A stretch of DNA of 64,000 nt from Patescibacteria group bacterium (GCA_038065715.1 JBBTQL010000006.1:2127-66126), one strand, 5' to 3'. Positions 1 through 64,000 are shown, counted from the first letter of the stretch. The notes: a model not told the origin generated them from the sequence alone. Program-made: numbers and translations.

Positions 1-2
1 AA

Positions 3-1451
3 ATAGATAATACTTTATCTGCAGGCGGCAATAGCCCTGGAATTGTAATTTCTGCACCAAGCATTCTATATACAGACGAGAGCGGCAAAACAGACACATT
101 TCAAATTAATCTTTCAACTAAACCATCTTCAAACGTATCTATAAGTTTTAGCAGTTCTAACTCTAAAGAAGGAACCGTATCACCTTTGGCAGTTAATTTT
201 GACCAGGCAAATTGGAACATACCAAAAACTATTACTGTTACGGGCGTTGGTGATACTGTAGTTGATGGGGATAAAACTTATTATGTGATTATAAATCCTG
301 CAGTAAGCAACGACTTAAATTACAACAAAAAAACCGTAAATGACATTAAAGCTATTAATAAAGATGTTCAACCCCCTCAAACGCCAACGAGCTTAAAGGC
401 AGAAGCAACATCTTCTAGCCAAGTAAATCTTACATGGACAGCTGACCAAAATGCAACTAATTATATTATTGAGAGAAAACTGGTTTCTAACTCGCAATGG
501 TCAATTATTGCGACATTAGGAAGCGATAAAATAAGTTATTCTGACACTGGCCTTTCTCCTGAAACTCAATATGAATATAAATTAACTGCCAAAAACAGCG
601 TTGCGCAAGCAACTTCTAATCCTGTGGCAGTAAAAACTCCGCCTGTCGCAGTTACACCCGATAATTCTGCCTTAATAGCATATTATACTTTTGACGATGG
701 CACTGTTACTGATTTAAGTGGTAAGGGCAACAATGGCACCCTTGTAGGGAATCCGAGCGTAGTTACAGGAAGAGTGGGTAAAGCATTAATGTTCACAGGC
801 GGTGCCGATGAATCTAATATAAAAAGAGTAGATTTAGGGAATCCTGCAAATCTTGTAACCCCATCAGAAATAACCGTATCTGTATGGGCAAAATCAAATA
901 ATTTAACATCCATCGGATCTATTGTTTCTAAATATGCATTCAGCACTGGAAAAAATGGGTTTGCGATATATCAAAGAGCAGGAAATATGGTGGCTATAGT
1001 TGCTGATTCTACGGGTATGGGTTTTGTAACCTTAACTGGCGCTTCTGATTTGAATTGGAACTTATGGACAATGACTTTTAAAAATAATGTAATTACTTTC
1101 TATAAAAATGGTGTAGAAAAAGGTACTGCAAATTGGGCTGGCGGAATTAATTCATCATCAAATCGTCTTTTTATTGGGGCGGCATATTATACAAATACTA
1201 TAGCTAAAGATGGATTTGATGGTGCTATTGATGACGTGAGAATTTATAATAAGGTGTTATCAGCAGCAGAAGTTCTTGGGCTTTATAATAGTTATCCCTC
1301 TTCAATAGCAACAACAAAATATAATTTAGCAAGTCTATTAGAAAATATTATTAAATCTACGGTAATATTTCTCGCTTCTGTTGCTACATCTCTGCAAGAA
1401 ATTATTAAATTTATAATAAATAATATAAATAATATTTTCACTGGAAAATAG
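3..1451 (+). CDS. Large surface protein, C-terminal part (5'-truncated by the window edge): adhesin-type repeat, FN3 domain, LamG/concanavalin-A-like lectin domain
   Basis: The frame is open from nt 3, with no stop before the TTG listed at 186. FN3-like segment (PPQTPTSLKAEATSSSQVNLTWTA...YEYKLTAKN). LamG-type signature (LSGKGNNGTL...NRLFIGA...FDGAIDDVRIYNKVLSAAEV). Confidence 0.75.
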   Translation: MDNTLSAGGNSPGIVISAPSILYTDESGKTDTFQINLSTKPSSNVSISFSSSNSKEGTVSPLAVNFDQANWNIPKTITVTGVGDTVVDGDKTYYVIINPAVSNDLNYNKKTVNDIKAINKDVQPPQTPTSLKAEATSSSQVNLTWTADQNATNYIIERKLVSNSQWSIIATLGSDKISYSDTGLSPETQYEYKLTAKNSVAQATSNPVAVKTPPVAVTPDNSALIAYYTFDDGTVTDLSGKGNNGTLVGNPSVVTGRVGKALMFTGGADESNIKRVDLGNPANLVTPSEITVSVWAKSNNLTSIGSIVSKYAFSTGKNGFAIYQRAGNMVAIVADSTGMGFVTLTGASDLNWNLWTMTFKNNVITFYKNGVEKGTANWAGGINSSSNRLFIGAAYYTNTIAKDGFDGAIDDVRIYNKVLSAAEVLGLYNSYPSSIATTKYNLASLLENIIKSTVIFLASVATSLQEIIKFIINNINNIFTGK

Positions 1452-1473
1452 AAAAAACGGCTTTGCTGTTTTA

Positions 1474-1503
1474 ACGGCTCAGACAGGTCTGAGCCGTTTT
1501 TTT
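1474..1503. terminator. Intrinsic terminator hairpin between convergent genes
   Basis: CGGCTCAGAC / GTCTGAGCCG stem followed by a T-run. Confidence 0.6.
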
Positions 1504-1521
1504 ACAAGGCCGTTTTAAGTT

Positions 1522-1839
1522 TCAGAGCGTTGCTCTGTTTCTTTTTTTCCTTTTTGGAGAGCCGCGATCGTTTTTGTATAAATGAGTTTTGTCCCTGATT
1601 TTTCCATTTTTTCCTTCTTGGCAGAATATTCTAAAGGAGATTTTAAGCCCAACCCTGCTTCTCCATAAGAAGAGGATTAGTCCAGATGGGCACTGCCAAA
1701 GATTACGCTTTTTTCCATCTGCGCAAAGCGTATCCTGCATAGCGTTTTCTTCGCCAATGTTTCTTGATATTACTTCGTTTGACCAGGCAACATCGCCTCT
1801 TGGCTCAATAAACCAAGTATATTCACGCTGTTTTTCCAT
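1522..1839 (-). CDS. Hypothetical small protein (GC-richer ORFan)
   Basis: AAGGAAGG lies just upstream of the ATG. Local composition is GC-richer than the flanks. No motif recognised. The overlapping + strand ORF 1589-1915 looks less protein-like. Confidence 0.5.
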   Translation of the reverse strand: MEKQREYTWFIEPRGDVAWSNEVISRNIGEENAMQDTLCADGKKRNLWQCPSGLILFLWRSRVGLKISFRIFCQEGKNGKIRDKTHLYKNDRGSPKRKKRNRATL

Positions 1840-2020
1840 TTTTTGCCTTCCTTATATTAAAGTGAAGGATTTTGTCAATGTTCAGTGTTTGTTATTTTAT
1901 CATTTTTTGTTATAAAAGTCAAAAAAATGAGTTTAAATTATCCCCAGTTTAGGGGTTGCTTTACTCTTAATTTTAAGGTAAAATAGAAGAATAATAGACT
2001 AAGAAAAATATACTGAAAAT

Positions 2021-3166
2021 ATGAGAAAAAATATAGTTATAGAGGATAAAAAAGAAGCGGAGCTTATTAAAGAATTAGAGGCCAGAAAAGATGTTAAAGC
2101 AGAGAGAATAAAAAGGCTTTTAAAACTACCCGACCTGACAAAAAAAGACAATTCTTCTGTAAAAATTTTGGTTGACCAAATAATAAATTTGCCGCGATTC
2201 AAAGATTTTGATTTGGTTGATTTTCCAAGAATTGTAACAGTAGAACAAAATTTTGATGTTTTAAATGCGCCAAAAGACCATCCAAGCCGTAGAGAATCAG
2301 ATACTTATTACTTAGACGATTCTAATATTTTACGCACGCAGACAACAGCAATGTGGCTGTTTTATCTAAGAAATCCAGAAGTGCTAGAGAGATTAAAGAA
2401 TGAGGGCGAAGTAAAAGCATTGTCATCTGGAATAGTGTTTCGCAAAGACGAAATTGACAAAAAGCATTTTCCGGCCTTTCACCAAATAGATGGATTGTTA
2501 ATCTGCAAAAAAGATAAAAAAGTTATAACCTTGGATGATTTAAAAGAGGTTGAAGTTGAAATGACAAAAAGCATTTTTGGCAGTGATGTTGAATACAGAT
2601 TTTTAGTTGACTCGTTTCCGTTTACCGATCCATCAGTGCAAATTGAAATTAAATTTAATGGAGATTGGATGGAGGTAGTCGGTTCTGGTTTGGTGCATAA
2701 TCAAGTTTTGAAAAATTTTGGACTGGATCCGGAAATTTATAACGGCTGGGCATTTGGATTTGGAGTGGAGAGATTGGCAATGATAAAAATGCAAATTCCA
2801 GATATTAGAATTTTATGGTCGGATGACTCAAGAATAACCAGCCAGTTTAAAGATATAAACAGCAAATATAAAGAAGTAAGCAAGTATCCTGAAACCTCAA
2901 GAGACATTTCATTTGTTATTGATAAAAATATAAATTTAAATAATTATTACGAAATTGTGCGAGATTATGCCGAAAATTTAATTGAAGAAGTAAAGCTTGT
3001 TGACGAGTATGAAGACGAAACAAAATTTGGCAAAGATAAAAAAAGTTATACATTTAGAATAATTTACCGTTCTCCGGAAAGAACTTTAACTAATGAAGAA
3101 ATAAACAAAATCCAGGAAGAAATTCGTGAAAAAACGAAAACAGACTTAAGCGCAATTTTAAGGTAA
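2021..3166 (+). CDS. pheS: Phenylalanine--tRNA ligase, single-chain form: alpha-type catalytic core fused to a C-terminal FDX-ACB anticodon-binding domain
   Basis: Class II core motifs ([42 protein letters not shown]). C-terminal module [14 protein letters not shown]...[22 protein letters not shown]. Collinear with mitochondrial FARS2 as I recall it. No pheT follows. Confidence 0.9.
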   Translation: [381 protein letters not shown]

Positions 3167-3170
3167 AATA

Positions 3171-3779
3171 ATGAATTACGCTTTCATTGATTTTCAAAAT
3201 ACAGATAATACCACAAAACAATTGCTTGGTTTTTCGATTAATTGGAAAAAATTGTACGATTTTTTAAAAAATAATTGGAAATGCGAAAAAGTTTTTTTGT
3301 ATATTGGTGTTGATGATAGAGATATGGAAGCAGGAGAATTATCAGAAGAACTAAAGAGTATCGGATTTGTTGTTAGAGGCAAAAAATTGTTTTCGTATAA
3401 AAATAGGGATAAGGAAATAAATGTTTCTTGTTCTAAATGTGGGAACAAATTTATAGAAAAAATTGATATGGGTTATAACAAAAAAGCTAACTGCGATGTT
3501 GATTTGACTGTTGATGCTATGGATTTGGCCCAAAAAGATAATGTGTTCTATATTTTTACTGGAGACGGGGATTTTGAATTTTTAATCAGAAATGTTATTT
3601 TAAAAGAAGTTAAAACTTATATTATATCCAGCGCCAGAAAAATAAAAACAAGAGGGCACAGATATTTTACTTCGCGTCTTTCAAAAAAATTGAGAATACT
3701 GGCAATGGAAAACAAAGACAAGGTTTATATTATTGAAATAAACAATTTACGAATGAAATTTGCGAAAGATATCCGCTAA
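3171..3779 (+). CDS. NYN/LabA-like (PIN-like) domain protein with an inserted zinc-ribbon-like segment
   Basis: FIDFQN ... CDVDLTVDAMD ... FTGDGDFEFLI motif set. CSKCGNKF insert. Confidence 0.7.
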   Translation: MNYAFIDFQNTDNTTKQLLGFSINWKKLYDFLKNNWKCEKVFLYIGVDDRDMEAGELSEELKSIGFVVRGKKLFSYKNRDKEINVSCSKCGNKFIEKIDMGYNKKANCDVDLTVDAMDLAQKDNVFYIFTGDGDFEFLIRNVILKEVKTYIISSARKIKTRGHRYFTSRLSKKLRILAMENKDKVYIIEINNLRMKFAKDIR

Positions 3780-3893
3780 TAAAAAAAAGGAAAAGGACAC
3801 GAAGCGTGGCCTTTTCTAATGATGAGTTCAGTATATCAAAATAAAAGGCCTTGTCAAGAGGCGTAAACTATTTATAATATTTAGTATAAAAAC

Positions 3894-4490
3894 ATGAGCG
3901 AAACACCGCGAGAACAAGAGTCAATTTTACCGGATAAAGTTTTAGAAGTTGAACCGATAGAAGTGAGCAGGGGTACTATTATAAAAATAAGAGAACAAAT
4001 TAAGGAATTAGTTGAAGCTCCCCTTTTGAGTGCGTGCGAGGAGTTATATGATAAAAATATTCAAACATCCGGTACAAGTGCAAACAAAAAAGATATTGAG
4101 AGCCATATGCCTGGTTATATAGTAATAGTTTTTGATTCTTTATCTGACAAAAATAAAGAGATAGCCAAGCAATTTGGTAAAGCAGAAAAATTTGAATTTA
4201 GCGATGACCCATGTCAGGTAAAAATTGAGATTCCGTTAAACGAAAATAGTTCTGCAGAAGAAATAAAGACTTATGCTGAAGCAGTTGCTCATAAGTTTTT
4301 TAAACAAAGAATGACTTGGGCGCCACATTTTACAATAGAAGAATTGAGAGAGGCTTATGCGGGAGATCCTAATGACGAATCTATTACAATAGAAGAGCTT
4401 GAAGATACATATTATTATGATCCACAAAGTAAATTATTCTATTTAAGTGAAGAGCATTTTAGAAAAGTTAACGAAAAAATTGAAGATTAA
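3894..4490 (+). CDS. Hypothetical acidic protein
   Basis: Long ORF preceded by TTGTCA-N16-TATAAT (3851-3879). No motif recognised. Confidence 0.55.
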   Translation: MSETPREQESILPDKVLEVEPIEVSRGTIIKIREQIKELVEAPLLSACEELYDKNIQTSGTSANKKDIESHMPGYIVIVFDSLSDKNKEIAKQFGKAEKFEFSDDPCQVKIEIPLNENSSAEEIKTYAEAVAHKFFKQRMTWAPHFTIEELREAYAGDPNDESITIEELEDTYYYDPQSKLFYLSEEHFRKVNEKIED

Positions 4491-4523
4491 AAATCAGAAA
4501 TTTTAAATTAAAAATTCGTAATT

Positions 4524-6722
4524 ATGAAATTAAACATAAAAGAAAAAGACGAAGAAAAACCAGAGAAACCCGACAAAAGCCCTAAAGGGCATTTTGACGG
4601 GCCCGCCACAATCTCGCCGCCTGCCCGCAATGCTGACAGCATAGCTGCTGCAGGCGGGAAGGCGAGTTTGGGCGGGAAGTCTGCGTCCGTTAAAGTTGCA
4701 AAAAAGATAGAAAAAATTGGAGACAAACCCGCCTCCGCTAAAAGCTCTGGCGAGGCGAAGGAAGAACCCGACAAAAGCGTTTCGCGCATTTTGACGGGTG
4801 CGAGCAAAGCTCGCAAAGACGGCGAATATACGGCTAAAGATATTTACGTTTTAAAGGGTTTAGAGCCCGTTCGCAAAAGGCCTGGAATGTATATAGGTTC
4901 TACCAGCATAGACGGGCTTCATCATTTAATTTGGGAAGTTGTAGATAATTGCTTAGATGAAGCAATGGCAGGATACGCCAAAAATATTGAGGTTATTCTT
5001 TTGCCAAACAATAGAGTAAAAATTTCTGATGACGGAAGAGGCATTCCTGTTGAAAAACATGCGGATACAAAAAAATCGGCTTTAGAAACAGTTATGACAA
5101 CTTTGCATGCTGGAGGAAAATTTGGCGGAGACGCGTATAAGGTCTCTGGAGGCTTGCACGGGGTCGGTATCTCTGTAGTATGCGCGCTTTCAACATATAT
5201 GCTCTCTGAGGTGCATCGCGACGGCGGAGTTTATCAGCAGGAATATTTTAGGGGAGAGCCAAAAACATCAGTAAAAAAAGTCGGTGAATCAAAGAAAACA
5301 GGAACCACCCAAACTTTTGACGCAGACCCGCAAATTTTTTCTGAAATAAAATATGATTCAAAAAGAATTTTAACTCATTTACGCCAGCAGGCTTATTTAA
5401 CAAAAGGGGTAAGAATTTCTTTCTTAGACCATAGAGAAAAAGGGAAAGAAGCAAGTTATGATTTTTATTTTGACGGCGGCGTCGGTTCTTATGTCAAATA
5501 TTTAGTTTTAAGCAATACTCCGCGCCATGAAAATGTTTTTTCAACGGCTTCAGAAAAAAATGAAATTTATGTTGAAGCTGCTTTTCAATACACTCAAGAA
5601 ATGGAGTGCACTGAAGAAAGTTTTGCTAATAATATTTATACCCCAGAAGGCGGAACCCATATTTCAGGATTTCGCGCGGCTTTAACAAGATGCTTAAATG
5701 ATTATGCGAGGCGCGAAGGATTTTTAAAAGAAAAAGACGAGAACTTTACAGGAGATGATGTGAGAGAAGGTTTAACTGCAGTAATCTCTGTAAAAATAAG
5801 AACTCCGCAGTTTGAAGGCCAAACAAAAGCGAAATTAGGAAACCCTGAAGCAAAAAATGCAGTAGAAATGGCTTTGTCAGAGGGTTTGTCAGATTATTTA
5901 GAAAGATTTCCTCAAGACGCAAAAGCAATTATTGAAAATTGCCTTTTGGCGACCAAGGCAAGGCTGGCCGCTAAAGCTGCAAGGCAGACAGTTTTAAGGA
6001 AAGGAATTTTAGAGGGCTTAGCATTGCCTGGTAAATTGGCTGATTGCTTGTCAAAAAAACCCGAAGATTCTGAATTATATATAGTTGAGGGAGAGAGCGC
6101 CGGAGGAAGCGCCAAACAAGCAAGGGATAGGGGATTTCAGGCAATTTTGCCTTTGCGAGGAAAAATTTTAAATGTTGAAAGGGCAAGAGTTGATAAAATG
6201 CTGGCGTCAAAAGAAATTAAATCGTTAATTATTGCTTTAGGAACTGCTGTGGCAGAAGATTTTGATATAGAAAAATTAAGATATCACAGAATAGTTATTA
6301 TGACTGATGCTGACGTTGACGGAGCTCATATAAGAACTTTGCTTTTAACTCTTTTTTATAGATATTTTAAGTCCATAATAGAAGCAGGATATATTTATAT
6401 CGCCCAGCCGCCGCTTTATAAAATTCAGGCAGGAAAACGCATAGAATATGCTTATACAGAAGAACAAAAAGACAAAATTGTAAAAGAAATTGGAAAAGCC
6501 ACTGGCATATCCTTGCAAAGATATAAAGGTTTAGGAGAAATGAATTCTGAACAGCTTTGGGAAACAACAATGAATCCTGAAAACAGATTATTATTGCAAG
6601 TAACAATTGAAGACGGCCACGAAGCAGACAAAACTTTGGATATGTTAATGGGTGAAGAAGTCGGGCCAAGAAAAAAATTTATCCAGACGCACGCAAAAAC
6701 AGTTAAAAACTTAGACGTTTAA
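4524..6722 (+). CDS. gyrB: DNA gyrase subunit B with an N-terminal extension of about 100 codons built from GC-rich repeats
   Basis: GHKL ATPase (LEPVRKRPGMYIG, HHLIWEVVDNCLDEA, DDGRGIP). Toprim (YIVEGESAGGSAKQARDR, LPLRGKILNVE). Tail (IMTDADVDGAHIRTLLLTLF, QRYKGLGEM). The start is uncertain: ATG 4524 or in-frame TTG 4791. Confidence 0.95.
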   Translation: MKLNIKEKDEEKPEKPDKSPKGHFDGPATISPPARNADSIAAAGGKASLGGKSASVKVAKKIEKIGDKPASAKSSGEAKEEPDKSVSRILTGASKARKDGEYTAKDIYVLKGLEPVRKRPGMYIGSTSIDGLHHLIWEVVDNCLDEAMAGYAKNIEVILLPNNRVKISDDGRGIPVEKHADTKKSALETVMTTLHAGGKFGGDAYKVSGGLHGVGISVVCALSTYMLSEVHRDGGVYQQEYFRGEPKTSVKKVGESKKTGTTQTFDADPQIFSEIKYDSKRILTHLRQQAYLTKGVRISFLDHREKGKEASYDFYFDGGVGSYVKYLVLSNTPRHENVFSTASEKNEIYVEAAFQYTQEMECTEESFANNIYTPEGGTHISGFRAALTRCLNDYARREGFLKEKDENFTGDDVREGLTAVISVKIRTPQFEGQTKAKLGNPEAKNAVEMALSEGLSDYLERFPQDAKAIIENCLLATKARLAAKAARQTVLRKGILEGLALPGKLADCLSKKPEDSELYIVEGESAGGSAKQARDRGFQAILPLRGKILNVERARVDKMLASKEIKSLIIALGTAVAEDFDIEKLRYHRIVIMTDADVDGAHIRTLLLTLFYRYFKSIIEAGYIYIAQPPLYKIQAGKRIEYAYTEEQKDKIVKEIGKATGISLQRYKGLGEMNSEQLWETTMNPENRLLLQVTIEDGHEADKTLDMLMGEEVGPRKKFIQTHAKTVKNLDV
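4569..4601 (+). repeat. Palindromic element family 1 (CCCGACAAAAGC..GCATTTTGACGGG), copy 1, in frame in gyrB
   Basis: cccgacaaaagccctaaagggcattttgacggg. Same ends as 4767-4798 and the reverse complement of 41005-41036. Confidence 0.85.
4728..4760 (+). repeat. Family 2-like GC-rich element, in frame in gyrB
   Basis: cccgcctccgc...ggcgaggcgaag. Shares GCCTCCGC and GGCGAG.CGAAG with the copies in gatB, rnhB and gatC. Read in the same frame (A-S-A). Confidence 0.6.
4767..4798 (+). repeat. Palindromic element family 1, copy 2, in frame in gyrB
   Basis: cccgacaaaagcgtttcgcgcattttgacggg. Confidence 0.85.
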
Positions 6723-6808
6723 GAAGACTTGACTTATTTTTATGGTTCAGCTACTATAATAAGTAGATGGCCTTCGGGCTGTTTTTTAAAACAATAAAGA
6801 TATATATT

Positions 6809-7003
6809 ATGAATATTGCGCAAAAAATAAAGATATTTTTTAAAGAGGTTTATTTTGAATTGAAAAGAGTAAGCTGGCTGTCGCGTAAAGATGTTTTAAG
6901 ATATACATTAATTGTTTTAGCCCTTACTATTATAGTAGCCTTCTTTTTAGGGGGGCTGGATTTTATTTTTACTGAAATAATAAAGAGATTTGTCCTTAAA
7001 TAA
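6809..7003 (+). CDS. secE: Preprotein translocase subunit SecE
   Basis: Short protein with one C-terminal TM helix (LIVLALTIIVAFFLGGLDFIF). Canonical position directly upstream of nusG. The internal ATG at 6809 is preferred over 6767. Confidence 0.8.
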   Translation: MNIAQKIKIFFKEVYFELKRVSWLSRKDVLRYTLIVLALTIIVAFFLGGLDFIFTEIIKRFVLK

Positions 7004-7008
7004 AAAAT

Positions 7009-7557
7009 ATGCCAAAACAAGTAATAGAACAAGAAAGAGGCTGGTATGTGATTCACACATATTCTGGTTATGAAGATGCAGTTGCAAAAAACCTTAAACA
7101 AAGGATAGAGAGTTTGGGTATGGAAGATAAAATTTTTAATGTTATTGTTCCAAAAGAGAAAAAAATTAAAATTAAAAATGGTAAGAGAAAAACAATTGAA
7201 GAAAAAATTTATCCAGGATATGTGCTGGTTGAAATGATAATTACCGATGCTTCTTGGTATGTGGTTAGAAATACTCCGAGAGTAACAGGATTTTTAGGGG
7301 CAGGAACCACGCCAATCCCAGTTTCAAAAAAAGACATTGACGACCTAATGAAAAGAATGGAAGTTGGCGAACCGGAGTTTAAAATTGATTTTGAAATTGG
7401 AGCTTCAATTAAAATTACAGACGGCCCGTTTAAGGGTTTTGAAGGAAAAGTTTCTGAGATTGACCAGACAAGGGGTAAAATTAAAGTGCTGGTTAATATG
7501 TTTGGAAGAGATACCCCTGTAGAATTAGATTCTTTGCAAATAAAGAAGGTAGATTAA
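7009..7557 (+). CDS. nusG: Transcription termination/antitermination factor NusG
   Basis: NGN domain (WYVIHTYSGYE). KOW motif (ITDGPFKGFEGKVSEID). secE-nusG-rplK order. Confidence 0.95.
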   Translation: MPKQVIEQERGWYVIHTYSGYEDAVAKNLKQRIESLGMEDKIFNVIVPKEKKIKIKNGKRKTIEEKIYPGYVLVEMIITDASWYVVRNTPRVTGFLGAGTTPIPVSKKDIDDLMKRMEVGEPEFKIDFEIGASIKITDGPFKGFEGKVSEIDQTRGKIKVLVNMFGRDTPVELDSLQIKKVD

Positions 7558-7563
7558 ATTAAA

Positions 7564-7635
7564 ATCCGAAGCACGAAATCCGAAATCCGAAACAAATCCA
7601 AATTTTCGAATTTCGAAATTCGAATTTCGAGTTTC
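7564..7635. repeat. Tandem heptamer array (consensus YCGAAWT, about 8-9 units) with partly self-complementary halves
   Basis: tccgaag cacgaaa tccgaaa tccgaaa ... ttcgaat ttcgaaa ttcgaat ttcgag, in the nusG-rplK spacer. TTCGAA is itself palindromic. Confidence 0.7.
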
Positions 7636-7655
7636 TTTTACGGAGTAAAAGTATT

Positions 7656-8078
7656 ATGGCTAAACAAATTAAGGCAATAATAAAAGTGCAGATTCAGGCT
7701 GGCAAAGCAACGCCAGCGCCTCCAGTAGGGCCGGCGTTAGCTCAATACATTAATGTTGCTGAATTTTGCCAAAAATTTAATGCGGCGACACAGGCAATGG
7801 CGGGCTATACGGTTCCAGCAGAGGTAACAATTTATAATGATAGGTCATATATTTTTAAACTTAAAACGCCGTTAGCTTCAGAGTTATTAAAAAAAGCAGC
7901 TGGCGTTGAAAAAGGATCTGGCGCGCCAAATAAAACAAAAGTAGGCAAAGTCACAAAAGCCCAATTAAAAGAAATTGCTGAAAAGAAATTGCAGGACCTA
8001 AACACCACAGATATAGAACAAGCAATGAAAATAATTGCAGGAACAGCAAAAAATATGGGGATAGAAGTAAGAGACTAA
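7656..8078 (+). CDS. rplK: 50S ribosomal protein L11
   Basis: [22 protein letters not shown]-terminal signature. Position after nusG. Confidence 0.95.
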
Positions 8079-8091
8079 TTTTTAAACAAAA

Positions 8092-8118
8092 AACGGACAC
8101 AGCAAGTTCGTTTTTTTA
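8092..8118 (+). terminator. Putative intrinsic terminator after rplK
   Basis: AACGGAC / GTTCGTT stem (one G-U pair) followed by TTTTTTT. Confidence 0.5.
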
Positions 8119-8269
8119 TTCAGCAAAAGTTTTTGCTTTGAGAAAGAGGTTAAAATAAAGACGATTAAAATTTGACGAATTAACAAAAAGGTTGTAAATT
8201 GACAATAGCTCGCTGGGAGTGTTTCCCGGCTTTGAAAATTGGATATATTAAGAAAGAAAGGGTGATAAA

Positions 8270-9205
8270 ATGGACGTTATATGGAATCTAACACGAGTTT
8301 GTCCTTGGAATTGTAGGATTTGTTGTGTTTCTGCTGTTTATGCCACAGGCAAAACAAAACACAAGGTCGTCACTGCCCAAAAAGAATCAGGCAAAGAACT
8401 AAGTCTCGCTGAGAAATTAACTGTGTTAAGATTATTAGTCGACAGAAACTTTGAAATAGATTTTTCTGGCGGAGACCCGTTGTATTATGAAGAAGATTTT
8501 TTTGTGGTAGAACAAGCTACTCAATGGCTACCATCAAAGAAAATCGGAATTAGTATGACAGGCAGTGAAATTACTGAAGCAAAAATAAACCTTCTTAGAA
8601 AGGTCGGCGTTGTGGAATTCACTTTGGATAATTTGCCAAAAACAAAAAATCCATTTCGCCCGAATGATTTTAATGTTGCATCGATGAAGGCTATGAGAAA
8701 ATGTGTCGCAAACGGAATAAGAGTAAGGGCTATTACAGTTTTATATTCTAAAACAATGCCTGAGAGAAACCTCATAGATTTGTATTCTTGGTTGTGCAAG
8801 AATAATGTTTCAGAATGGGAACTGCTTAGGTATTATCCTATTGGAAGGGGCAGAAATCTGGCAAAAAATTTACCTTCTAAGGAAAAGTACTTGGAGGTAA
8901 TGAGATTTTTAAGGAGTCTTCACGGCTCGACTAGAGTCTTTTTTCAACATTCATTAAATCTGTTGGAGAAAGACATATCTTGCCCAGCAGTAACAAATTC
9001 GTTTGGCATTCTGCCAGATGGCACAGTGGTTGCTTGCGCATGGGCTTTAGACAGAAACTGTTTTCCATTAAGTGAATTCTATCTTGGAAAACTTCCAGAG
9101 GAAGACATTGATAGTATTATTGCAAGGGCACAACAAAAGCCAATGTACTGCAAAACAGCAAATTTTTGCAGAACAATGGTAGAATTAGAAAAAGGAGAAA
9201 AATAA
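8270..9205 (+). CDS. Radical SAM protein with SPASM/twitch-like C-terminal Cys cluster
   Basis: CPWNCRIC (CX3CX2C). GGDPL. C-terminal CPAVTNSFGILPDGTVVACAW...C...C pattern. Confidence 0.8.
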   Translation: MDVIWNLTRVCPWNCRICCVSAVYATGKTKHKVVTAQKESGKELSLAEKLTVLRLLVDRNFEIDFSGGDPLYYEEDFFVVEQATQWLPSKKIGISMTGSEITEAKINLLRKVGVVEFTLDNLPKTKNPFRPNDFNVASMKAMRKCVANGIRVRAITVLYSKTMPERNLIDLYSWLCKNNVSEWELLRYYPIGRGRNLAKNLPSKEKYLEVMRFLRSLHGSTRVFFQHSLNLLEKDISCPAVTNSFGILPDGTVVACAWALDRNCFPLSEFYLGKLPEEDIDSIIARAQQKPMYCKTANFCRTMVELEKGEK

Positions 9206-9206
9206 C

Positions 9207-10007
9207 ATGGTTATCAAAAGTATCAGGTGCAAAACCCTGCTAACCAAGAGCAGATTGCCAGAAGTTGATTATTGCATAAACCCCTATATAGGGTGCTTGC
9301 ATGGATGTGTTTATTGCTACGCCAGATTTATGAGGAGATTTGCCAAGCATACCGAAAGGTGGGGAGATTTTTTGGATGTAAAAATCAATGCTCCTGAGGT
9401 TTTGGAGAAGGAGCTATCAAGACATCCTAAAAGAGGAATAGTGTTGCTGGGCAGTGTTACTGATGCTTATCAACCAGTCGAAAGGAAATATAAAATCACT
9501 CGATCTGTCTTACAGGTATTGTTAAAGCATAATTTTCCTGTTTCCATACTAACCAAATCAGATTTGGTGGTTAGGGATATGGATGTGCTAAAACAGTTAA
9601 AGGATTGCGAAGTCGGTTTGACCATCACAACTTTGGATGGAGGGGTCGCGTCCGATTTCGAACCTCGCACTAATAGTCCGCAGGAGAGAATAGACGCCTT
9701 GAAAGCGCTCCATTCGGCAGGAATAAAAACCTATGCATTTATAGGGCCAATCCTGCCAGGCTTTACGAACCTTAAGGCAATTTTTTCTGAATTAAACGGT
9801 AGAGTTGATTTTGTAATGGCCGAAGTCCTGAATACCAGATGTGGTAACCGGGAAGATATTAAAAAAATAATCGGGGAAAAGTATACCGAATTATTGCCTC
9901 TCTATAACGATGGTTTCAGTAAGGAATACTGGGCTCAAATTGAGAGGGAAGCAAAAGCGTTAAGCGCAAAATTTAGCATACCCTTGAAAGGATTTTACTA
10001 TCATTAA
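9207..10007 (+). CDS. Radical SAM protein, SplB/COG1533-like (DNA photolyase-like family)
   Basis: NPYIGCLHGCVYCYARF context typical of that family. Translationally coupled to the upstream radical SAM gene (1-nt gap). Confidence 0.8.
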   Translation: MVIKSIRCKTLLTKSRLPEVDYCINPYIGCLHGCVYCYARFMRRFAKHTERWGDFLDVKINAPEVLEKELSRHPKRGIVLLGSVTDAYQPVERKYKITRSVLQVLLKHNFPVSILTKSDLVVRDMDVLKQLKDCEVGLTITTLDGGVASDFEPRTNSPQERIDALKALHSAGIKTYAFIGPILPGFTNLKAIFSELNGRVDFVMAEVLNTRCGNREDIKKIIGEKYTELLPLYNDGFSKEYWAQIEREAKALSAKFSIPLKGFYYH

Positions 10008-10030
10008 AATCTGAAGTCAAAATTAAGAAT

Positions 10031-10060
10031 AGCCGCTATTTAAAAAGGCGGCTTTTTTTC
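10031..10060 (+). terminator. Intrinsic terminator after the radical SAM pair
   Basis: AGCCGC / GCGGCT stem followed by TTTTTTT. Confidence 0.7.
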
Positions 10061-10126
10061 TCTACATTTTTGTATTACAATAAGAACATATATTTAAAAT
10101 AATAAATCAAAATAAATTTTTACAAT

Positions 10127-10573
10127 ATGGCCCAAGAAAGACACAAAATAGTTCCAGCATCCTATTTGGTTTTAATAAAAGACGGCAAGATTTTTTTGCA
10201 GAGGCGTTTTAACACTGGTTATGAAGACGGAAAGTATAGTATAGTTGCCGGTCACGTTGATAAAGGCGAAACATTTACTCAGTGCATAATTAGAGAGGCA
10301 GAAGAAGAGTCTGGCATAATATTAAAGGATGATGATTTAAAAGTAGCTCATGTAATGTGCAGAAACTCTGGTACAGAGGAAAACAACGAGAGGATAGATG
10401 TATTTTTTGTAGCCGAAGAATGGGATGGTAAAATTGAAAATAAAGAACCGAATAAATGCGACGATTTATCTTGGTTTGATTTAAATAATTTACCGGAAAA
10501 TATTATTCCTTATGTTAAGCAAGTGATTGATTGCATAAAAAATAAGATATTTTACAGCGAATTTGGTTGGTAA
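10127..10573 (+). CDS. NUDIX hydrolase
   Basis: Nudix box GHVDKGETFTQCIIREAEEESGI. Confidence 0.85.
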   Translation: MAQERHKIVPASYLVLIKDGKIFLQRRFNTGYEDGKYSIVAGHVDKGETFTQCIIREAEEESGIILKDDDLKVAHVMCRNSGTEENNERIDVFFVAEEWDGKIENKEPNKCDDLSWFDLNNLPENIIPYVKQVIDCIKNKIFYSEFGW

Positions 10574-10591
10574 AATTTAAATACGTAATTT

Positions 10592-11428
10592 ATGAAAAAG
10601 AAATCTCTTATAATTTATATTCCTGTAATACACAAAGGATATTTTGATTTTTTAAATAATATAAAAGAAAAAATTTTTTCTGTTTATATTATTGATGAAA
10701 AATTATTAGAAAACATTTCTGAATTTAAGCCAGATATTGCGGCAATGAGCGCAGTGGTGGTTAAAGATTTGTTGGGTAAAATGGGATTTACAAATGTTTC
10801 TATTTTATCTGAAGAAAATATTAAAGAATTAAAAGATAAAGAAGTTATTTTAGCGCAAGATGAAGTTTCCCGTAATTTAGTTGATAAATATTTGAACAAA
10901 GAAAAAGTAGAGTGGCAAACAGTTTTTTTAAGATGGGATAAATCTAAAGTTTTAGCTAAACCTAATCTTGACGATATTCCTATTTCTAAAAACGAGTTTG
11001 ATATTAGAATGATGAAAGAGGCATCCGGAGAATCTGTAAAAAGTGGAGATTGGTGGCGACAAATTGGCGCTGTACTGGTAAAAAACAAAGAAATTATATT
11101 AAAAGCATATAACAAAAACTTGCCCTCTGACCACACGCCATATCAGGTTGGGGAAGTAAGAGATTTGTTTAATCCAGGAGAAAATCAAGAGTTTGCGAAT
11201 ACTATTCACGCTGAACAAAATATTATTGCACAGGCAGGAAAAAATGGAATTTCTGCTATGGGTTCCTCTATGTATGTTACAACTTTTCCTTGCCCTGTGT
11301 GCGCAAAGCTTATTGCTTGTTCTGGCATAGAAAATCTTTATTTTGGCGAGGGCGGTTCAAACTTTGACGCCAAAAAAGTTTTAGAATCCGCAGGTGTAAA
11401 AATAATTTATGTTCCAACAATTAAATAA
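10592..11428 (+). CDS. dCMP deaminase (ComEB-type) with an uncharacterised N-terminal domain of about 130 aa
   Basis: HAEQNII ... PCPVCAKLI zinc-binding deaminase motifs in the C-terminal half. Confidence 0.85.
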
Positions 11429-11439
11429 TAAAAAATAAT

Positions 11440-12261
11440 ATGCAACAATATTTGGATTTGCTAAAATATCTTTTAGAAAACGGAGAGCAAAAAGGCGACC
11501 CGCAGGGAGTGGGTAATATTGCTGTTTTGGGCTATCAAATGCGCTTTAGAATAGATGACGGTTTCCCCTTGCTTACTACAAAAAAAATGCCCTTAAAATC
11601 TGTTATTTATGAATTATTATGGTTTTTAAGAGGTGATACTAATGTTAAATATTTGAATGACCATGGAGTGACGATTTGGGACGAATGGGCCACGCCAGAA
11701 GCAACTGCCCGCTACAATTTGCCAGCTGGCGAGTTGGGGCCAATTTATGGAGAAAAATGGCGACGCTGGAAAAAAAGAGATGGGGGGACAATTGACCAAA
11801 TTGCAAATGTTATCGAGGAAATAAAAACAAATCCAAACTCAAGAAGATTAATTGTAACTTCTTGGGACCCTGAAGACGTTGACAAGGTTTTTGTTGCGCC
11901 TTGCCACTGTTTTTTTAAATTTTTTGTTTCTCAAGGAAAATTATCTTTGCATCTTTTTCAGAGAAGTTGCGATGTTTTTTTGGGAGTGCCTTTTAATATT
12001 GCTTCTTATTCTTTGTTGCTTATGATGATGGCTCAGGCAACAGGGTTGAGGGCTCACGAGTTTGTTCACACTCTGTCTGACGCTCATATATATTTAAACC
12101 ATATTGATCAGGTAAAACTTCAATTAACAAGAGAGCCAAAACCCTTGCCTAAAATGACTATAAACCCTGAAATAAAAAAAATAGACGAATTTAAGTTCGA
12201 AGATTTTAAACTCGAGGGTTATGATTTTCATCCGGCAATTAAGGGCGATATTGCCATTTAA
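11440..12261 (+). CDS. thyA: Thymidylate synthase (ThyA type)
   Basis: [42 protein letters not shown]. The Asn in PFNIAS indicates dUMP specificity. Confidence 0.95.
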
Positions 12262-12701
12262 CCAATTGGAAAGTTAACCGTTTTTGCGCGTTTTGTTTTT
12301 TTATCTATTTTTGGAGAAATTATATGAAAATGCAAATGGCTTACAGAGGCGCCAGTATAATCTGTGTTTCCAAATCTCATTGCTACGCCCCCGCCTTTTA
12401 TTTTCCATTTTTTAATTACCCAGTTTGTTAAATAGGCAATTGACTCAAAATCTTTTTTTGTAAGCTCTGAAAAATTTTCTTTATGTTCATCTCCCAAAAT
12501 TATCAGATGATTTTCTGTGTTTTTGTATGGCCAACTATTGTTGCTTAAAAACCACTTGCCGTTTTTTTTATATATTGGCTTTTTATGGTACTTAAAATTT
12601 TCTTTGCAAAATGGGCATTTGCCAGTTGACTCTATCTCTTTGATAATATTTTTGTATTCGCCTTTTCTGGCGTTTTTTATGTTAACAAATTTTTTTGTCA
12701 T
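12258..12701 (-). CDS. HIT family nucleotide hydrolase/transferase
   Basis: Histidine triad HLHFHII. N-terminal CPFC motif. Confidence 0.75.
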
Positions 12702-13243
12702 ACTATCTTTTTTCCATTGCCAAGATAATCTAAAACTGCTTCAACGTGTTTTTTCATTGTTTTTTCAATAATATTTGAAGTAGATGTGTTTTCAGCTTGG
12801 CGGGGTAAAACTAAAACATCTTCTGAATGCGATTTAATGGCTTGAATCTGTTCTTCAGAATAGCTGTCTTTTGTTGCTACAAAAAGGTCAGGAGTTATTG
12901 TTTCTATCAATTTATATTGCCATTTGCCCTTGTCATCAATATCATCGATTAAAGTGATATAATCAACGCAGTCCTGATATTTTAACATTTCCATTCTTTC
13001 TTCTTGCGGTATAATAGGCCTTAATTCATTCTTATAAAGTTTAATACCTCTGTCTGAGTCTACCCCAACAACTAAAACATCGCCTTGCTCCTTTGCTTTT
13101 ATTAAATATCTTAGGTGACCAATATGAAGCATATCCCATGACCCAACTGTGCACACAATCCTGTGTCCTAAGGTTCTGTGGGCATCAATTATTTTTTTTA
13201 ATTCAGCATAGTCAGAAATAATAGATTTTTTTTGATTTTTCAT
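12698..13243 (-). CDS. Cytidylyltransferase-like nucleotidyltransferase (TagD/RfaE domain II-like)
   Basis: GSWDMLHIGHLRYL (HxGH motif). Overlaps the start of the downstream HIT gene by 4 nt. Confidence 0.75.
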   Translation of the reverse strand: MKNQKKSIISDYAELKKIIDAHRTLGHRIVCTVGSWDMLHIGHLRYLIKAKEQGDVLVVGVDSDRGIKLYKNELRPIIPQEERMEMLKYQDCVDYITLIDDIDDKGKWQYKLIETITPDLFVATKDSYSEEQIQAIKSHSEDVLVLPRQAENTSTSNIIEKTMKKHVEAVLDYLGNGKKIV

Positions 13244-13348
13244 AAATAGTTTTGTATTTTCAGTTATTTTAGCAAATCGAACATAGAGATGTCAATGTTG
13301 ATTTACTTGGCGTTTATGATAATATATATCAAAACAAGATAAAAATTT

Positions 13349-13966
13349 ATGGATAAAAATGATGAGCAAATTTTAGTGGTAAAATCAGGCATAATTTTTG
13401 AGAAAGGTGTTTGGCAGGGGTTAAAAACTGATAATTTGGATTATTATATTGATTTGATAAAAAATAACTGTGAATTTAAAAGAAGGGGCGATGCTGAAGA
13501 AGACGATTCTTTTCAGCAGATAATTCCATATATTGTTTTTAACTTTAAGGAACAATATTTTATTTATAAATATTTGCCTGAGGCCGGAGAAAAAAGGTTA
13601 GTTGATACTTATCAACTTGGAGTTGGCGGCCACATAAATCCGATTGATGAAAAAAATGGCAATACTTTGGAAGCTGGAATGATGCGGGAGTGGAATGAAG
13701 AGGTAGATTTTAAGGGAAACATTTTAGAAAAAAAATTAGTTGGATTATTAAATGACGATTCAAGGCCAGTTGAAAGGGTGCATTTGGGATTAGTTTATAA
13801 TTTTGTAGGAGATAGCCCTGAAATTTCTATAAAAGAAACAGATAAAATGGAAGGCAAATTGGTTGATTTAAAAGACATCGGAAAATATATTGAAGGCAAC
13901 AAAGGAATTTGGGTTCAACTGGTTTATAGGGATTATTTATCAAAACCGCAAAATGATAAAAAATAA
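13349..13966 (+). CDS. Hypothetical protein with a degenerate Nudix-like box
   Basis: GGHINPID...EAGMMREWNEEVDF. Confidence 0.5.
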   Translation: MDKNDEQILVVKSGIIFEKGVWQGLKTDNLDYYIDLIKNNCEFKRRGDAEEDDSFQQIIPYIVFNFKEQYFIYKYLPEAGEKRLVDTYQLGVGGHINPIDEKNGNTLEAGMMREWNEEVDFKGNILEKKLVGLLNDDSRPVERVHLGLVYNFVGDSPEISIKETDKMEGKLVDLKDIGKYIEGNKGIWVQLVYRDYLSKPQNDKK

Positions 13967-14564
13967 TTATCCGGGCAAATTTATTGTTGTTGAGGGGCTT
14001 GATGGCTCTGGAAAATCGGCTCAAGTTGATTTAGTTATTGATTATTTAAAACAACAGGGCAGAGAAGTTGTTGTTACAAAAGAACCAACTGTTGAATCTG
14101 AAGCTGGAAAAAAAATAAAGCAAGCGCTCAGAAATGAAATAACCGTTGAGCCTTTAGAACTACAAAAATTATATGTGCAGGATAGGCGCGAGCATTTAGA
14201 AAACAAAGTAATTCCCGCGCTGAAAGAAGGAAAATTCGTAGTTTCAAGCAGGTATGCTTTTTCAACATTTGCATATGGACATTCTGACGGATTAGACGTT
14301 GATCTGTTAGTAGAATTGAACGAGGAGTTTATATTGCCGGACTTAACAATTATTATTGATGTTCCGCCTGAGTCCTGCATAGAAAGAATAGAAGGCAGGG
14401 GGGAGCCAAAAGAATTATTTGAAAAAAAAGAAAAATTAACAAAAGTAAATGAGATTTATAAAAAAATTCCTGAAATATTTGAAAACGTTATTATGATAAA
14501 TGGAGAGAGGCCAATATCTGAAGTTTTTATCGACATTAAAAAAACAATAGAAAAAGTTTTATGA
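13953..14564 (+). CDS. tmk: Thymidylate kinase
   Basis: P-loop VVEGLDGSGKS. The internal ATG at 13953 is preferred over 13890. Confidence 0.9.
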   Translation: MIKNNYPGKFIVVEGLDGSGKSAQVDLVIDYLKQQGREVVVTKEPTVESEAGKKIKQALRNEITVEPLELQKLYVQDRREHLENKVIPALKEGKFVVSSRYAFSTFAYGHSDGLDVDLLVELNEEFILPDLTIIIDVPPESCIERIEGRGEPKELFEKKEKLTKVNEIYKKIPEIFENVIMINGERPISEVFIDIKKTIEKVL

Positions 14565-15046
14565 TTTCAATGATTGCCGCAGTGGCTGAAAACAAAGTAA
14601 TAGGGAATAAAAATGCTTTGCCATGGCATTTGCCGGCCGATTTTAAATATTTTAAAGAAACTACGCTGGGCAAAACAATTGTAATGGGTTTGAATACTTT
14701 TAAATCAATCGGAGAAAAACCTTTACCCGAAAGGAAAAATGTAGTTTTAAATAATGACCCGAATTATATAGCTCCTGAAGGATGTTTTTTAGCAAAATCA
14801 ATTGAAGAAGTTTTAGAAATGGCAAAAAGCGAAGAAGTAATGGTTTGCGGGGGAGCGTCGGTTTACAAGCAATTTTTACCTTACGCAGACAGATTATATT
14901 TAACTTTTATACATCAAAATTTTGAAGGCGATACATATTTTCCAGAAATAAATACGGTAGAATGGAAGGAAATTAGAAGGGAAGACCATAAAGCCGACGA
15001 AAAAAATTCATTTGATTATTCATTTGTAGTATTAGAGAAAAAGTAA
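14561..15046 (+). CDS. folA: Dihydrofolate reductase
   Basis: ISMIAAVAENKVIGNKNALPWHLPADFKYFKETT. Confidence 0.9.
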   Translation: MISMIAAVAENKVIGNKNALPWHLPADFKYFKETTLGKTIVMGLNTFKSIGEKPLPERKNVVLNNDPNYIAPEGCFLAKSIEEVLEMAKSEEVMVCGGASVYKQFLPYADRLYLTFIHQNFEGDTYFPEINTVEWKEIRREDHKADEKNSFDYSFVVLEKK

Positions 15047-15050
15047 ATTT

Positions 15051-16565
15051 ATGGCATACAAACCAACAATTGGATTAGAAATACACGCAGAACTAAAAAC
15101 ACAGAGTAAAATGTTTTGCGGCTGTAAAAACGATCCAGATGAAAAACGGCCAAATTTTAATATTTGCCCGGTCTGCACAGCTCAGCCGGGATCTCTGCCT
15201 GTTGCAAACGAAGAAGCAATAAAAAAAGTTATAAAAACTGGGCTTGCTTTAAATTGCGAAATTGCAGAAAATTCAAAATTTGACAGAAAAAACTATTTTT
15301 ATCCAGATTTGCCAAAAGGTTATCAAATTTCACAATATGATCAGCCACTGTGTACTGGCGGATTTTTGGAAATAGAAGGTAATCCTTCGGCAGGCTCAGG
15401 ACGTAGAAAAATAAGAATTACAAGAATACATTTAGAAGAAGATACAGGAAGCTTGATGCATCCGGACGGCACGGATTACTCCCTGGTTAATTTAAACAGG
15501 GCAGGGGTGCCTTTAATGGAGCTGGTTACAGAGCCAGATATTATTTCAGGAAAACAGGCCAGAGAATTTGCAGAAGAACTTCAATTAATTTTAAAATATT
15601 TAGGTGTTTCCGATGCTGATATGGAAAAAGGGTTAATGAGAGTCGAGGTTAATATAAGCGTCAGTGATAATCATAAACTGGGAACTAAAGTTGAAATTAA
15701 AAACTTGAACTCATTTAAAGTTGTTGAAAAAGCCGTTGATTTTGAAATTAAAAGGCAGACAGAGTTATTAGAGGCAGGAGAAAAAATTGTGCAGGAAACA
15801 AGGGGCTGGCACGACAAAAAAGAAATTACTTTTTTACAAAGAGAAAAAGAAGAAGCGCATGATTATAGATATTTTCCTGAACCTGATTTGCCTTCACTGC
15901 ATTTTGATAAAAAATTTATTAATGGAATAAAAGCAACAATACCTGAATTGCCAGAGCAAAAAAGAGAGAGGTTTAAAAAAGAATACGGCTTAAATGAGCC
16001 TTTGATTGAAATTTTTGTTTCCAATAAAGACCTTAGCGAATATTACGAAAAAGTTGTTTCTGAATTTGAGCAGTGGCTTAAAGATGAAGCCGCCTCCGCC
16101 TTCGGTACGCCAAAGGCGACAGAAGCTACGGCGAGTCAAGGAAAAAAAATATTTAAGATGATTGCCAATTATTTAATTTCAGATGTTCAAGGTTTGCTTT
16201 TAGGAAAACAGTTTATTGAAACTGACTTCAGAATTACACCAGAAAATTTTGCAGAATTTATTAAAATGATTTATAAAAACGAAATTTCAAGCAAGGTGGC
16301 AAAAATGGTTTTAGCAGATATGTTTAATACGGGCTCTGACCCTTCAACCATTGTAGATGAAAATAATTTAAGGCAGATGTCAGACAATTCTGAACTTGAG
16401 AAAATTATAGAAGAAGTCATTTCAAAAAATTCAAAAGCTGTTGAAGATTATAAAAAAGGAAAACAAAATGCTCTGCAATTTTTAGCAGGGCATGTGATGG
16501 CTGAAACAAGAGGAACAGCAAATCCAGAAAAAGTTAGGGAACTATTGAACAAGCTACTGAATTAA
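15051..16565 (+). CDS. gatB: Asp/Glu-tRNA(Asn/Gln) amidotransferase subunit B
   Basis: PTIGLEIHAEL, CPVCTAQPGSLP, RIHLEEDTG. C-terminal YqeY-like tail. Confidence 0.95.
   Translation: MAYKPTIGLEIHAELKTQSKMFCGCKNDPDEKRPNFNICPVCTAQPGSLPVANEEAIKKVIKTGLALNCEIAENSKFDRKNYFYPDLPKGYQISQYDQPLCTGGFLEIEGNPSAGSGRRKIRITRIHLEEDTGSLMHPDGTDYSLVNLNRAGVPLMELVTEPDIISGKQAREFAEELQLILKYLGVSDADMEKGLMRVEVNISVSDNHKLGTKVEIKNLNSFKVVEKAVDFEIKRQTELLEAGEKIVQETRGWHDKKEITFLQREKEEAHDYRYFPEPDLPSLHFDKKFINGIKATIPELPEQKRERFKKEYGLNEPLIEIFVSNKDLSEYYEKVVSEFEQWLKDEAASAFGTPKATEATASQGKKIFKMIANYLISDVQGLLLGKQFIETDFRITPENFAEFIKMIYKNEISSKVAKMVLADMFNTGSDPSTIVDENNLRQMSDNSELEKIIEEVISKNSKAVEDYKKGKQNALQFLAGHVMAETRGTANPEKVRELLNKLLN
16086..16140 (+). 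repeat. GC-rich element family 2 (GAAGCCGCCTCCGCC...GGCGAG.CAAG), in frame in gatB
   Basis: gaagccgcctccgccttcgg...ggcgagtcaag, encoding EAASAFGTPKATEATASQG. Confidence 0.75.
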
Positions 16566-16580
16566 TTCAGTAGCAGCGTA

Positions 16581-16625
16581 AAAAAAACAGCCCCGACTCG
16601 CATAAAGCAAGCTGGGGCTTTTTGA
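16581..16625. terminator. Bidirectional intrinsic terminator
   Basis: An A-run, then the AGCCCC ... GGGGCT stem, then a T-run. Lies between convergent gatB and the 129-aa ORF. Confidence 0.65.
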
Positions 16626-16638
16626 TTTGTTTGGAGGC

Positions 16639-17028
16639 CTAGTAGTGAGGCCTTGGCGTTGGATCGGCAATGCCGCAGAAGTTGTCAAAAGGGTTGGTAT
16701 GCCGCCCCAACAAATAGAATGCGCAAGGAAGGATCATTGGTGGAGTTGCTTTGTTTCCGTGCGGGCAAGTCCTGTGGAGGATTATCAGCGTTTCTCTGTC
16801 TGGGCCGCCTGCGCGAATCCAAACTTCTCCGTTTTCAAGGACTGCTACCGTATGGCCTTCGTTGTAGCCCCAGCTGCCAAGCTGATAATGCAAAGCCTGT
16901 ATAGGCTCCTCTTCGTCCATGCCTGCTGTGTGGTCGCACACTGGCAAGCCAGTCACGTGGATGAACTTTTTTCTTATCAGTTCATTCCTTTGGTCTTTAA
17001 TCGGCATTGTTGCGGCTGTTGCGTTCAT
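16639..17028 (-). CDS. Hypothetical protein (GC-rich ORFan cassette)
   Basis: GGGAGG Shine-Dalgarno just before the ATG at 17028. The most protein-like of three overlapping ORFs. Markedly GC-richer than its neighbours. Confidence 0.55.
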   Translation of the reverse strand: MNATAATMPIKDQRNELIRKKFIHVTGLPVCDHTAGMDEEEPIQALHYQLGSWGYNEGHTVAVLENGEVWIRAGGPDRETLIILHRTCPHGNKATPPMILPCAFYLLGRHTNPFDNFCGIADPTPRPHY

Positions 17029-17081
17029 GGGTAGCCTCCCTTATCTCAAAAGAACAAATATTGGTTAAAACCCAATAATTA

Positions 17082-17110
17082 AGTATATCATTTTAAAATG
17101 AAGTTGTCAA
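17082..17110 (-). promoter_or_regulatory. Sigma70-type promoter TTGACA-N17-TATACT for the 129-aa ORFan
   Basis: Minus strand reads ttgaca acttcattttaaaatga tatact. The -35 box lies inside the last codons of miaA. Confidence 0.5.
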
Positions 17111-18089
17111 TAGTCTGCGTAATTTTTTTATAATTATTTAGCCAATTTATTTTTTTGCTTCCCCCGCATCTAACTTGTTCTGGCGCGGGGTGTCTTCTAA
17201 ACCAAGTCATCTGGTGCTTTGCAAAATGCTCTGATTCTATTTGAATTTTATCTATCATTTGTTGATATGTAATTTTATTTTGTCCCGATTTTGTCGAGGA
17301 TCCTCGATTGTTTTGCAATCGGGATAAATATTGCGCGACGAAACGATATTCTAAACCAAATTCTTCAAGGCGTTTCCATGACAAGCCAGCTATATGAAGT
17401 TTTTTAACCTCATTTATCATTGCCTGATTACGTAATCGATTAAGCAATCTTTTACGTATTAATTTTTTTAATTCAATAGGAGATTTTGCAATTCCTATTT
17501 GCAACACAGAAAATTGCGACGTCTGCCGTTGCAATTCTGGCACTGGCTTTTTTGTAGTTAAAACAATTTCTAATGCCCTTATCAATCTGCGGGGGTTTTG
17601 CCTGTCAATTAATTCAGCCCGTTTTGGGTCTAATTTTTTTAATTTTTCAAAAAGTTCTTCGTTGCTCAATTTTTCCAATTTTTTTCGTAATTTCCAGTCG
17701 GGTTTTACTTCAGGGATAATAATTCCATCAACAACAGATTGTATATAAAAACCGGTTCCGCCAACTAAAATAGGCAGTTTGTTTCTTTTTTGAATATCTT
17801 TAATTACTTTCAGCGCTAATTTTTGATATTGAGCCACAGTAAATTTTCTTTTTGGATTTGCCACATTTAAAAGATGATGGGGGATTCCTCGCATTTCTTT
17901 TTTAGTTATCTTTCCAGAGCCGATATCCATTCCTTTATAAATTTGCCTTGAATCAGCCGAAATAATTTCTACGCCCTTAATGCCAAGTTTTTTAAATCGT
18001 TGCCCTTCGGCTATGCTCAGGGCCAATTTGATGGACAAATTGGTCTTTCCAGAAGCGGTGGGCCCCAAAATTACAATAAGTTTATTCAT
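17088..18089 (-). CDS. miaA: tRNA dimethylallyltransferase
   Basis: P-loop GPTASGKT. VGGTGFY. Confidence 0.9.
   Translation of the reverse strand: MNKLIVILGPTASGKTNLSIKLALSIAEGQRFKKLGIKGVEIISADSRQIYKGMDIGSGKITKKEMRGIPHHLLNVANPKRKFTVAQYQKLALKVIKDIQKRNKLPILVGGTGFYIQSVVDGIIIPEVKPDWKLRKKLEKLSNEELFEKLKKLDPKRAELIDRQNPRRLIRALEIVLTTKKPVPELQRQTSQFSVLQIGIAKSPIELKKLIRKRLLNRLRNQAMINEVKKLHIAGLSWKRLEEFGLEYRFVAQYLSRLQNNRGSSTKSGQNKITYQQMIDKIQIESEHFAKHQMTWFRRHPAPEQVRCGGSKKINWLNNYKKITQTIDNFILK
18001..18025. repeat. GC-rich hairpin, in frame in miaA
   Basis: tgcccttcggctatgctcagggcca, encoding part of LALSIAEGQRF. Confidence 0.5.
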
Positions 18090-19381
18090 TTAATTATTTT
18101 TGCTTTTAATGTAAAGGGCGCAACTTCGGTTATTTTTACTTTTACTAATTTTCCTAAAATATTTTTGTTTGATTTCACTTTAATCGTTTTGTATTGTTCG
18201 TTTTTGCCAAACCAGTAATCGCCGCGATTACTGTCTATTAAAACCATTGTTTCTTTTCCAATTAGTTTTTTGTTTTTTTCTAAAGCAGTTTGTTTTAAAA
18301 TTTCTGTTAAAACTTTTTCTCTGCGTTTTTTTTCAACAATTGAAACATCATCTTTTAATTTAGCGGCAGCAGTGCCAGTTCGCGGGGAATATTTGTTTAT
18401 ATAAGCCATATCAAATTTAATTTCACGGAAAAGTTTTGCAGTATTTTCAAATTGTTTTTTTGTTTCTCCAGGGAACCCAACAATTATGTCTGTGGACAAG
18501 GCAATGTTTTTAATTTTTTCTCTTAATTTTTTAATTTTATTTTTATAATCTTTTACAGTATAATGCCGATTCATTGATTTCAAAACTTTATCATCACCAG
18601 CCTGAACGGGCAAGTTTAAGTAGGGCGTCACCTTCTTACAAGTTGCCATCGTTTTTATAGCTTCGTCATTAAAGTCTTTTGGGTGGCTGGAAGTAAACCT
18701 TATCCAAAATTCGCCAGGGATATCATTTACCGTTCTTAATAATTTTGGAAAATTTATGCTGTTATCTTTATAGCTATTAACATTTTGCCCCAAAAGCCAA
18801 ATTTCCTTTGCCCCGCGAAGCCTTGGCGAAGTGGGGTTTGTAATATTTTTTATTTCTTGAATAATGTTTTTGGCTGGCCGCGAAATTTCCCTTTCGCGGG
18901 TGTAGGGGACAACGCAATAGGCGCAAAAATTATTGCAGCCTGTCATTATTGGCACATTAGCTGAAAATTTGTTTGAATATTTTGGAGTTATATCTAAATA
19001 ATCACCCTCGTCATATTTTAAGCGATAGCGTGAAATATGACGAGGGTTGGTTTTTATAATTTTTGGGATTTTTTTTATGTTTTTTATATCCAAAACGCAG
19101 TCAAAACCTTTTATAAAAATATTTTTGTCTTTTTTTAAAACACAGCCGGTTAAAATTGTTTTTAAATTTTTATTATTTTTTCTGATATTTTTAAATTTTT
19201 CAACAAGACCGTGAACGCGGTTTACCGCAGACTGCCTGACAGAGCACATTGCCACAACAACTAAATCTGCCTCTTTAAGATTAGAAGTGTTTTTATATTT
19301 TACAGAATCTAAAATCGTGGCAATTCTTTCAGAATCAGATATATTCATTTGGCATCCATATGTTATAATGTGATATTTCAT
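18086..19381 (-). CDS. miaB: tRNA-2-methylthio-N6-dimethylallyladenosine synthase
   Basis: N-terminal YGCQMN. Radical SAM GCNNFCAYCVVPYTRERE. C-terminal TRAM-like domain. Confidence 0.9.
   Translation of the reverse strand: MKYHIITYGCQMNISDSERIATILDSVKYKNTSNLKEADLVVVAMCSVRQSAVNRVHGLVEKFKNIRKNNKNLKTILTGCVLKKDKNIFIKGFDCVLDIKNIKKIPKIIKTNPRHISRYRLKYDEGDYLDITPKYSNKFSANVPIMTGCNNFCAYCVVPYTREREISRPAKNIIQEIKNITNPTSPRLRGAKEIWLLGQNVNSYKDNSINFPKLLRTVNDIPGEFWIRFTSSHPKDFNDEAIKTMATCKKVTPYLNLPVQAGDDKVLKSMNRHYTVKDYKNKIKKLREKIKNIALSTDIIVGFPGETKKQFENTAKLFREIKFDMAYINKYSPRTGTAAAKLKDDVSIVEKKRREKVLTEILKQTALEKNKKLIGKETMVLIDSNRGDYWFGKNEQYKTIKVKSNKNILGKLVKVKITEVAPFTLKAKIIK
18811..18836. repeat. GC-rich hairpin, in frame in miaB
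   Basis: ccccgcgaagccttggcgaagtgggg, encoding PTSPRLRGA. Confidence 0.55.
19005..19046 (-). repeat. Palindromic element family 3 (CCCTCGTCA...TGACGAGGG), 42 nt, in frame in miaB
   Basis: ccctcgtcatattttaagcgatagcgtgaaatatgacgaggg, with a 14-bp perfect stem. Inverted orientation relative to the copies at 30617 and 31310. Confidence 0.85.
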
Positions 19382-19458
19382 AGTGCTTATAATACAATAA
19401 ATTTAGTGTTTTGAAAAGATATTGCGCTTTGATTATTATAGGTTTAGACTTATATATT

Positions 19459-21333
19459 ATGTGCGGAATAATTGCTTATTTGGGAAACAAACAGGCTTTC
19501 CCCATTTTAATTAACGGATTAAAAAAATTAGAATACCGAGGTTACGATTCGGCCGGCATTTGCATTGGCGATAATCATCAGTTATTTCTTGCTAAAAAGA
19601 AAGGCAAGGTCAGCGAACTGGAAAAAGAGTTTTTAAGAGAATATGGTGTTTGTTCCATAGACGGCAATTACTGTGAAATAAAAAAAGAGTTCAAAGAAGT
19701 TATTGGTAATATGGGTATTGCCCACACTCGTTGGGCAACACACGGCGAGCCAAATGAAATAAACGCCCATCCTCATTTCGATTGTAAAAAAGAGATAGCA
19801 GTTGTTCATAATGGTATTATAGAAAACTATAATGCGCTAAAAGAGATTTTGGAAAAAGATGGTCATGTTTTTCTTTCAAAAACAGACACAGAAGTTATAA
19901 GCCATTTAATAGAAAAATTTTATAAAGATAATTTAGAAGACGCCGTAATAAAAGCTTTAAAGCTTGTTGAGGGAACTTTTGGCGTAGCGGTAATTTCTAA
20001 AAAAGAAAAAAATATTATTGTTGCCAGACGCGGCTCTCCAGTTGTTTTAGGAATTGGTGAAGGCGAAAATATTGTTGCTTCTGATGCTGTGGCTGTTCTG
20101 CCATATACAAAAAGAGTCATATATTTAAGCGATAACGAAATGGTCGTGTTGACTGAAAATAATTATATAATTAAAAATCTTAATGGCGATAAAATTGAAA
20201 AAGTAATTGACGAAATAAAATGGACCGCAAGCGAGATAGAAAAAAAGGGGTACAAACATTTTATGTTAAAAGAAATTTTTGAACAGCCTAGTGCGATAGA
20301 AAATACGTTGCGCGGCAGAATAGATAATGATTTTAACGTAAGACTAAGCTTAGATATTGATTTTAAATTTATAAAGAGAATAATAATTGTTGCTTGCGGA
20401 ACGAGCTGGCATTCAGCGTTAATTGGCAAGTATTTGATTGAAAAAATGGCTGATTTTCCAGTTGAAGTTGATTATGCTTCTGAATTTAGATATAGAAATC
20501 CTATTATAGGTTCGGATGATTTACTTTTAGTAATTTCGCAGTCAGGAGAAACAGCGGATGTTTTAGCGGCTTTAAGAGAGGCAAAAAATAAAGGGACAAA
20601 AACTTTGGGTATAATAAATGTAGTCGGTTCAACAATATCAAGAGAGGTTGATTCGGGAATTTATTTGCATGCTGGCCCGGAAATTGGAGTAGCAACGACC
20701 AAAGCTTTTTCTTGCCAGGTAACAGCCTTATTGATGTTTGCACTATTCTTAGCCCAAGAAAAAAACAATAAAACAGGACCTTCTATGGAATGTAAAAAGG
20801 AATTTTTTGAAGACTTATATTCTTTGCCAGATAAAATTAGGGAAGTTCTTTTGCAGTCGGAAAAAATTATTCCTCTGGCAGAAAAATTTAAAGACAGTAA
20901 AAATTTTCTCTATTTAGGCAGGGGAGTAAATTTTCCAGTTGCTTTAGAGGGCGCACTAAAACTTAAAGAAATTTCTTATATTCATGCTGAAGGATACCCG
21001 GCAGCCGAAATGAAACACGGACCAATAGCTTTAATAGATAGCGAAATGCCGGTAGTTTTTATTGCTACCAAAGACCATACCTATAACAAAATTTTAAGCA
21101 ATATGGAAGAGGTTAGCGCCAGGGGCGGACAAATAATAGCTCTGGTTAACGAAGTTGATAAAGATATACTTAATTTAGCAAAAAATGTAATAATAGTCCC
21201 AAAATGCAGGGAGGAATTAATGCCAATATTAAACACCATTCCTTTACAAATTTTAGCTTATCATATTGCTAATTTAAAGGGTATAGATGTTGATAAGCCT
21301 AAAAATTTAGCAAAATCAGTAACTGTTGAATAA
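19459..21333 (+). CDS. glmS: Glutamine--fructose-6-phosphate aminotransferase
   Basis: N-terminal MCGI. Two SIS domains. C-terminal KSVTVE. The ATG at 19459 is preferred over 19411. Confidence 0.95.
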   Translation: MCGIIAYLGNKQAFPILINGLKKLEYRGYDSAGICIGDNHQLFLAKKKGKVSELEKEFLREYGVCSIDGNYCEIKKEFKEVIGNMGIAHTRWATHGEPNEINAHPHFDCKKEIAVVHNGIIENYNALKEILEKDGHVFLSKTDTEVISHLIEKFYKDNLEDAVIKALKLVEGTFGVAVISKKEKNIIVARRGSPVVLGIGEGENIVASDAVAVLPYTKRVIYLSDNEMVVLTENNYIIKNLNGDKIEKVIDEIKWTASEIEKKGYKHFMLKEIFEQPSAIENTLRGRIDNDFNVRLSLDIDFKFIKRIIIVACGTSWHSALIGKYLIEKMADFPVEVDYASEFRYRNPIIGSDDLLLVISQSGETADVLAALREAKNKGTKTLGIINVVGSTISREVDSGIYLHAGPEIGVATTKAFSCQVTALLMFALFLAQEKNNKTGPSMECKKEFFEDLYSLPDKIREVLLQSEKIIPLAEKFKDSKNFLYLGRGVNFPVALEGALKLKEISYIHAEGYPAAEMKHGPIALIDSEMPVVFIATKDHTYNKILSNMEEVSARGGQIIALVNEVDKDILNLAKNVIIVPKCREELMPILNTIPLQILAYHIANLKGIDVDKPKNLAKSVTVE

Positions 21334-21814
21334 AATGTTAATCATAAAAAATGCAGAAAAAGAAAATTTAAAAGATATAGCCAAAATTTCTTCAGAAAAT
21401 TTTTCTGGGCTTAAAAATATTAAAGATGCAGAACAATGGATCGGCTGCAATTTTTTAGCGTTTCCAAGAATTCAATATTTTATTGCAGAAGAAAACGGTA
21501 AAATAGCTGGATATATTGAATGGATAGAAAAAGGCGGATTTAGGGAAAATTCAGTTTGGGAATTAGAGCAAATCTCAGTGGCAAAAGATTTTCAAGGTCA
21601 GGGAGTTGGAACGCAACTTATAAATAAATCTTTTTTAGAAGTAAAAAAATATACAGAAAAAAGAGGGGCAAAATTAAAAGCAATTGAGATTACTACTGGA
21701 ACAGATAATAATGCCCAAAGCCTTTATAAAAAAACATTGGGAGCTGAAAGCGAGTGCGTCATAAAAAATTTATTCCGCGGAGACGAAATTATAATGATAG
21801 CAAGGTTTGAATGA
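21326..21814 (+). CDS. GNAT family N-acetyltransferase
   Basis: QGQGVGTQLI acetyl-CoA binding motif. Confidence 0.8.
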   Translation: MNKMLIIKNAEKENLKDIAKISSENFSGLKNIKDAEQWIGCNFLAFPRIQYFIAEENGKIAGYIEWIEKGGFRENSVWELEQISVAKDFQGQGVGTQLINKSFLEVKKYTEKRGAKLKAIEITTGTDNNAQSLYKKTLGAESECVIKNLFRGDEIIMIARFE

Positions 21815-21821
21815 TCATTAT

Positions 21822-21856
21822 AAAAAAAACAGCTCCGTAAAGGAGCTGTTTTTTTG
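21822..21856. terminator. Bidirectional intrinsic terminator
   Basis: AAAAAAAA CAGCTCC gtaaa GGAGCTG TTTTTTT, between convergent genes. Confidence 0.75.
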
Positions 21857-21878
21857 TTGTATATGGTCCGCAGAATTA

Positions 21879-22913
21879 TTATTCTGTTGCAGCGCATTTG
21901 CCTCGTGAAACTATTTCTATCCCAGCCGCTCTTGCCAAACATTTGTTTCCGTATGTTTTTCCGTTTTTACCGCATACTGGAGCATATTCCTCTGTGCAAA
22001 CTTTTTGCTCTGAAGGAGTTAAACAGTTAAATGCTGTGGCGCATCCTTTCTGGTCTCTCTGTACTTTTATTGTTCCGTTTTTGCAAAAGTCTGCAGATGG
22101 TTTTGACGCAACAGGGCATTTTTTTTCTGTATTTTTTCCTGTCGTTTTTTCTATTAATTTATTGTTTATTTTTTCTCTCACGTTTTCTTTTATGCCATCT
22201 AATCTTTCTTTTACGTCATTTGGCATTTTTTCTTTTATTTTATCTAAAATATCAGAGTTGCTTTCGTCTCCATTTTGCAAAGAATTCTTTATTTTTTCAC
22301 TAATTTTTTCCTTGTTGTCTTGAAGTTTTGTCATTACATCTTTAAACCTTTCCAAGTGCTGTTCTCTTGCTTCTTTAATTTTTTCAAACACCGCCGGTGG
22401 CGCCTGACCTTCAAGTTTTTGGAGAATTTTTTCCTGCAATACCTGCTGGTTTGTGAATTTTTCTAAAAATTTATTTACTTCTTGATTGTTATCTGCCTTA
22501 TCTTTAATTTTATCAGCTGCGTTTTTTAACTTGTCTATGGATTTTCGGTAATTTTCTGTTGCCTTTTTTATTTTTTCAGCATTTGCCCCTTTGTCAGACA
22601 TTTTTTGCAATTCAATCAGTTTTTCGTTCGTAAACTTGCTTTCCAATTCTGCTTTTTTAATTTGGTTTATAGTAAAAAATATTTTAATCCCCCTAGTCCA
22701 ATTTTTTAGAAAATAAAAAGGGCTGTCTGGTAAAATATTTTGGTCGCTTACCTCAAGGTCTGTTGCTGAAACCTGAACAGCAGTATCTTGGGTGGCGGTT
22801 GTTGCCACAGTTTGAGCGCCAGTAGAATCAGTTTGAGCATTTATAGCAGGCGAAAATCCAATAAAAGTTAAGCAGATTAGCGCTGTTAATATATTTTTTA
22901 ATGCAATTTTCAT
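21879..22913 (-). CDS. Secreted protein: DUF5667-like N-terminal/coiled-coil region plus a C-terminal Kazal-type domain
   Basis: Signal peptide. LPDSPFYFLKNWTRGIKIFF. C-terminal CTEEYAPVCGKNGKTYGNKCLARAAGIEIVSRGKC (Kazal cysteine pattern). Confidence 0.7.
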   Translation of the reverse strand: MKIALKNILTALICLTFIGFSPAINAQTDSTGAQTVATTATQDTAVQVSATDLEVSDQNILPDSPFYFLKNWTRGIKIFFTINQIKKAELESKFTNEKLIELQKMSDKGANAEKIKKATENYRKSIDKLKNAADKIKDKADNNQEVNKFLEKFTNQQVLQEKILQKLEGQAPPAVFEKIKEAREQHLERFKDVMTKLQDNKEKISEKIKNSLQNGDESNSDILDKIKEKMPNDVKERLDGIKENVREKINNKLIEKTTGKNTEKKCPVASKPSADFCKNGTIKVQRDQKGCATAFNCLTPSEQKVCTEEYAPVCGKNGKTYGNKCLARAAGIEIVSRGKCAATE

Positions 22914-22989
22914 ATTATGTTTTTTTTATTGTTAATGTTATTGCGAATTTTCGACCTTTACCCCGAAAATTAACCTCTAACGGGGGAGT

Positions 22990-24612
22990 TTAACGGATTT
23001 CTTCTTTTTTTTCTTTTATAAAATATCGCCATCTCTCCAAAAACTCAACAAAAACAGAGAATGGCATATCAATTAAAGCATTAAAAAAAGTGGCAATGGC
23101 ATTGTATTGTTTCCATGTGTTTGAAAGCCATTGTCCAATTCCAGCCATCGGCAGAAATAATATATCAGACACAAAGCTAAAAAAACTTTCTGATTCTTCT
23201 TCAATTGTCAGCTCTTCTGCGCGTTTTCTGATTGCCTTGCCCGCAAAAAGTATTAAAGTAATAAATACTATGTTTATTATAATTGAAGTAATGGAGAATT
23301 TAAAGAAATTGAAAATCCAAATAATTGTTCCAAGGGATATTACAGCTCCCAGCGAGTAAAAAATAGAAATAATTAATCTTGTGAAAAACCCTCGTTTTTT
23401 TTGTATTTTTATTTCATATTTATCTATCTTTTCTTTTTGATATGCAATTTTCATTGTTTCCATTACAGCTATGCTTAAGTTTCTGTTAGAAGGTTTTTTT
23501 ATTGTTGCAACTAAAATAAACATTAAAATAGTTGGTATTAAAATATCTGCCGCCAATAAAATAAAATTAAGATGCCCAGTAAGTATTTTAGACAGCAATA
23601 CTTCCAATAATACTAAGGATAAAACTTTGGTTAAAAAAATAGATAGAGTTGAATAAATAGCCGCCCTTTGAAGCCTTGCTTTAAGCGTGGATAACCTTTT
23701 ACCATAAGCTGATTTTATTAAATTTTCTAATACGGCTGGGTCTTGTATTTTTTTGCCAATTTCTAAAGGATTGTCAGCGGATAATATATCTCCCAATAAT
23801 AAATACGGAGTGTCGTATTTTTCGCAAATTGCATAGAATTTTTTTAAAAGAGGGTGATTCAGTTCTTTTTCTATTTTATTCCATATTTTATAAATATTTT
23901 GAGCTATTTTAAAAAGCAAATCATCGCTGTTTTTGTGCCAATTCGGGTATTTATGCGTTATAAGATTATAACTTATAATCGGCTTGTCTAATTTAAAAAG
24001 AGCTTGTTGAACCGCAATATAAATTTGCATATCCTCGTCCTCTTTTTTTAACAAATCCCTTTCAAAAATATTTTCGCTTACTTTTATTCTTTCTTTCATC
24101 AACTCAAACATATAATCTATTAAAGCTCTCTCTTTTATGGCTGGAACTAAAATTTCTTCTATTTCGCAGGCAGTAATTTCTAAAAGCCAATTGTAAAATT
24201 GCAGTCCAGCTTTGCCCTTTTTATTTTCTGGGCTGTTTTTCAAAATAAAAACATATTTGTCTATTACTTTTTGAGCATCAGCGATTTTTGATTCTTCAAT
24301 TTTGTCATTTAAAAAGTGCCCCCCGCGGATCAATTCTAAAACCAAAGGTTCTGCTATTTGTTCATTGGGCGAAAAATTGCTTAGTTCTAAATCGAAAAAT
24401 CTCCTTTTTAATTTTCTTATAATAGCTGCCCTGCGCATTAAATGTTCTTCTTTCCAGTCAACTATTGTTCTTATATGCTCGTAAAAAGCAGCCACCCTTT
24501 GGGCAACTTCGTCAACATGTAAGGTTAAAACGCCTTCTTTTGGCTTTAAAGATTGCTGCCAGAGATTATATTTTGAAATTAAATTTTTTGTGGCCGCAGA
24601 AAGTTCTGCCAT
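22990..24612 (-). CDS. Hypothetical multi-pass membrane protein
   Basis: 540-aa ORF with several hydrophobic helices in the C-terminal third. No catalytic motif recognised. Confidence 0.6.
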   Translation of the reverse strand: MAELSAATKNLISKYNLWQQSLKPKEGVLTLHVDEVAQRVAAFYEHIRTIVDWKEEHLMRRAAIIRKLKRRFFDLELSNFSPNEQIAEPLVLELIRGGHFLNDKIEESKIADAQKVIDKYVFILKNSPENKKGKAGLQFYNWLLEITACEIEEILVPAIKERALIDYMFELMKERIKVSENIFERDLLKKEDEDMQIYIAVQQALFKLDKPIISYNLITHKYPNWHKNSDDLLFKIAQNIYKIWNKIEKELNHPLLKKFYAICEKYDTPYLLLGDILSADNPLEIGKKIQDPAVLENLIKSAYGKRLSTLKARLQRAAIYSTLSIFLTKVLSLVLLEVLLSKILTGHLNFILLAADILIPTILMFILVATIKKPSNRNLSIAVMETMKIAYQKEKIDKYEIKIQKKRGFFTRLIISIFYSLGAVISLGTIIWIFNFFKFSITSIIINIVFITLILFAGKAIRKRAEELTIEEESESFFSFVSDILFLPMAGIGQWLSNTWKQYNAIATFFNALIDMPFSVFVEFLERWRYFIKEKKEEIR

Positions 24613-24616
24613 AAAA

Positions 24617-26422
24617 TCATTTTTTATTTTCTATCTCTCCTTTTACCTTATCAATAAATTTTTCCAATGGCATTTGGCCTAAGTCTCCCTCGGCCATAGC
24701 CCTTTCGGGCGCAGCCGAACGGGCGAGGCCCTCGCCGCGCTTTCTGACAGAAACCGCGTTTGCAGAAATTTCTTTGTCGCCAACAATTAAAAGATAAGGG
24801 ATTTTTTGCATTTCAGCCTCTCTTATTTTTTTGCCCAAAGTTTCGTTTTCAGATTTTAATTCAATGCGTATTTTTTTTTCTTTTAATTCTTTTTCAATTT
24901 TTTTAGCGTAATCAAAATGTTTTTCTGAAATCGGAATAACTGCAACCTGAACAGGGGACAGCCACAAAGGAAAAGCCCCTTCGTATTTTTCAATAAGAAA
25001 AGCCATTGTTCTTTCTATGGCGCCTATAGACGAGCGATGTATCACAATAGCTTCTTTATCTTTACCATCTTTATCTGTATAAACTAAACTAAATCTTTTT
25101 GGACCCACAAAATCATATTGCACGGTAAAAGCGGTTTCTTCTTTTCCGGCGAAATTTTTCATTTGGATGTCTATTTTTGGGCCATAAAAAGCAGCTTCAT
25201 TTTTTGCCTCAAAAAAAGGAGCATTTCTGTTTTTTAAAACTTTTCTTAAAATGTTTTCTGCGTAATTCCAAGCCTTGTCGTCTTTGTAATATTTTTTGCT
25301 GTCTTTACGGTCGCCTAAGGAAAGCCTGTATCTGTAATCAGTGTTTAATTCTAAATCGAAAATTTTTGCCATGTGGTCAATTAAATCTAATACATTGTTT
25401 ATTTCTTCTTCAATTTTTTCAGGCTGGCAAATTATATGAGAGTCGGCAAGGCAAAAGCTTCTTACTCTTATTAAGCCCGTTAATTCACCGGATTTTTCGT
25501 AGCGAAATTGTTTTGCCAGTTCAGCAATTTTGAAAGGCAGTTCTCTATATGAACGAGGTTTTGCCAAATAAAGTTGGTAGTGGTGGGGGCATGTCATTGG
25601 CCTTAATATAAGTTCTTCTTCGTCAACTTTCATCACGGGGTACATTGTGTCTTTGTAATATGGATAATGTCCGGATTTTTTGTATAAATCTACCTTCGCT
25701 AATTCTGGAGTATAAACATGTTTGTATCCTCTTTTTATTTCTTCATCAACCACCAATCCTTCCAATTCGCGTCTTATTGCAGAACCTTTTTCAGTAAACA
25801 ATGGCAATCCTTTTCCTACTAAATCCGAAAACACAAATAAATCCAGTTTTTTTCCTAAAACTCTGTGGTCGCGTTTTTCAGCTTCTTCCTGCATTTTTAT
25901 ATAATCTTGCAATTCTTTTTCAGTTTCAAAAGCTAAGCCGTAAATTCTTGTCAGCATTTTATTTTTTTCTGAACCCTTCCAGTAAGCCCCTGCTATTTTT
26001 GTTAATTTAAAAGCTTTTGGATTTATTTCATTCGTTGATTTTACATGCGGCCCTTTGCACAGATCCACAAATTCCCGCGAATTCCCGGTATTCGCGGGAA
26101 TGGTGTAAATTGAAACCGTTTTTCCAGGAAGTTCTTTTATTAATTCTAATTTATATGGCTGGTCTTTAAATATTTTTTTTGCTTTTATTTTTGAGATTTC
26201 TTCTTTTTTAAACTTTTGGTTTTGCAAAATCAGCTCGCGCATTTTTTCTTCAATTTTTTTTAGGTCGTCTGGCTCTAATGGTTTTGTTAATTGAAAATCA
26301 TAGTAAAATCCATTTTCAATTGCAGGTCCTATGCCTAATTTTGTTTTAGGCCAAAATTCTAAAACAGCCTCGGCCATTATATGTGATAGGGAATGACGTA
26401 TTTTTTCTATATTTTCTGACAT
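24617..26422 (-). CDS. thrS: Threonine--tRNA ligase (no N-terminal TGS domain)
   Basis: Editing-domain HSLSHIMAEA. Class II core (RPMTCPHHYQ, FRYEKSGELTGLIRVRSF). Anticodon-binding tail. Confidence 0.95.
   Translation of the reverse strand: MSENIEKIRHSLSHIMAEAVLEFWPKTKLGIGPAIENGFYYDFQLTKPLEPDDLKKIEEKMRELILQNQKFKKEEISKIKAKKIFKDQPYKLELIKELPGKTVSIYTIPANTGNSREFVDLCKGPHVKSTNEINPKAFKLTKIAGAYWKGSEKNKMLTRIYGLAFETEKELQDYIKMQEEAEKRDHRVLGKKLDLFVFSDLVGKGLPLFTEKGSAIRRELEGLVVDEEIKRGYKHVYTPELAKVDLYKKSGHYPYYKDTMYPVMKVDEEELILRPMTCPHHYQLYLAKPRSYRELPFKIAELAKQFRYEKSGELTGLIRVRSFCLADSHIICQPEKIEEEINNVLDLIDHMAKIFDLELNTDYRYRLSLGDRKDSKKYYKDDKAWNYAENILRKVLKNRNAPFFEAKNEAAFYGPKIDIQMKNFAGKEETAFTVQYDFVGPKRFSLVYTDKDGKDKEAIVIHRSSIGAIERTMAFLIEKYEGAFPLWLSPVQVAVIPISEKHFDYAKKIEKELKEKKIRIELKSENETLGKKIREAEMQKIPYLLIVGDKEISANAVSVRKRGEGLARSAAPERAMAEGDLGQMPLEKFIDKVKGEIENKK
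24685..24740. repeat. GC-rich double hairpin, in frame in thrS
   Basis: TTCGG..CCGAA and GGCGAG..CTCGCC stems, encoding GEGLARSAAPERAMAEG. Confidence 0.7.
26071..26101. repeat. GC-rich hairpin with a perfect 12-bp stem, in frame in thrS
   Basis: attcccgcgaat tcccggt attcgcgggaat, encoding IPANTGNSRE. Confidence 0.8.
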
Positions 26423-26484
26423 AATTTTTATAGTTAATAAGTATATTTAATAATCTTACCACCTTTACTTTTATCAAGAAAGTC

Positions 26485-26513
26485 TTGACAAAAGTGTATT
26501 ATGGGTGTATGAT
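26485..26513 (+). promoter_or_regulatory. Sigma70-type promoter TTGACA-N17-TATGAT
   Basis: ttgaca aaagtgtattatgggtg tatgat, followed by TAATATAG. Confidence 0.5.
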
Positions 26514-26592
26514 TAATATAGCACACAATAGGTTTTTTTCTTAGCCGAGCTTGTCGCGAGGCAGAAGAAGACCAAACTACAGGAGTTCTGTT

Positions 26593-26916
26593 GTGGACAG
26601 TTTTTCTAAATACATCGTTGTCGCTGTTGCTTTTGTAACCAGCATTGGTGTTGTGGCGCTTGTTGTGTTGGATAAAAAAAACACAAATCAGCCCCTGCAT
26701 CAGGAATCAGCTAAGGCGGAAAGCGATCAAGGACATCAAGAGGAGGCCGACAAGATTGTTAGCCAGATTAGGTATATCAAGGATGAGCGAACCGAACTAT
26801 GTTTTGCCTATATCTTGGACGAACAGGGGAAAATTCAGTTTTTCACCTGCGTGCCAAGCAACATGGTTCAACCAAAGTTGCTAAAAATTGGCAAGACGGA
26901 GGGCAAACAGCCTTAA
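26593..26916 (+). CDS. Hypothetical small membrane-anchored protein (GC-richer cassette)
   Basis: AGGAG lies 7 nt before the GTG at 26593. N-terminal TM helix (YIVVAVAFVTSIGVVALVVL). The ORF track starts at TTG 26551. Confidence 0.5.
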   Translation: MDSFSKYIVVAVAFVTSIGVVALVVLDKKNTNQPLHQESAKAESDQGHQEEADKIVSQIRYIKDERTELCFAYILDEQGKIQFFTCVPSNMVQPKLLKIGKTEGKQP

Positions 26917-26947
26917 GTAATAAAAGGACTTAGCAGGCCTACTGCTT

Positions 26948-26977
26948 ACCGCATTGAAATATATGCGGTTTTTTTAT
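26948..26977 (+). terminator. Intrinsic terminator
   Basis: ACCGCAT / ATGCGGT stem followed by TTTTTTT. Confidence 0.7.
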
Positions 26978-26984
26978 GCAGAAA

Positions 26985-29900
26985 TTATGCAGAATAGAGG
27001 TCGCCTTTTGGGACAATAATTTCTTGGGCGTCGTCGGCAACAATTTTTATTTCTCCATTTCTGTCGTCAACTCTTCCTGCCACAAAAATAATTTTATTTT
27101 CCTGCAAGGCCGCTGGATTTCTTTCTAAAAGATTTGGAAAAATTATAATTTCTGTTTTTCCGGTTAAATCTTCAAGTTTCATAAACAACATTGGCTTGCC
27201 GTTTTTAGTGATAATTTTTTTGACAGAAGAAACTAACCCGCCGACAATAATTTTTTTGTTTACAAAACTTGCGTCAATTCTTGAGATTGGCGTTGTTTTA
27301 TTTTCAAAAAGTTTTTTAAAGCTGTATAAGGGGTGCGAACTTACATAAAGGCCAAGCAATTCTTTTTCCCAGCCCAGCTTTTCAAAGTTGCTTGCTGGAG
27401 TTGCGGGTTCTAATTTTATTTCACTTGTAATTTTTACGCCAGCCGATGCAAAAAGCCCAATTTGGTTTGAATTATTGTTTTTGTTGTTTTCTCTTGCAAT
27501 TTCAAGCATTTTTTCAAGGTTTTGCAAAAGCCTGTTTCTTTCTGCAAACTCGTCAAAAGCTCCAGCTTTTATTAAAGCCTCCATTGATTTTTTATTTAAG
27601 TCTTTTGATTTTACCCTATGTATGAAATCGCTGATAGACGAAAATTTTCCATTTGCTTTTCTTTCTTCAACAACTGCATCTATAATATTTACGCCAACAT
27701 TTTTTATTGCTAATAAGCCAAAGCGAATTTGTCCGCCAGCTGGCGGATTTTTCGGCACAACGGTAAAGTTTTTCAAACTTTCATTTATATTTGGCGGTAA
27801 AACCTCAACATTCATTTTTTTGCATTCGTCAATTAAAAAGGCAATTCTTTCAACGTCGGCTTTTTCTGAAGTTAAAACCGATGCCATAAATTCAACAGGG
27901 TAGTGGGATTTTAAGTAAGCTGTTTGATAGGCAATTGTGGCGTAAGCAGCAGAATGAGATTTGTTAAATCCGTAAGCTGCAAAAGGTAAAATCCATTGCC
28001 ACAATTCTTCGCCAATTTTTTTTGAAACCCCATTTTTTACAGCTCCATCAATAAATTTTACTTCTTGAGCATCTAAAAGATTTTTAATTTTTTTGCCGAC
28101 TGCTTTTCTTAAAACATCGGCTTCGCCCAAAGTAAATCCGCAAATTTCTTGGGCAATTTTCATAAGCTGTTCTTGGTAAATGCAAATGCCCTGCGTTTCT
28201 TTTAATATAGGCTCTAATTTTGGATGTAAATATTCTATTTTTTGGCCACCATGTTTTCTTGAAATATAATCTGGAATAAATTGCATAGGTCCCGGGCGAT
28301 ATAAGGCAACCATTGCGGTAATATCTTCAAAAGTTGTTGGATGCAATTCTTTTAAATATCTTTTCATTCCGTCAGATTCTAATTGAAAAACAGAAGTTGT
28401 TATTGCGTCCTGTAAAAGTTTAAAAGTTTTTTGGTCGTCATAAGGAATATTATCTAAATCAATTTTTAAATTATTATGCAAAACATAAATGCGCGCCAGA
28501 GTGTCTTCTATTATAGTAAGGTTTTTTAACCCTAAAAAATCCATTTTTAAAAGGCCCAAGTCTTCAATGCTGTGCATTTCATATTGGGTTATAATGCCTT
28601 CTTCTGATTGGGTTGACCTCTGCAAAGGAACAGATTCAGTTAAAGGGTCTGCTGAAATCACAATTCCGCAAGCGTGAGTTGAGGCGTGGCGGGCAACTCC
28701 TTCAAGTTTTTTTCCTAAATCAATTAAGCGCTTTGCCTGGTCGTCCATTTTATACATATCCTTAAACTCCGAAACTTTTTCTAATGTTTCTGCCAAATCC
28801 ATGCCGGTTGGAATCATTTTTGCGAGCGAGTCGCAATATGAATAAGTGTACTGCAAAGCCCTGCCAACGTCGCGAATAACAGCGCGGGCCGCCATTGTTC
28901 CAAAAGTAATAATTTGGGCAACACGGTCTTGTCCATATTTTTCTGCAACATATTTTATAACTTCGTCTCTTCTTCTGTCGGCAAAATCTAAATCAATATC
29001 AGGCATAGAAATTCTTTCAGGATTTAAAAATCTTTCAAAAAGCAAATTATGTTTTAAGGGGTCAACGTTAGTGATATTTGTTAAATAGGCAACTAATGAA
29101 CCGCCGGCAGAACCTCTGCCAGGCCCCACAATTATTCTGTTTTGCTTTGCCCAGTTCACAAAATCCTGCACAATTAAAAAATATCCGGCAAAACCGGTTT
29201 TTTCTATAACTGAAATTTCATAATTCATCCTATCTTTTATTTTTTGCAGATGCTCGGTATCTGTGATATTGCCGAATCGTGTTTTCAATCCTTGATGGCA
29301 CAATTCTTCTAAAAATTGTTCTGTTGTTTTTCCTTCTGGTAAAGGGAAAACAGGCAATTTTGTTTTTCCCAGTTCAATTCGCAAATTACATTGTTCAGCT
29401 ATTTTTTGCGTGTTTTCTATAGCTTCTGGAACATCTTTAAAATATTCTGCCATTTCTTCCGGGCTGAGCATTGAAAAATTATCTTGAGCCATAGATAATC
29501 TTTCTGGGTCGTTTGCGTCGGCTCCAGTGTTTATTAACATTAAAACATCTTGGGCTTCTGCGTCTTCTTTTTTTAAATAATGTATGTCGTTTGTGGCAAC
29601 AAGAGGTATGCCTGTTTTTTTAGAAAGCTCTATTAGTTTTTTGTTTACAGTTGCTTGCTCTGGTATGTTGGCATGGCGCTGTAATTCTAAATAAAAATTT
29701 CCTTTGCCAAAAAAAGATTCATATCTTTTTGCGGTTTCTTCTGCTTCATCATCCTTTTTAGATAAAAGAAGCCGAGGAATTTTTCCCTGTATGCAGGCCG
29801 ACAAGCCAATTAATCCTTCTGCGTGAGCGCTTAAAAGTTCTTCGTCTATTCTGGGTTTATAATAAAAACCTTCTAGGTGCGCTTTTGACACAAGTTTCAC

Positions 29901-30203
29901 TAAATTTTTATATCCCTGCTCATTTTTTGCAAGCAGAATTAAGTGATGCCTTCTGTTGTCTATATTTGGCCTTTTGTCTTGCATTTTATCTATAGCAACA
30001 TAAACTTCGCATCCGATAATCGGTTTTATTCCTTTTGTTTTTGCTTTTTTAAAAAATTCAATGGCGCCATACATTACTCCGTGGTCGGTTAAGGCAACAG
30101 AGTCCATTCCAAGCTCTTTTACATAATCTAAAAGTTCGTCAATTTTTGGCAGACCGTCAAGAAGGGAATAGTGGCTATGAACGTGAAGATGAGTAAACTT
30201 CAT
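26985..30203 (-). CDS. dnaE: DNA polymerase III subunit alpha
   Basis: PHP domain FTHLHVHSHYSLLDG. Polymerase core. C-terminal OB fold. Confidence 0.95.
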   Translation of the reverse strand: MKFTHLHVHSHYSLLDGLPKIDELLDYVKELGMDSVALTDHGVMYGAIEFFKKAKTKGIKPIIGCEVYVAIDKMQDKRPNIDNRRHHLILLAKNEQGYKNLVKLVSKAHLEGFYYKPRIDEELLSAHAEGLIGLSACIQGKIPRLLLSKKDDEAEETAKRYESFFGKGNFYLELQRHANIPEQATVNKKLIELSKKTGIPLVATNDIHYLKKEDAEAQDVLMLINTGADANDPERLSMAQDNFSMLSPEEMAEYFKDVPEAIENTQKIAEQCNLRIELGKTKLPVFPLPEGKTTEQFLEELCHQGLKTRFGNITDTEHLQKIKDRMNYEISVIEKTGFAGYFLIVQDFVNWAKQNRIIVGPGRGSAGGSLVAYLTNITNVDPLKHNLLFERFLNPERISMPDIDLDFADRRRDEVIKYVAEKYGQDRVAQIITFGTMAARAVIRDVGRALQYTYSYCDSLAKMIPTGMDLAETLEKVSEFKDMYKMDDQAKRLIDLGKKLEGVARHASTHACGIVISADPLTESVPLQRSTQSEEGIITQYEMHSIEDLGLLKMDFLGLKNLTIIEDTLARIYVLHNNLKIDLDNIPYDDQKTFKLLQDAITTSVFQLESDGMKRYLKELHPTTFEDITAMVALYRPGPMQFIPDYISRKHGGQKIEYLHPKLEPILKETQGICIYQEQLMKIAQEICGFTLGEADVLRKAVGKKIKNLLDAQEVKFIDGAVKNGVSKKIGEELWQWILPFAAYGFNKSHSAAYATIAYQTAYLKSHYPVEFMASVLTSEKADVERIAFLIDECKKMNVEVLPPNINESLKNFTVVPKNPPAGGQIRFGLLAIKNVGVNIIDAVVEERKANGKFSSISDFIHRVKSKDLNKKSMEALIKAGAFDEFAERNRLLQNLEKMLEIARENNKNNNSNQIGLFASAGVKITSEIKLEPATPASNFEKLGWEKELLGLYVSSHPLYSFKKLFENKTTPISRIDASFVNKKIIVGGLVSSVKKIITKNGKPMLFMKLEDLTGKTEIIIFPNLLERNPAALQENKIIFVAGRVDDRNGEIKIVADDAQEIIVPKGDLYSA
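27732..27747. repeat. 16-nt perfect GC-rich palindrome, in frame in dnaE
   Basis: tccgccagctggcgga, encoding part of NPPAGGQ. Confidence 0.6.
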
Positions 30204-30280
30204 AGAATTACTAAATTGCTAATAGCTACGAATATACTAATACGTATTCGTAAATTAGTAATTATTCGTAATTTAGTAGT
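30204..30280. promoter_or_regulatory. Cluster of about 4 operator-like AT-rich motifs directly upstream of dnaE
   Basis: attcgtaaattagta and attcgtaatttagta are direct copies. tactaaatt...tacgaat is a split inverted copy. gctaatagc is a mini-palindrome. Confidence 0.4.
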
Positions 30281-30315
30281 TCTATTTTACTTTTTATGTT
30301 CTGCGCGGTCAACTA

Positions 30316-30344
30316 TTGACAACAATAAAAAATAGGTGTATAGT
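30316..30344 (+). promoter_or_regulatory. Sigma70-type promoter TTGACA-N17-TATAGT
   Basis: ttgaca acaataaaaaataggtg tatagt. Confidence 0.5.
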
Positions 30345-30405
30345 TAAATATATGGGTGGCTTGTTGCTATCTCATATAAAAAGCCTAATTCTGAAAGGAA
30401 AATAC

Positions 30406-30519
30406 ATGGACGAAACAGGCGATAGGTTTAGGGCTATTCTTTTTGGAGCGGTAATTGTCGCGACATTGTTTGCCTTAGCTATGTTGATAGCGGTGGCTGG
30501 CGGTATCGGCGGCAATTGA
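30406..30519 (+). CDS. Hypothetical 37-aa single-TM peptide
   Basis: AAAGGAAA precedes the ATG at 30406. Sequence MDETGDRFRAILFGAVIVATLFALAMLIAVAGGIGGN. Flanked by its own promoter and terminator. Confidence 0.4.
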   Translation: MDETGDRFRAILFGAVIVATLFALAMLIAVAGGIGGN

Positions 30520-30556
30520 CGTTTTGGTCTGCGGCATCAGATGCTTTGCAGACTCG

Positions 30557-30585
30557 GCTGTAGTGTTTTACACTACAGCTTTTTA
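30557..30585 (+). terminator. Intrinsic terminator
   Basis: GCTGTAGTG / CACTACAGC stem followed by TTTTT. Confidence 0.7.
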
Positions 30586-30616
30586 TATTATAAATTCGTC
30601 TTTTTCTACTTTTTTA

Positions 30617-30658
30617 CCCTCGTCATATTTCACGCTATCGCGTGATTTCTGACGAGGG
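30617..30658 (+). repeat. Palindromic element family 3, intergenic copy
   Basis: ccctcgtcatatttcacgctatcgcgtgatttctgacgaggg. The 41 nt at 30618-30658 are identical to 31310-31350. Confidence 0.9.
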
Positions 30659-30679
30659 TTTTATTTTGTGATATAATAA

Positions 30680-30709
30680 AACAATTATAAACAATTATAA
30701 ACAATTATA
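30680..30709 (+). repeat. Three perfect tandem copies of AACAATTATA, followed by a partial inverted copy (TAATTGTT)
   Basis: aacaattata x3, about 45 nt upstream of the PaaX-like gene. Confidence 0.85.
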
Positions 30710-30751
30710 GGTAATTGTTAGTTAGGCAAATTAAAATAACAAATAAGCAAC

Positions 30752-31288
30752 ATGAATAAAACTAAAGAAAAAATATTACTACTTTTATTGGGCGGACTAG
30801 CCTTTGGTTGCAGTTATACATTTGGCAAACAACGTATGGTTTTGAAAACCGTTTCACGGGAATGGAAAAAATTAAACCCAAAAGAACTAAGAGAGGGAAT
30901 AAGTTATTTATATAGATTAGAATTTATTGATAAAAAGGAATATGAAAATGGATTAACCACATTGTCGCTTACAAAAAAGGGAAAGTTAAAAGCGCTGAAT
31001 TTTCAATTAGAAAATATAAAAAATAAAAAAGAGAAATGGGACGGAAAATGGAGAATGGTGGCATTTGATATTCCAGAGAAATATAAAAAAGGCAGAGATG
31101 CTCTGCGTCAAAAACTAAAAAAGATTGGTTTCTGCGAATTACAGAAAAGCGTTTTGATAACGCCTTTCAATTGCAGAGAGGAGATAGGGCTTTTAGTAGA
31201 TTTTTTTAATTTGGAAAAATATGTGCGCTTTGCTGTTTTGGAATTTATTGATAATGAATATTATTTAAAAAAAGTTTTTAAATTATAA
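30752..31288 (+). CDS. PaaX-like (winged-helix plus Cas2/VapD-like fold) putative transcriptional regulator
   Basis: WDGKWRMVAFDIPEKYKKGRDALRQKLKKIGFCELQKSVLITP matches the PaaX-family central motif as I recall it. Confidence 0.65.
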   Translation: MNKTKEKILLLLLGGLAFGCSYTFGKQRMVLKTVSREWKKLNPKELREGISYLYRLEFIDKKEYENGLTTLSLTKKGKLKALNFQLENIKNKKEKWDGKWRMVAFDIPEKYKKGRDALRQKLKKIGFCELQKSVLITPFNCREEIGLLVDFFNLEKYVRFAVLEFIDNEYYLKKVFKL

Positions 31289-31309
31289 TAAATATTATGT
31301 TAATTTAGA

Positions 31310-31350
31310 CCTCGTCATATTTCACGCTATCGCGTGATTTCTGACGAGGG
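31310..31350 (+). repeat. Palindromic element family 3, intergenic copy
   Basis: cctcgtcatatttcacgctatcgcgtgatttctgacgaggg, identical to 30618-30658. Confidence 0.9.
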
Positions 31351-31413
31351 TATGTTGCATATGTTGTTTTATCGTTTTATCGTTTTATTGTTGTCTTATT
31401 ATTATTTTATTTT

Positions 31414-32142
31414 ATGAAATACCCGAATTTTAATGAAGAAAAAAAGTTATGGAAAAAAGGATATAAATATATAGCTGGTTTAGATGAAGCAGGCAGAGGG
31501 CCTTTGGCGGGGCCAGTTGTTGCTGCGGCTGTTGTTATATTAAATCCCAATGACCAAATTCCAATGACCAACAAAATTATAAATATCAAAGCTCAAAAAA
31601 ATTTTGGACATTGGACATTGGGGTTTGGGATTTCTGAAATTAAAGATTCAAAACAACTTTCATATAAAAAACGAGAGCAACTTTATGATATTATTACAAC
31701 AAATCAAAATATTAAATGGGGAGTTGGCATTGTTTCAGAAAAAGTTATTGATAAAATAAATATTCTTGAGGCAACAAAATTGGCTATGAAAAAATCGATT
31801 AAAAATTTAAATCCTGATTTTTTGTTGATAGACGGAAATTTTAAAATAAATATAGATGAAGCCGCCTCCGCCCCGCCATGGCGGCGCTTCGGCGAGCCGA
31901 AGCAAAAGTCTATCATAAAAGGAGATTCAAAAGTTTTTTCAATATCTGCCGCATCAATTATTGCCAAAGTTACAAGAGATAGAATAATGAAAAAAGAGCA
32001 TAAAAAATATCCGCAATATGGATTTGATGGGCACAAAGGATATGGCACAGCTTTTCATTTTAAAATGATTAAAAAACACGGCTCGTGCAAAATTCACAGA
32101 AAAAGTTTTTGGCCCGTCAGCAGTTACAATAATGCAAAATAA
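31414..32142 (+). CDS. rnhB: Ribonuclease HII
   Basis: [33 protein letters not shown]. Carries two apparent in-frame insertions. Confidence 0.9.
31542..31633. repeat. AT-rich composite palindrome, in frame in rnhB
   Basis: aaatcccaatgaccaaattccaatgaccaa ... ttggacattggacattggggtttgggattt, encoding about 25-30 extra residues between the AAV and DSKQLS motifs. Confidence 0.6.
31858..31902 (+). repeat. GC-rich element family 2, in frame in rnhB
   Basis: gaagccgcctccgccccgccatggcggcgcttcggcgagccgaag, encoding [15 protein letters not shown]. Confidence 0.8.
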
Positions 32143-32179
32143 AAAGCCCTGATCGTCCATAATCAGGGCATGTTTTTTG

Positions 32180-34183
32180 CTACTCTGTCGTAGCTACTTC
32201 TACTGCGTTTTTAACGGATGGCCAGTACCTCCATTCGTAGGTCATTGACCGCCAGTTAGTTTTCCATGAGCTTGCAGTAAACTTTGGTTTTTTTATGCCA
32301 TCAATGCTTCCGTACTTTTCTATAGTCTTTTTTTTCCAGTTTGCCTCCATTCTCCTTATTTCCTTTTCATCTTGACCAGGCTTATTTAATGGAGACATGT
32401 CCATATCTATTTCCACTGGCTTTATAGCGGCGTAAGTATTGCCAATCCTTAGTACGATTATCTTTTTTACGGGAACTAAAACCTGTGGCAGACTTTTACC
32501 CTTGCTATCACTAAAGCCTGTTTGATTCAGTCCCTTGAACTCGTACTTGGAAGGGTCGGTAATCTTGCTGATATCAGTTTCGTCTATAAGGGCGAATAAC
32601 AAAAGCCCTTGTCCGCTGTTTTTTGCTTCTTCTGTTTCCAAAAAAATAGTGATAGCGCCATTCGGACTCGAAGGAATGGGGCCAATTGATCCTCGCCAGC
32701 CGGTTTTAATAGATCCAACAGTGAACGCAGAAAAACTAGGCCAGATGTTTTGGTTTGCCGGTAATTTATTTTTACCGGATACTGACTGGAGAAGGCTATC
32801 TGGAGTTTTACCGCTTGAAACCATTGGCATATTTGCTTTTAAGCCCAATGGATTACAGTAAAAGAATGCTTCTGGAACAAAATCCAAGAGCATGCTCAAC
32901 TCTCCACCGCCGTCCCACAGCCTTAAAATGCCTTTCTCATCTCTAAATATAAAGGCATTGTTGCTTATCCAGTGGTATTTGCTGCCTTTTATTTCAGTGA
33001 TGATTGTTTTTGGCTGGATTGGGAAAACATTATTCACCGGCAAGTTGCGGAAAGAATATTTTGGATGTTTTACCAAACCGCTGTTTTTGATGCCGTTTTT
33101 TATTTGTTCTCCATCCAGTAAAAATACAGTTCCTTCTGAAAAAAAAGCAAGCCCGCCGTCTGGTTCTGGTTTCCATGCCAAGCCTTCGCAGTTGCGAAGT
33201 TGCACCGGTATTTCATAAATCCCAGGGTGTAAGTTTTTAGATACTTTGCCTGTTGCGCTATTTCTTATCATAGCTTGGCTTTGTCCTCTAATTTCAATAG
33301 GACCCCATCCAAAAGGAGTTTGGTATATTACAGCAAACAGTTCTTCATCAGGATTTTCGGCCGTTAACCAGACTGCGAAATGTCCGTCTCTCCTAAATGA
33401 AAACCTTTTAATGCACTCGTTTCCCATAAGGCTTGCGTTAGCCTCTATGTCATGCTCGGGTCCACTAAAAACAAGAGGATTTTTGAATTTATATGCATCT
33501 TCTCCAAAATATGACGGGTTTGTTCTAAAAGGCCAGACTGGCGCGCAGAAATTAGTGTTTCCGCAGTATTGCCAAGCAGGCAATGGCGACGGCATGTTGC
33601 CATTAATATCTTTTTTGAAAAAGACAACAGCGTTGCACACATCTTTTTTTGCTATATACAGCGGCCAATATTGGGCAACATGCGGCTTATACTTGGCAAA
33701 CCACATTTTGTCTATTTCGCTCCCCGGCTTTATGGGAACCATAGAGTCGCCTGTTTTTTCAAGCTCAAAAGATATATTGTTTCCGTTTCTTGAAACAACA
33801 ATATTTTTGGCAGACTGCGGCACAATCACGTCTGTAATTCCGTTTGCAACCTCTCTATCTTTTCCAATAGGTTTGAAAACAGTTCTCTTAAGAGTATATG
33901 ATTTTCCGTTAGGCAGAAGCTTTATCCAAAGCTTGCGGTCCTTTATCCAAAATAGAGTTGTTCCATCCTCTGAAACAGTGAAAGGATCGTTGCCGATTGT
34001 TTCCTCAACGCCGCCTGTAAGGTTTATCCGCTGTTTTGTTGTGAAATCGCAGTAAACAAGGTCTTTGCCGTCAGAGAAAACAATGCCTCCCGGGATTTCT
34101 TTGGCTTTTGCAGAAACGCAAAGAGCCAAAAAGATCAAAACTATCAAAACGATCAACCAGAACAATGCGATTGCCTTTTTCAT
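32180..34183 (-). CDS. Hypothetical secreted protein (GC-richer), possibly beta-propeller-like
   Basis: Signal/TM MKKAIALFWLIVLIVLIFLALCVSAKA from the ATG at 34183, preceded by GGGAG. The ORF track extends to 34282. Own promoter upstream. Confidence 0.65.
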   Translation of the reverse strand: MKKAIALFWLIVLIVLIFLALCVSAKAKEIPGGIVFSDGKDLVYCDFTTKQRINLTGGVEETIGNDPFTVSEDGTTLFWIKDRKLWIKLLPNGKSYTLKRTVFKPIGKDREVANGITDVIVPQSAKNIVVSRNGNNISFELEKTGDSMVPIKPGSEIDKMWFAKYKPHVAQYWPLYIAKKDVCNAVVFFKKDINGNMPSPLPAWQYCGNTNFCAPVWPFRTNPSYFGEDAYKFKNPLVFSGPEHDIEANASLMGNECIKRFSFRRDGHFAVWLTAENPDEELFAVIYQTPFGWGPIEIRGQSQAMIRNSATGKVSKNLHPGIYEIPVQLRNCEGLAWKPEPDGGLAFFSEGTVFLLDGEQIKNGIKNSGLVKHPKYSFRNLPVNNVFPIQPKTIITEIKGSKYHWISNNAFIFRDEKGILRLWDGGGELSMLLDFVPEAFFYCNPLGLKANMPMVSSGKTPDSLLQSVSGKNKLPANQNIWPSFSAFTVGSIKTGWRGSIGPIPSSPNGAITIFLETEEAKNSGQGLLLFALIDETDISKITDPSKYEFKGLNQTGFSDSKGKSLPQVLVPVKKIIVLRIGNTYAAIKPVEIDMDMSPLNKPGQDEKEIRRMEANWKKKTIEKYGSIDGIKKPKFTASSWKTNWRSMTYEWRYWPSVKNAVEVATTE

Positions 34184-34311
34184 AGCACTAGCTCCCGTTA
34201 ATGTTTGCCTTGTTAAATATCTTCCAAAATACAATTTTAGAAGATGCGCCAGAAGTAGGGCGTTTAACAGGCAAGTTGTCAAGGTGCTTTCTATATTAAC
34301 TATCTATATTA

Positions 34312-34339
34312 ACTATATGATGTCATAATGTTTTGTCAA
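34312..34339 (-). promoter_or_regulatory. Sigma70-type promoter TTGACA-N16-TATAGT
   Basis: Minus strand reads ttgaca aaacattatgacatca tatagt, followed by TAATATAG. Confidence 0.45.
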
Positions 34340-34505
34340 GTCTTCACCATACTTATTAAAAAAGTTATCCACAGATACAAATAATTGACATACTTGTTTT
34401 AAAATACATAAAAAGTTAAAATAATAAAATATGTAAATAATGTTAAATTATTAAACTGTTAATTTTCAACAATTTAATAGCAAAGTAATTTAGCAATTCA
34501 ATCAA

Positions 34506-34970
34506 ATGAATAAGTCATTAGCATTTTTATTGGTAATTGGCGGAGTAATTATTTTTATTTTAGGTGGCGGCGCAGGCGTTTTTTATCAAACACAGCAAAC
34601 ACAGCAAAATATTCCCCCAAATAATGAAGCAGTGGCGGCAACAACGGCAGTAAAATCATTGTCTTCAAAAGTTATTCCTTCAATTGTTGCATTTGGCGAA
34701 GTTGCAAGCATATCTGGAAGAAATATCACATTAAAAAACGCGGGAGAAAGCTTAATAATAAAAATTGATGAAAACGCGCAAATTTCTTCTTTTAATGCAG
34801 TTCCAGTAAAAGGAACAAACACCCCTACTCAAGGAAAAGCTGAATTTAAAGACATTAAGGTTGGCAATACTTTAAGCATAAATTTAAGGCTTTTACCCAG
34901 TGCCGTTTTAAAGGGCATGTCGGTTGTTATTATCAATTCTTTGCCAAACACAAACGTTGCTCCAAAATAA
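34506..34970 (+). CDS. Hypothetical membrane-anchored protein
   Basis: N-terminal TM helix (LAFLLVIGGVIIFILGGGAGVF). No motif recognised. Confidence 0.55.
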   Translation: MNKSLAFLLVIGGVIIFILGGGAGVFYQTQQTQQNIPPNNEAVAATTAVKSLSSKVIPSIVAFGEVASISGRNITLKNAGESLIIKIDENAQISSFNAVPVKGTNTPTQGKAEFKDIKVGNTLSINLRLLPSAVLKGMSVVIINSLPNTNVAPK

Positions 34971-35029
34971 TAACTTTTTAGCATAAATTAGTTCGCGGTT
35001 TTAAAATAGAATTTTTAAAAATATAATTT

Positions 35030-37108
35030 GTGACAAAAATAAATTCGTTTTATTTCGTTTTTTTTGGATTAATTTTTTTATTAGTCATTTTTGGTTTACG
35101 AGCGAATATAAATCCATCTATAATTACAGTTTTAGCGCAAAATTCTAGCAGCGGCGGAGGTGTATGTCAAACTGATAGTAATTGCGCATACCCAAACGTT
35201 TGTATTGCAAATATTTGCCAGCCCCCGAGCAGCAGTAGCAGTGGTTCCAGTGGCGGGACAACATGCAACGCTATTGACCCCGGCGCGAATTGCACGCCCG
35301 ATTTGCCTATCAGTGTAAATTTTTGTATGACCACTAAATCTATTGGAGAGCGGCTAAACACAGCATCTTGTATTGATAATGAATGTTTAAAGGGGACTAC
35401 TGTAACAAAGATTTCAGATTGTCCGCTTCCGGAGTTGATAGAAAAATATTGTGGGCCTAATAATACTATTAAGGAAAGGAAAAGAGTTTGGTATTGCCGG
35501 GAAAATCAGCCGGTGGGTTCGGGCGTTGTTGGACCGGCATGCGTGCCAGGAACTCAAAATAGCACAGTAGGCAACTGCGGTCCATGCCGGCCAGGAGCCG
35601 CGCGGTGCGCAGGTAGTCCGCCTCAATCAAGCATAGAAGTTCAAATGAATTGTCCTGTTTGCAAGGTCACGGGGTTAAATGCGGCGTGCGTTGATAACCC
35701 TGCTGGCTGGGTAAAAGTTACAGATTGTCCTTTTCAACAAGATATAATTTTGCCTCCAATGGGTTGTACAAATGGTGTTGAATGCAGTGTTGTGATACGT
35801 TTTTCTGGTGAATGCTTTGAGGTTTTCGGCGTTCCTGGTTGTAAAAGTCCTGAAGTTGGTGTTGTTTGTACTCCCTGCGAAGGCGGCGGCGGCGGCAGTT
35901 CAAGCTCAAGTTCCAGTTCCAGTTCAAGTTCCAGTAGTAGCAGTTCTAGCTCAAGTTCAAGCGGCGGCGGTCCTTGCATTGAAGGTAGTCATTCTGAATG
36001 TATAGGCAATCAATGTGTTTGCGTAAATGGTACCGGAATTAGCGCCTGTTTTTATGCTGGTTCTTATTGTTCAGGGTCTGGCAGTAGTTCAAGCAGTTCT
36101 AGTTCAAGTTCCAGCTCCAGCTCCAGCTCCAGTTCAAGCTCTAGCTCCAATGGCGGCGGTATCGTTTGCATATTAAATGGCAAAGGAGTGCCTAATGGAA
36201 CTACTAAATCTTGTTTTTGCGGCGGCGTTACCCCTTGCGTTAATGGCGTGTGGGCTCCTTGTTCGGGTTCTCATTCTTCTTGTGATGGCGGCCAATGTAA
36301 ATGTGTTTCTGGTCCAGGTAATGACCTCTGCGCAAATAATAATATTTGTACAGAAAATGATTATCCGTATGCAGATAATCTACAGGCTTTTACAGGCAGT
36401 TATTGCACGGGAATTCCGGGCACTGAAATGGCTATTTTTAGATGGAATTACGAGCACACGGCTAACATAGGAGAGATAAAATTTCAGTTTCAAGTAGACG
36501 ACAATTCTAATTTTTTATCGCCTGAAGTTGACAGAGTTTATGATAATCTTAATTATCGGGCAGGAGACTTAAATGAGCAAATGGTGCTTGTGCAAATAGA
36601 TCCTTCGCTTCATTATTGCGATGTTAATAATTTATCTAATCCGTATCCTAATAACCAATGCGACCACATTAATTTTAATACTGGCTATTATTGGCGGGTA
36701 AAAGTGTGGGCAAAAGATTATACTCCTTCTGAATGGAAAAATGCTGAGCAAATATTTACATACGGGTATGCCCATGCTTGTCCAAATCCCGACTATTATT
36801 TTAATCCAGATCCTCCGCTTATAAACAATTTAACTACTCTTGTAGATACTTCTACTTGTTATACCTCTACTGGATCTTATCCTTGCAACACGAGCCCAAT
36901 TGTTTCGTATACTTGGGATTGCGCAGACGGTTCTGCTAAAAAATATACCAAAGGAAATATCTCCTGTACTTATACTACTCAATGTTCTCATTATTCTAAC
37001 TTAAAAGTTTGTGATGAAACAGGAGGCTGCGGTTATGTTTCTAAAAACGTTTTTATTTCTCCTTGTTCAAATAATTTACCAGGCAATAAAGAAATTTCTC
37101 CATTTTAA
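35030..37108 (+). CDS. Secreted cysteine-rich protein with two poly-serine linkers and a C-terminal PKD-like domain
   Basis: GTG start. N-terminal TM/signal. Many Cys-rich modules. Two runs of 22 Ser flanked by Gly. C-terminal YTWDCADGS...CTYT...YSNLKVCDETGGCG (PKD-like). Confidence 0.7.
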   Translation: MTKINSFYFVFFGLIFLLVIFGLRANINPSIITVLAQNSSSGGGVCQTDSNCAYPNVCIANICQPPSSSSSGSSGGTTCNAIDPGANCTPDLPISVNFCMTTKSIGERLNTASCIDNECLKGTTVTKISDCPLPELIEKYCGPNNTIKERKRVWYCRENQPVGSGVVGPACVPGTQNSTVGNCGPCRPGAARCAGSPPQSSIEVQMNCPVCKVTGLNAACVDNPAGWVKVTDCPFQQDIILPPMGCTNGVECSVVIRFSGECFEVFGVPGCKSPEVGVVCTPCEGGGGGSSSSSSSSSSSSSSSSSSSSSSGGGPCIEGSHSECIGNQCVCVNGTGISACFYAGSYCSGSGSSSSSSSSSSSSSSSSSSSSSSNGGGIVCILNGKGVPNGTTKSCFCGGVTPCVNGVWAPCSGSHSSCDGGQCKCVSGPGNDLCANNNICTENDYPYADNLQAFTGSYCTGIPGTEMAIFRWNYEHTANIGEIKFQFQVDDNSNFLSPEVDRVYDNLNYRAGDLNEQMVLVQIDPSLHYCDVNNLSNPYPNNQCDHINFNTGYYWRVKVWAKDYTPSEWKNAEQIFTYGYAHACPNPDYYFNPDPPLINNLTTLVDTSTCYTSTGSYPCNTSPIVSYTWDCADGSAKKYTKGNISCTYTTQCSHYSNLKVCDETGGCGYVSKNVFISPCSNNLPGNKEISPF
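35897..35962 (+). repeat. Poly-serine coding tract 1 (22 mixed AGY/TCN codons)
   Basis: agttcaagctcaagttccagttccagttcaagttcc... Confidence 0.9.
36083..36148 (+). repeat. Poly-serine coding tract 2 (22 codons)
   Basis: agtagttcaagcagttctagttcaagttccagctccagctcc... Confidence 0.9.
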
Positions 37109-38151
37109 TAAACGCCGGGGATAAACATATACTTTGTTTTTTTCATATATTCAACATAAGCCTCGTCTTTGATTAAATGCCTTTCTTCGGTTAAAGCTCT
37201 TAAGAAATAAATAAAAGTCCATACAGCTAAGCTTAAAATTGCCACAAAACCATATGTTTTTATAAATGGAATGCCCATAATCCACCAGCTTAAATTTTTT
37301 GAAATGTAGGCTGGATGCCTAACATATTTATAGGGGCCGCCAGAAACAATTCCTCTGTTCGTTAAATTAGAAGCCTTAAATCCCAAAGCAATGGAAGCCC
37401 AGCAATAAATGGCAAACGCCAAAAGAGAAAATGCTCCGGCTATAATGTTTATGTTTATGTTTCCAAAATCATTAAAATCAGAAGAATACCATCCTAAAAA
37501 TCTTCCTGTTAAATCGTTAAACGGCGGGTAGCACATAAGAGTCACCATCCATCCTAAAGCAGTGGGCTCTACTGATTTTACTGTATTTTTTAAAAAAGAA
37601 GACTCAAAAAGATATCCAAACGCGAATATCGCTGTGTCTATCATTAAAATTAAATAAAAAATAAGATAAAAATAAGAGCCTAAAATATTTGCTTTTGTGA
37701 ATTCAAATGAATTTGAATTAGATAGAAATTGGATAAGAGATCTGGTGTTGTTTATTAAAAAATTTATCATTATTGGCGTAAAAAATATTTTTACAAAATA
37801 AAAAAGAACAGACACTTTTTCTGCTTTAGATATTGCTAAGTCTTTTTTTATTTTATCTATAAAAACGAAACTAAATATTTTTTTTAATCCAGAATATACA
37901 AGATAAACCCTTTCTTCTTCAATTGAAATATCATCTCTTATAAACAAATAAGCGCAGTAAAGCAAAAGCAAATCAAAAATAATTCCAGTTGGAGAAAATA
38001 AAATTTTTCCATTAAATAAAAAGTTGAAAATAGGGGATTCAAAATCGCCGAAAAAGCCTTTTGAAAACGGCAGAATAGACAAAATAAAAATCGGCAAACC
38101 GTAAATCAGCAAAGTTAGCGCTATAAGTTTTGTTTTTGGCTTTATATCCAT
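37105..38151 (-). CDS. Multi-pass membrane protein with a C-terminal ICMT/PEMT-like methyltransferase domain
   Basis: GPYKYVRHPAYISKNLSWW ... LTEERHLIKDEAYVEY. Confidence 0.6.
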   Translation of the reverse strand: MDIKPKTKLIALTLLIYGLPIFILSILPFSKGFFGDFESPIFNFLFNGKILFSPTGIIFDLLLLYCAYLFIRDDISIEEERVYLVYSGLKKIFSFVFIDKIKKDLAISKAEKVSVLFYFVKIFFTPIMINFLINNTRSLIQFLSNSNSFEFTKANILGSYFYLIFYLILMIDTAIFAFGYLFESSFLKNTVKSVEPTALGWMVTLMCYPPFNDLTGRFLGWYSSDFNDFGNININIIAGAFSLLAFAIYCWASIALGFKASNLTNRGIVSGGPYKYVRHPAYISKNLSWWIMGIPFIKTYGFVAILSLAVWTFIYFLRALTEERHLIKDEAYVEYMKKTKYMFIPGVY

Positions 38152-38178
38152 TGTTTTTGTTTTTAAATTTTTAATATT

Positions 38179-38889
38179 TTATTTTATAATTTTATTAAAT
38201 AATTGCCTTTTATACAAGCTTAGCACAGAAACAGCCATTTCTAAACTGTCGTGAAAAATTTTAATTTTTGAACCCGGAATTTCTTTCCACTCTAATCCAA
38301 CTTCTTTTATTTTTAAATTTAAATTTTTAGCCAGCCACAAAATTTCAATATCAAAAGCAAAACGTTCAATTTTCTGCATTTCAAAAATTTTTTTGGCGCA
38401 GTCTTTTCTAAAAAGCTTAGCTCCGCAGGAAGCATCTTTTATTTTTGGCAGAAGAGGCCAGCAAAAAATATGAAAACATATTCCTACTATGTGGCGCATA
38501 AAAGATATTTTTGCTTTTGCTCCTTTTGCGGTTCTTGAGCCAATTACTATATCTGCATTTTTTATTTGTAAAAGAAGTTTATTGATTTCAAGTGGCGCCA
38601 CTGCGCCGTCAGCGTCATATATAAAAATCAAATCGCCTAGCGCTTTTTTTACCCCGTTTTTTACTGCATATCCCTTTCCCCGGTTAGGAATTACCTTTAT
38701 TATTTTTATCGGCAGCTGATTTTTAAAAGATTCGGCGACTTCTTCAGTTTTATCTTCTGAACCGTCGTCAACAATTATTATTTCAACAACTTTATAGCCT
38801 GGATTTAAAAAATTTTGCCATTTTGATAAGGTTTTTGAAAGCCTTTTTTCTTCGTTGTAAGCTGGTATTATTATTGAAATAGTTTCCAT
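38179..38889 (-). CDS. Family 2 glycosyltransferase (polyprenol-phosphate sugar synthase-like, Dpm1/Ppm1-like)
   Basis: IIIPAYNEE, IIVDDGSEDKT, DADG. Confidence 0.8.
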   Translation of the reverse strand: METISIIIPAYNEEKRLSKTLSKWQNFLNPGYKVVEIIIVDDGSEDKTEEVAESFKNQLPIKIIKVIPNRGKGYAVKNGVKKALGDLIFIYDADGAVAPLEINKLLLQIKNADIVIGSRTAKGAKAKISFMRHIVGICFHIFCWPLLPKIKDASCGAKLFRKDCAKKIFEMQKIERFAFDIEILWLAKNLNLKIKEVGLEWKEIPGSKIKIFHDSLEMAVSVLSLYKRQLFNKIIK

Positions 38890-40157
38890 ATTTTTTTAAT
38901 TAAAGCGCTGGCGGCTGGAATAGATAAAATTATTAATAACGGAGCATAAGGCATAAGGTAGCGTTCTTCGCCAATGTTTTGCAAATAAACGGTAAGCGGA
39001 ACAGAAAAAATAATTAAAGCCATAAAGTAAAAATATTTTTTGTCAGACTCGTTAATTTTAAGGCGCTTGCCAGAGAGCCCGATGGTTGTTAAAATACTGA
39101 AAATAAATAATAATCCAGTTAAAAGCTTGAATATAAGGCGGAAAGTTTCCCAGCCTGCTATGTTTCCAATAGTTGGAAAAAGATGGCTGTGAAATAATTT
39201 TATTATAGAAGAAAAATTATTTATTAGTTGCTGGGGATGGTTTTTTAAGCAATTAAGCCCTATTTGATAATAATATTTTTGGTTTTCAAAGGGAACTGCG
39301 GTAAAAATTCTGCTATTTTCAGGATAATCAATATTGGCTGGAGGACCAAATCCAAAACTGTATCCATTGTTTGAAAATTGAAGCGATTTTGCATCGCACC
39401 ACAGCATTGCAAATCCAACGCCCCCGTTTGAAGAAATAGATTTTTCAGCTCCGTTTGTGTAATAAAAATTAAAAAGAGCCATAGATGCAACTATAGCTGC
39501 TGCTGTCAAGGTAAAAGTTATCAATAACCGCCAATTAATTTTATAATATAATCCCCAAAGCAAAAAAAGAGGCAAAACTAATGCAAAAATAGGACGGGTC
39601 AAAAAAGCAAGGCCAAAAAATAATCCTATCCATAGCCCGGTTGATGAATTTTGTGGCTTTGTTATTAAAAAATAAAGGCCGAGAAAAAGCAATGGAAAAA
39701 ATAAATTTTCACTCATTACTAAATAATTTAAGTAAATGAGAGGATACCATAAAATTAAAAGCGCCAAAACAATTAAAGCTGTTTTTTGAGACTTGCCTGC
39801 AGGGGCAGGAAACAGCTTTTTTACGATTTGATAAACGCACCAAAAACCAACCATTGCCAGCAACGCCGAAATTACAACATAAATTTCAATTCGCCAATTT
39901 TCCAAGCCAAGCCATATAAGCGGCCGGTAAATAAGGCTTAGCCAAATATGATAAAACGGAGGCCAATATGTTGAAAACATCATGTGTATTCCTTTTGCCA
40001 TTTGCAAGGCCCGCAGGTCATAGGCACCTGGGTCAGACCAAAGATAAAGTTTTGGAGTTGTAAAAATAAAAATATAAAATAAGCGCAGTACAAAACCGAG
40101 CATTAACATAGCATACAACAAAATATCATTTTTTATGGCAAGAAAAAGTTTTCTCAT
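38871..40157 (-). CDS. GT-C fold membrane glycosyltransferase (ArnT/PMT, GT39-like)
   Basis: About 11 predicted TM helices. First loop carries an acidic motif (LWSDPGAYD). Overlaps the downstream GT2 gene. Confidence 0.65.
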   Translation of the reverse strand: MRKLFLAIKNDILLYAMLMLGFVLRLFYIFIFTTPKLYLWSDPGAYDLRALQMAKGIHMMFSTYWPPFYHIWLSLIYRPLIWLGLENWRIEIYVVISALLAMVGFWCVYQIVKKLFPAPAGKSQKTALIVLALLILWYPLIYLNYLVMSENLFFPLLFLGLYFLITKPQNSSTGLWIGLFFGLAFLTRPIFALVLPLFLLWGLYYKINWRLLITFTLTAAAIVASMALFNFYYTNGAEKSISSNGGVGFAMLWCDAKSLQFSNNGYSFGFGPPANIDYPENSRIFTAVPFENQKYYYQIGLNCLKNHPQQLINNFSSIIKLFHSHLFPTIGNIAGWETFRLIFKLLTGLLFIFSILTTIGLSGKRLKINESDKKYFYFMALIIFSVPLTVYLQNIGEERYLMPYAPLLIILSIPAASALIKKIWKLFQ

Positions 40158-40269
40158 TCTTATAATTATACATTTTGTATTAAGTATTGCAAAATAATAA
40201 ATTATCTGTTATATTAAAAAATACCTTAGTATTAAAAATTAAAAATTAGAAATTAAAAATTTCGTTGAT

Positions 40270-40554
40270 ATGGCAGTTCCAAGACATAGGCACACAAAAG
40301 GCAAAAGAAACAAAGTTCGGATGCATTTATATATAAAGCCGGCTGTTTTAACTGTTTGTCCAAAATGCAAAAAACCGGTTAGGCCGCATACAATTTGTAA
40401 GAATTGCGGTTTTTATAAAGGAAAAAAAATTATTGATGTTTTAAAAAATCTTACAAGAAAAAATAAAAAAGCAAAAGAAAAAGAAATAAAGGCTGCCGAA
40501 AAACAGGAAAAACAAGAAAAGCCGATAACAATGGAAGAACTTTCAAAGAAATAG
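40270..40554 (+). CDS. rpmF: 50S ribosomal protein L32 with a Lys-rich C-terminal extension
   Basis: [23 protein letters not shown]...CKNC zinc ribbon. Confidence 0.85.
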
Positions 40555-40556
40555 AA

Positions 40557-41000
40557 ATGGCATCAAGACATTTATCACGTTCAATTGTAATGCAAAGTTT
40601 GTACGAATGGGATTTTTACGGTAAAAAAGATAATGCTTTGAATGGCATAGTTGAAAGAAATTTGGAAGATTTTGGACCTGGGTTGGAGGATAAAAAATTT
40701 GTTTGGGAATTAATTGCCGGAGTTGAAAAGCATTTAAAAGAAATTGATAAAATTATTGAAAAAGCGGCGCCAGAATGGCCAATTTCCCAAATACCAATTA
40801 TTGACAGAAATGTTTTAAGGATTGGGCTTTTTGAGCTTTTATATTCAAACAAAGACGAAGTTCCTCCAAAGGTTGCCATAAACGAAGCAATTGAATTGGC
40901 AAAAACCTTTTCAGGGCCGATTTCAGGAAAATTTATTAACGGAGTTTTAGGCACAGTTTATAAGCAAATATCCGACAGCAGCCCCGAAGGGGCAGCTTGA
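40557..41000 (+). CDS. nusB: Transcription antitermination factor NusB
   Basis: [14 protein letters not shown]...[14 protein letters not shown]...INEAIELAK. The C-terminal codons lie in a GCCCCGAAGGGGC hairpin. Confidence 0.9.
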
Positions 41001-41004
41001 CGGA

Positions 41005-41036
41005 CCCGTCAAAATGCGCGGAGCGCTTTTGTCGGG
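41005..41036 (-). repeat. Palindromic element family 1, copy 3, at the nusB-rnc junction
   Basis: cccgtcaaaatgcgcggagcgcttttgtcggg is the reverse complement of the gyrB copies. It contains the ATG at 41014 listed by the ORF track. Confidence 0.85.
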
Positions 41037-41049
41037 GAACAAAAAAACA

Positions 41050-41739
41050 ATGACAAAAAATTTTGAAAAACTTGAAAAAAAATTGGGATTGAAATTTAAA
41101 AACAAAGACCTTTTAACCCAAGCATTCGTGCACAGGTCTTATTTGAATGAAAATCCGAGTTTTCATTTAAACAACAACGAAAGGCTTGAATTTTTAGGGG
41201 ACGCTGTTTTAGAATTAGTTGTTACAGACCACCTTTACAGAGATTATCCAGAAAAATCAGAGGGCGATTTAACAAATTGGCGGGCGGCATTAGTAAATGC
41301 TAAAATGCTCACCAAGGTTGCAGAAGAATTAGGTTTTAACGATTTTTTATTGTTGTCACGAGGCGAAACAAAAGAATTAGGCAAAGCAAGGCAGTATATT
41401 TTAGCCAATTCTTTTGAAGCGTTAATTGGTTCTATTTATTTGGATTCAGGATACGAACCTGCCGATAAATTTATTAAAAAATATTTAATGGTAAATTTGC
41501 CAAATATTATAAAAAATCAGCTTTATAAAGATTCAAAATCGCAACTTCAAGAAGAGGCGCAGGAAAAAGAGGGGATAACGCCAACTTATAAAGTGGTAAA
41601 AGAATGGGGTCCAGATCACTCTAAAAAATTTATAGTCGGAGTTTTTTTGGGAGAGAATAAAGTGGCAGAAGGAGAAGGCTCTTCAAAACAGGAGGCAGAA
41701 GAAAGCGCGGCAAAAAATGCTTTAGTAATTAAAAAATAA
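41050..41739 (+). CDS. rnc: Ribonuclease III
   Basis: ERLEFLGDAVLELVV signature. C-terminal dsRBD. An alternative start at 41014 lies inside the repeat. Confidence 0.9.
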   Translation: MTKNFEKLEKKLGLKFKNKDLLTQAFVHRSYLNENPSFHLNNNERLEFLGDAVLELVVTDHLYRDYPEKSEGDLTNWRAALVNAKMLTKVAEELGFNDFLLLSRGETKELGKARQYILANSFEALIGSIYLDSGYEPADKFIKKYLMVNLPNIIKNQLYKDSKSQLQEEAQEKEGITPTYKVVKEWGPDHSKKFIVGVFLGENKVAEGEGSSKQEAEESAAKNALVIKK

Positions 41740-41761
41740 AAATATAAAAAACTAAAAATAA

Positions 41762-42235
41762 ATGCTTACAATTCGTTTATCAAGAAAAGGCAAAAAGAAT
41801 CAGCCATTTTTTAGGGTGGTTGTTATAGATAAAAGAAGATCGACAAAAGGAGGAAGGTCGGTTGAAGATTTGGGTTACGTTAATCCTTTAACTAAAAAAA
41901 TATCTTTAAATAAAGAAAGAATTCAGTATTGGCTAAAAACCGGCGCCCAGCCATCGGACACAATTCACAATTTGCTTGTAAAAGAAAAAGTTATAGACGC
42001 AAAAAAAATTCACGTTTCAAAATTAAGCAAAAAAAAGCAAGCAGAAATACTCGCCCGCAATAATGTAGCAGCTTTAGGCGGGGATAAAGAAAATGCAGCT
42101 AAAGTTCAGGCAGCCGCCTCGTCCGCTGACGAGGCGAGCCTCGCCCCCGAAGGGGCGGGAAGCAATCCAGAAGAAGTCGCGAAAGAAGAGTCAAAACCAA
42201 CAGAGGAAGTCGCAGGGGAAGAAGTTAAAGCATAA
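41762..42235 (+). CDS. rpsP: 30S ribosomal protein S16 with a C-terminal extension
   Basis: MLTIRLSRKGKKNQPFFRVVV. Confidence 0.9.
   Translation: MLTIRLSRKGKKNQPFFRVVVIDKRRSTKGGRSVEDLGYVNPLTKKISLNKERIQYWLKTGAQPSDTIHNLLVKEKVIDAKKIHVSKLSKKKQAEILARNNVAALGGDKENAAKVQAAASSADEASLAPEGAGSNPEEVAKEESKPTEEVAGEEVKA
42113..42160. repeat. GC-rich double hairpin in the rpsP C-terminal extension
   Basis: CCTCGTC cgct GACGAGG and CGCCCC cgaa GGGGCG, encoding AASSADEASLAPEGAG. Confidence 0.7.
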
Positions 42236-42255
42236 TATATTAAAAAACAGTCTAA

Positions 42256-42281
42256 AATTCGCCTCAAAAAGCGGATTTTTG
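42256..42281 (+). terminator. Putative terminator after rpsP
   Basis: AATTCGC / GCGGATT stem running into TTTTT. Confidence 0.45.
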
Positions 42282-42298
42282 GTTTAAACAGCGTGCTA

Positions 42299-42326
42299 TT
42301 GACAAGCTTTTTAATAGTGGTATAAT
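42299..42326 (+). promoter_or_regulatory. Sigma70-type promoter TTGACA-N16-TGgTATAAT (extended -10)
   Basis: ttgaca agctttttaatagtgg tataat, followed by TAATATATAG. About 200-nt leader before the ATG at 42536. Confidence 0.55.
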
Positions 42327-42535
42327 TAATATATAGGGTAAATTAAGGCGTTTGGGAGGTCTCTTCTTCATAATCGGTTTCTTGGCTTTTGCTGAGGAAT
42401 TCGGGCAATGAAGTTTTGTGAAAAGGCTCAATAGTCTTTCAAAAAAAACAAGGAGAGATCCCCCAAGCATCTTAGCTTGAAAGGTGCGCGTTCGCCTTTA
42501 ATGAACGCATTTGGCAAATTCTGAAGGAGAAAGTC

Positions 42536-42913
42536 ATGAAAGGTCACCAGGATTCTATGGGATGTTATTTGGTAGTATGTGTTTTAACGGCGATGATTCT
42601 CATATTTTGTATCCTTTTCCTCGGCTTGCGTCGAGAAAAGTTTTTACAGGAGGAGAACGAGAAACTCGTGCAACAGTTAGGGCAGGCTAAGGCCGAAGCA
42701 AAGGACAACATTGGAAAACCGATCACCATTCACAATTTGCCCGATGGTAATTACCTTCGGGCAGAAAATGGGCAGTATGCCTTTGTGCAGATGAACGTGG
42801 ACTATCCGGTCGGCCCTAAGGGACCGCACATTGCAGTTTACTACGAAGAAGATGTGCCTGGAGCACTTAGGGTTAATAAAGGCTCCGTGCAACCCATGGA
42901 AACTCCTAGGTGA
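42536..42913 (+). CDS. Hypothetical small membrane-anchored protein (GC-richer cassette)
   Basis: GGAGAAAG Shine-Dalgarno. N-terminal TM helix (CYLVVCVLTAMILIFCILFLGL). Interrupts the canonical rpsP-KH-trmD operon. Confidence 0.5.
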   Translation: MKGHQDSMGCYLVVCVLTAMILIFCILFLGLRREKFLQEENEKLVQQLGQAKAEAKDNIGKPITIHNLPDGNYLRAENGQYAFVQMNVDYPVGPKGPHIAVYYEEDVPGALRVNKGSVQPMETPR

Positions 42914-42928
42914 AGTTCATGGCCTATT

Positions 42929-42974
42929 GGGAAACAGGCCAAGCGATAAATTTCGCAGTTTCCCCTTTTTTTTC
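42929..42974 (+). terminator. Intrinsic terminator
   Basis: GGGAAAC ... GTTTCCC followed by CTTTTTTTT. Confidence 0.6.
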
Positions 42975-43139
42975 AAATCATTAGTTGAATAACAGAAAAT
43001 TGTCTGATTTCTCAGAAGTAATAAATTTCTTTAGTGGTTTGAAAAAAGGGGAGAGTATAAAAATAAAATTTGACATCTACTGATAAAGGAGTAAAATAAA
43101 AAATAAAGGTCGCAGAACGATTATAGATTTAATGACAGA

Positions 43140-43167
43140 CCCGCCTTCGCATAAAGCTACGGCGGGG
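43140..43167. repeat. GC-rich hairpin in the 5' leader of the KH-domain gene
   Basis: cccgcc ttcgcataaagctac ggcgggg. Confidence 0.6.
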
Positions 43168-43174
43168 CAAAGCA

Positions 43175-43489
43175 ATGACAAAAGAAAACGACAAAGAGTT
43201 TCTTGAGTACATTGTCAAAGAGTTAGTTGATAACCCAAAAGACGTCAAAGTTGAGAGAAAAGTTGACGAAATGGGAGTTTTACTTTCTTTGAAAGTAAAT
43301 CCTGAAGATATGGGCCAAATAATCGGCCGCGAAGGATCAACTGCCAAGGCAATAAGAAATTTAGTCCGAATTGTCGGATTAAAAAATCACGCCAGAGTGA
43401 ACCTCAAAATTGAGGAACCAGAAGGCGGACGCGCTCCAAGAACTGAGAAAAAAGAACTCTCAGAAGATATAGACAATATCAGTTTGTAA
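43175..43489 (+). CDS. KH-domain RNA-binding protein (YlqC/UPF0109-like)
   Basis: GQIIGREGSTAKAIRNLV. Canonical position between rpsP and trmD. Confidence 0.8.
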   Translation: MTKENDKEFLEYIVKELVDNPKDVKVERKVDEMGVLLSLKVNPEDMGQIIGREGSTAKAIRNLVRIVGLKNHARVNLKIEEPEGGRAPRTEKKELSEDIDNISL

Positions 43490-43651
43490 TTTGTAGATTT
43501 TACATATTACCGAAGGCGGTGCTATCATACAGGTAGTACCGTTTTCGTTTTATGTGCCGCTGATTTATACGGATTTTAGCGGATTTATGCGGAAAAATTA
43601 TCAGTATAAATTAGTTAAAATCTGCATTAATCCGTGATTTGCGAAGCAAAT

Positions 43652-44359
43652 ATGAAGTTTGATGTAATTACAATTTTTCCGGAAATTTTTAAGTCCTATT
43701 TGGGCGAGAGTTTAATTGCAAGGGCGCAGAAAAAAAAATTGATAAAAATAAATGTTCATAATTTGCGGAAATGGGGAAAGGGCCCTCATAAACAGGTTGA
43801 TGACAGGCCATTTGGCGGAGGCTTGGGAATGGTTATGCAGGTAGAGCCAATTTATAAAGCTGTAAAAAAAATAAAAAAGCGAGGAAAGACTAAAATAATT
43901 TTGTTTACGCCAAGAGGCAAAAAATTTAACCAAAAACTTGCTTTTCAGTTTTCAAAGTTAGACCAGATAATTTTTATTTGCGGTAGATATGAAGGAGTTG
44001 ACGAAAGAGTGGCAAAAAATATTGCAGACGTTGAGCTATCAATTGGAGATTATGATTTAATGGGAGGGGAGCTTCCGGCAATGGTGGCAATAGAAACAAT
44101 TTCAAGATTAATACCCGGAGTTTTAGGAAAGCCACAATTGTTGGAAGAAAGAGTTACAAAAAAAGGCGGATTTTTAGAATATGCTCAATACACCCGCCCG
44201 GAAATTTTTAATGTTGGTAAATACGAAAAAAGAGGGAGGGCTTGCCCGCCTAAATCTTCTAACAAGAAGTTTTGGCGGGTTCCAAAATTATTGCTTTCTG
44301 GCGACCACAAAAAAATAGAAGAGTGGAAAAAATCCCACTCTAAAGAAATTTTATCTTAA
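43652..44359 (+). CDS. trmD: tRNA (guanine37-N1)-methyltransferase
   Basis: MKFDVITIFPEIF...GRYEGVDERV...GDYDLMGGELPAM...LLSGDHKKIEEW. The ATG at 43652 is preferred over 43634. Confidence 0.9.
   Translation: MKFDVITIFPEIFKSYLGESLIARAQKKKLIKINVHNLRKWGKGPHKQVDDRPFGGGLGMVMQVEPIYKAVKKIKKRGKTKIILFTPRGKKFNQKLAFQFSKLDQIIFICGRYEGVDERVAKNIADVELSIGDYDLMGGELPAMVAIETISRLIPGVLGKPQLLEERVTKKGGFLEYAQYTRPEIFNVGKYEKRGRACPPKSSNKKFWRVPKLLLSGDHKKIEEWKKSHSKEILS
44245..44279. repeat. GC-stemmed hairpin, in frame in trmD
   Basis: cccgcc taaatcttctaacaagaagtttt ggcggg, within an apparent insertion of about 19 aa before VPKLLLSG. Confidence 0.65.
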
Positions 44360-44387
44360 ACTTTACAACAATTTTTTACAACAAATT

Positions 44388-44415
44388 GCCCTTTCAAAAG
44401 GGCTATTTGTTTTTA
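44388..44415 (+). terminator. Putative terminator after trmD
   Basis: GCCCTT tcaa AAGGGC followed by a T-rich tract. Confidence 0.5.
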
Positions 44416-44478
44416 AATTTTAAAACTTGCAATTATTATTTTTTTAGATTAAGATAGGGTATAATTAATTATAAAAAC

Positions 44479-45741
44479 TTGGCAGATAAATTTGTAATTA
44501 AGGGGCGAAAAACTCTTTCAGGAGAAATAGAAGTCAGGGGTTCAAAAAATGCAGCAGGGCCTGTTTTGGCAGCCTGTCTTTTAACCGAAAAAGAGTGTGT
44601 GATAGAAAATCTTCCTTTAATAGAAGATATTTTTAATATACTGGAGGTTTTGAAAAGTATGGGAGTTAAGGTTGAAAATATCGGAGAGAGAAAAGTAAAA
44701 ATTATTGCAGACTCTCTTGATGTTGAAAAAATAGATTTTGAAAAAATTTCAAAAACAAGAATTTCAGTTTTATTATTTGGAAGCTTACTGCACAGGATAA
44801 AGCATTTTAAAATCGGGGCGCCAGGCGGAGACAGAATTGGCCTAAGGCCAATTTCAGTGCACTTGAAAGCGTTAGAAAAATTAGGGGCAAGAATTAAAAG
44901 AGAAAATGGTTTCTATGAAGTTGATTGCGAAAAGCTTAAAGGAACTGAAATTATTTTGGAGGAATTTTCAGTTACTGCCACTGAAAATGTTATGCTGGCA
45001 GCTGTTTTAGCAGAGGGGAAAACAATAATAAAGGGAGCTGCTTGTGAACCCCATGTGCAAGATTTAGGAAAAATGTTGGAAGCAATGGGAGCTAAAATAA
45101 ACGGAGTTGGAACTCATACAATTGAAATTGAAGGAGTAAAAAGCTTAAATGGCGTTTTACATTCTATTATTTCTGATCCGATAGAGGCGGCAACGTTTAT
45201 TGTTTTGGGAGCTGTTGTTCCTGGTAAAATTATTATAAAAAATGTAGACTTCGATTATCTGGACTTATTTTTAGAAAAGCTTTCTTCAATGGGGGTTAAA
45301 TTTGAAAAAGGAAAAAATGAGATAACAGTTTTTTATGCTCCAGATTTAGAGCATACTAAAATTCAGGCATTGCCTTGCCCGGGATTTCCAACAGATTTTT
45401 TGCCTGTGGTTATTCCATTGCTGACGCAGGCGAAAGGAAAGAGTTTGGTGCACGATCCTTTATATGAAAGCAGGTTTAATTATGTGCAAGAGCTAAGAAA
45501 AATGGGCGCTGACATAGAAATAGTTGATCCTCATAGGGCGTTTGTATTCGGCCCAGTAAAACTAATTGGATCGAATATTGCATCGTGGGATATTAGGGCT
45601 GGAGCTTGTTTGGTTATTGCAGGATTAATGGCTGAAGGCGAAACTGTTATTGATAACGTTTTTCAAATTGACAGAGGGTATGAAAAGATAGAGGAGCGTT
45701 TACAGAAATTGGGAGCAGACATTAAGCGCGTAAACGCTTAA
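44479..45741 (+). CDS. murA: UDP-N-acetylglucosamine 1-carboxyvinyltransferase
   Basis: TTG start. FVIKGRKTLSGEIEVRGSKNAAGPVL...; EPSP-synthase-fold repeats. Confidence 0.9.
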   Translation: MADKFVIKGRKTLSGEIEVRGSKNAAGPVLAACLLTEKECVIENLPLIEDIFNILEVLKSMGVKVENIGERKVKIIADSLDVEKIDFEKISKTRISVLLFGSLLHRIKHFKIGAPGGDRIGLRPISVHLKALEKLGARIKRENGFYEVDCEKLKGTEIILEEFSVTATENVMLAAVLAEGKTIIKGAACEPHVQDLGKMLEAMGAKINGVGTHTIEIEGVKSLNGVLHSIISDPIEAATFIVLGAVVPGKIIIKNVDFDYLDLFLEKLSSMGVKFEKGKNEITVFYAPDLEHTKIQALPCPGFPTDFLPVVIPLLTQAKGKSLVHDPLYESRFNYVQELRKMGADIEIVDPHRAFVFGPVKLIGSNIASWDIRAGACLVIAGLMAEGETVIDNVFQIDRGYEKIEERLQKLGADIKRVNA

Positions 45742-45765
45742 ATCTTAAATTAAAAATTAGTTTTT

Positions 45766-46773
45766 ATGTTTAACTCAAAAATTGCAATTGATTTAGGAAC
45801 CTGCAACTCTCTGGTTTATGTCCAGGGCAAGGGGATAGTTTTACACGAGCCTTCGGTTGTTGCTATTTCTTTAACTGACAACAAAATTTTAGCAGTTGGC
45901 GCGCGGGCAAAAGAAATGATAGGCCGCACGCCAGATGACATTAGAGTTTACAGGCCGTTAAAAGACGGGGTTATAGCTGATTATAAAGTAACGCAGGCAA
46001 TGATACGTTATTTTATTGCAAAAACAGCAAGCAGATTCAGGTTTTTTAAACCAGAATTAGTGATATCTGTTCCTGCTGGAATTACCAGCACTGAAAGAAG
46101 GGCTGTTATTGAGGCGGCTCTGTCTTCTGGAGCCAAGCAGGCTTTTGTGGCAAAAGAGCCAATATTGGCTGCAATTGGAGCTGGCATACCAATTAACTCG
46201 TGTTCAGGCCATATGGTAATTGATATTGGCGGAGGCACTTCAGAAGTTGCTGTTATTTCGCTTGGCGGAATTGTAACTTCTCATTCTGTAAGGGTGGCTG
46301 GCGACAAAATAGATACAGCTATAGCCGAATATATAAAAAAGAAATATAATTTGGCTATTGGCACGCAATCAGCAGAAGAAATAAAAATAAAAATTGGCAC
46401 AGCGCTTCCTCAAAGAGAACCAAAGTATTTGGAAATTCAGGGAAGAGATTTAATTTTAGGTTTACCAAGAAATATTAAAATATCAAGCAATGAAGTTTGC
46501 GAGGCAATTTCTGATGTTTTGGTTGAAATAGTGCAAGCCGCTAAAATTGTTTTATCTGAAACACCGCCAGAGCTTTCTGCTGATATAATGAATAAAGGAA
46601 TTGTTGTTGCCGGCGGCGGAGCGCTTTTGCCAAAAATAAATGAATTGATTGCTCAAAGCACAGGAGTGCCATGTTTTGTTGCAGAAGAGCCGCTGTTCTG
46701 CGTAGTAAAGGGAACAGGATTGGTTTTAGAGCATTTAGAGGAGTATAAAAAAGTGGTAATGAGTAAAAAATAA
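45766..46773 (+). CDS. mreB: Rod shape-determining protein MreB (paralog 1)
   Basis: IAIDLGTCNSLVYV, VIDIGGGTSEVAVISLGG, VVAGGGALL. Confidence 0.9.
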   Translation: MFNSKIAIDLGTCNSLVYVQGKGIVLHEPSVVAISLTDNKILAVGARAKEMIGRTPDDIRVYRPLKDGVIADYKVTQAMIRYFIAKTASRFRFFKPELVISVPAGITSTERRAVIEAALSSGAKQAFVAKEPILAAIGAGIPINSCSGHMVIDIGGGTSEVAVISLGGIVTSHSVRVAGDKIDTAIAEYIKKKYNLAIGTQSAEEIKIKIGTALPQREPKYLEIQGRDLILGLPRNIKISSNEVCEAISDVLVEIVQAAKIVLSETPPELSADIMNKGIVVAGGGALLPKINELIAQSTGVPCFVAEEPLFCVVKGTGLVLEHLEEYKKVVMSKK

Positions 46774-46779
46774 CTTTTT

Positions 46780-47682
46780 ATGTTAGTTGGGCATAGCAAA
46801 CAATGGGAGTTTTTAAAGAAAAAGCTTGAACAAAATCAGCTTTCACATGCTTATTTGTTTTCTGGCCAAAATGGAATAGGCAAAAAAACTTTTGTAATAG
46901 AATTTGTAAAATATATAAATTGCCTTGCCTCGCAGAAGCCCCGCCTTGGCGGGGCGGAGGCGGGTCAAATAAATGCAAAAATACCTTGCCAAAAGTGCGC
47001 AAATTGCCTAATGATAGAAAAAAACAGTTTTCCGGATTTAACGGTTTTATCGCCAAATGGAAAAGATGAGAAATTCGGAGATGGAGGCGAAATAAAAATT
47101 TCCAGAATCAGGGAGGCGCAAAATTTTTTAAGCTATAAATCGTATTACGGCTCTTTTAAATCTGTTATCATTGACTGCGCAGAAAGCATGAATCAAGAGG
47201 CGCAAAGCTGTTTATTAAAAACTTTAGAAGAGCCAAAAGGGAAAACACTGATTTTTTTAATTTCTTCAAGGCCAGAAATAATTCTGCCGACAATTTTTTC
47301 AAGATGCCAGCAAATAAAGTTTTTTTGGGGCAAAAATTTGCCAGAAAATTTAGAAAAAAAAGAAATAGAGAAAGAAATTTTAAACAGCTTGATTCCTGTT
47401 TTAAATTCTAATCTTTCAGAAAAGTTTAAATTTGTAAAATCCATTGATGCAGAAAAGCAAAAAATTGAAGACATTATAAAGGTTGCGCAGAAATATTTAA
47501 GGCATTTATTGCTTGCAAAAATAGGCATAGAGAAATTTGATGTTAAAGACGGAGTTTTTGCAAAGTATTCAATTGGCGATTTAAAAAGAGTATTAAATTT
47601 GGCAGAAGCAATAAACAGAGAATTAACGTTTACCAATGCCAGCCCTAAATTGGCATTGGAAATATTATTAATGGAAACATAA
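46780..47682 (+). CDS. holB: DNA polymerase III subunit delta'
   Basis: HAYLFSGQNGIGKKT. Zinc module C..(insert)..CQKCANC. SRCQ. Confidence 0.8.
   Translation: MLVGHSKQWEFLKKKLEQNQLSHAYLFSGQNGIGKKTFVIEFVKYINCLASQKPRLGGAEAGQINAKIPCQKCANCLMIEKNSFPDLTVLSPNGKDEKFGDGGEIKISRIREAQNFLSYKSYYGSFKSVIIDCAESMNQEAQSCLLKTLEEPKGKTLIFLISSRPEIILPTIFSRCQQIKFFWGKNLPENLEKKEIEKEILNSLIPVLNSNLSEKFKFVKSIDAEKQKIEDIIKVAQKYLRHLLLAKIGIEKFDVKDGVFAKYSIGDLKRVLNLAEAINRELTFTNASPKLALEILLMET
46926..46964. repeat. GC-rich hairpin, in frame in holB
   Basis: gccccgcc ttg gcggggc plus flanks, encoding SQKPRLGGAEAGQ inside the zinc-module loop. Confidence 0.7.
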
Positions 47683-47688
47683 AAATAT

Positions 47689-48243
47689 ATGTCGTATAAA
47701 GAATTTATCGACAAAGCCAGGCCAGAGTTTGAAAAGGCTTTAAAATTTTTAGAGAACGAAATTGCGAAAATACGTACATCAAGAGCATCTCCTTCGCTGG
47801 TTGAAGATATAGAAGTTAATGCTTTTGGCTCAAAGTTTGCCTTAAAGCAATTGGGGGCCATTTCTGCGCCACAAACAAACCAGATTGTTATTCAGCCATG
47901 GGATATTTCTTATATTGAACCGATAGAAAAAGCCATTTCTCAGTCTGGATTAGGCATGTCATCGGCCGTTGATAAAAATGTTATAAGAATCGGCTTGCCG
48001 CTTTTAACAGAAGAATACAGGCAAGGCTTAATTAAAATTTTAAATGAAAAGGGCGAGCAGGCAAGGCAGACAATAAGGCATTGCAGAGAAGACGCATGGA
48101 ATAAAATTCAGGACGCTTTTAAAGAAAAAAATATTTCAGAAGACGATAAATTTCGCGGAAAAGACGAACTGCAAAAATTGATTGACGAATACAACGAAAA
48201 AATAAAAAATTTAATTGAAAAGAAAAAAAACGAAGTAGCTTAA
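47689..48243 (+). CDS. frr: Ribosome recycling factor
   Basis: Typical length and motifs (IRTSRASPSLVEDIEV, NVIRIGLPLLTEE). Confidence 0.95.
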   Translation: MSYKEFIDKARPEFEKALKFLENEIAKIRTSRASPSLVEDIEVNAFGSKFALKQLGAISAPQTNQIVIQPWDISYIEPIEKAISQSGLGMSSAVDKNVIRIGLPLLTEEYRQGLIKILNEKGEQARQTIRHCREDAWNKIQDAFKEKNISEDDKFRGKDELQKLIDEYNEKIKNLIEKKKNEVA

Positions 48244-48262
48244 AAATTAAAGATTTCATCAA

Positions 48263-49417
48263 ATGTTATCAACAATTTTAACTTTAGTCATTGCTTTTTT
48301 AAGTTTAATTGCTTTAATGATAATCCACGAATTTGGACATTTTATAATAGCCAAAAAATTTGGCGTTAAAGTTGAAGAATTTGGAGTAGGATATCCTCCA
48401 AGAATTATCGGAAAAAAATTTGGCGATACAATTTATTCTATAAACTGGATTCCATTAGGCGCTTTTGTCAGGATTTACGGCGAAGAAGGAGGGTTGGATG
48501 ATTATAGGAGTTTTTCTAGTTTAGCCATATGGAAAAGAGTTTTAATCGTTATTGGTGGAGTTGCTGCTTTTTGGCTGGCCAGCATAATTATTTTTTCTGT
48601 TGTTTTTGGCATAGGAGCTGATATTCCCGTGGGAGATCAAGACTTGCAAGGTTTAACCAATGCAAGAGTTATAATTGTATCTGTGTCTTATAATTCTCCA
48701 GCAGAGAAAGCAGGATTAAAAGCGGGAGATGTTTTATTGGGCGCTAAAAGCAATAAATATGAAAGCGCAAATGCGGGCACTGAAGAAACAAAAATAGATA
48801 AAGTAAAGGATATTCAAGATTTCTCAAAAAGCCATGCTTCAGAACAAATTAAATTGTCTATTAAAAGGGGCGATAAAACATTAGAAGTTTCTCTTTCGCC
48901 AAGGGCCGAGTATCCTGAAGGAGAAGGGTCAATTGGAGTTGGCTTAGAAAGAATGGCAACTTTAATTCAAAAATATCCGTGGTATCAAGCTCCTATTCAG
49001 GGAACAATTTATTGCTGGGATATTACAGTAAAATCAGCGCAGGGATTATATGACGTTTTTAAAAATATTTTTTCAGGCAAAGGGGTTCCGCAGGGAGCTG
49101 AACTGGCAGGTCCTTTGGGAATTACTATATTTTTAGCAAGGGCTGTGGATTATGGAGTTGGATTTTTTCTGTATTTTATAGGATCTATTTCTGTTTTTAT
49201 TGCCATATTTAATTTGTTTCCAATTCCGGCTTTAGACGGAGGAAAACTGTTGTTTTTGCTTATTGAAAAAATAAAGGGCAGGCCGGTTTCTGCCAAAACA
49301 GAGCAAACAATAACTGCAATATTTTTCTTTTTGCTTATTGCAATGTCTATTTTTGTCACAATAAAATTTGACATCCCGCGTTTTACAGAATTTTTAAAAT
49401 CATCATTGCAAAAATAA
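48263..49417 (+). CDS. rseP: RIP metalloprotease RseP (site-2 protease, M50)
   Basis: HEFGHF zinc motif. PDZ-like middle region. NLFPIPALDGG. Confidence 0.85.
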   Translation: MLSTILTLVIAFLSLIALMIIHEFGHFIIAKKFGVKVEEFGVGYPPRIIGKKFGDTIYSINWIPLGAFVRIYGEEGGLDDYRSFSSLAIWKRVLIVIGGVAAFWLASIIIFSVVFGIGADIPVGDQDLQGLTNARVIIVSVSYNSPAEKAGLKAGDVLLGAKSNKYESANAGTEETKIDKVKDIQDFSKSHASEQIKLSIKRGDKTLEVSLSPRAEYPEGEGSIGVGLERMATLIQKYPWYQAPIQGTIYCWDITVKSAQGLYDVFKNIFSGKGVPQGAELAGPLGITIFLARAVDYGVGFFLYFIGSISVFIAIFNLFPIPALDGGKLLFLLIEKIKGRPVSAKTEQTITAIFFFLLIAMSIFVTIKFDIPRFTEFLKSSLQK

Positions 49418-49432
49418 TTTATATATAACAAT

Positions 49433-50704
49433 ATGTTGCAATCAAAATTGTTTTATAAAACAGATAAACCTGCCCGCAGCGGCTTCGCCGCAGGCGATGC
49501 AGGCGGGGAAAAGTCAGCAATTTCCCACGATTTGCTGGCGCGGGCTGGGTTTGTTGACCAGCTAATGGCTGGAGTTTATAGTTTTTTGCCCTTGGGGTTT
49601 TTGGTTCTGCAGAAAATTGAAAATATAATCAGAAAAAATATGTTGGAGGCCGATGGACAGGAAATTTTAATGCCGGCATTAAATCCAAAAGAAAATTGGC
49701 AAAAAACAGGCAGATGGGATAATTTAGATATACTTTTTAAATTAAAAGGCAATGGCGATAAAGATTATGCTTTGGCTCCAACGCACGAAGAAGTTGTGGT
49801 GCCTTTAGCTAAAAAAATTATTTTTTCGCATAAAGATTTGCCGTTGTCTATTTTTCAATTTCAGACCAAATTTAGAAATGAGTTAAGGGCGAAATCTGGA
49901 ATTTTAAGGACAAGAGAATTTTTAATGAAAGATTTATATTCTTTTCATTCTACGGAAAGGGACTTAGATAAGTATTACGACAAAATGATAAAGATATATA
50001 TGAATATTTTTAAAGAATGCGGCATTGGTAAAAATACTTACCAAACATTGGCCTCTGGCGGAAGTTTTTCTAAGTACTCAGACGAATTTCAAACAACAAC
50101 AGAAGCAGGAGAAGACATAATTTATATCTGCAAAAAATGTAAGTTGGCAATTAATAAAGAAATTAAGCCAGAAAATTCGGTTTGTCCAAAATGCGGCGCA
50201 GGCGAGTTTGACGAAAAAAAAGCTGTTGAAGCAGGAAATATTTTTAAGCTGGGGACAAAATATTCTTTGCCATTTGATTTAAAATTTAGGGATAAAGACG
50301 GCCATGAAAAAGATGTTATTATGGGGTGTTTTGGAATTGGGTTAGGAAGATTATTGGGGACAATTGTTGAGATAAATCATGATGACAAAGGAATTATTTG
50401 GCCAAAATCAGTTGCCCCGTTTTTAGTCCATTTAATAGAAATTAAATCTGATAAAAAAAATATAAAGGCCACAGCAAATAAAATTTATCAAGAATTGAAA
50501 AAAAATGGTATTCAGGTATTATACGATGATAGGCAAGATAAATCAGCTGGAGAAAAATTTGCAGAAGCCGATTTAATGGGTATTCCTTTTAGGGTTGTGG
50601 TTTCAGAGAAAACATTAGCGAAAAATTCTGTTGAAGTAAAAGAAAGAAATAAAAATACAGCGAGATTAATAAAAATAAAACAATTATCAAAAATTTTAAA
50701 GTAA
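49433..50704 (+). CDS. proS: Proline--tRNA ligase, short form lacking the INS editing domain (small CxxC...CxxC insert instead)
   Basis: Class II motifs (FRNELRAKSGILRTREF, GCFGIGLGRL). CKKCKLA...CPKCG. C-terminal anticodon-binding domain. Confidence 0.9.
   Translation: MLQSKLFYKTDKPARSGFAAGDAGGEKSAISHDLLARAGFVDQLMAGVYSFLPLGFLVLQKIENIIRKNMLEADGQEILMPALNPKENWQKTGRWDNLDILFKLKGNGDKDYALAPTHEEVVVPLAKKIIFSHKDLPLSIFQFQTKFRNELRAKSGILRTREFLMKDLYSFHSTERDLDKYYDKMIKIYMNIFKECGIGKNTYQTLASGGSFSKYSDEFQTTTEAGEDIIYICKKCKLAINKEIKPENSVCPKCGAGEFDEKKAVEAGNIFKLGTKYSLPFDLKFRDKDGHEKDVIMGCFGIGLGRLLGTIVEINHDDKGIIWPKSVAPFLVHLIEIKSDKKNIKATANKIYQELKKNGIQVLYDDRQDKSAGEKFAEADLMGIPFRVVVSEKTLAKNSVEVKERNKNTARLIKIKQLSKILK
49469..49508. 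repeat. GC-rich nested hairpin, in frame in proS
   Basis: cctgcccgcagcggcttcgccgcaggcgatgcaggcgggg, encoding PARSGFAAGDAGG before the conserved SH..L..AG motif. Confidence 0.7.
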
Positions 50705-51766
50705 ATGTTTAAAAAACTTTTTTCATTTTTGTCAGTAGATATGGCGATTGATTTGGGTACTGCCAACTCTTTGGTTTACGTAAAAGACAGGGGAATAATT
50801 ATAAATGAGCCGTCTGTTGTTGCTGTTAATAACAAAACAGGCCAAATTTTAGCTATTGGAGAAGAAGCAAAAAAAATGGTTGGCCGCACGCCTTCCTATA
50901 TTACTGCTACAAGGCCATTGGTTAATGGAGTTATTTCTGACTTTGAGGTCACAGAGCAGATGTTAAAATATTTTATTGAAAAAGCGGCTTCGGGCAGTAA
51001 AAAAATGTTTGGAATAGGCCACATGCCAAGAATAATAATTGGAATTCCTTGCGGAGTTACAGAAGTTGAAAGAAAAGCGGTAAGGGATGCCGCAAAAAAT
51101 GCCGGAGCAAGAACAGTGTTTTTAATTGAAGAGCCTTTGGCTTCAGCTATTGGGGCAAAACTTTCCATTCAAGATGCCGGGGGAAACTTCATAGTTGATA
51201 TTGGCGGAGGGACAACAGAAGTGGCAGTTATTTCGCTTGGCGGAATAGTTGCTTTTAGGTCTTTAAGAATTGCCGGAGACAAGCTTAATGACGATATTGT
51301 GCAATTTGCCCAAAAAGAATATAAGTTATTAATTGGCGAAAGAACAGCTGAACTTATTAAAATAAATATTGGTTCTGCTATGCCCCTAAAAGAAAAGAAA
51401 GAAATGCCTATGCGGGGAAGAAATTTAGTTACAGGTTTGCCCGAAGAAGTTGTTATTTTTAATGATGACGTCCAAAGAGCTTTGGAAAGATCGGTAAAAC
51501 AGATATTAGCTGCTATTAAAGTGACAATTGAAGAAACTCCTCCAGAGCTTTTGGCAGATGTAATGACAAATGGCATTTATTTGGCTGGCGGAGGCAGTTT
51601 GCTGAGAGGATTGGATGCTTTAATTTCAAAAGAAACAAAAATGCCATGTAAAATTATTGATGATCCATTAACCTCGGTTGTAAGGGGAGCTGGAATGGCT
51701 TTGGAAAACCTTGAAACATTATCTGAAGTAATGTCAAAAGACGAAGACAGCGGCTTATTTGCGTGA
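50705..51766 (+). CDS. mreB: Rod shape-determining protein MreB (paralog 2)
   Basis: MAIDLGTANSLVYV, IVDIGGGTTEVAVISLGG, YLAGGGSLLRGL. Confidence 0.9.
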   Translation: MFKKLFSFLSVDMAIDLGTANSLVYVKDRGIIINEPSVVAVNNKTGQILAIGEEAKKMVGRTPSYITATRPLVNGVISDFEVTEQMLKYFIEKAASGSKKMFGIGHMPRIIIGIPCGVTEVERKAVRDAAKNAGARTVFLIEEPLASAIGAKLSIQDAGGNFIVDIGGGTTEVAVISLGGIVAFRSLRIAGDKLNDDIVQFAQKEYKLLIGERTAELIKINIGSAMPLKEKKEMPMRGRNLVTGLPEEVVIFNDDVQRALERSVKQILAAIKVTIEETPPELLADVMTNGIYLAGGGSLLRGLDALISKETKMPCKIIDDPLTSVVRGAGMALENLETLSEVMSKDEDSGLFA

Positions 51767-51786
51767 AATTTGTATTTTTAAATTTT

Positions 51787-52062
51787 ATGCTTAGCAAAGA
51801 CGAAGTAAAACGTATTGCAAAGTTGGCGCGGTTGGAATTAACTGAAAAGGAAATAGAAAAAATGCAGAAAGATATGTCTGCGATTTTGGATTATTTTGAT
51901 TTGTTAAAAAAAGCCCCGAAGGTAAAAGTTGAAGCCGCCTCCACCAAGGCTTCGGCGAGCCGAAGAGATGAGGTAGTTTCCAGCCACAATATAAGAGATG
52001 AGCTAATTACTGCAGCTCCCTGTAAAAAAGATGATTACATTAAAGTTAAAACAATATTATAA
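51787..52062 (+). CDS. gatC: Asp/Glu-tRNA amidotransferase subunit C
   Basis: [20 protein letters not shown]. Directly upstream of gatA. The ATG at 51787 is preferred over 51763. Confidence 0.85.
51931..51965 (+). repeat. GC-rich element family 2, in frame in gatC
   Basis: gaagccgcctccaccaaggcttcggcgagccgaag, encoding [12 protein letters not shown]. Confidence 0.75.
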
Positions 52063-53510
52063 TGGATTTAACAGAGTTAGCAATTAAAGAAGCGCACGAA
52101 GGATTAAAAAAGGGAGAATTTACTTCTGTTGATTTAACAAAAGCATATTTAGATAAAATTAAAAAAAATAATAAAAAAGTAAACGCTTATTTATCTGTGA
52201 CCGAAAATTTGGCGTTGGAAATGGCAGAGGAAGCGGATAGAAAAATAAAATCAGGAACTTTAGAAATGTTAACAGGAATTCCTTGTGCCATAAAAGACGC
52301 AATTTTAGTTGAGGGGGAAAAATGCACAGCTGGTTCAAAAATTTTAGAGAATTATATTGCTCCTTACGACGCAACAGTTATTAAAAAATTAAAGGAGCAG
52401 GGAGCTGTTATTTTAGGAAAAACAAATTTAGATGAGTTTGCAATGGGTTCGTCTACTGAAAATTCGGCATTCAGCGCGACAAAAAATCCGCACGATAAAA
52501 CAAGAGTTGCCGGCGGAAGTTCTGGCGGATCGGCGGCCGCGGTTGCGGCAAATATGGCGGTTTTCGCTTTGGGCTCTGACACTGGAGGTTCAATAAGACA
52601 GCCGGCATCCTTTTGCGGGGTTGTTGGATTATGCCCAACATATGGAGCAGTTTCCCGTTATGGTTTAATTGCCCATGCATCTTCTTTAGACCAAATTGGG
52701 CCTCTTGCTAAGAATGTTGAAGATTGTAAAATTGTTTTTGATGCAATTAAAGGCAAAGATCCGCTTGACGCAACAAGCGTTGAGTTGGGAATACAGAATA
52801 CAGAATTTAAAATTAAGAATTTACGCATTGGGGTTCCAAAAGAATATTTTGCGAAGGGATTGGAAAAAGAAGTAGAAGAAATAATCAGAGAAGCGATAAA
52901 AAAAGCAAAGGACGCAGGCGCTGAAATTATTGAAATAAGTTTACCGAGCTCAGAATACGCCTTGGCTTGTTATTATATAATTGGTCCGTCTGAAATATCA
53001 GCTAATTTGGCAAGATTTGATGGAATAAAATACGGGTTGTCCGAACCAGCGGAAAATCTCTTGGATGTATATTTAAAAACAAGAGGGAGGGGATTTGGAG
53101 TTGAAGTAAAAAGAAGAATTATGTTGGGAACATATAGTTTGTCTTCTGGGTATTATGACGCTTATTATCAAAAAGCCCAGGAAGTTAGAGAATTGATAAA
53201 GCAGGATTTTAAAGAGGTATTTGTCCCGCCAGGAGCGGGATCCCGCAGTGGCGGGAAAAAAGTTGATTTATTATTTTGCCCCGTTTCACCATTTCCGGCA
53301 TTTAAAATAGGCGAAAAAACAGATGATCCAATGTCTATGTATTTAGCTGATATTTATACTATTCCTTTAAAATTAGCAGGATTGCCCGGAATTTCTGTTC
53401 CTGTTGGAAAAATTAAAAGCCTGCCAGTTGGTTTGCAGATAATTGGAAATCATTTTGAAGAAGATAAAATTTTTAGTATAGCATCGCAAATAGAAAATAT
53501 GGTAAAATAA
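52062..53510 (+). CDS. gatA: Glutamyl-tRNA(Gln) amidotransferase subunit A
   Basis: Amidase signature [13 protein letters not shown]...[12 protein letters not shown]. Confidence 0.95.
53224..53256. repeat. 33-nt GC-rich nested palindrome, in frame in gatA
   Basis: tcccgcc aggagcggga tcccgcagt ggcggga, encoding [10 protein letters not shown]. Confidence 0.8.
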
Positions 53511-53514
53511 AATA

Positions 53515-54057
53515 ATGACGTGGATTGATTTTTACAATTTTCTTGGAATAAAAGATTTTATTTATTTTATATCAAATCCCTCTATTCAGGATATGCTTTT
53601 TCCTGTAAAGCTTGTTTTTGTTTCTTTTGCAATGTTTTTTTTGGCAGCTGTTGTGTATTTTATGATGAATTCAAGCTGGCTGAAGTTTAAATTTTTAGAA
53701 GATGTTACAGAGTTTTTTTCCTGGCAGGCTTACGGGTTAAAAGAAATATCCAGGCGCTGGAGCAAAATTCAAAAAAGAATGGATATAGGAGCCGAAAGCG
53801 AATATAAGCTTGCCATAATAGAAGCAGACGATTTTTTAGCTGAGATGTTAGGTGATAGAGACTTTACAGGCAAAACGCCAGATGACTTAATAAAAAATGC
53901 CGGAAGCATAATTGTCCCTAATATGGAAAAAGTTTTAGAGGCGCGCAAAATAAGGAATTCTATAGTATATGATCCGGATTTCAAAATAGACCAAAATCAA
54001 GCCAAAAACATATTGGTAATTTACGAGGCGGCAATTAAAAATGTAGGGTCTTCATAG
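53515..54057 (+). CDS. Hypothetical membrane protein
   Basis: One clear TM helix (VKLVFVSFAMFFLAAVVYFMM). No motif recognised. Confidence 0.5.
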   Translation: MTWIDFYNFLGIKDFIYFISNPSIQDMLFPVKLVFVSFAMFFLAAVVYFMMNSSWLKFKFLEDVTEFFSWQAYGLKEISRRWSKIQKRMDIGAESEYKLAIIEADDFLAEMLGDRDFTGKTPDDLIKNAGSIIVPNMEKVLEARKIRNSIVYDPDFKIDQNQAKNILVIYEAAIKNVGSS

Positions 54058-54166
54058 TTTATCTATAAAGGCCTGTTCCCACAGACCAAAGAATGGTGCT
54101 TAATCCCACCAGGCTTATTAATGTAATCCAAACTATTTTAAAAATTGTTTTTGATTTCATATTATA

Positions 54167-54586
54167 ATGGTAGCAAATTTTAAGAAAAAACAAAAGAACA
54201 GATATTCGGCAAACATTGTTTTTTTTGTTTTCGCCGCGAGCTTGATGCTAACAATAATTCTTTTATTAGTGTTTAAAGATATTGGAATATATAAGAAAAA
54301 AGAAAAACTAAATTCTGAATTTGATAATATAAAAAAACAGATCCAGGAAACAATTAAAAAAAACCAAGAATTAAAACAGGGCATAAGCCAGTCAAATAGT
54401 ATAGATTATTTAGAAAAAGTTGCCAGAGAGCAGTTGAACCTTCAAAAACAGGGAGAAAAAGTTGTGTCCTTCATATTGCCCCAGCAACAGCCAAAAAATG
54501 AAGATAAGCAGCAAAATTTTATGGATATAAAAATTTTTACAGGCTGGTTTAGCAGCGGTTGGGATTGGATAAAAAGCAGATTTTAA
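54167..54586 (+). CDS. Septum formation initiator (FtsB/DivIC-like)
   Basis: N-terminal TM helix, coiled coil, and IDYLEKVAREQLNLQKQGEKVV. Confidence 0.7.
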   Translation: MVANFKKKQKNRYSANIVFFVFAASLMLTIILLLVFKDIGIYKKKEKLNSEFDNIKKQIQETIKKNQELKQGISQSNSIDYLEKVAREQLNLQKQGEKVVSFILPQQQPKNEDKQQNFMDIKIFTGWFSSGWDWIKSRF

Positions 54587-54591
54587 TTTAT

Positions 54592-54626
54592 GCGGGATTA
54601 GTATAGTGGCAGTACATAACCTTCCC
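54592..54626 (+). pseudogene. Orphan 5' half of a tRNA-Gly(CCC)-like gene, broken in the anticodon loop
   Basis: GCGGGAT TA GTAT AGTGGCA GTAC A TAACC TTCCC gives acceptor strand, D-arm, 5' anticodon stem and loop up to CCC. No matching GGTTA, T-arm or ATCCCGC occurs downstream. Confidence 0.45.
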
Positions 54627-54675
54627 CCGCCCCGAAAGGGCGAGGCTCGCCCCGCCGCGGCGGGGCGGCAAGGCA
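54624..54675. repeat. GC-rich hairpin cluster abutting the tRNA half
   Basis: ccccgcccc gaaa gggcgagg, plus the 20-nt perfect palindrome cgccccgccgcggcggggcg (54648-54667). Confidence 0.8.
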
Positions 54676-54702
54676 AGATTTGGATTTCATTTTTTAAAAA
54701 AA

Positions 54703-54960
54703 ATGTTTTCAGTATATATTTTACAAAGTTTAAAGGATAAACGCACTTATGTTGGTTTTAGTGATAATGTTGAAAAGAGGTTGATCAGACATAATCAAGG
54801 ATATATCAATGCAACAAAATATAGGCGTCCTTTCAAGGTTTTATTTACAGAAAAAGCAAGAGACATGCAAGAAGCTAAAAAAAGAGAAAAATATTGGAAA
54901 AGTGGAGCCGGACGGCGGAAATTAAAATATTATTTTGAAAACGGGTTTCCCTGCCCTTAA
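54703..54960 (+). CDS. Small GIY-YIG nuclease family protein (UPF0213/COG2827-like)
   Basis: VYILQS...RTYVGFSDNVEKRLIRHNQG...EAKKREKYWK. The stop codon lies in the hairpin ccctgccc ttaaa gggcgggg (54949-54969). Confidence 0.8.
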   Translation: MFSVYILQSLKDKRTYVGFSDNVEKRLIRHNQGYINATKYRRPFKVLFTEKARDMQEAKKREKYWKSGAGRRKLKYYFENGFPCP

Positions 54961-54977
54961 AGGGCGGGGCAGTAAAG

Positions 54978-56579
54978 TTACAGTATGCGAGTGTGGTTCA
55001 ATGGTAGAATGATTCCTTCCCAAGGAATAGACGGGGGTTCGATTCCCCTCACTCGCTCCGTAATAAAACTTTTTTCTCTTTTCCCGACGAATTCGCGGGC
55101 GGCCAAAACGGCCGCCCATTGCGTTTTGAGAGGGGAATTCGTTTCGCTCGGCGCGCTGCGGCGCGCCTCGCGGTTTTGCAAAATGAGGTTCGAGCCGAAG
55201 ATTTCTTTGGTGGCGACCTTTTTCGCAAAAAGGTCGCTGTCGTTTGCGATTTTATCTATGGATTCCGCTTCCTTTATCCAATTTCTCATCGGTTCGAGCC
55301 AGCCAATTTGCTTTTGTTCAAGATGAGATATTTTCTCCTCCAGCGACTTTTTCTCGGAAAGCAATTTTGCTTTTTCAGTTCGGTAGATTTCTCTTTCAAT
55401 ATCCTGTTCTAAATAACCGTCTAAAAGTCGCTGGAGCTTAACGGAAATTTCCACAATTCTTTTTTTGTTTTCTTGAACAAAAGCGATTAAGGATTGGGCG
55501 GTTTTGGTTTTGTCTTTTTCCAGCATTTTATTCAATTCGTCCGCCCAATCTTTTTTCAAAGAAAATTTTTGAAGCAAAAGCGAAATTTGTTTATTCAAAA
55601 CTTCTTGGCGAATGCAAGGTTCGTTGCATTTTGTAATTTTTGATTTATGAGTACAGTGGTAGTAAGTGTAGTAATGTTGGTTTCCGTTTTTTTGTTTTTT
55701 AACCTTGTATTCGCCGGTTATTGCCATTCCGCAATTTCCGCAACGAAGTAGTCCGCAAAATGCTTGCGGTTCATTCTTTTGTTTGTGGTGAGGTCTGCCT
55801 CTTTGCTTTAAAATTTCCTGAACTCTATCAAAAATTTTCTTTGAAATTATTGGCTGGTGTTTACCTTCGTGTGTTTCGCCAGCATAACGGAATAATCCGA
55901 CATAGAACGGATTGGAAAGGATAAAAGAAATTCTGTCTCGTTTTAATAGTTTTCCGCTTCTCGCGCTAATTCCTTGTTGCGCCAAAAAGTTAGAAATATC
56001 TTCAAGACGAGAATTGTTTTCGGCGTACAATTCAAACATTTTTCGGATTATTGGCGATTTCTTTTTATCTACAACTACATTTTTAATTCTCGGGTCGTTT
56101 AAATATCCTATCGGGGCAAAGCCTGGATATTCGCCTCGTTTAACTTTTTGGCGCAAACCTCGTTTTGTGTTTTCGGAAAGACTGTCAACATAGTATTTGC
56201 TTTGCCCGAAAGCAATATTTAACATAAATTTTCCCTGCGGAGTTGATTCAAACCAGAATGTTGGAAATTTCAGCATCGTTAAATGCCCGCAGTCCAAAAG
56301 ATAAATGATTTTCCCTCCGTCAACAGAATTGCGCGCCAGACGGTCGGGGTGCCACGCCAAAATTCCTTGGGCTTGGCCTTTTTCAATTCGTTTTATCATT
56401 TCGTTAAAAATCGGGCGGCCGGGAATTTTGGCTGATTGTTTTTCAATCAGCTCCTCAAGTATTTCAAGGTTTTCCTGTTTGGCAAAAGCGCGCAATTCTG
56501 CAATTTGGTCCTCAATAGAACGAACTTGTTTGTCCTCAACATCTGTGGATTTGCGGGCATACAAAAAGAATTTTTGCAT
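54978..56579 (-). CDS. Large serine recombinase
   Basis: N-terminal resolvase domain (YARKSTDVEDKQVRSIEDQ, catalytic Ser context; HPDRLARN). Recombinase domain. Zinc ribbon (CGNCG...HC). Coiled coil. The last ~70 codons are encoded by inverted repeat a and by the antisense of tRNA-Gly. Confidence 0.85.
   Translation of the reverse strand: MQKFFLYARKSTDVEDKQVRSIEDQIAELRAFAKQENLEILEELIEKQSAKIPGRPIFNEMIKRIEKGQAQGILAWHPDRLARNSVDGGKIIYLLDCGHLTMLKFPTFWFESTPQGKFMLNIAFGQSKYYVDSLSENTKRGLRQKVKRGEYPGFAPIGYLNDPRIKNVVVDKKKSPIIRKMFELYAENNSRLEDISNFLAQQGISARSGKLLKRDRISFILSNPFYVGLFRYAGETHEGKHQPIISKKIFDRVQEILKQRGRPHHKQKNEPQAFCGLLRCGNCGMAITGEYKVKKQKNGNQHYYTYYHCTHKSKITKCNEPCIRQEVLNKQISLLLQKFSLKKDWADELNKMLEKDKTKTAQSLIAFVQENKKRIVEISVKLQRLLDGYLEQDIEREIYRTEKAKLLSEKKSLEEKISHLEQKQIGWLEPMRNWIKEAESIDKIANDSDLFAKKVATKEIFGSNLILQNREARRSAPSETNSPLKTQWAAVLAAREFVGKREKSFITERVRGIEPPSIPWEGIILPLNHTRIL
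54987..55057 (+). tRNA. tRNA-Gly (anticodon CCC)
   Basis: Manual cloverleaf: GCGAGTG TG GTTC AATGGTA GAAT G ATTCC TTCCCAA GGAAT AGAC GGGGG TTCGATT CCCCT CACTCGC T. Confidence 0.9.
55056..55190 (+). repeat. Inverted repeat a (135 nt), left end of the element
   Basis: Perfect reverse complement of 56794-56928, checked base by base. Confidence 0.95.
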
Positions 56580-56600
56580 AGATTTTTAAACTAAAAGCGA

Positions 56601-56707
56601 CTGGAAGTAATGAGCTAATTGTTGAGGTTAGCCAGTTTCCAGCCGCTTTTAATATTCTATTGTTAGGAATAAAATACTCATTACTGAACTAACTAACCTC
56701 AACAATT
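56601..56707. promoter_or_regulatory. Interleaved inverted repeats upstream of the recombinase start
   Basis: X agtaatgag (56606-14) pairs with ctcattact (56677-85). Y aattgttgaggttag (56617-31) pairs with ctaacctcaacaatt (56693-707). A local hairpin ctggaa...ttccag spans 56601-56642. Confidence 0.4.
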
Positions 56708-56793
56708 TCATTATACCACGCTAAATCCAAAAGCAAAAATTCTTTTTTTCTGGCAAAGAAAAAAACGAGACAGAATTAAAATCGCAACGACGA

Positions 56794-57122
56794 AACCTCA
56801 TTTTGCAAAACCGCGAGGCGCGCCGCAGCGCGCCGAGCGAAACGAATTCCCCTCTCAAAACGCAATGGGCGGCCGTTTTGGCCGCCCGCGAATTCGTCGG
56901 GAAAAGAGAAAAAAGTTTTATTACGGAGTATATTTACAACTACGCTCGAACTTACTTTATCAAAAATTCGTGAGAAAAACAATTGCCCACCCGCCGCAAA
57001 GCGGCGGGCGGGCAGAAAACCCAAAAATCGCTCGGGCGGGGCGGGAAGAAAAAGGGGTGTGGGGAAAATGAATTCCCGCCCCGCCCTCGCTCTCGTCGCA
57101 GGCAAAATTTTTTTAGAGCAGA
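56794..57122 (-). repeat. Internal 329-nt inverted copy of the joined element ends (a' + b')
   Basis: 56794-56928 is the reverse complement of 55056-55190. 56926-57122 is the reverse complement of 60831-61027. Both matches are perfect and overlap at the GAG core. Confidence 0.95.
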
Positions 57123-57797
57123 CTAATCATTCAAAATTTCGTCCATACAAAATTTAGCAAGATCGGCCTTGCTTATTTTTTTGCAAATCGATAAATCCTT
57201 CGTGTTCCACGCTAACAATACGTAGCAATCATCCGCATGAGCTTTATAATTGGTCGACTGAATACAGACGTCTGGGTTCGGATTTGAAACATTTCTGACA
57301 AACGTTAAAAAGCATTGCGCTTTTAGCACGTCATCATATGCATTATTTTGGCAAATTGATATATTATTCAGTTTAGCGGCAAAAAAACCAAAACAATCTC
57401 CTCTTATCCAAGAATCTTTTTCTGAAATATCTAGACACTTTTTAGACGCTTCCCTCAAATCCATACCACTCAATACATAACATTGATTCCGAAAATCTAT
57501 ACCTGTCTTATCGGCAGAAGAACCTCCAATGCTTATAAAATCGCAAGCTTTTGGATTTTTATTATTTATAGCAACATCATTAAAGCAAAGCTCTGGCTTG
57601 GCACACGGGAAACTTTCTTCGCAATGATCTGTTGGTGGAGCTAAATAACACAAAATGGGCACGTTGAGTTTGGTTGCCAATGCGGTTAAATCTTGACGAT
57701 CGTAAAAAGATGCACTGATAAAATGCAAAGCAAAAAGTATAAAGGGGAGAAGGATTATTAATACTAGTATCGATATAGCAATTATTGCTTTTTTCAT
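57123..57797 (-). CDS. Secreted/membrane-anchored protein built of about 5 cysteine-pair repeats
   Basis: N-terminal signal/TM. Recurrent C-x(2)-I-S...C-(Y/F) units (ACDFIS..NQCY, KCLDIS..GDCF, ICQNN..AQCF, VCIQS..DDCY, ICKKIS..KFC). Confidence 0.6.
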   Translation of the reverse strand: MKKAIIAISILVLIILLPFILFALHFISASFYDRQDLTALATKLNVPILCYLAPPTDHCEESFPCAKPELCFNDVAINNKNPKACDFISIGGSSADKTGIDFRNQCYVLSGMDLREASKKCLDISEKDSWIRGDCFGFFAAKLNNISICQNNAYDDVLKAQCFLTFVRNVSNPNPDVCIQSTNYKAHADDCYVLLAWNTKDLSICKKISKADLAKFCMDEILND

Positions 57798-57820
57798 CTT
57801 GGAAGTGTTTTTATTTTATA

Positions 57821-57850
57821 AAATCCGCCCCATGTTTCAGGAGCGGATTT
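57821..57850 (-). terminator. Possible terminator between the two cargo genes
   Basis: AAATCCGC ... GCGGATTT stem. The T-rich tail is weak. Confidence 0.35.
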
Positions 57851-57854
57851 AGGA

Positions 57855-60488
57855 TTATTGTCCAAGCAAAGCTTTAATTTGTTGCATTATCGCTTGCAGA
57901 GCGGATGAAATAGATGCCAAACTGCTCTGTGAAACATTATAACTTGTCGCAGACGAAGCAATGGTGAATGACGAGCTGTTAACTGACACGGATTGTCCAT
58001 TGTAATAATCTTGTATGTTTATGAAATAATTACCGGCAGGTGTAAGTGATGCAGGGATTGTCCATGCATATGAGCCATTATTGGGCACATTGGTCGCAAC
58101 CCAATCGCCTGGATTTGAGCCACTTGCAAATGAAATATCCATAGTCTCGGAACCTGGAAGATTTTGCGAAGTCCATGTGATATTATGTGTTTCTCCGACT
58201 TTCCACGTTTCGCCACCACTCGGTGAAGTAATAATAATCGAAGGTTGGGCGGAATTCGCCGTTACGATATTGAAAGAATTATCACTATAATCCCTTCCTA
58301 TTTCGGTTCCGTTTCTTTGAACCATTACAAAAAGTTTGTATGCATATTGCGGGTTTGCTAACGAACTGGGTATTGTTGCTGAACAACTAATAGAGCTACC
58401 TGATAAATTACTGCAGAGTTGAGCCACCGCCGTTTCATTGGAATAAGCTATGTAAACAAATATTTTGTCTGTAGACAATAAATTAGCAGAACTCCATTTA
58501 AAATTATATGTTGAACCAGCATTAAGTTGCCCCCCGCCATTCGGATCAGTAACAGTGATTGATGGAGGCTGAACAGTTGGCGAACTTATGGTAAAGTAAT
58601 TGTCGCTGGAATCAGTAACTTGTGGAGCGTCCGGACCACTTTTTGAAACATATATCTTAAAATTACTACCGATGTTGTCGGAACTTGGAATAGTCCATGA
58701 ATATGTTCCAGCAGAAGCTGGGATATCATTGCCTACGCCAATATTTTGATAAGGGCCACCTATAAGGCCGATGTCTATATTTTGAGAGCTTAATCCTGTC
58801 GAATTCCATGTAATACTGTGGGTTTCTCCTACTTTCCACGTTTCTCCGCCATTTGGCGAAGTAACTGTAATAGAGGCAGTTGCCTGCGCCGTGGAGATAG
58901 TGAAAGCGTTGCTTAAAATTGTTCCGCTGGAGCCATTGTTTTGATAATCAATAGCGATTTTATATGTTCCAGGGATATAATTTGGATTATTAGGGTCTAT
59001 GAACCACGAATAACTACCCAAATTTGCCGAAACACTGGCTGGATTTCCAGATCCAATAGCATATCCATAGGTTTGTCCATTAGAATATCTTACTAATGTA
59101 AGACTAACTGTACTGTTTTGAGAAAAATTTGTTGTAGTCCAAGTTATGTTGTGCGTTTCTCCAACTTTCCAAGTCTCTCCGCCGTTTGGCGAAGTGACGG
59201 TGATTGATGGAGTATTTGTCTGACAATCACTATTTGTAGAACATGCCTTTCCACCCCCGCCAACAACACACTGATTACTGGAATTACAACTCGTTTGCGC
59301 TGTGGCGATAGTGAAATCGCTGTCGCTATAATCCCGCCCTATTTCCGTTCCATTTCTTTGAACCATTACAAAAAGTTTAAACTGTCTGTTTGGCAACGAT
59401 CCCAATAAGACGGGCACAGTGTCTGAACAAGTAGTAGCATTACCAGCTAAAACACCGCAAATTTGGTAGTTTGAAGCCCCGCCGTTATTTAAATAGACAT
59501 ATATTTTATCTGTAGAAAATAAATTGTTAGAACTCCACCTAAAGGTATATGTTGATCCAGCATTAAGAGTCTCTCCACCACTCGGATAGGTAGCCGTAAT
59601 TGAAGGTGGCTGAACTGTCGGAGAACTTATGGTAAAATAGTTATCGCTAGAATCAGTTACACTTGGAGAAGATGGGCCACTTTTTGAAACATATATTTTA
59701 AAATTACTGCCGACATTGTCCGAAGATGGAATGGTCCAAGAATAAGTTCCGGCAGAAGCTGGAATGTCATTGGCAACGCTAATGTTCTGGTAAGGACCGC
59801 CTATAAGCCCAATGTCTATATTTTGAGAACCCATTCCAGTAGAAGCCCATGTTATATTGTGTGTTTCTCCGACTTTCCAAGTCTCTCCGCCGTTTGGCGA
59901 AGTTACAGTAATGGTTGGCTGTGTCGAACTGCATGTCTGCGTTGACACTGGCTGACCCGTAGTTATTCCACAATTATTGGAATCAGTGCAGGTTCTTGTT
60001 TGCTGACCATTGGAACAGGTTGACCAATTTGTGCAAGTCCAATTTCGGGTACAGGTCGGCGGAGTTACCCCGCATCCATATAAACCATTTAATTTTACTC
60101 TTGTTTTCGGACCAACATAACCACTTAAAGGGGTGATTGAATATTTCTGTTGGAATTGAATAACTGCTGATGCGGTTCCTTCATTATAAATATTTCCTGT
60201 GTCCGGGGAATAAGAAAATCCCTGTTTATCTAAAATTGTATGCAAAGCACCAACTTCGGTGCTTCCTGAATTTGCAAATCCTAAATTAGTATTAAAAGTA
60301 TGACACCAAGCTTGTCCACCTTGTTGCTGAGCAATTAATTGCTGTATTTGTTGCATTAGAGATTGAATTTGTGCCTGCAATTGCGCAATTAATGCTGAAT
60401 TATCTGTGGCTTGTGCACTAACAAAACCAGCAGAACCTAAAATTGCTGTTGCGAGAACAGCTGTTACTAATAAAAATTTAATCTTCAT
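57855..60488 (-). CDS. Large surface protein: signal peptide, Gln-rich coiled coil, peptidoglycan-binding-like domain, repeated Ig-like modules
   Basis: PG_binding_1-like (GALHTILDKQGF...SAVIQFQQKYSI...GYVGPKTRVKL). Four modules starting I(T/I)VTSP(N/S)GGETWKVGETH(N/S)ITW. Two near-duplicate blocks of about 250 aa. Confidence 0.75.
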   Translation of the reverse strand: MKIKFLLVTAVLATAILGSAGFVSAQATDNSALIAQLQAQIQSLMQQIQQLIAQQQGGQAWCHTFNTNLGFANSGSTEVGALHTILDKQGFSYSPDTGNIYNEGTASAVIQFQQKYSITPLSGYVGPKTRVKLNGLYGCGVTPPTCTRNWTCTNWSTCSNGQQTRTCTDSNNCGITTGQPVSTQTCSSTQPTITVTSPNGGETWKVGETHNITWASTGMGSQNIDIGLIGGPYQNISVANDIPASAGTYSWTIPSSDNVGSNFKIYVSKSGPSSPSVTDSSDNYFTISSPTVQPPSITATYPSGGETLNAGSTYTFRWSSNNLFSTDKIYVYLNNGGASNYQICGVLAGNATTCSDTVPVLLGSLPNRQFKLFVMVQRNGTEIGRDYSDSDFTIATAQTSCNSSNQCVVGGGGKACSTNSDCQTNTPSITVTSPNGGETWKVGETHNITWTTTNFSQNSTVSLTLVRYSNGQTYGYAIGSGNPASVSANLGSYSWFIDPNNPNYIPGTYKIAIDYQNNGSSGTILSNAFTISTAQATASITVTSPNGGETWKVGETHSITWNSTGLSSQNIDIGLIGGPYQNIGVGNDIPASAGTYSWTIPSSDNIGSNFKIYVSKSGPDAPQVTDSSDNYFTISSPTVQPPSITVTDPNGGGQLNAGSTYNFKWSSANLLSTDKIFVYIAYSNETAVAQLCSNLSGSSISCSATIPSSLANPQYAYKLFVMVQRNGTEIGRDYSDNSFNIVTANSAQPSIIITSPSGGETWKVGETHNITWTSQNLPGSETMDISFASGSNPGDWVATNVPNNGSYAWTIPASLTPAGNYFINIQDYYNGQSVSVNSSSFTIASSATSYNVSQSSLASISSALQAIMQQIKALLGQ

Positions 60489-60682
60489 ATTTTTTTACCT
60501 AAATAAATTCGCAAAGTTTAGCCACTGCTGGCGAGACTACAAATTTAAAAAAGCAATTTTAAATTATTTAATTATATAACTTGCTCTAAAATTGTACAAC
60601 TTATGCACTTGCCTGTGGCGTAGAAACACAAAGCCCGCCGCTAGACCGAGACTTGCACCTCCCATACCCTTTCGGATATAGA

Positions 60683-60734
60683 CCACGAACATGGAGTCTG
60701 AACGACGGGTTCAGTATGTTCGTGGAATTTTTTT
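60683..60734. other. Long hairpin (10-bp outer and 6-bp inner stems) with a T-run on the + strand, inside the cargo-gene leader
   Basis: ccacgaacat ... ctgaac gacgg gttcag ... atgttcgtgg aattttttt. Confidence 0.5.
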
Positions 60735-60830
60735 GCCATGCTCAAAAATTTTAATTCTTGAGTTTAGGCAGTCAATATTTAATTGTTAAATTATTATACC
60801 AAAGAAAATAAGAAAGGTGAAGTGAGCAAA

Positions 60831-61027
60831 TCTGCTCTAAAAAAATTTTGCCTGCGACGAGAGCGAGGGCGGGGCGGGAATTCATTTTCCCCACACCCCT
60901 TTTTCTTCCCGCCCCGCCCGAGCGATTTTTGGGTTTTCTGCCCGCCCGCCGCTTTGCGGCGGGTGGGCAATTGTTTTTCTCACGAATTTTTGATAAAGTA
61001 AGTTCGAGCGTAGTTGTAAATATACTC
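60831..61027 (+). repeat. Inverted repeat b (197 nt), right end of the element
   Basis: Perfect reverse complement of 56926-57122, checked block by block. Contains the 13-bp stem gggcggggcggga/tcccgccccgccc and a second long GC hairpin. Confidence 0.95.
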
Positions 61028-61038
61028 ACGAATTTTTT

Positions 61039-61111
61039 GCCAGAGTAGCTCAGCTGGTAGAGCAACGGTATCGTAAACCGTAGGCCGCGAGTTCGAATCT
61101 CGCCTCTGGCT
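61039..61111 (+). tRNA. tRNA-Thr (anticodon CGT)
   Basis: Manual cloverleaf: GCCAGAG TA GCTC AGCTGGTA GAGC A ACGGT ATCGTAA ACCGT AGGCC GCGAG TTCGAAT CTCGC CTCTGGC T. Confidence 0.9.
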
Positions 61112-61158
61112 CTGTTTTTCAAGGCTTTACAAGTTCTTTGACAATGAGGGCCATAGCT

Positions 61159-61329
61159 ATGAAGTTTTCTGATTTATCTCCGGGATATTTTGTGGTTATA
61201 AAACCGGAAGAATCGGTTGGATTATTGGTTAAAGACACAAAAGGGCGAGTTCGTTTTGCAGACTATAATTTGTTAGAAGGCCACAGCATTGGCTCAGAAA
61301 CAGAAGTTCAAAAAGTGCATTTGAAGTAA
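61159..61329 (+). CDS. Hypothetical 56-aa protein
   Basis: GAGGG lies 8 nt before the ATG at 61159. Followed by a clean terminator. No motif recognised. Confidence 0.4.
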   Translation: MKFSDLSPGYFVVIKPEESVGLLVKDTKGRVRFADYNLLEGHSIGSETEVQKVHLK

Positions 61330-61339
61330 ATAATTTTAT

Positions 61340-61360
61340 AGACCCAAAAGGGTCTTTTTA
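61340..61360 (+). terminator. Intrinsic terminator
   Basis: AGACCC aaaa GGGTCT TTTT. Confidence 0.7.
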
Positions 61361-61396
61361 TTTTACTTCAATTAAAATAATAGATAAAAGTAAAAT

Positions 61397-61523
61397 AACC
61401 CCTCACTAATTTTACCAATAATTTATGTATTACCCCAATGACAGACGGAGTGAAGTAAGGCGAAGTCGCTTCGCCTAATAAAAATCTATTTCAACTTACA
61501 TGGCTGAAATTAGTGATGGGGTT
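61397..61523. repeat. 127-nt intergenic unit bounded by 17-nt inverted repeats (MITE-like)
   Basis: aacccctcactaattt ... aaattagtgatggggtt (one mismatch). Inner hairpin aggcgaag tc gcttcgcct. Confidence 0.6.
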
Positions 61524-61557
61524 TGGAATTTTATTAAAAATATGTTAAATTAGAAAA

Positions 61558-62671
61558 ATGACAGATTTAACTCCGCAAATAAAAGAGCTTCAAGAAAAAC
61601 TCCAGCATTTGGGAGACTGCCTTTGACGTTGAGCAAAAAGAAAAAGAAATAAAAGAGTTTGAAAAAGAAATGCAACTGCCTGGCTTTTGGAATGATAACG
61701 AAAAAGCAAAAAACATAAGCCAAAAAGTTTCTGTCCTAAAAGAGGATATTGAAAACAACGAATTGCTAAAAAAAGAATTGGCCGATTTAGTTGAGTTTAA
61801 TAGTTTAACGAAAGAAGACGAAAGTTTATCAGAAAACTTGGAAGACAAATTTTTGCAGCTTAAAATAAAAATAGAAAAAGAAGAGATAAAAACATTCTTG
61901 TCTGGAAAGTACGATAAAAATAATGCCATATTGGAAATATATTCTGGGGCAGGAGGCCAAGATTCGCAAGATTGGGCAACAATGCTGTTGCGCATGTATC
62001 AAAGATATTGCGCGACAAAAGGTTTTGAAACAGAAATTTTACATCAGTCATTTGGCGAATCTGGAGGGCCTGAAGGAAGAATTGGCACTAAAGCTGTAAC
62101 GCTGGAAATAAAAGGTAATTACGCTTTTGGTTTTTTGAAAAAAGAAACAGGAGTGCATAGATTAGTAAGGCAATCGCCTTTTTCAGCTCAAAAATTAAGG
62201 CACACTTCTTTTGCATTAATAGAGGTAATGCCAGAATTAAAAAAAGAAGAATCAGATATAGAAATAAAGCCAGAAGATTTGAAAATTGATACATTTAAGG
62301 CTTCGGGGCCCGGAGGGCAATATGTAAACAAAACAGAATCAGCAATAAGGCTGACCCATATAAAAACCGGCATAGCAGTTTCTTCGCAGTCAGAAAGATC
62401 TCAGGGAAAAAACAGGGAGAACGCAATGAAAATTTTGTATGCCAAGCTTTACCAGTTGAGAGAATCAGAAAAATCAAAAGAAATAAAAGAAATAAAGGGC
62501 GACAGGGTTTCAGCTCGCTTTGGGAATCAAATAAGGTCTTATGTATTGCATCCTTACAAAATGGTAAAAGATTTAAGGACTCAATATGAAACATCGGATG
62601 CAGAGGGGGTTTTAAACGGAAAGCTTGAAGAATTTATAGAGTCAGAAATTAAAGACAAAGAAATAAAATGA
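61558..62671 (+). CDS. prfB: Peptide chain release factor 2, with programmed +1 frameshift at 61621-61627
   Basis: Frame 0 gives MTDLTPQIKELQEKLQHLGDCL, then CTT TGA C with GGGAG upstream. The +1 frame continues DVEQKEKE... into the 61670 ORF. SPF and GGQ motifs are present (QSPFSAQ; SGPGGQYVNK). Confidence 0.9.
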
Positions 62672-63348
62672 TTAAGTTTGATAAAGTAACAAAAATTTAT
62701 ACAGAAGATACAGCGGTTTTAAATGATATTTCTTTTGAAATAAAAGAGGGAGAGTTTGTTTCTATTGTCGGAAAATCAGGAGCTGGCAAATCAACTTTAA
62801 TTAAATTGCTTTTAGGATTAGAAAAACCAACGTCAGGTGAAATTTATTTCGGAGACGTAAACGTGGAAAAAGCTGACGGCTTAGAACTGCAAAAAATAAG
62901 AAAGCGAGTAGGGTGTATTTTTCAGGATTACAGGCTTTTTCCGCAAAAAACAGTTTATGAAAATGTTTCATATATACTAACAGTTGAGGGAAAAGATAAC
63001 GAAGAAATAGCAGAAGAAGTGCCTAAAGTTCTTGAAGCAATTGGGTTAAAAGACCGCGCAGAAAGTTTTCCAAGAGAGTTATCTGGAGGGGAACAGCAAA
63101 GGCTGGCGGTTGCCAGAGCGTTAATAAATCATCCAGATGTTGTTGTTGCGGACGAACCAACTGGAAACCTTGATCCATATAATACTTATGAAGTTATTTC
63201 TCTTTTAGAAAAATTAAATAAGGCGGGCAAAACAGTGATTTTATTCACTCACGATAGGGAAGTGGTAAATAAGTTAGGAAAAAGAGTGATTACTTTAGAA
63301 AATGGTAAAATAATTCGCGACGAAGAAAAAGGAAGATTTATAATTTGA
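62668..63348 (+). CDS. ftsE: Cell division ATP-binding protein FtsE
   Basis: Walker A GKSGAGKST. ABC signature LSGGEQQR. Walker B VVVADEPT. Confidence 0.9.
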   Translation: MIKFDKVTKIYTEDTAVLNDISFEIKEGEFVSIVGKSGAGKSTLIKLLLGLEKPTSGEIYFGDVNVEKADGLELQKIRKRVGCIFQDYRLFPQKTVYENVSYILTVEGKDNEEIAEEVPKVLEAIGLKDRAESFPRELSGGEQQRLAVARALINHPDVVVADEPTGNLDPYNTYEVISLLEKLNKAGKTVILFTHDREVVNKLGKRVITLENGKIIRDEEKGRFII

Positions 63349-63367
63349 ACAAGCGAAGCGAGTGAAA

Positions 63368-63466
63368 ACCCCGCCCTCTACGCCGATTAAGCGTGAATCA
63401 ATAAAATTAAATATTAATATATAATTTGTTCATCTTGCTTTTTAATAACAGCTTAGAGGGCGGGGT
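63368..63466. repeat. 99-nt unit bounded by perfect 12-nt GC-rich inverted repeats, between ftsE and ftsX
   Basis: accccgccctct ... agagggcggggt with an AT-rich interior. Confidence 0.7.
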
Positions 63467-63481
63467 GCTCATTGTGTTCGC

Positions 63482-64000
63482 ATGCTAACAAATTTTGAAA
63501 GAATTTTTAAATTTGCAATTAATGATTTCAGCAGAAATAAGGGAGTAAGTTTAGCTGCTATTTTTATTTTATTTGTTGTTATTATGCTGGCAACATCGCT
63601 TTTATTTTTTCAGGGATTTGCCAGTTATTTGACAAATCAAATCCAAAACAAAATTGATATTACAGCTTATTTTAAAGACAACGCTACAGAGGATGATATT
63701 TTACAAGCCAAAAGTCAAATTTTGAAAATGTCTCCTGATGTAAAAAGCGTTGAGTATGTATCAAAAGAACAGGCATTGCAGGTATTTAACGAAAAGCATA
63801 AAGGAAATGAAATTATTTCGCAGGCAATAGAAGAGGTGGGAGCCAATCCTTTTTTGCCGTCTTTAAATATTATTACAACGGGCTCCACTTTGCAGTATGA
63901 ACAGATTTCAAATATTTTACAGTCAGACCAATTCAGCAATTTAATTGATAAGGTTGATTTTTCTGAAAAAAAGGATACAATTGAAAAGGTATTTTCGATT
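63482..64000 (+). CDS. ftsX: Cell division permease FtsX (3'-truncated by the window edge)
   Basis: Manual translation MLTNFERIFKFAINDFSRNKGVSLAAIFILFVVIMLATSLLFF... stays open to nt 64000. Follows ftsE. Absent from the ORF track because it has no stop. Confidence 0.8.
   Translation, partial: MLTNFERIFKFAINDFSRNKGVSLAAIFILFVVIMLATSLLFFQGFASYLTNQIQNKIDITAYFKDNATEDDILQAKSQILKMSPDVKSVEYVSKEQALQVFNEKHKGNEIISQAIEEVGANPFLPSLNIITTGSTLQYEQISNILQSDQFSNLIDKVDFSEKKDTIEKVFSI

Follow-up and report, generated by a model that had tools for sequence, protein, structure and literature searches.

The window analysed here, a stretch of 64,000 nt from a Patescibacteria group bacterium of a groundwater/aquifer population (GCA_038065715.1 JBBTQL010000006.1:2127-66126), probably carries an integrated element of ~6 kb, located between two tRNA genes and equipped with a spare, intact and inverted copy of its own attP. 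The region is likely to be a member of a large, Patescibacteria-wide mobile family, which is mobilised by a large serine recombinase (LSR).

Layout of the element

Repeat search of the window returned two inverted pairs at 100% identity, arm a of 135 nt (55056-55190 against 56794-56928) and arm b of 197 nt (60831-61027 against 56926-57122). The inner copies, a′ and b′, overlapped at 56926-56928 in a 3-nt core, GAG, which reads CTC on the opposite strand. No further copies of a or b were present elsewhere in the 64-kb window, and the lengths of the perfect repeats make an origin by chance impossible. The flanking genes, tRNA-Gly(CCC) at 54987-55059 and tRNA-Thr(CGT) at 61039-61112, were placed by ARAGORN and Rfam, and from these coordinates arm a starts within the last 4 nt of the called tRNA-Gly, and arm b ends 11 nt short of tRNA-Thr. 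Exact inverted repeats sharing a 3-nt core, as well as outer ends at the 3′ bases of tRNA-Gly and 11 nt before tRNA-Thr, had been described in an earlier note on this DNA; the repeat search gave identical coordinates, and the tRNA calls agreed with the described ends. The tRNA-Gly gene was intact after the insertion, as it was still called by both programs. The features are as follows.

54978..56579, minus: large serine recombinase, 533 aa (Pfam PF00239, PF07508, PF13408; PDB 4kis, 9dxh)
54987..55059, plus: tRNA-Gly(CCC), putative integration target and B-type left half-site (ARAGORN; Rfam tRNA, 69.3 bits); the shared core is its last bases, nt 72-74
55056..55058, plus: outer left core CTC, putative attL crossover region (overlap of arm a and tRNA 3′ end; P′ half match of the family HMM at 55055-55099)
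55056..55190, plus: arm a, outer copy, with P′ half-site (repeat search); predicted intrinsic terminator at 55097-55117, facing transcripts that enter from tRNA-Gly; the minus strand forms the last 45 codons of the recombinase
56580..56793, minus: putative recombinase promoter (TGGTATAAT type) and structured 5′ leader with a hairpin at 56617-56707; located within the recombinase arc, so that it flips along with the arc
56794..56928, minus: arm a′, inner inverted copy, 100% identical to a (repeat search)
56884..56967, minus: complete inner attP (b-end, core, a-start), core GAG/CTC at 56926-56928 (nhmmer, family HMM)
56926..57122, minus: arm b′, inner inverted copy of b (repeat search); predicted terminator with a 14-bp stem at 57014-56984 on the minus strand, ending the cargo operon
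57123..57797, minus: cargo gene 2, 224 aa, no Pfam family; hydrophobic segment at the N-terminus, stop codon directly next to arm b′
57855..60488, minus: cargo gene 1, secreted repeat protein of 877 aa (signal peptide, PG_binding_1, Kre9_KNH Ig-like repeats)
60648..60770, minus: LOOT RNA (Rfam RF03000), situated after the cargo promoter and ahead of the 877-aa gene
60793..60821, minus: promoter-like TTCACC-17-TATAAT with TG ahead of the second hexamer, in the cargo arc (consensus match only)
60831..61027, plus: arm b, outer copy; predicted terminator at 60939-60969, P half-site at 60986-61027, core CTC at 61025-61027 (attR)
61039..61112, plus: tRNA-Thr(CGT), flanking the target on its right, B′ side, 11 nt past the core (ARAGORN, Rfam)

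The recombinase promoter TGGTATAAT was read by eye and was missing from the list of the consensus scan.

Attachment sites

On the basis of a multi-locus alignment, the joined arms b-core-a constitute attP, a conserved site of ~85 nt. The family HMM, for which the window supplied one of the 26 training sites, matched the inner attP over model positions 2-85 (nhmmer, E=4.9e-16), and within the window it located the three expected sites and no others. A T-loop-like motif, TTCNA, was situated 21-22 nt from the core in b-ends versus 17-18 nt in tRNAs, and in 18 of the 18 loci it lay 4 nt further out in b than in the tRNA, with regard to left half-sites only. Serine integrases show a corresponding shift of the outer motif between attP and attB, by 4 bp with SPbeta Int and by 5 bp with LI Int (PMC11722253). 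The earlier interpretation, according to which attP (b-core-a) recombined with an attB at the tRNA 3′ end, was thus strengthened by a shift that fits the published rule. The left half of attP is a predicted T-loop mimic, in which the distance to the crossover exceeds that in an actual tRNA by 4 bp. A tRNA gene provides, at its 3′ end, the putative attB, in which the crossover is predicted at ~nt 72-74 (CTC here) and the right half-site is poorly defined. Which target is chosen seems to depend largely on the discriminator and the bases next to it.

Recombinase

The recombinase contained a resolvase-type catalytic domain (PF00239, E=1.4e-22, residues 5-150) with a YARKSTD motif near the N-terminus, together with the domains PF07508 (Recombinase, 6.9e-17) and PF13408 (Zn_ribbon_recom, 4e-08). 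Phmmer queries matched the integrases of A118 (4kis, 1.3e-12) and SPbeta (9dxh, 5e-10), and the previous assignment of a large serine recombinase inside the element was confirmed by these domains and homologies. By eye only, many heptad-like charged repeats were seen at residues ~340-440.

The recombinase ORF runs across arm a and the whole antisense tRNA-Gly, a feature absent from the earlier reading, and comparison of tail variants indicated that the last ~25 residues are set by the sequence past the core. Protein-level constraint on the b-end tail was rejected: the frame past the core differs between clades, and the conservation is therefore at the DNA level. A stand-alone regulator corresponding to the integrase C-terminus and encoded by a′ (ORF 56803-56973) was likewise discarded, with no start or frame conserved across clades.

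Recombinases of the family returned at least 8,000 matches in protein searches, and the best 120 were all 59-100% identical to the query. Relatives of the recombinase reached 91% identity, against 84% for the nearest GatA, which makes the enzyme more conserved than host housekeeping genes.

Cargo genes, RNA and transcription signals

The cargo of the family was heterogeneous and included NUDIX proteins, aminoacyl-tRNA synthetases, methyltransferases and surface proteins, in elements of about 3.5-10 kb. Among 73 cargo ORFs, no recombination directionality factor (RDF), replication or transfer genes were recognised or shared. The LOOT RNA of the window was a full-length model match at 73.6 bits (gathering score 46.4). 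It was missing from seven other family loci and is therefore cargo, and a role as element machinery was rejected. Terminators were predicted in both arms, a and b. A phage origin was also rejected, as IMG/VR gave only one divergent match (37% identical) and two truncated ones.

Recurrence in the family

An inverted a repeat flanking the recombinase was found in 65 of the 74 homologous loci in which both flanks were readable, whereas the inner copy was missing in nine (L063, L089, L095 and others). Antisense tRNA at the 3′ end of the recombinase was present in 108 of 129 homologous loci, and the family targeted at least 33 different tRNA species. Typical members carried the second complete, inverted attP between the recombinase and cargo modules, and this inner site kept both half-sites and a matching core with recombinases down to ~50% identity, in many classes of Patescibacteria. 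The earlier note had regarded the layout as undescribed. Full-text literature searches found no published description of this architecture; the layout is not a one-off, however, as a very large family of Patescibacteria has it in conserved form.

Independent flipping of the arcs had also been predicted, and for the recombinase arc it was seen in two relatives, L070 and L102, the arms of which are 92% identical, so the assembly is unambiguous. The recombinase arc was in the common form in 54 loci and flipped in none, L070 and L102 being outside the evaluable set; with one orientation so overwhelmingly prevalent, flipping is either rare or selected against. The orientation of the cargo relative to the recombinase was ~50:50 across loci. 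Two loci (L109, L131) had an attP on both sides of the recombinase arc, which is compatible with a circle bearing two inverted repeats, and no closed circle was seen; a third (L057) contained three chained arcs.

Within an element the median identity of the a-arms was 100%, against 81.6% to the closest other element, and the pattern was found in 53 of 56 elements. The arms of an element evidently evolve in concert. In the module-exchange test around the inner core, homology breakpoints piled up at -50, -130 and -175, and the b-end itself was conserved. In the comparison of L043 with L048 for module exchange, L043 had masked N's at the site.

Empty site and horizontal transfer

An element-free arrangement was found in L097, a distant relative (GatA 77% identical) recovered via the contig of a GatA homologue. 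With the same gene order, it has tRNA-Gly(CCC) at 13487-13558 and tRNA-Thr(CGT) at 13589-13662, 30 nt apart and without the element, and the two tRNA genes are thereby adjacent in a relative that lacks it, in line with the earlier expectation. For the window, the synthetic empty-site junction sequence is CACTCGCTCACGAATTTTTTGCC. An exact-pattern search for the empty site (tRNA-Gly 3′ end, 1-30 nt, tRNA-Thr 5′ end) gave 0 matches in JGI metagenomes, and queries with the exact flanking proteins GIY-YIG and FtsE returned no element-free contigs from the same population, as all contigs carried the element or broke there.

In relatives of the window's element (not in that element itself), a unit of 10,321 nt with the inner site included was 99.97% identical between L068 and L071, which come from two host species. 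The unit ended at the outer b core on one side, and on the other it extended beyond arm a by 12 nt of the conserved tRNA 3′ end. The respective tRNA-Leu genes were 88.6% identical, and the flanks were unrelated. As judged from these sequences, the element family is transferred horizontally as a whole unit.

Assembly support and coverage

Contigs of the same population, obtained from other samples and assemblers, contained the junctions R|a′ (L001/L002) and C|b′ (L010-L014), and a second assembly, L005, reproduced the whole layout base for base. The R2 contigs ended exactly at the arm boundaries. MAGs of the family had been assembled with IDBA, MEGAHIT and SPAdes. The possibility of a chimeric assembly had been raised in advance, and the independent junctions upheld the layout. 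Contig coverages taken from contig names were 12, 11 and 11, the contig of the cargo arc being equal to those of the chromosome, and thus there is no surplus of free copies. The 2-micron-like circle envisaged in the earlier note is hypothetical: neither a circle junction nor a replication gene was found, and coverage was not raised.

Proposed mechanism and alternatives

According to the interpretation as an integrated element with a spare attP, integration between tRNA-Gly(CCC) and tRNA-Thr(CGT) would have generated attL (tRNA|a) and attR (b|flank), and would have made the recombinase ORF run on, at its 3′ end, into the antisense tRNA. The placement of the spare attP would leave each module bracketed by inverted copies of one attP arm. 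The free form would be a circle with two inverted attPs, either of which may be usable for integration; the outcome would be the common form, in which recombinase and tRNA converge, or the flipped one, which is rare. With arms in inverted orientation, exchange between them would flip a module rather than delete it. For canonical LSRs, attP is not a partner of attL or attR, and LSR-driven inversion is therefore not expected by textbook rules. The arms may additionally serve as orientation-independent transcriptional insulators, a blocking entry into the recombinase arc and b ending the cargo transcripts. Several models of origin and role, none of which had unique support, were put aside: excision via the inner attP with no RDF, integration of DNA in a linear or a folded single-stranded form, and an exchange of cassettes that involves two attBs.

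It is conceivable, albeit improbable, that the spare attP has a working role in a self-sufficient control device needing no directionality factor, in which the C-terminal tail and an orientation swap toggle the enzyme. The tail past the core would then be antisense tRNA in the integrated state (common form), and conserved b arm, with a 522-aa isoform as the product, once the element is circular or the recombinase arc has been inverted across the inner attP. Tail and orientation versus the strongly transcribed tRNA would decide whether the enzyme is silent or excision-prone, or else competent for integration, and the two-attP design would let tRNA loci exchange and chain modules as a natural cassette-exchange platform. 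The opposite reading, also unlikely, is that of an ordinary single-attP LSR island, in which the inner copy is a functionless relic of an old partial inverted duplication kept identical by RecA-type gene conversion. Concerted evolution of the arms is as expected from gene conversion, weak similarity continuing past the sharp boundary of arm a suggests a once-longer duplication, and both the relatives without an inner copy (L063, L089, L095 and others) and the nearly invariant orientation of the recombinase arc agree with such a relic. A neutral relic should, however, decay or disappear, while the inner site persists with both half-sites and core down to ~50% recombinase identity, and its position between the two modules is constant.

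That the locus is mainly a site-specific inversion (phase variation) system, switching surface-protein cargo or recombinase expression, and not a mobile element, we consider quite unlikely. The arcs are bracketed by inverted repeats with the core at the outer ends, like serine-invertase segments, cargo orientation is ~50:50, flipped recombinase arcs exist, and the window's cargo consists of secreted or surface proteins. Yet flipping would leave expression unchanged, since the promoter and terminator of the cargo and the promoter of the recombinase are all contained in arcs or arms; the cargo of the family is heterogeneous (NUDIX, aminoacyl-tRNA synthetases, methyltransferases), the whole unit moves between species and is missing from the syntenic relative, and the enzyme, an LSR of the integrase type, has half-sites that show P/B asymmetry. 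Two neighbouring elements, a recombinase unit resembling an IS, with terminal inverted repeats of 135 nt, and an independent cargo unit with inverted repeats of 197 nt, would explain why each arc has its own inverted-repeat pair, why related recombinase-plus-arm modules are joined to unrelated cargo, and why arcs are chained in L057. This arrangement is very improbable: the inner arms are invariably adjacent, with one core in common, and together make up a single site of dyad type that is conserved as a whole, each outer arm is one half of this site joined to tRNA or flank, the L068/L071 unit moved as one, and at no locus did a recombinase arc stand alone with both a arms next to non-b, non-tRNA DNA. 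An artefact, i.e. a chimeric inverted join at the repeats, might be suspected from short-read metagenome assemblies, several of which break at these repeats, but it is effectively refuted, as the junctions recur in at least six samples and assemblers, and dozens of unrelated MAGs have the same layout, some with arms 90-96% identical and thus beyond repeat collapse.

Significance and comparison with known systems

Patescibacteria (CPR) account for a substantial part of bacterial diversity, their genomes are tiny, and their gene exchange is poorly understood; to our knowledge, few mobile elements have been recognised in them. Because it is extremely abundant, more conserved than host housekeeping genes, and carries accessory genes, the recombinase family may be a main vehicle of horizontal transfer in these bacteria. 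A natural serine integrase with an attB consisting of the universally conserved tRNA T-loop and 3′ end is also relevant to integrase engineering. An intact attP in an integrated element contradicts the usual view that attP is consumed by integration, and it raises questions concerning directionality control, rearrangement between tRNA loci, and modular exchange of cargo.

Large serine integrases (Listeria A118/LI Int, Bacillus SPbeta SprA, phiC31, Bxb1) share with the recombinase the domain set (catalytic, recombinase, zinc ribbon) and sequence homology, and their systems likewise have a short core, attL/attR flanks, and an outer motif 4 bp nearer the centre in attB (SPbeta Int). Their elements have one attP, which is lost on integration, whereas here a second intact inverted attP is kept inside. 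Further differences are that nearly any tRNA gene can be targeted at its 3′ end, that an attP arm mimics the T-loop, that the int gene crosses attP, that no RDF was recognised, and that the elements are tiny and not phage-like. An attP inside the gene, with integration altering or splitting the integrase coding sequence, occurs in intP of Myxococcus phage Mx8 and int of Sulfolobus SSV1. An int gene spanning attP is common to all three, but those enzymes are tyrosine integrases without an internal spare attP.

The inverted repeats with crossover at the outer ends recall the serine-invertase segments (Mu Gin, P1 Cin, p15B Min, Salmonella Hin), of which Min forms multi-segment chains. The enzymes Hin, Gin, Cin and Min are small serine recombinases (~190 aa, C-terminal HTH) encoded outside the segment and dependent on an enhancer and Fis, with identical sites and no integration or transfer; the present enzyme, in contrast, has 533 aa, is of the integrase type, and acts on P/B-asymmetric sites. 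If excised, the element would resemble the yeast 2-micron plasmid (Flp/FRT), a circle with two long inverted repeats containing recombination sites and two unique arcs, one of which encodes the recombinase. Flp, however, is a tyrosine recombinase, and the plasmid is an autonomous replicon in which inversion drives copy amplification, while here the element is integrated in a 64-kb chromosomal window with chromosomal coverage and no replication gene, and the circle is inferred only. Prochlorococcus tycheposons are similar as small cargo elements at tRNA 3′ ends, with variable modular cargo and several copies per genome in streamlined genomes. Tyrosine recombinases are present in 910 of 937 tycheposons, and replication genes in many. 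In tycheposons a longer tRNA segment is duplicated as direct repeats, and an internal inverted att site, which is kept in typical members of the present family, is unreported there.

Architecture and integrity of the element

The element in the interval between tRNA-Gly(CCC) and tRNA-Thr(CGT) was bounded and subdivided by two pairs of perfect inverted repeats, which the repeat finder returned at the same positions as the earlier note. The inner copies, a' and b', share three core nucleotides at 56926-56928 (GAG; CTC on the opposite strand), outer arm a begins within the final bases of tRNA-Gly, and tRNA-Thr starts 11 nt past the end of outer arm b, all as first described. Within the 64-kb window, no further copies of arm a or b were found.

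54987-55059, tRNA-Gly(ccc)
55056-55190 and 56794-56928, arm a and a' (inverted, perfect, 135 nt)
56926-57122 and 60831-61027, b' and arm b (inverted, perfect, 197 nt)
61039-61112, tRNA-Thr(cgt)
54978-56579, minus strand, 533-aa large serine recombinase (Resolvase, Recombinase and Zn_ribbon_recom domains)

The window derives from metagenomes of Hainich aquifer well H43, and an assembly artefact at the repeats, a concern of the earlier note, is practically out of the question. The entire region was identical base for base in a second assembly (L005), and five short contigs assembled from other samples, Logan assemblies among them, spanned the junction from cargo arc to b'. In a third assembly contig breaks fell exactly on arm boundaries, one contig stopping 39 nt inside a', one being exactly the 3,708-nt cargo arc, and one beginning at base 1 of b. 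Contig coverages of 12, 11 and 11 spoke against an excess of free element copies. In some elements of the family the arms were merely 90-96% identical, and these could therefore not be produced by an assembler.

Attachment sites

Alignment of 26 inner junctions gave a conserved site of ~85 nt with the consensus AAAAT(A/G)GGTTCGAGC-N3-GTTGTAAAA-N3-[nt72, nt73, CCA]-N4-GGACTTT..., in which the shared core always starts with the final acceptor base of the targeted tRNA and spans the discriminator, plus CCA where encoded. The b-end holds a T-loop-like GGTTCGA, located exactly 4 nt farther from the core than the true tRNA T-loop in 18/18 scorable loci. In LI integrase, the zinc-ribbon-domain motif of the attB half-sites lies 5 bp closer to the centre than in attP, and the corresponding shift for SPbeta integrase is 4 bp (PMC11722253). 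[quoted passage not shown] An HMM of the attachment site found exactly three sites in the window:

56884-56967, minus strand, full attP
60986-61027, P half
55055-55099, P' half

Arm b contains the 13-nt sequence CTCACGAATTTTT at 60979-60991, and an exact direct copy stands at 61025-61037 across the b/flank junction (core and right flank). The two copies flank the 33-nt P half-site, and a part of the repeat, GAATTTTTGATAAA, is kept in the b arms of related elements.

Recombinase gene and leader

From a to a', the recombinase arc contained nothing but the recombinase gene and the 214 nt upstream of it. The protein is a large serine recombinase, as had been proposed: in addition to its three domains, its nearest solved relatives were the SPbeta and A118 integrases, and it agreed with the large serine integrases in every feature testable on sequence. 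The ORF has no stop inside the element and continues through arm a and the entire antisense tRNA-Gly, so that its last ~25 residues are set by the integration site. The C-termini of tRNA-facing copies were antisense-tRNA peptides, and database proteins of 522 aa ending in '...EYIYNxARTYFIKNS' correspond to the recombinase translated across attP into b.

Many relatives preserve, at homologous positions, the DNA sequence of the coding stretch AAAGAAATCTTTGGCTCGAACCTC (...KEIFGSNL...) with its third codon positions; in the window this stretch lies at the inner edge of arm a (55188-55215). Its reverse complement includes another T-loop-like GGTTCGAGCC, and the stretch may be an additional, putative protein-binding site. 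The 5' leader (56580-56712, minus strand), 3' of a putative TGGTATAAT promoter, is structured, with a 21-bp-stem hairpin (56617-56637/56687-56707). A long-range helix, AATGGCCGTC...GGGCGGCCATTT, upstream of the gene was common to most relatives, with some compensatory changes (compared loci: L095, L101, L017, L063, L089, L144, L176 and L057), and the structure may represent a regulatory leader. In L176 and L177 antisense tRNA-Trp cuts off the gene from residue ~450 onward while the upstream inner attP is intact; these loci look like rearranged or decaying family members.

Cargo arc and neighbouring genes

The cargo arc (b' to b) carried four features, namely an 877-aa secreted repeat protein, a 224-aa protein with a hydrophobic N-terminal segment, and upstream of the 877-aa gene:

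60821-60793, minus strand, promoter-like site, just upstream of LOOT RNA
60648-60770, minus strand, LOOT RNA (Rfam RF03000; 73.6 bits), 160 nt upstream of the 877-aa gene

The LOOT RNA, which 7 other family loci lacked, might function as a small RNA or as a leader. At 58165-59918, the 877-aa gene has an internal tandem duplication of ~1,041 nt, with copies 79-83% identical, as well as six repeat units of ~320 nt that encode Kre9_KNH Ig-like domains. An intrinsic terminator was predicted in each arm; that of arm a faces away from the core, into the recombinase arc, and that of arm b faces the core, coming from the cargo arc.

Outside the element, an 85-aa stand-alone GIY-YIG nuclease-domain ORF (54703-54960, plus strand) is found between DivIC and tRNA-Gly. 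The relative L097 has no such ORF at the corresponding position, and the gene may represent a further small mobile or homing-type unit. On the other side, 3' of tRNA-Thr, prfB is split into two frames (~61500-62671, plus strand), with a CTT TGA C motif at ~61621-61627 marking the programmed +1 frameshift that is usual for release factor 2.

Occurrence across Patescibacteria

Relatives of the recombinase number thousands in Patescibacteria metagenomes and, among the matches listed, were 70-91% identical across candidate phyla, whereas the best relative of the host GatA reached at most 84%. Species-representative genomes and metagenomes contributed 80 loci each, which were scanned by self-BLAST, ARAGORN and the inner-site HMM. 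The a/a' repeat surrounded the recombinase in 65 of the 74 loci with both flanks readable (median arm identity 99.2%; 28 pairs perfect), 54 of these 65 having the arrangement of the window, and an antisense tRNA was found at the recombinase 3' end in 108/129 loci, with 33 target tRNA species across the family. Wherever sequence sufficed, the b'/b pair enclosed 1-8 kb of cargo, with an inner arm overlap of 3-10 nt. Many contigs stopped 300-500 nt upstream of the recombinase, that is, within the inner repeat. The cargo was heterogeneous, and no shared RDF (recombination directionality factor), replication or transfer gene was recognised in it across the family. The layout reported in the earlier note is thus real, but rather than a single curiosity the inverted spare attP is a conserved and abundant family trait.

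Insertion, transfer and isomers

In L097, with the gene order GatC-GatA ... DivIC ... PrfB-FtsE-FtsX as in the window, tRNA-Gly(ccc) and tRNA-Thr(cgt) stand 30 nt apart with nothing between, providing the element-free relative that had been anticipated. Its spacer after tRNA-Gly (13556-13588), CTCAGTAATAAAATTTTCAG, is closely like the first 16-20 nt of arm a (window 55056-55075), CTCCGTAATAAAACTTTTTT, and could, to judge from this likeness, be a natural B' half-site mimicked by P' or the footprint of a lost element. In L022 the Gly-Thr pair is present and the element is located after tRNA-Thr instead.

Two MAGs whose tRNA-Leu genes differ by 11% and whose flanks are unrelated shared a family member of 10,321 nt, with its inner attP, at 99.97% identity. 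Identity runs from the outer b core to 12 nt beyond arm a, within the conserved 3' end of the tRNA, and the LeuRS in the cargo of this member is a paralogue additional to the host gene.

Independent flipping of the arcs, as earlier suggested, found a counterpart in L070 and L102, where the recombinase arc is reversed (tRNA(+)-a-rec->a'-b'); the arms of L102 are 92% identical, and its assembly is therefore unambiguous. In L109 and L131 attP-type junctions flank the recombinase arc on both sides, as expected for a circle; in L020 the cargo arc lies between two full attPs, L057 has three arcs chained, and L095 is without the inner copy. In the evaluable set 54 loci had the common form and none the flipped one, L070 and L102 falling outside it; since the recombinase arc is almost always in one orientation, its inversion must be rare or counter-selected.

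Three-arc chains with alternately oriented composite sites occur in some genomes, and elsewhere several elements occupy neighbouring tRNAs in opposite orientations, so that the attachment sites may drive local rearrangements at tRNA clusters:

L057, 5250-11518
L020, 7432-11524
L068, 13302-16742
L047, 12475-14211

Proposed mechanism and alternatives

An LSR (large serine recombinase) element inserted at a tRNA 3' end with canonical P/B site asymmetry is demonstrated, which supports the initial interpretation, as are a family-wide conserved spare inverted attP, whole-unit transfer and natural orientation isomers. The free form would be circular and carry two attPs in inverted orientation; the common form would arise by integration through the attP crossed by the recombinase gene, and the flipped form by integration through the other attP or by later inversion. 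With the duplication inverted and not direct, homologous exchange would not lead to deletion, and the arms might act as transcriptional insulators of both modules in either orientation.

The a arms had a median identity of 100% within an element versus 81.6% to the closest other element, with the within-element excess seen in 53/56 elements, which argues that the arms evolve in concert. Such similarity would also fit an inner copy that is a functionless relic homogenised by gene conversion, a reading we consider improbable beside the conserved consensus of the inner junctions. About equally doubtful is that the spare attP serves as a tail or orientation toggle for directionality, an idea prompted by the path of the recombinase gene across the site and by a paper title in the reference list of PMC11722253 (Abe et al. 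2021), according to which directionality is reportedly controlled by a toggle switch that may have the extreme C-terminus of SprA as a component. A domesticated phase-variation switch would account for the reversed arcs, and is less probable still. Two adjacent independent elements could explain the paired arms, and are very improbable next to the transfer of the 10,321-nt member as one unit.

Comparison with known systems

A literature search returned no description of this architecture or of the Patescibacteria family, and this absence from the library searched is no proof of novelty. Tycheposons are likewise tRNA-targeting islands, but mostly use tyrosine recombinases, as opposed to the serine type here. 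The likeness to the 2-micron plasmid drawn in the earlier note holds for the layout of the hypothetical circle only, since the element has no replicon and its recombinase is of the serine, not the tyrosine, type. The bracketed arcs are similar to the Gin/Cin/Min segments, whereas the enzyme and sites of the present element are of the integrase type.
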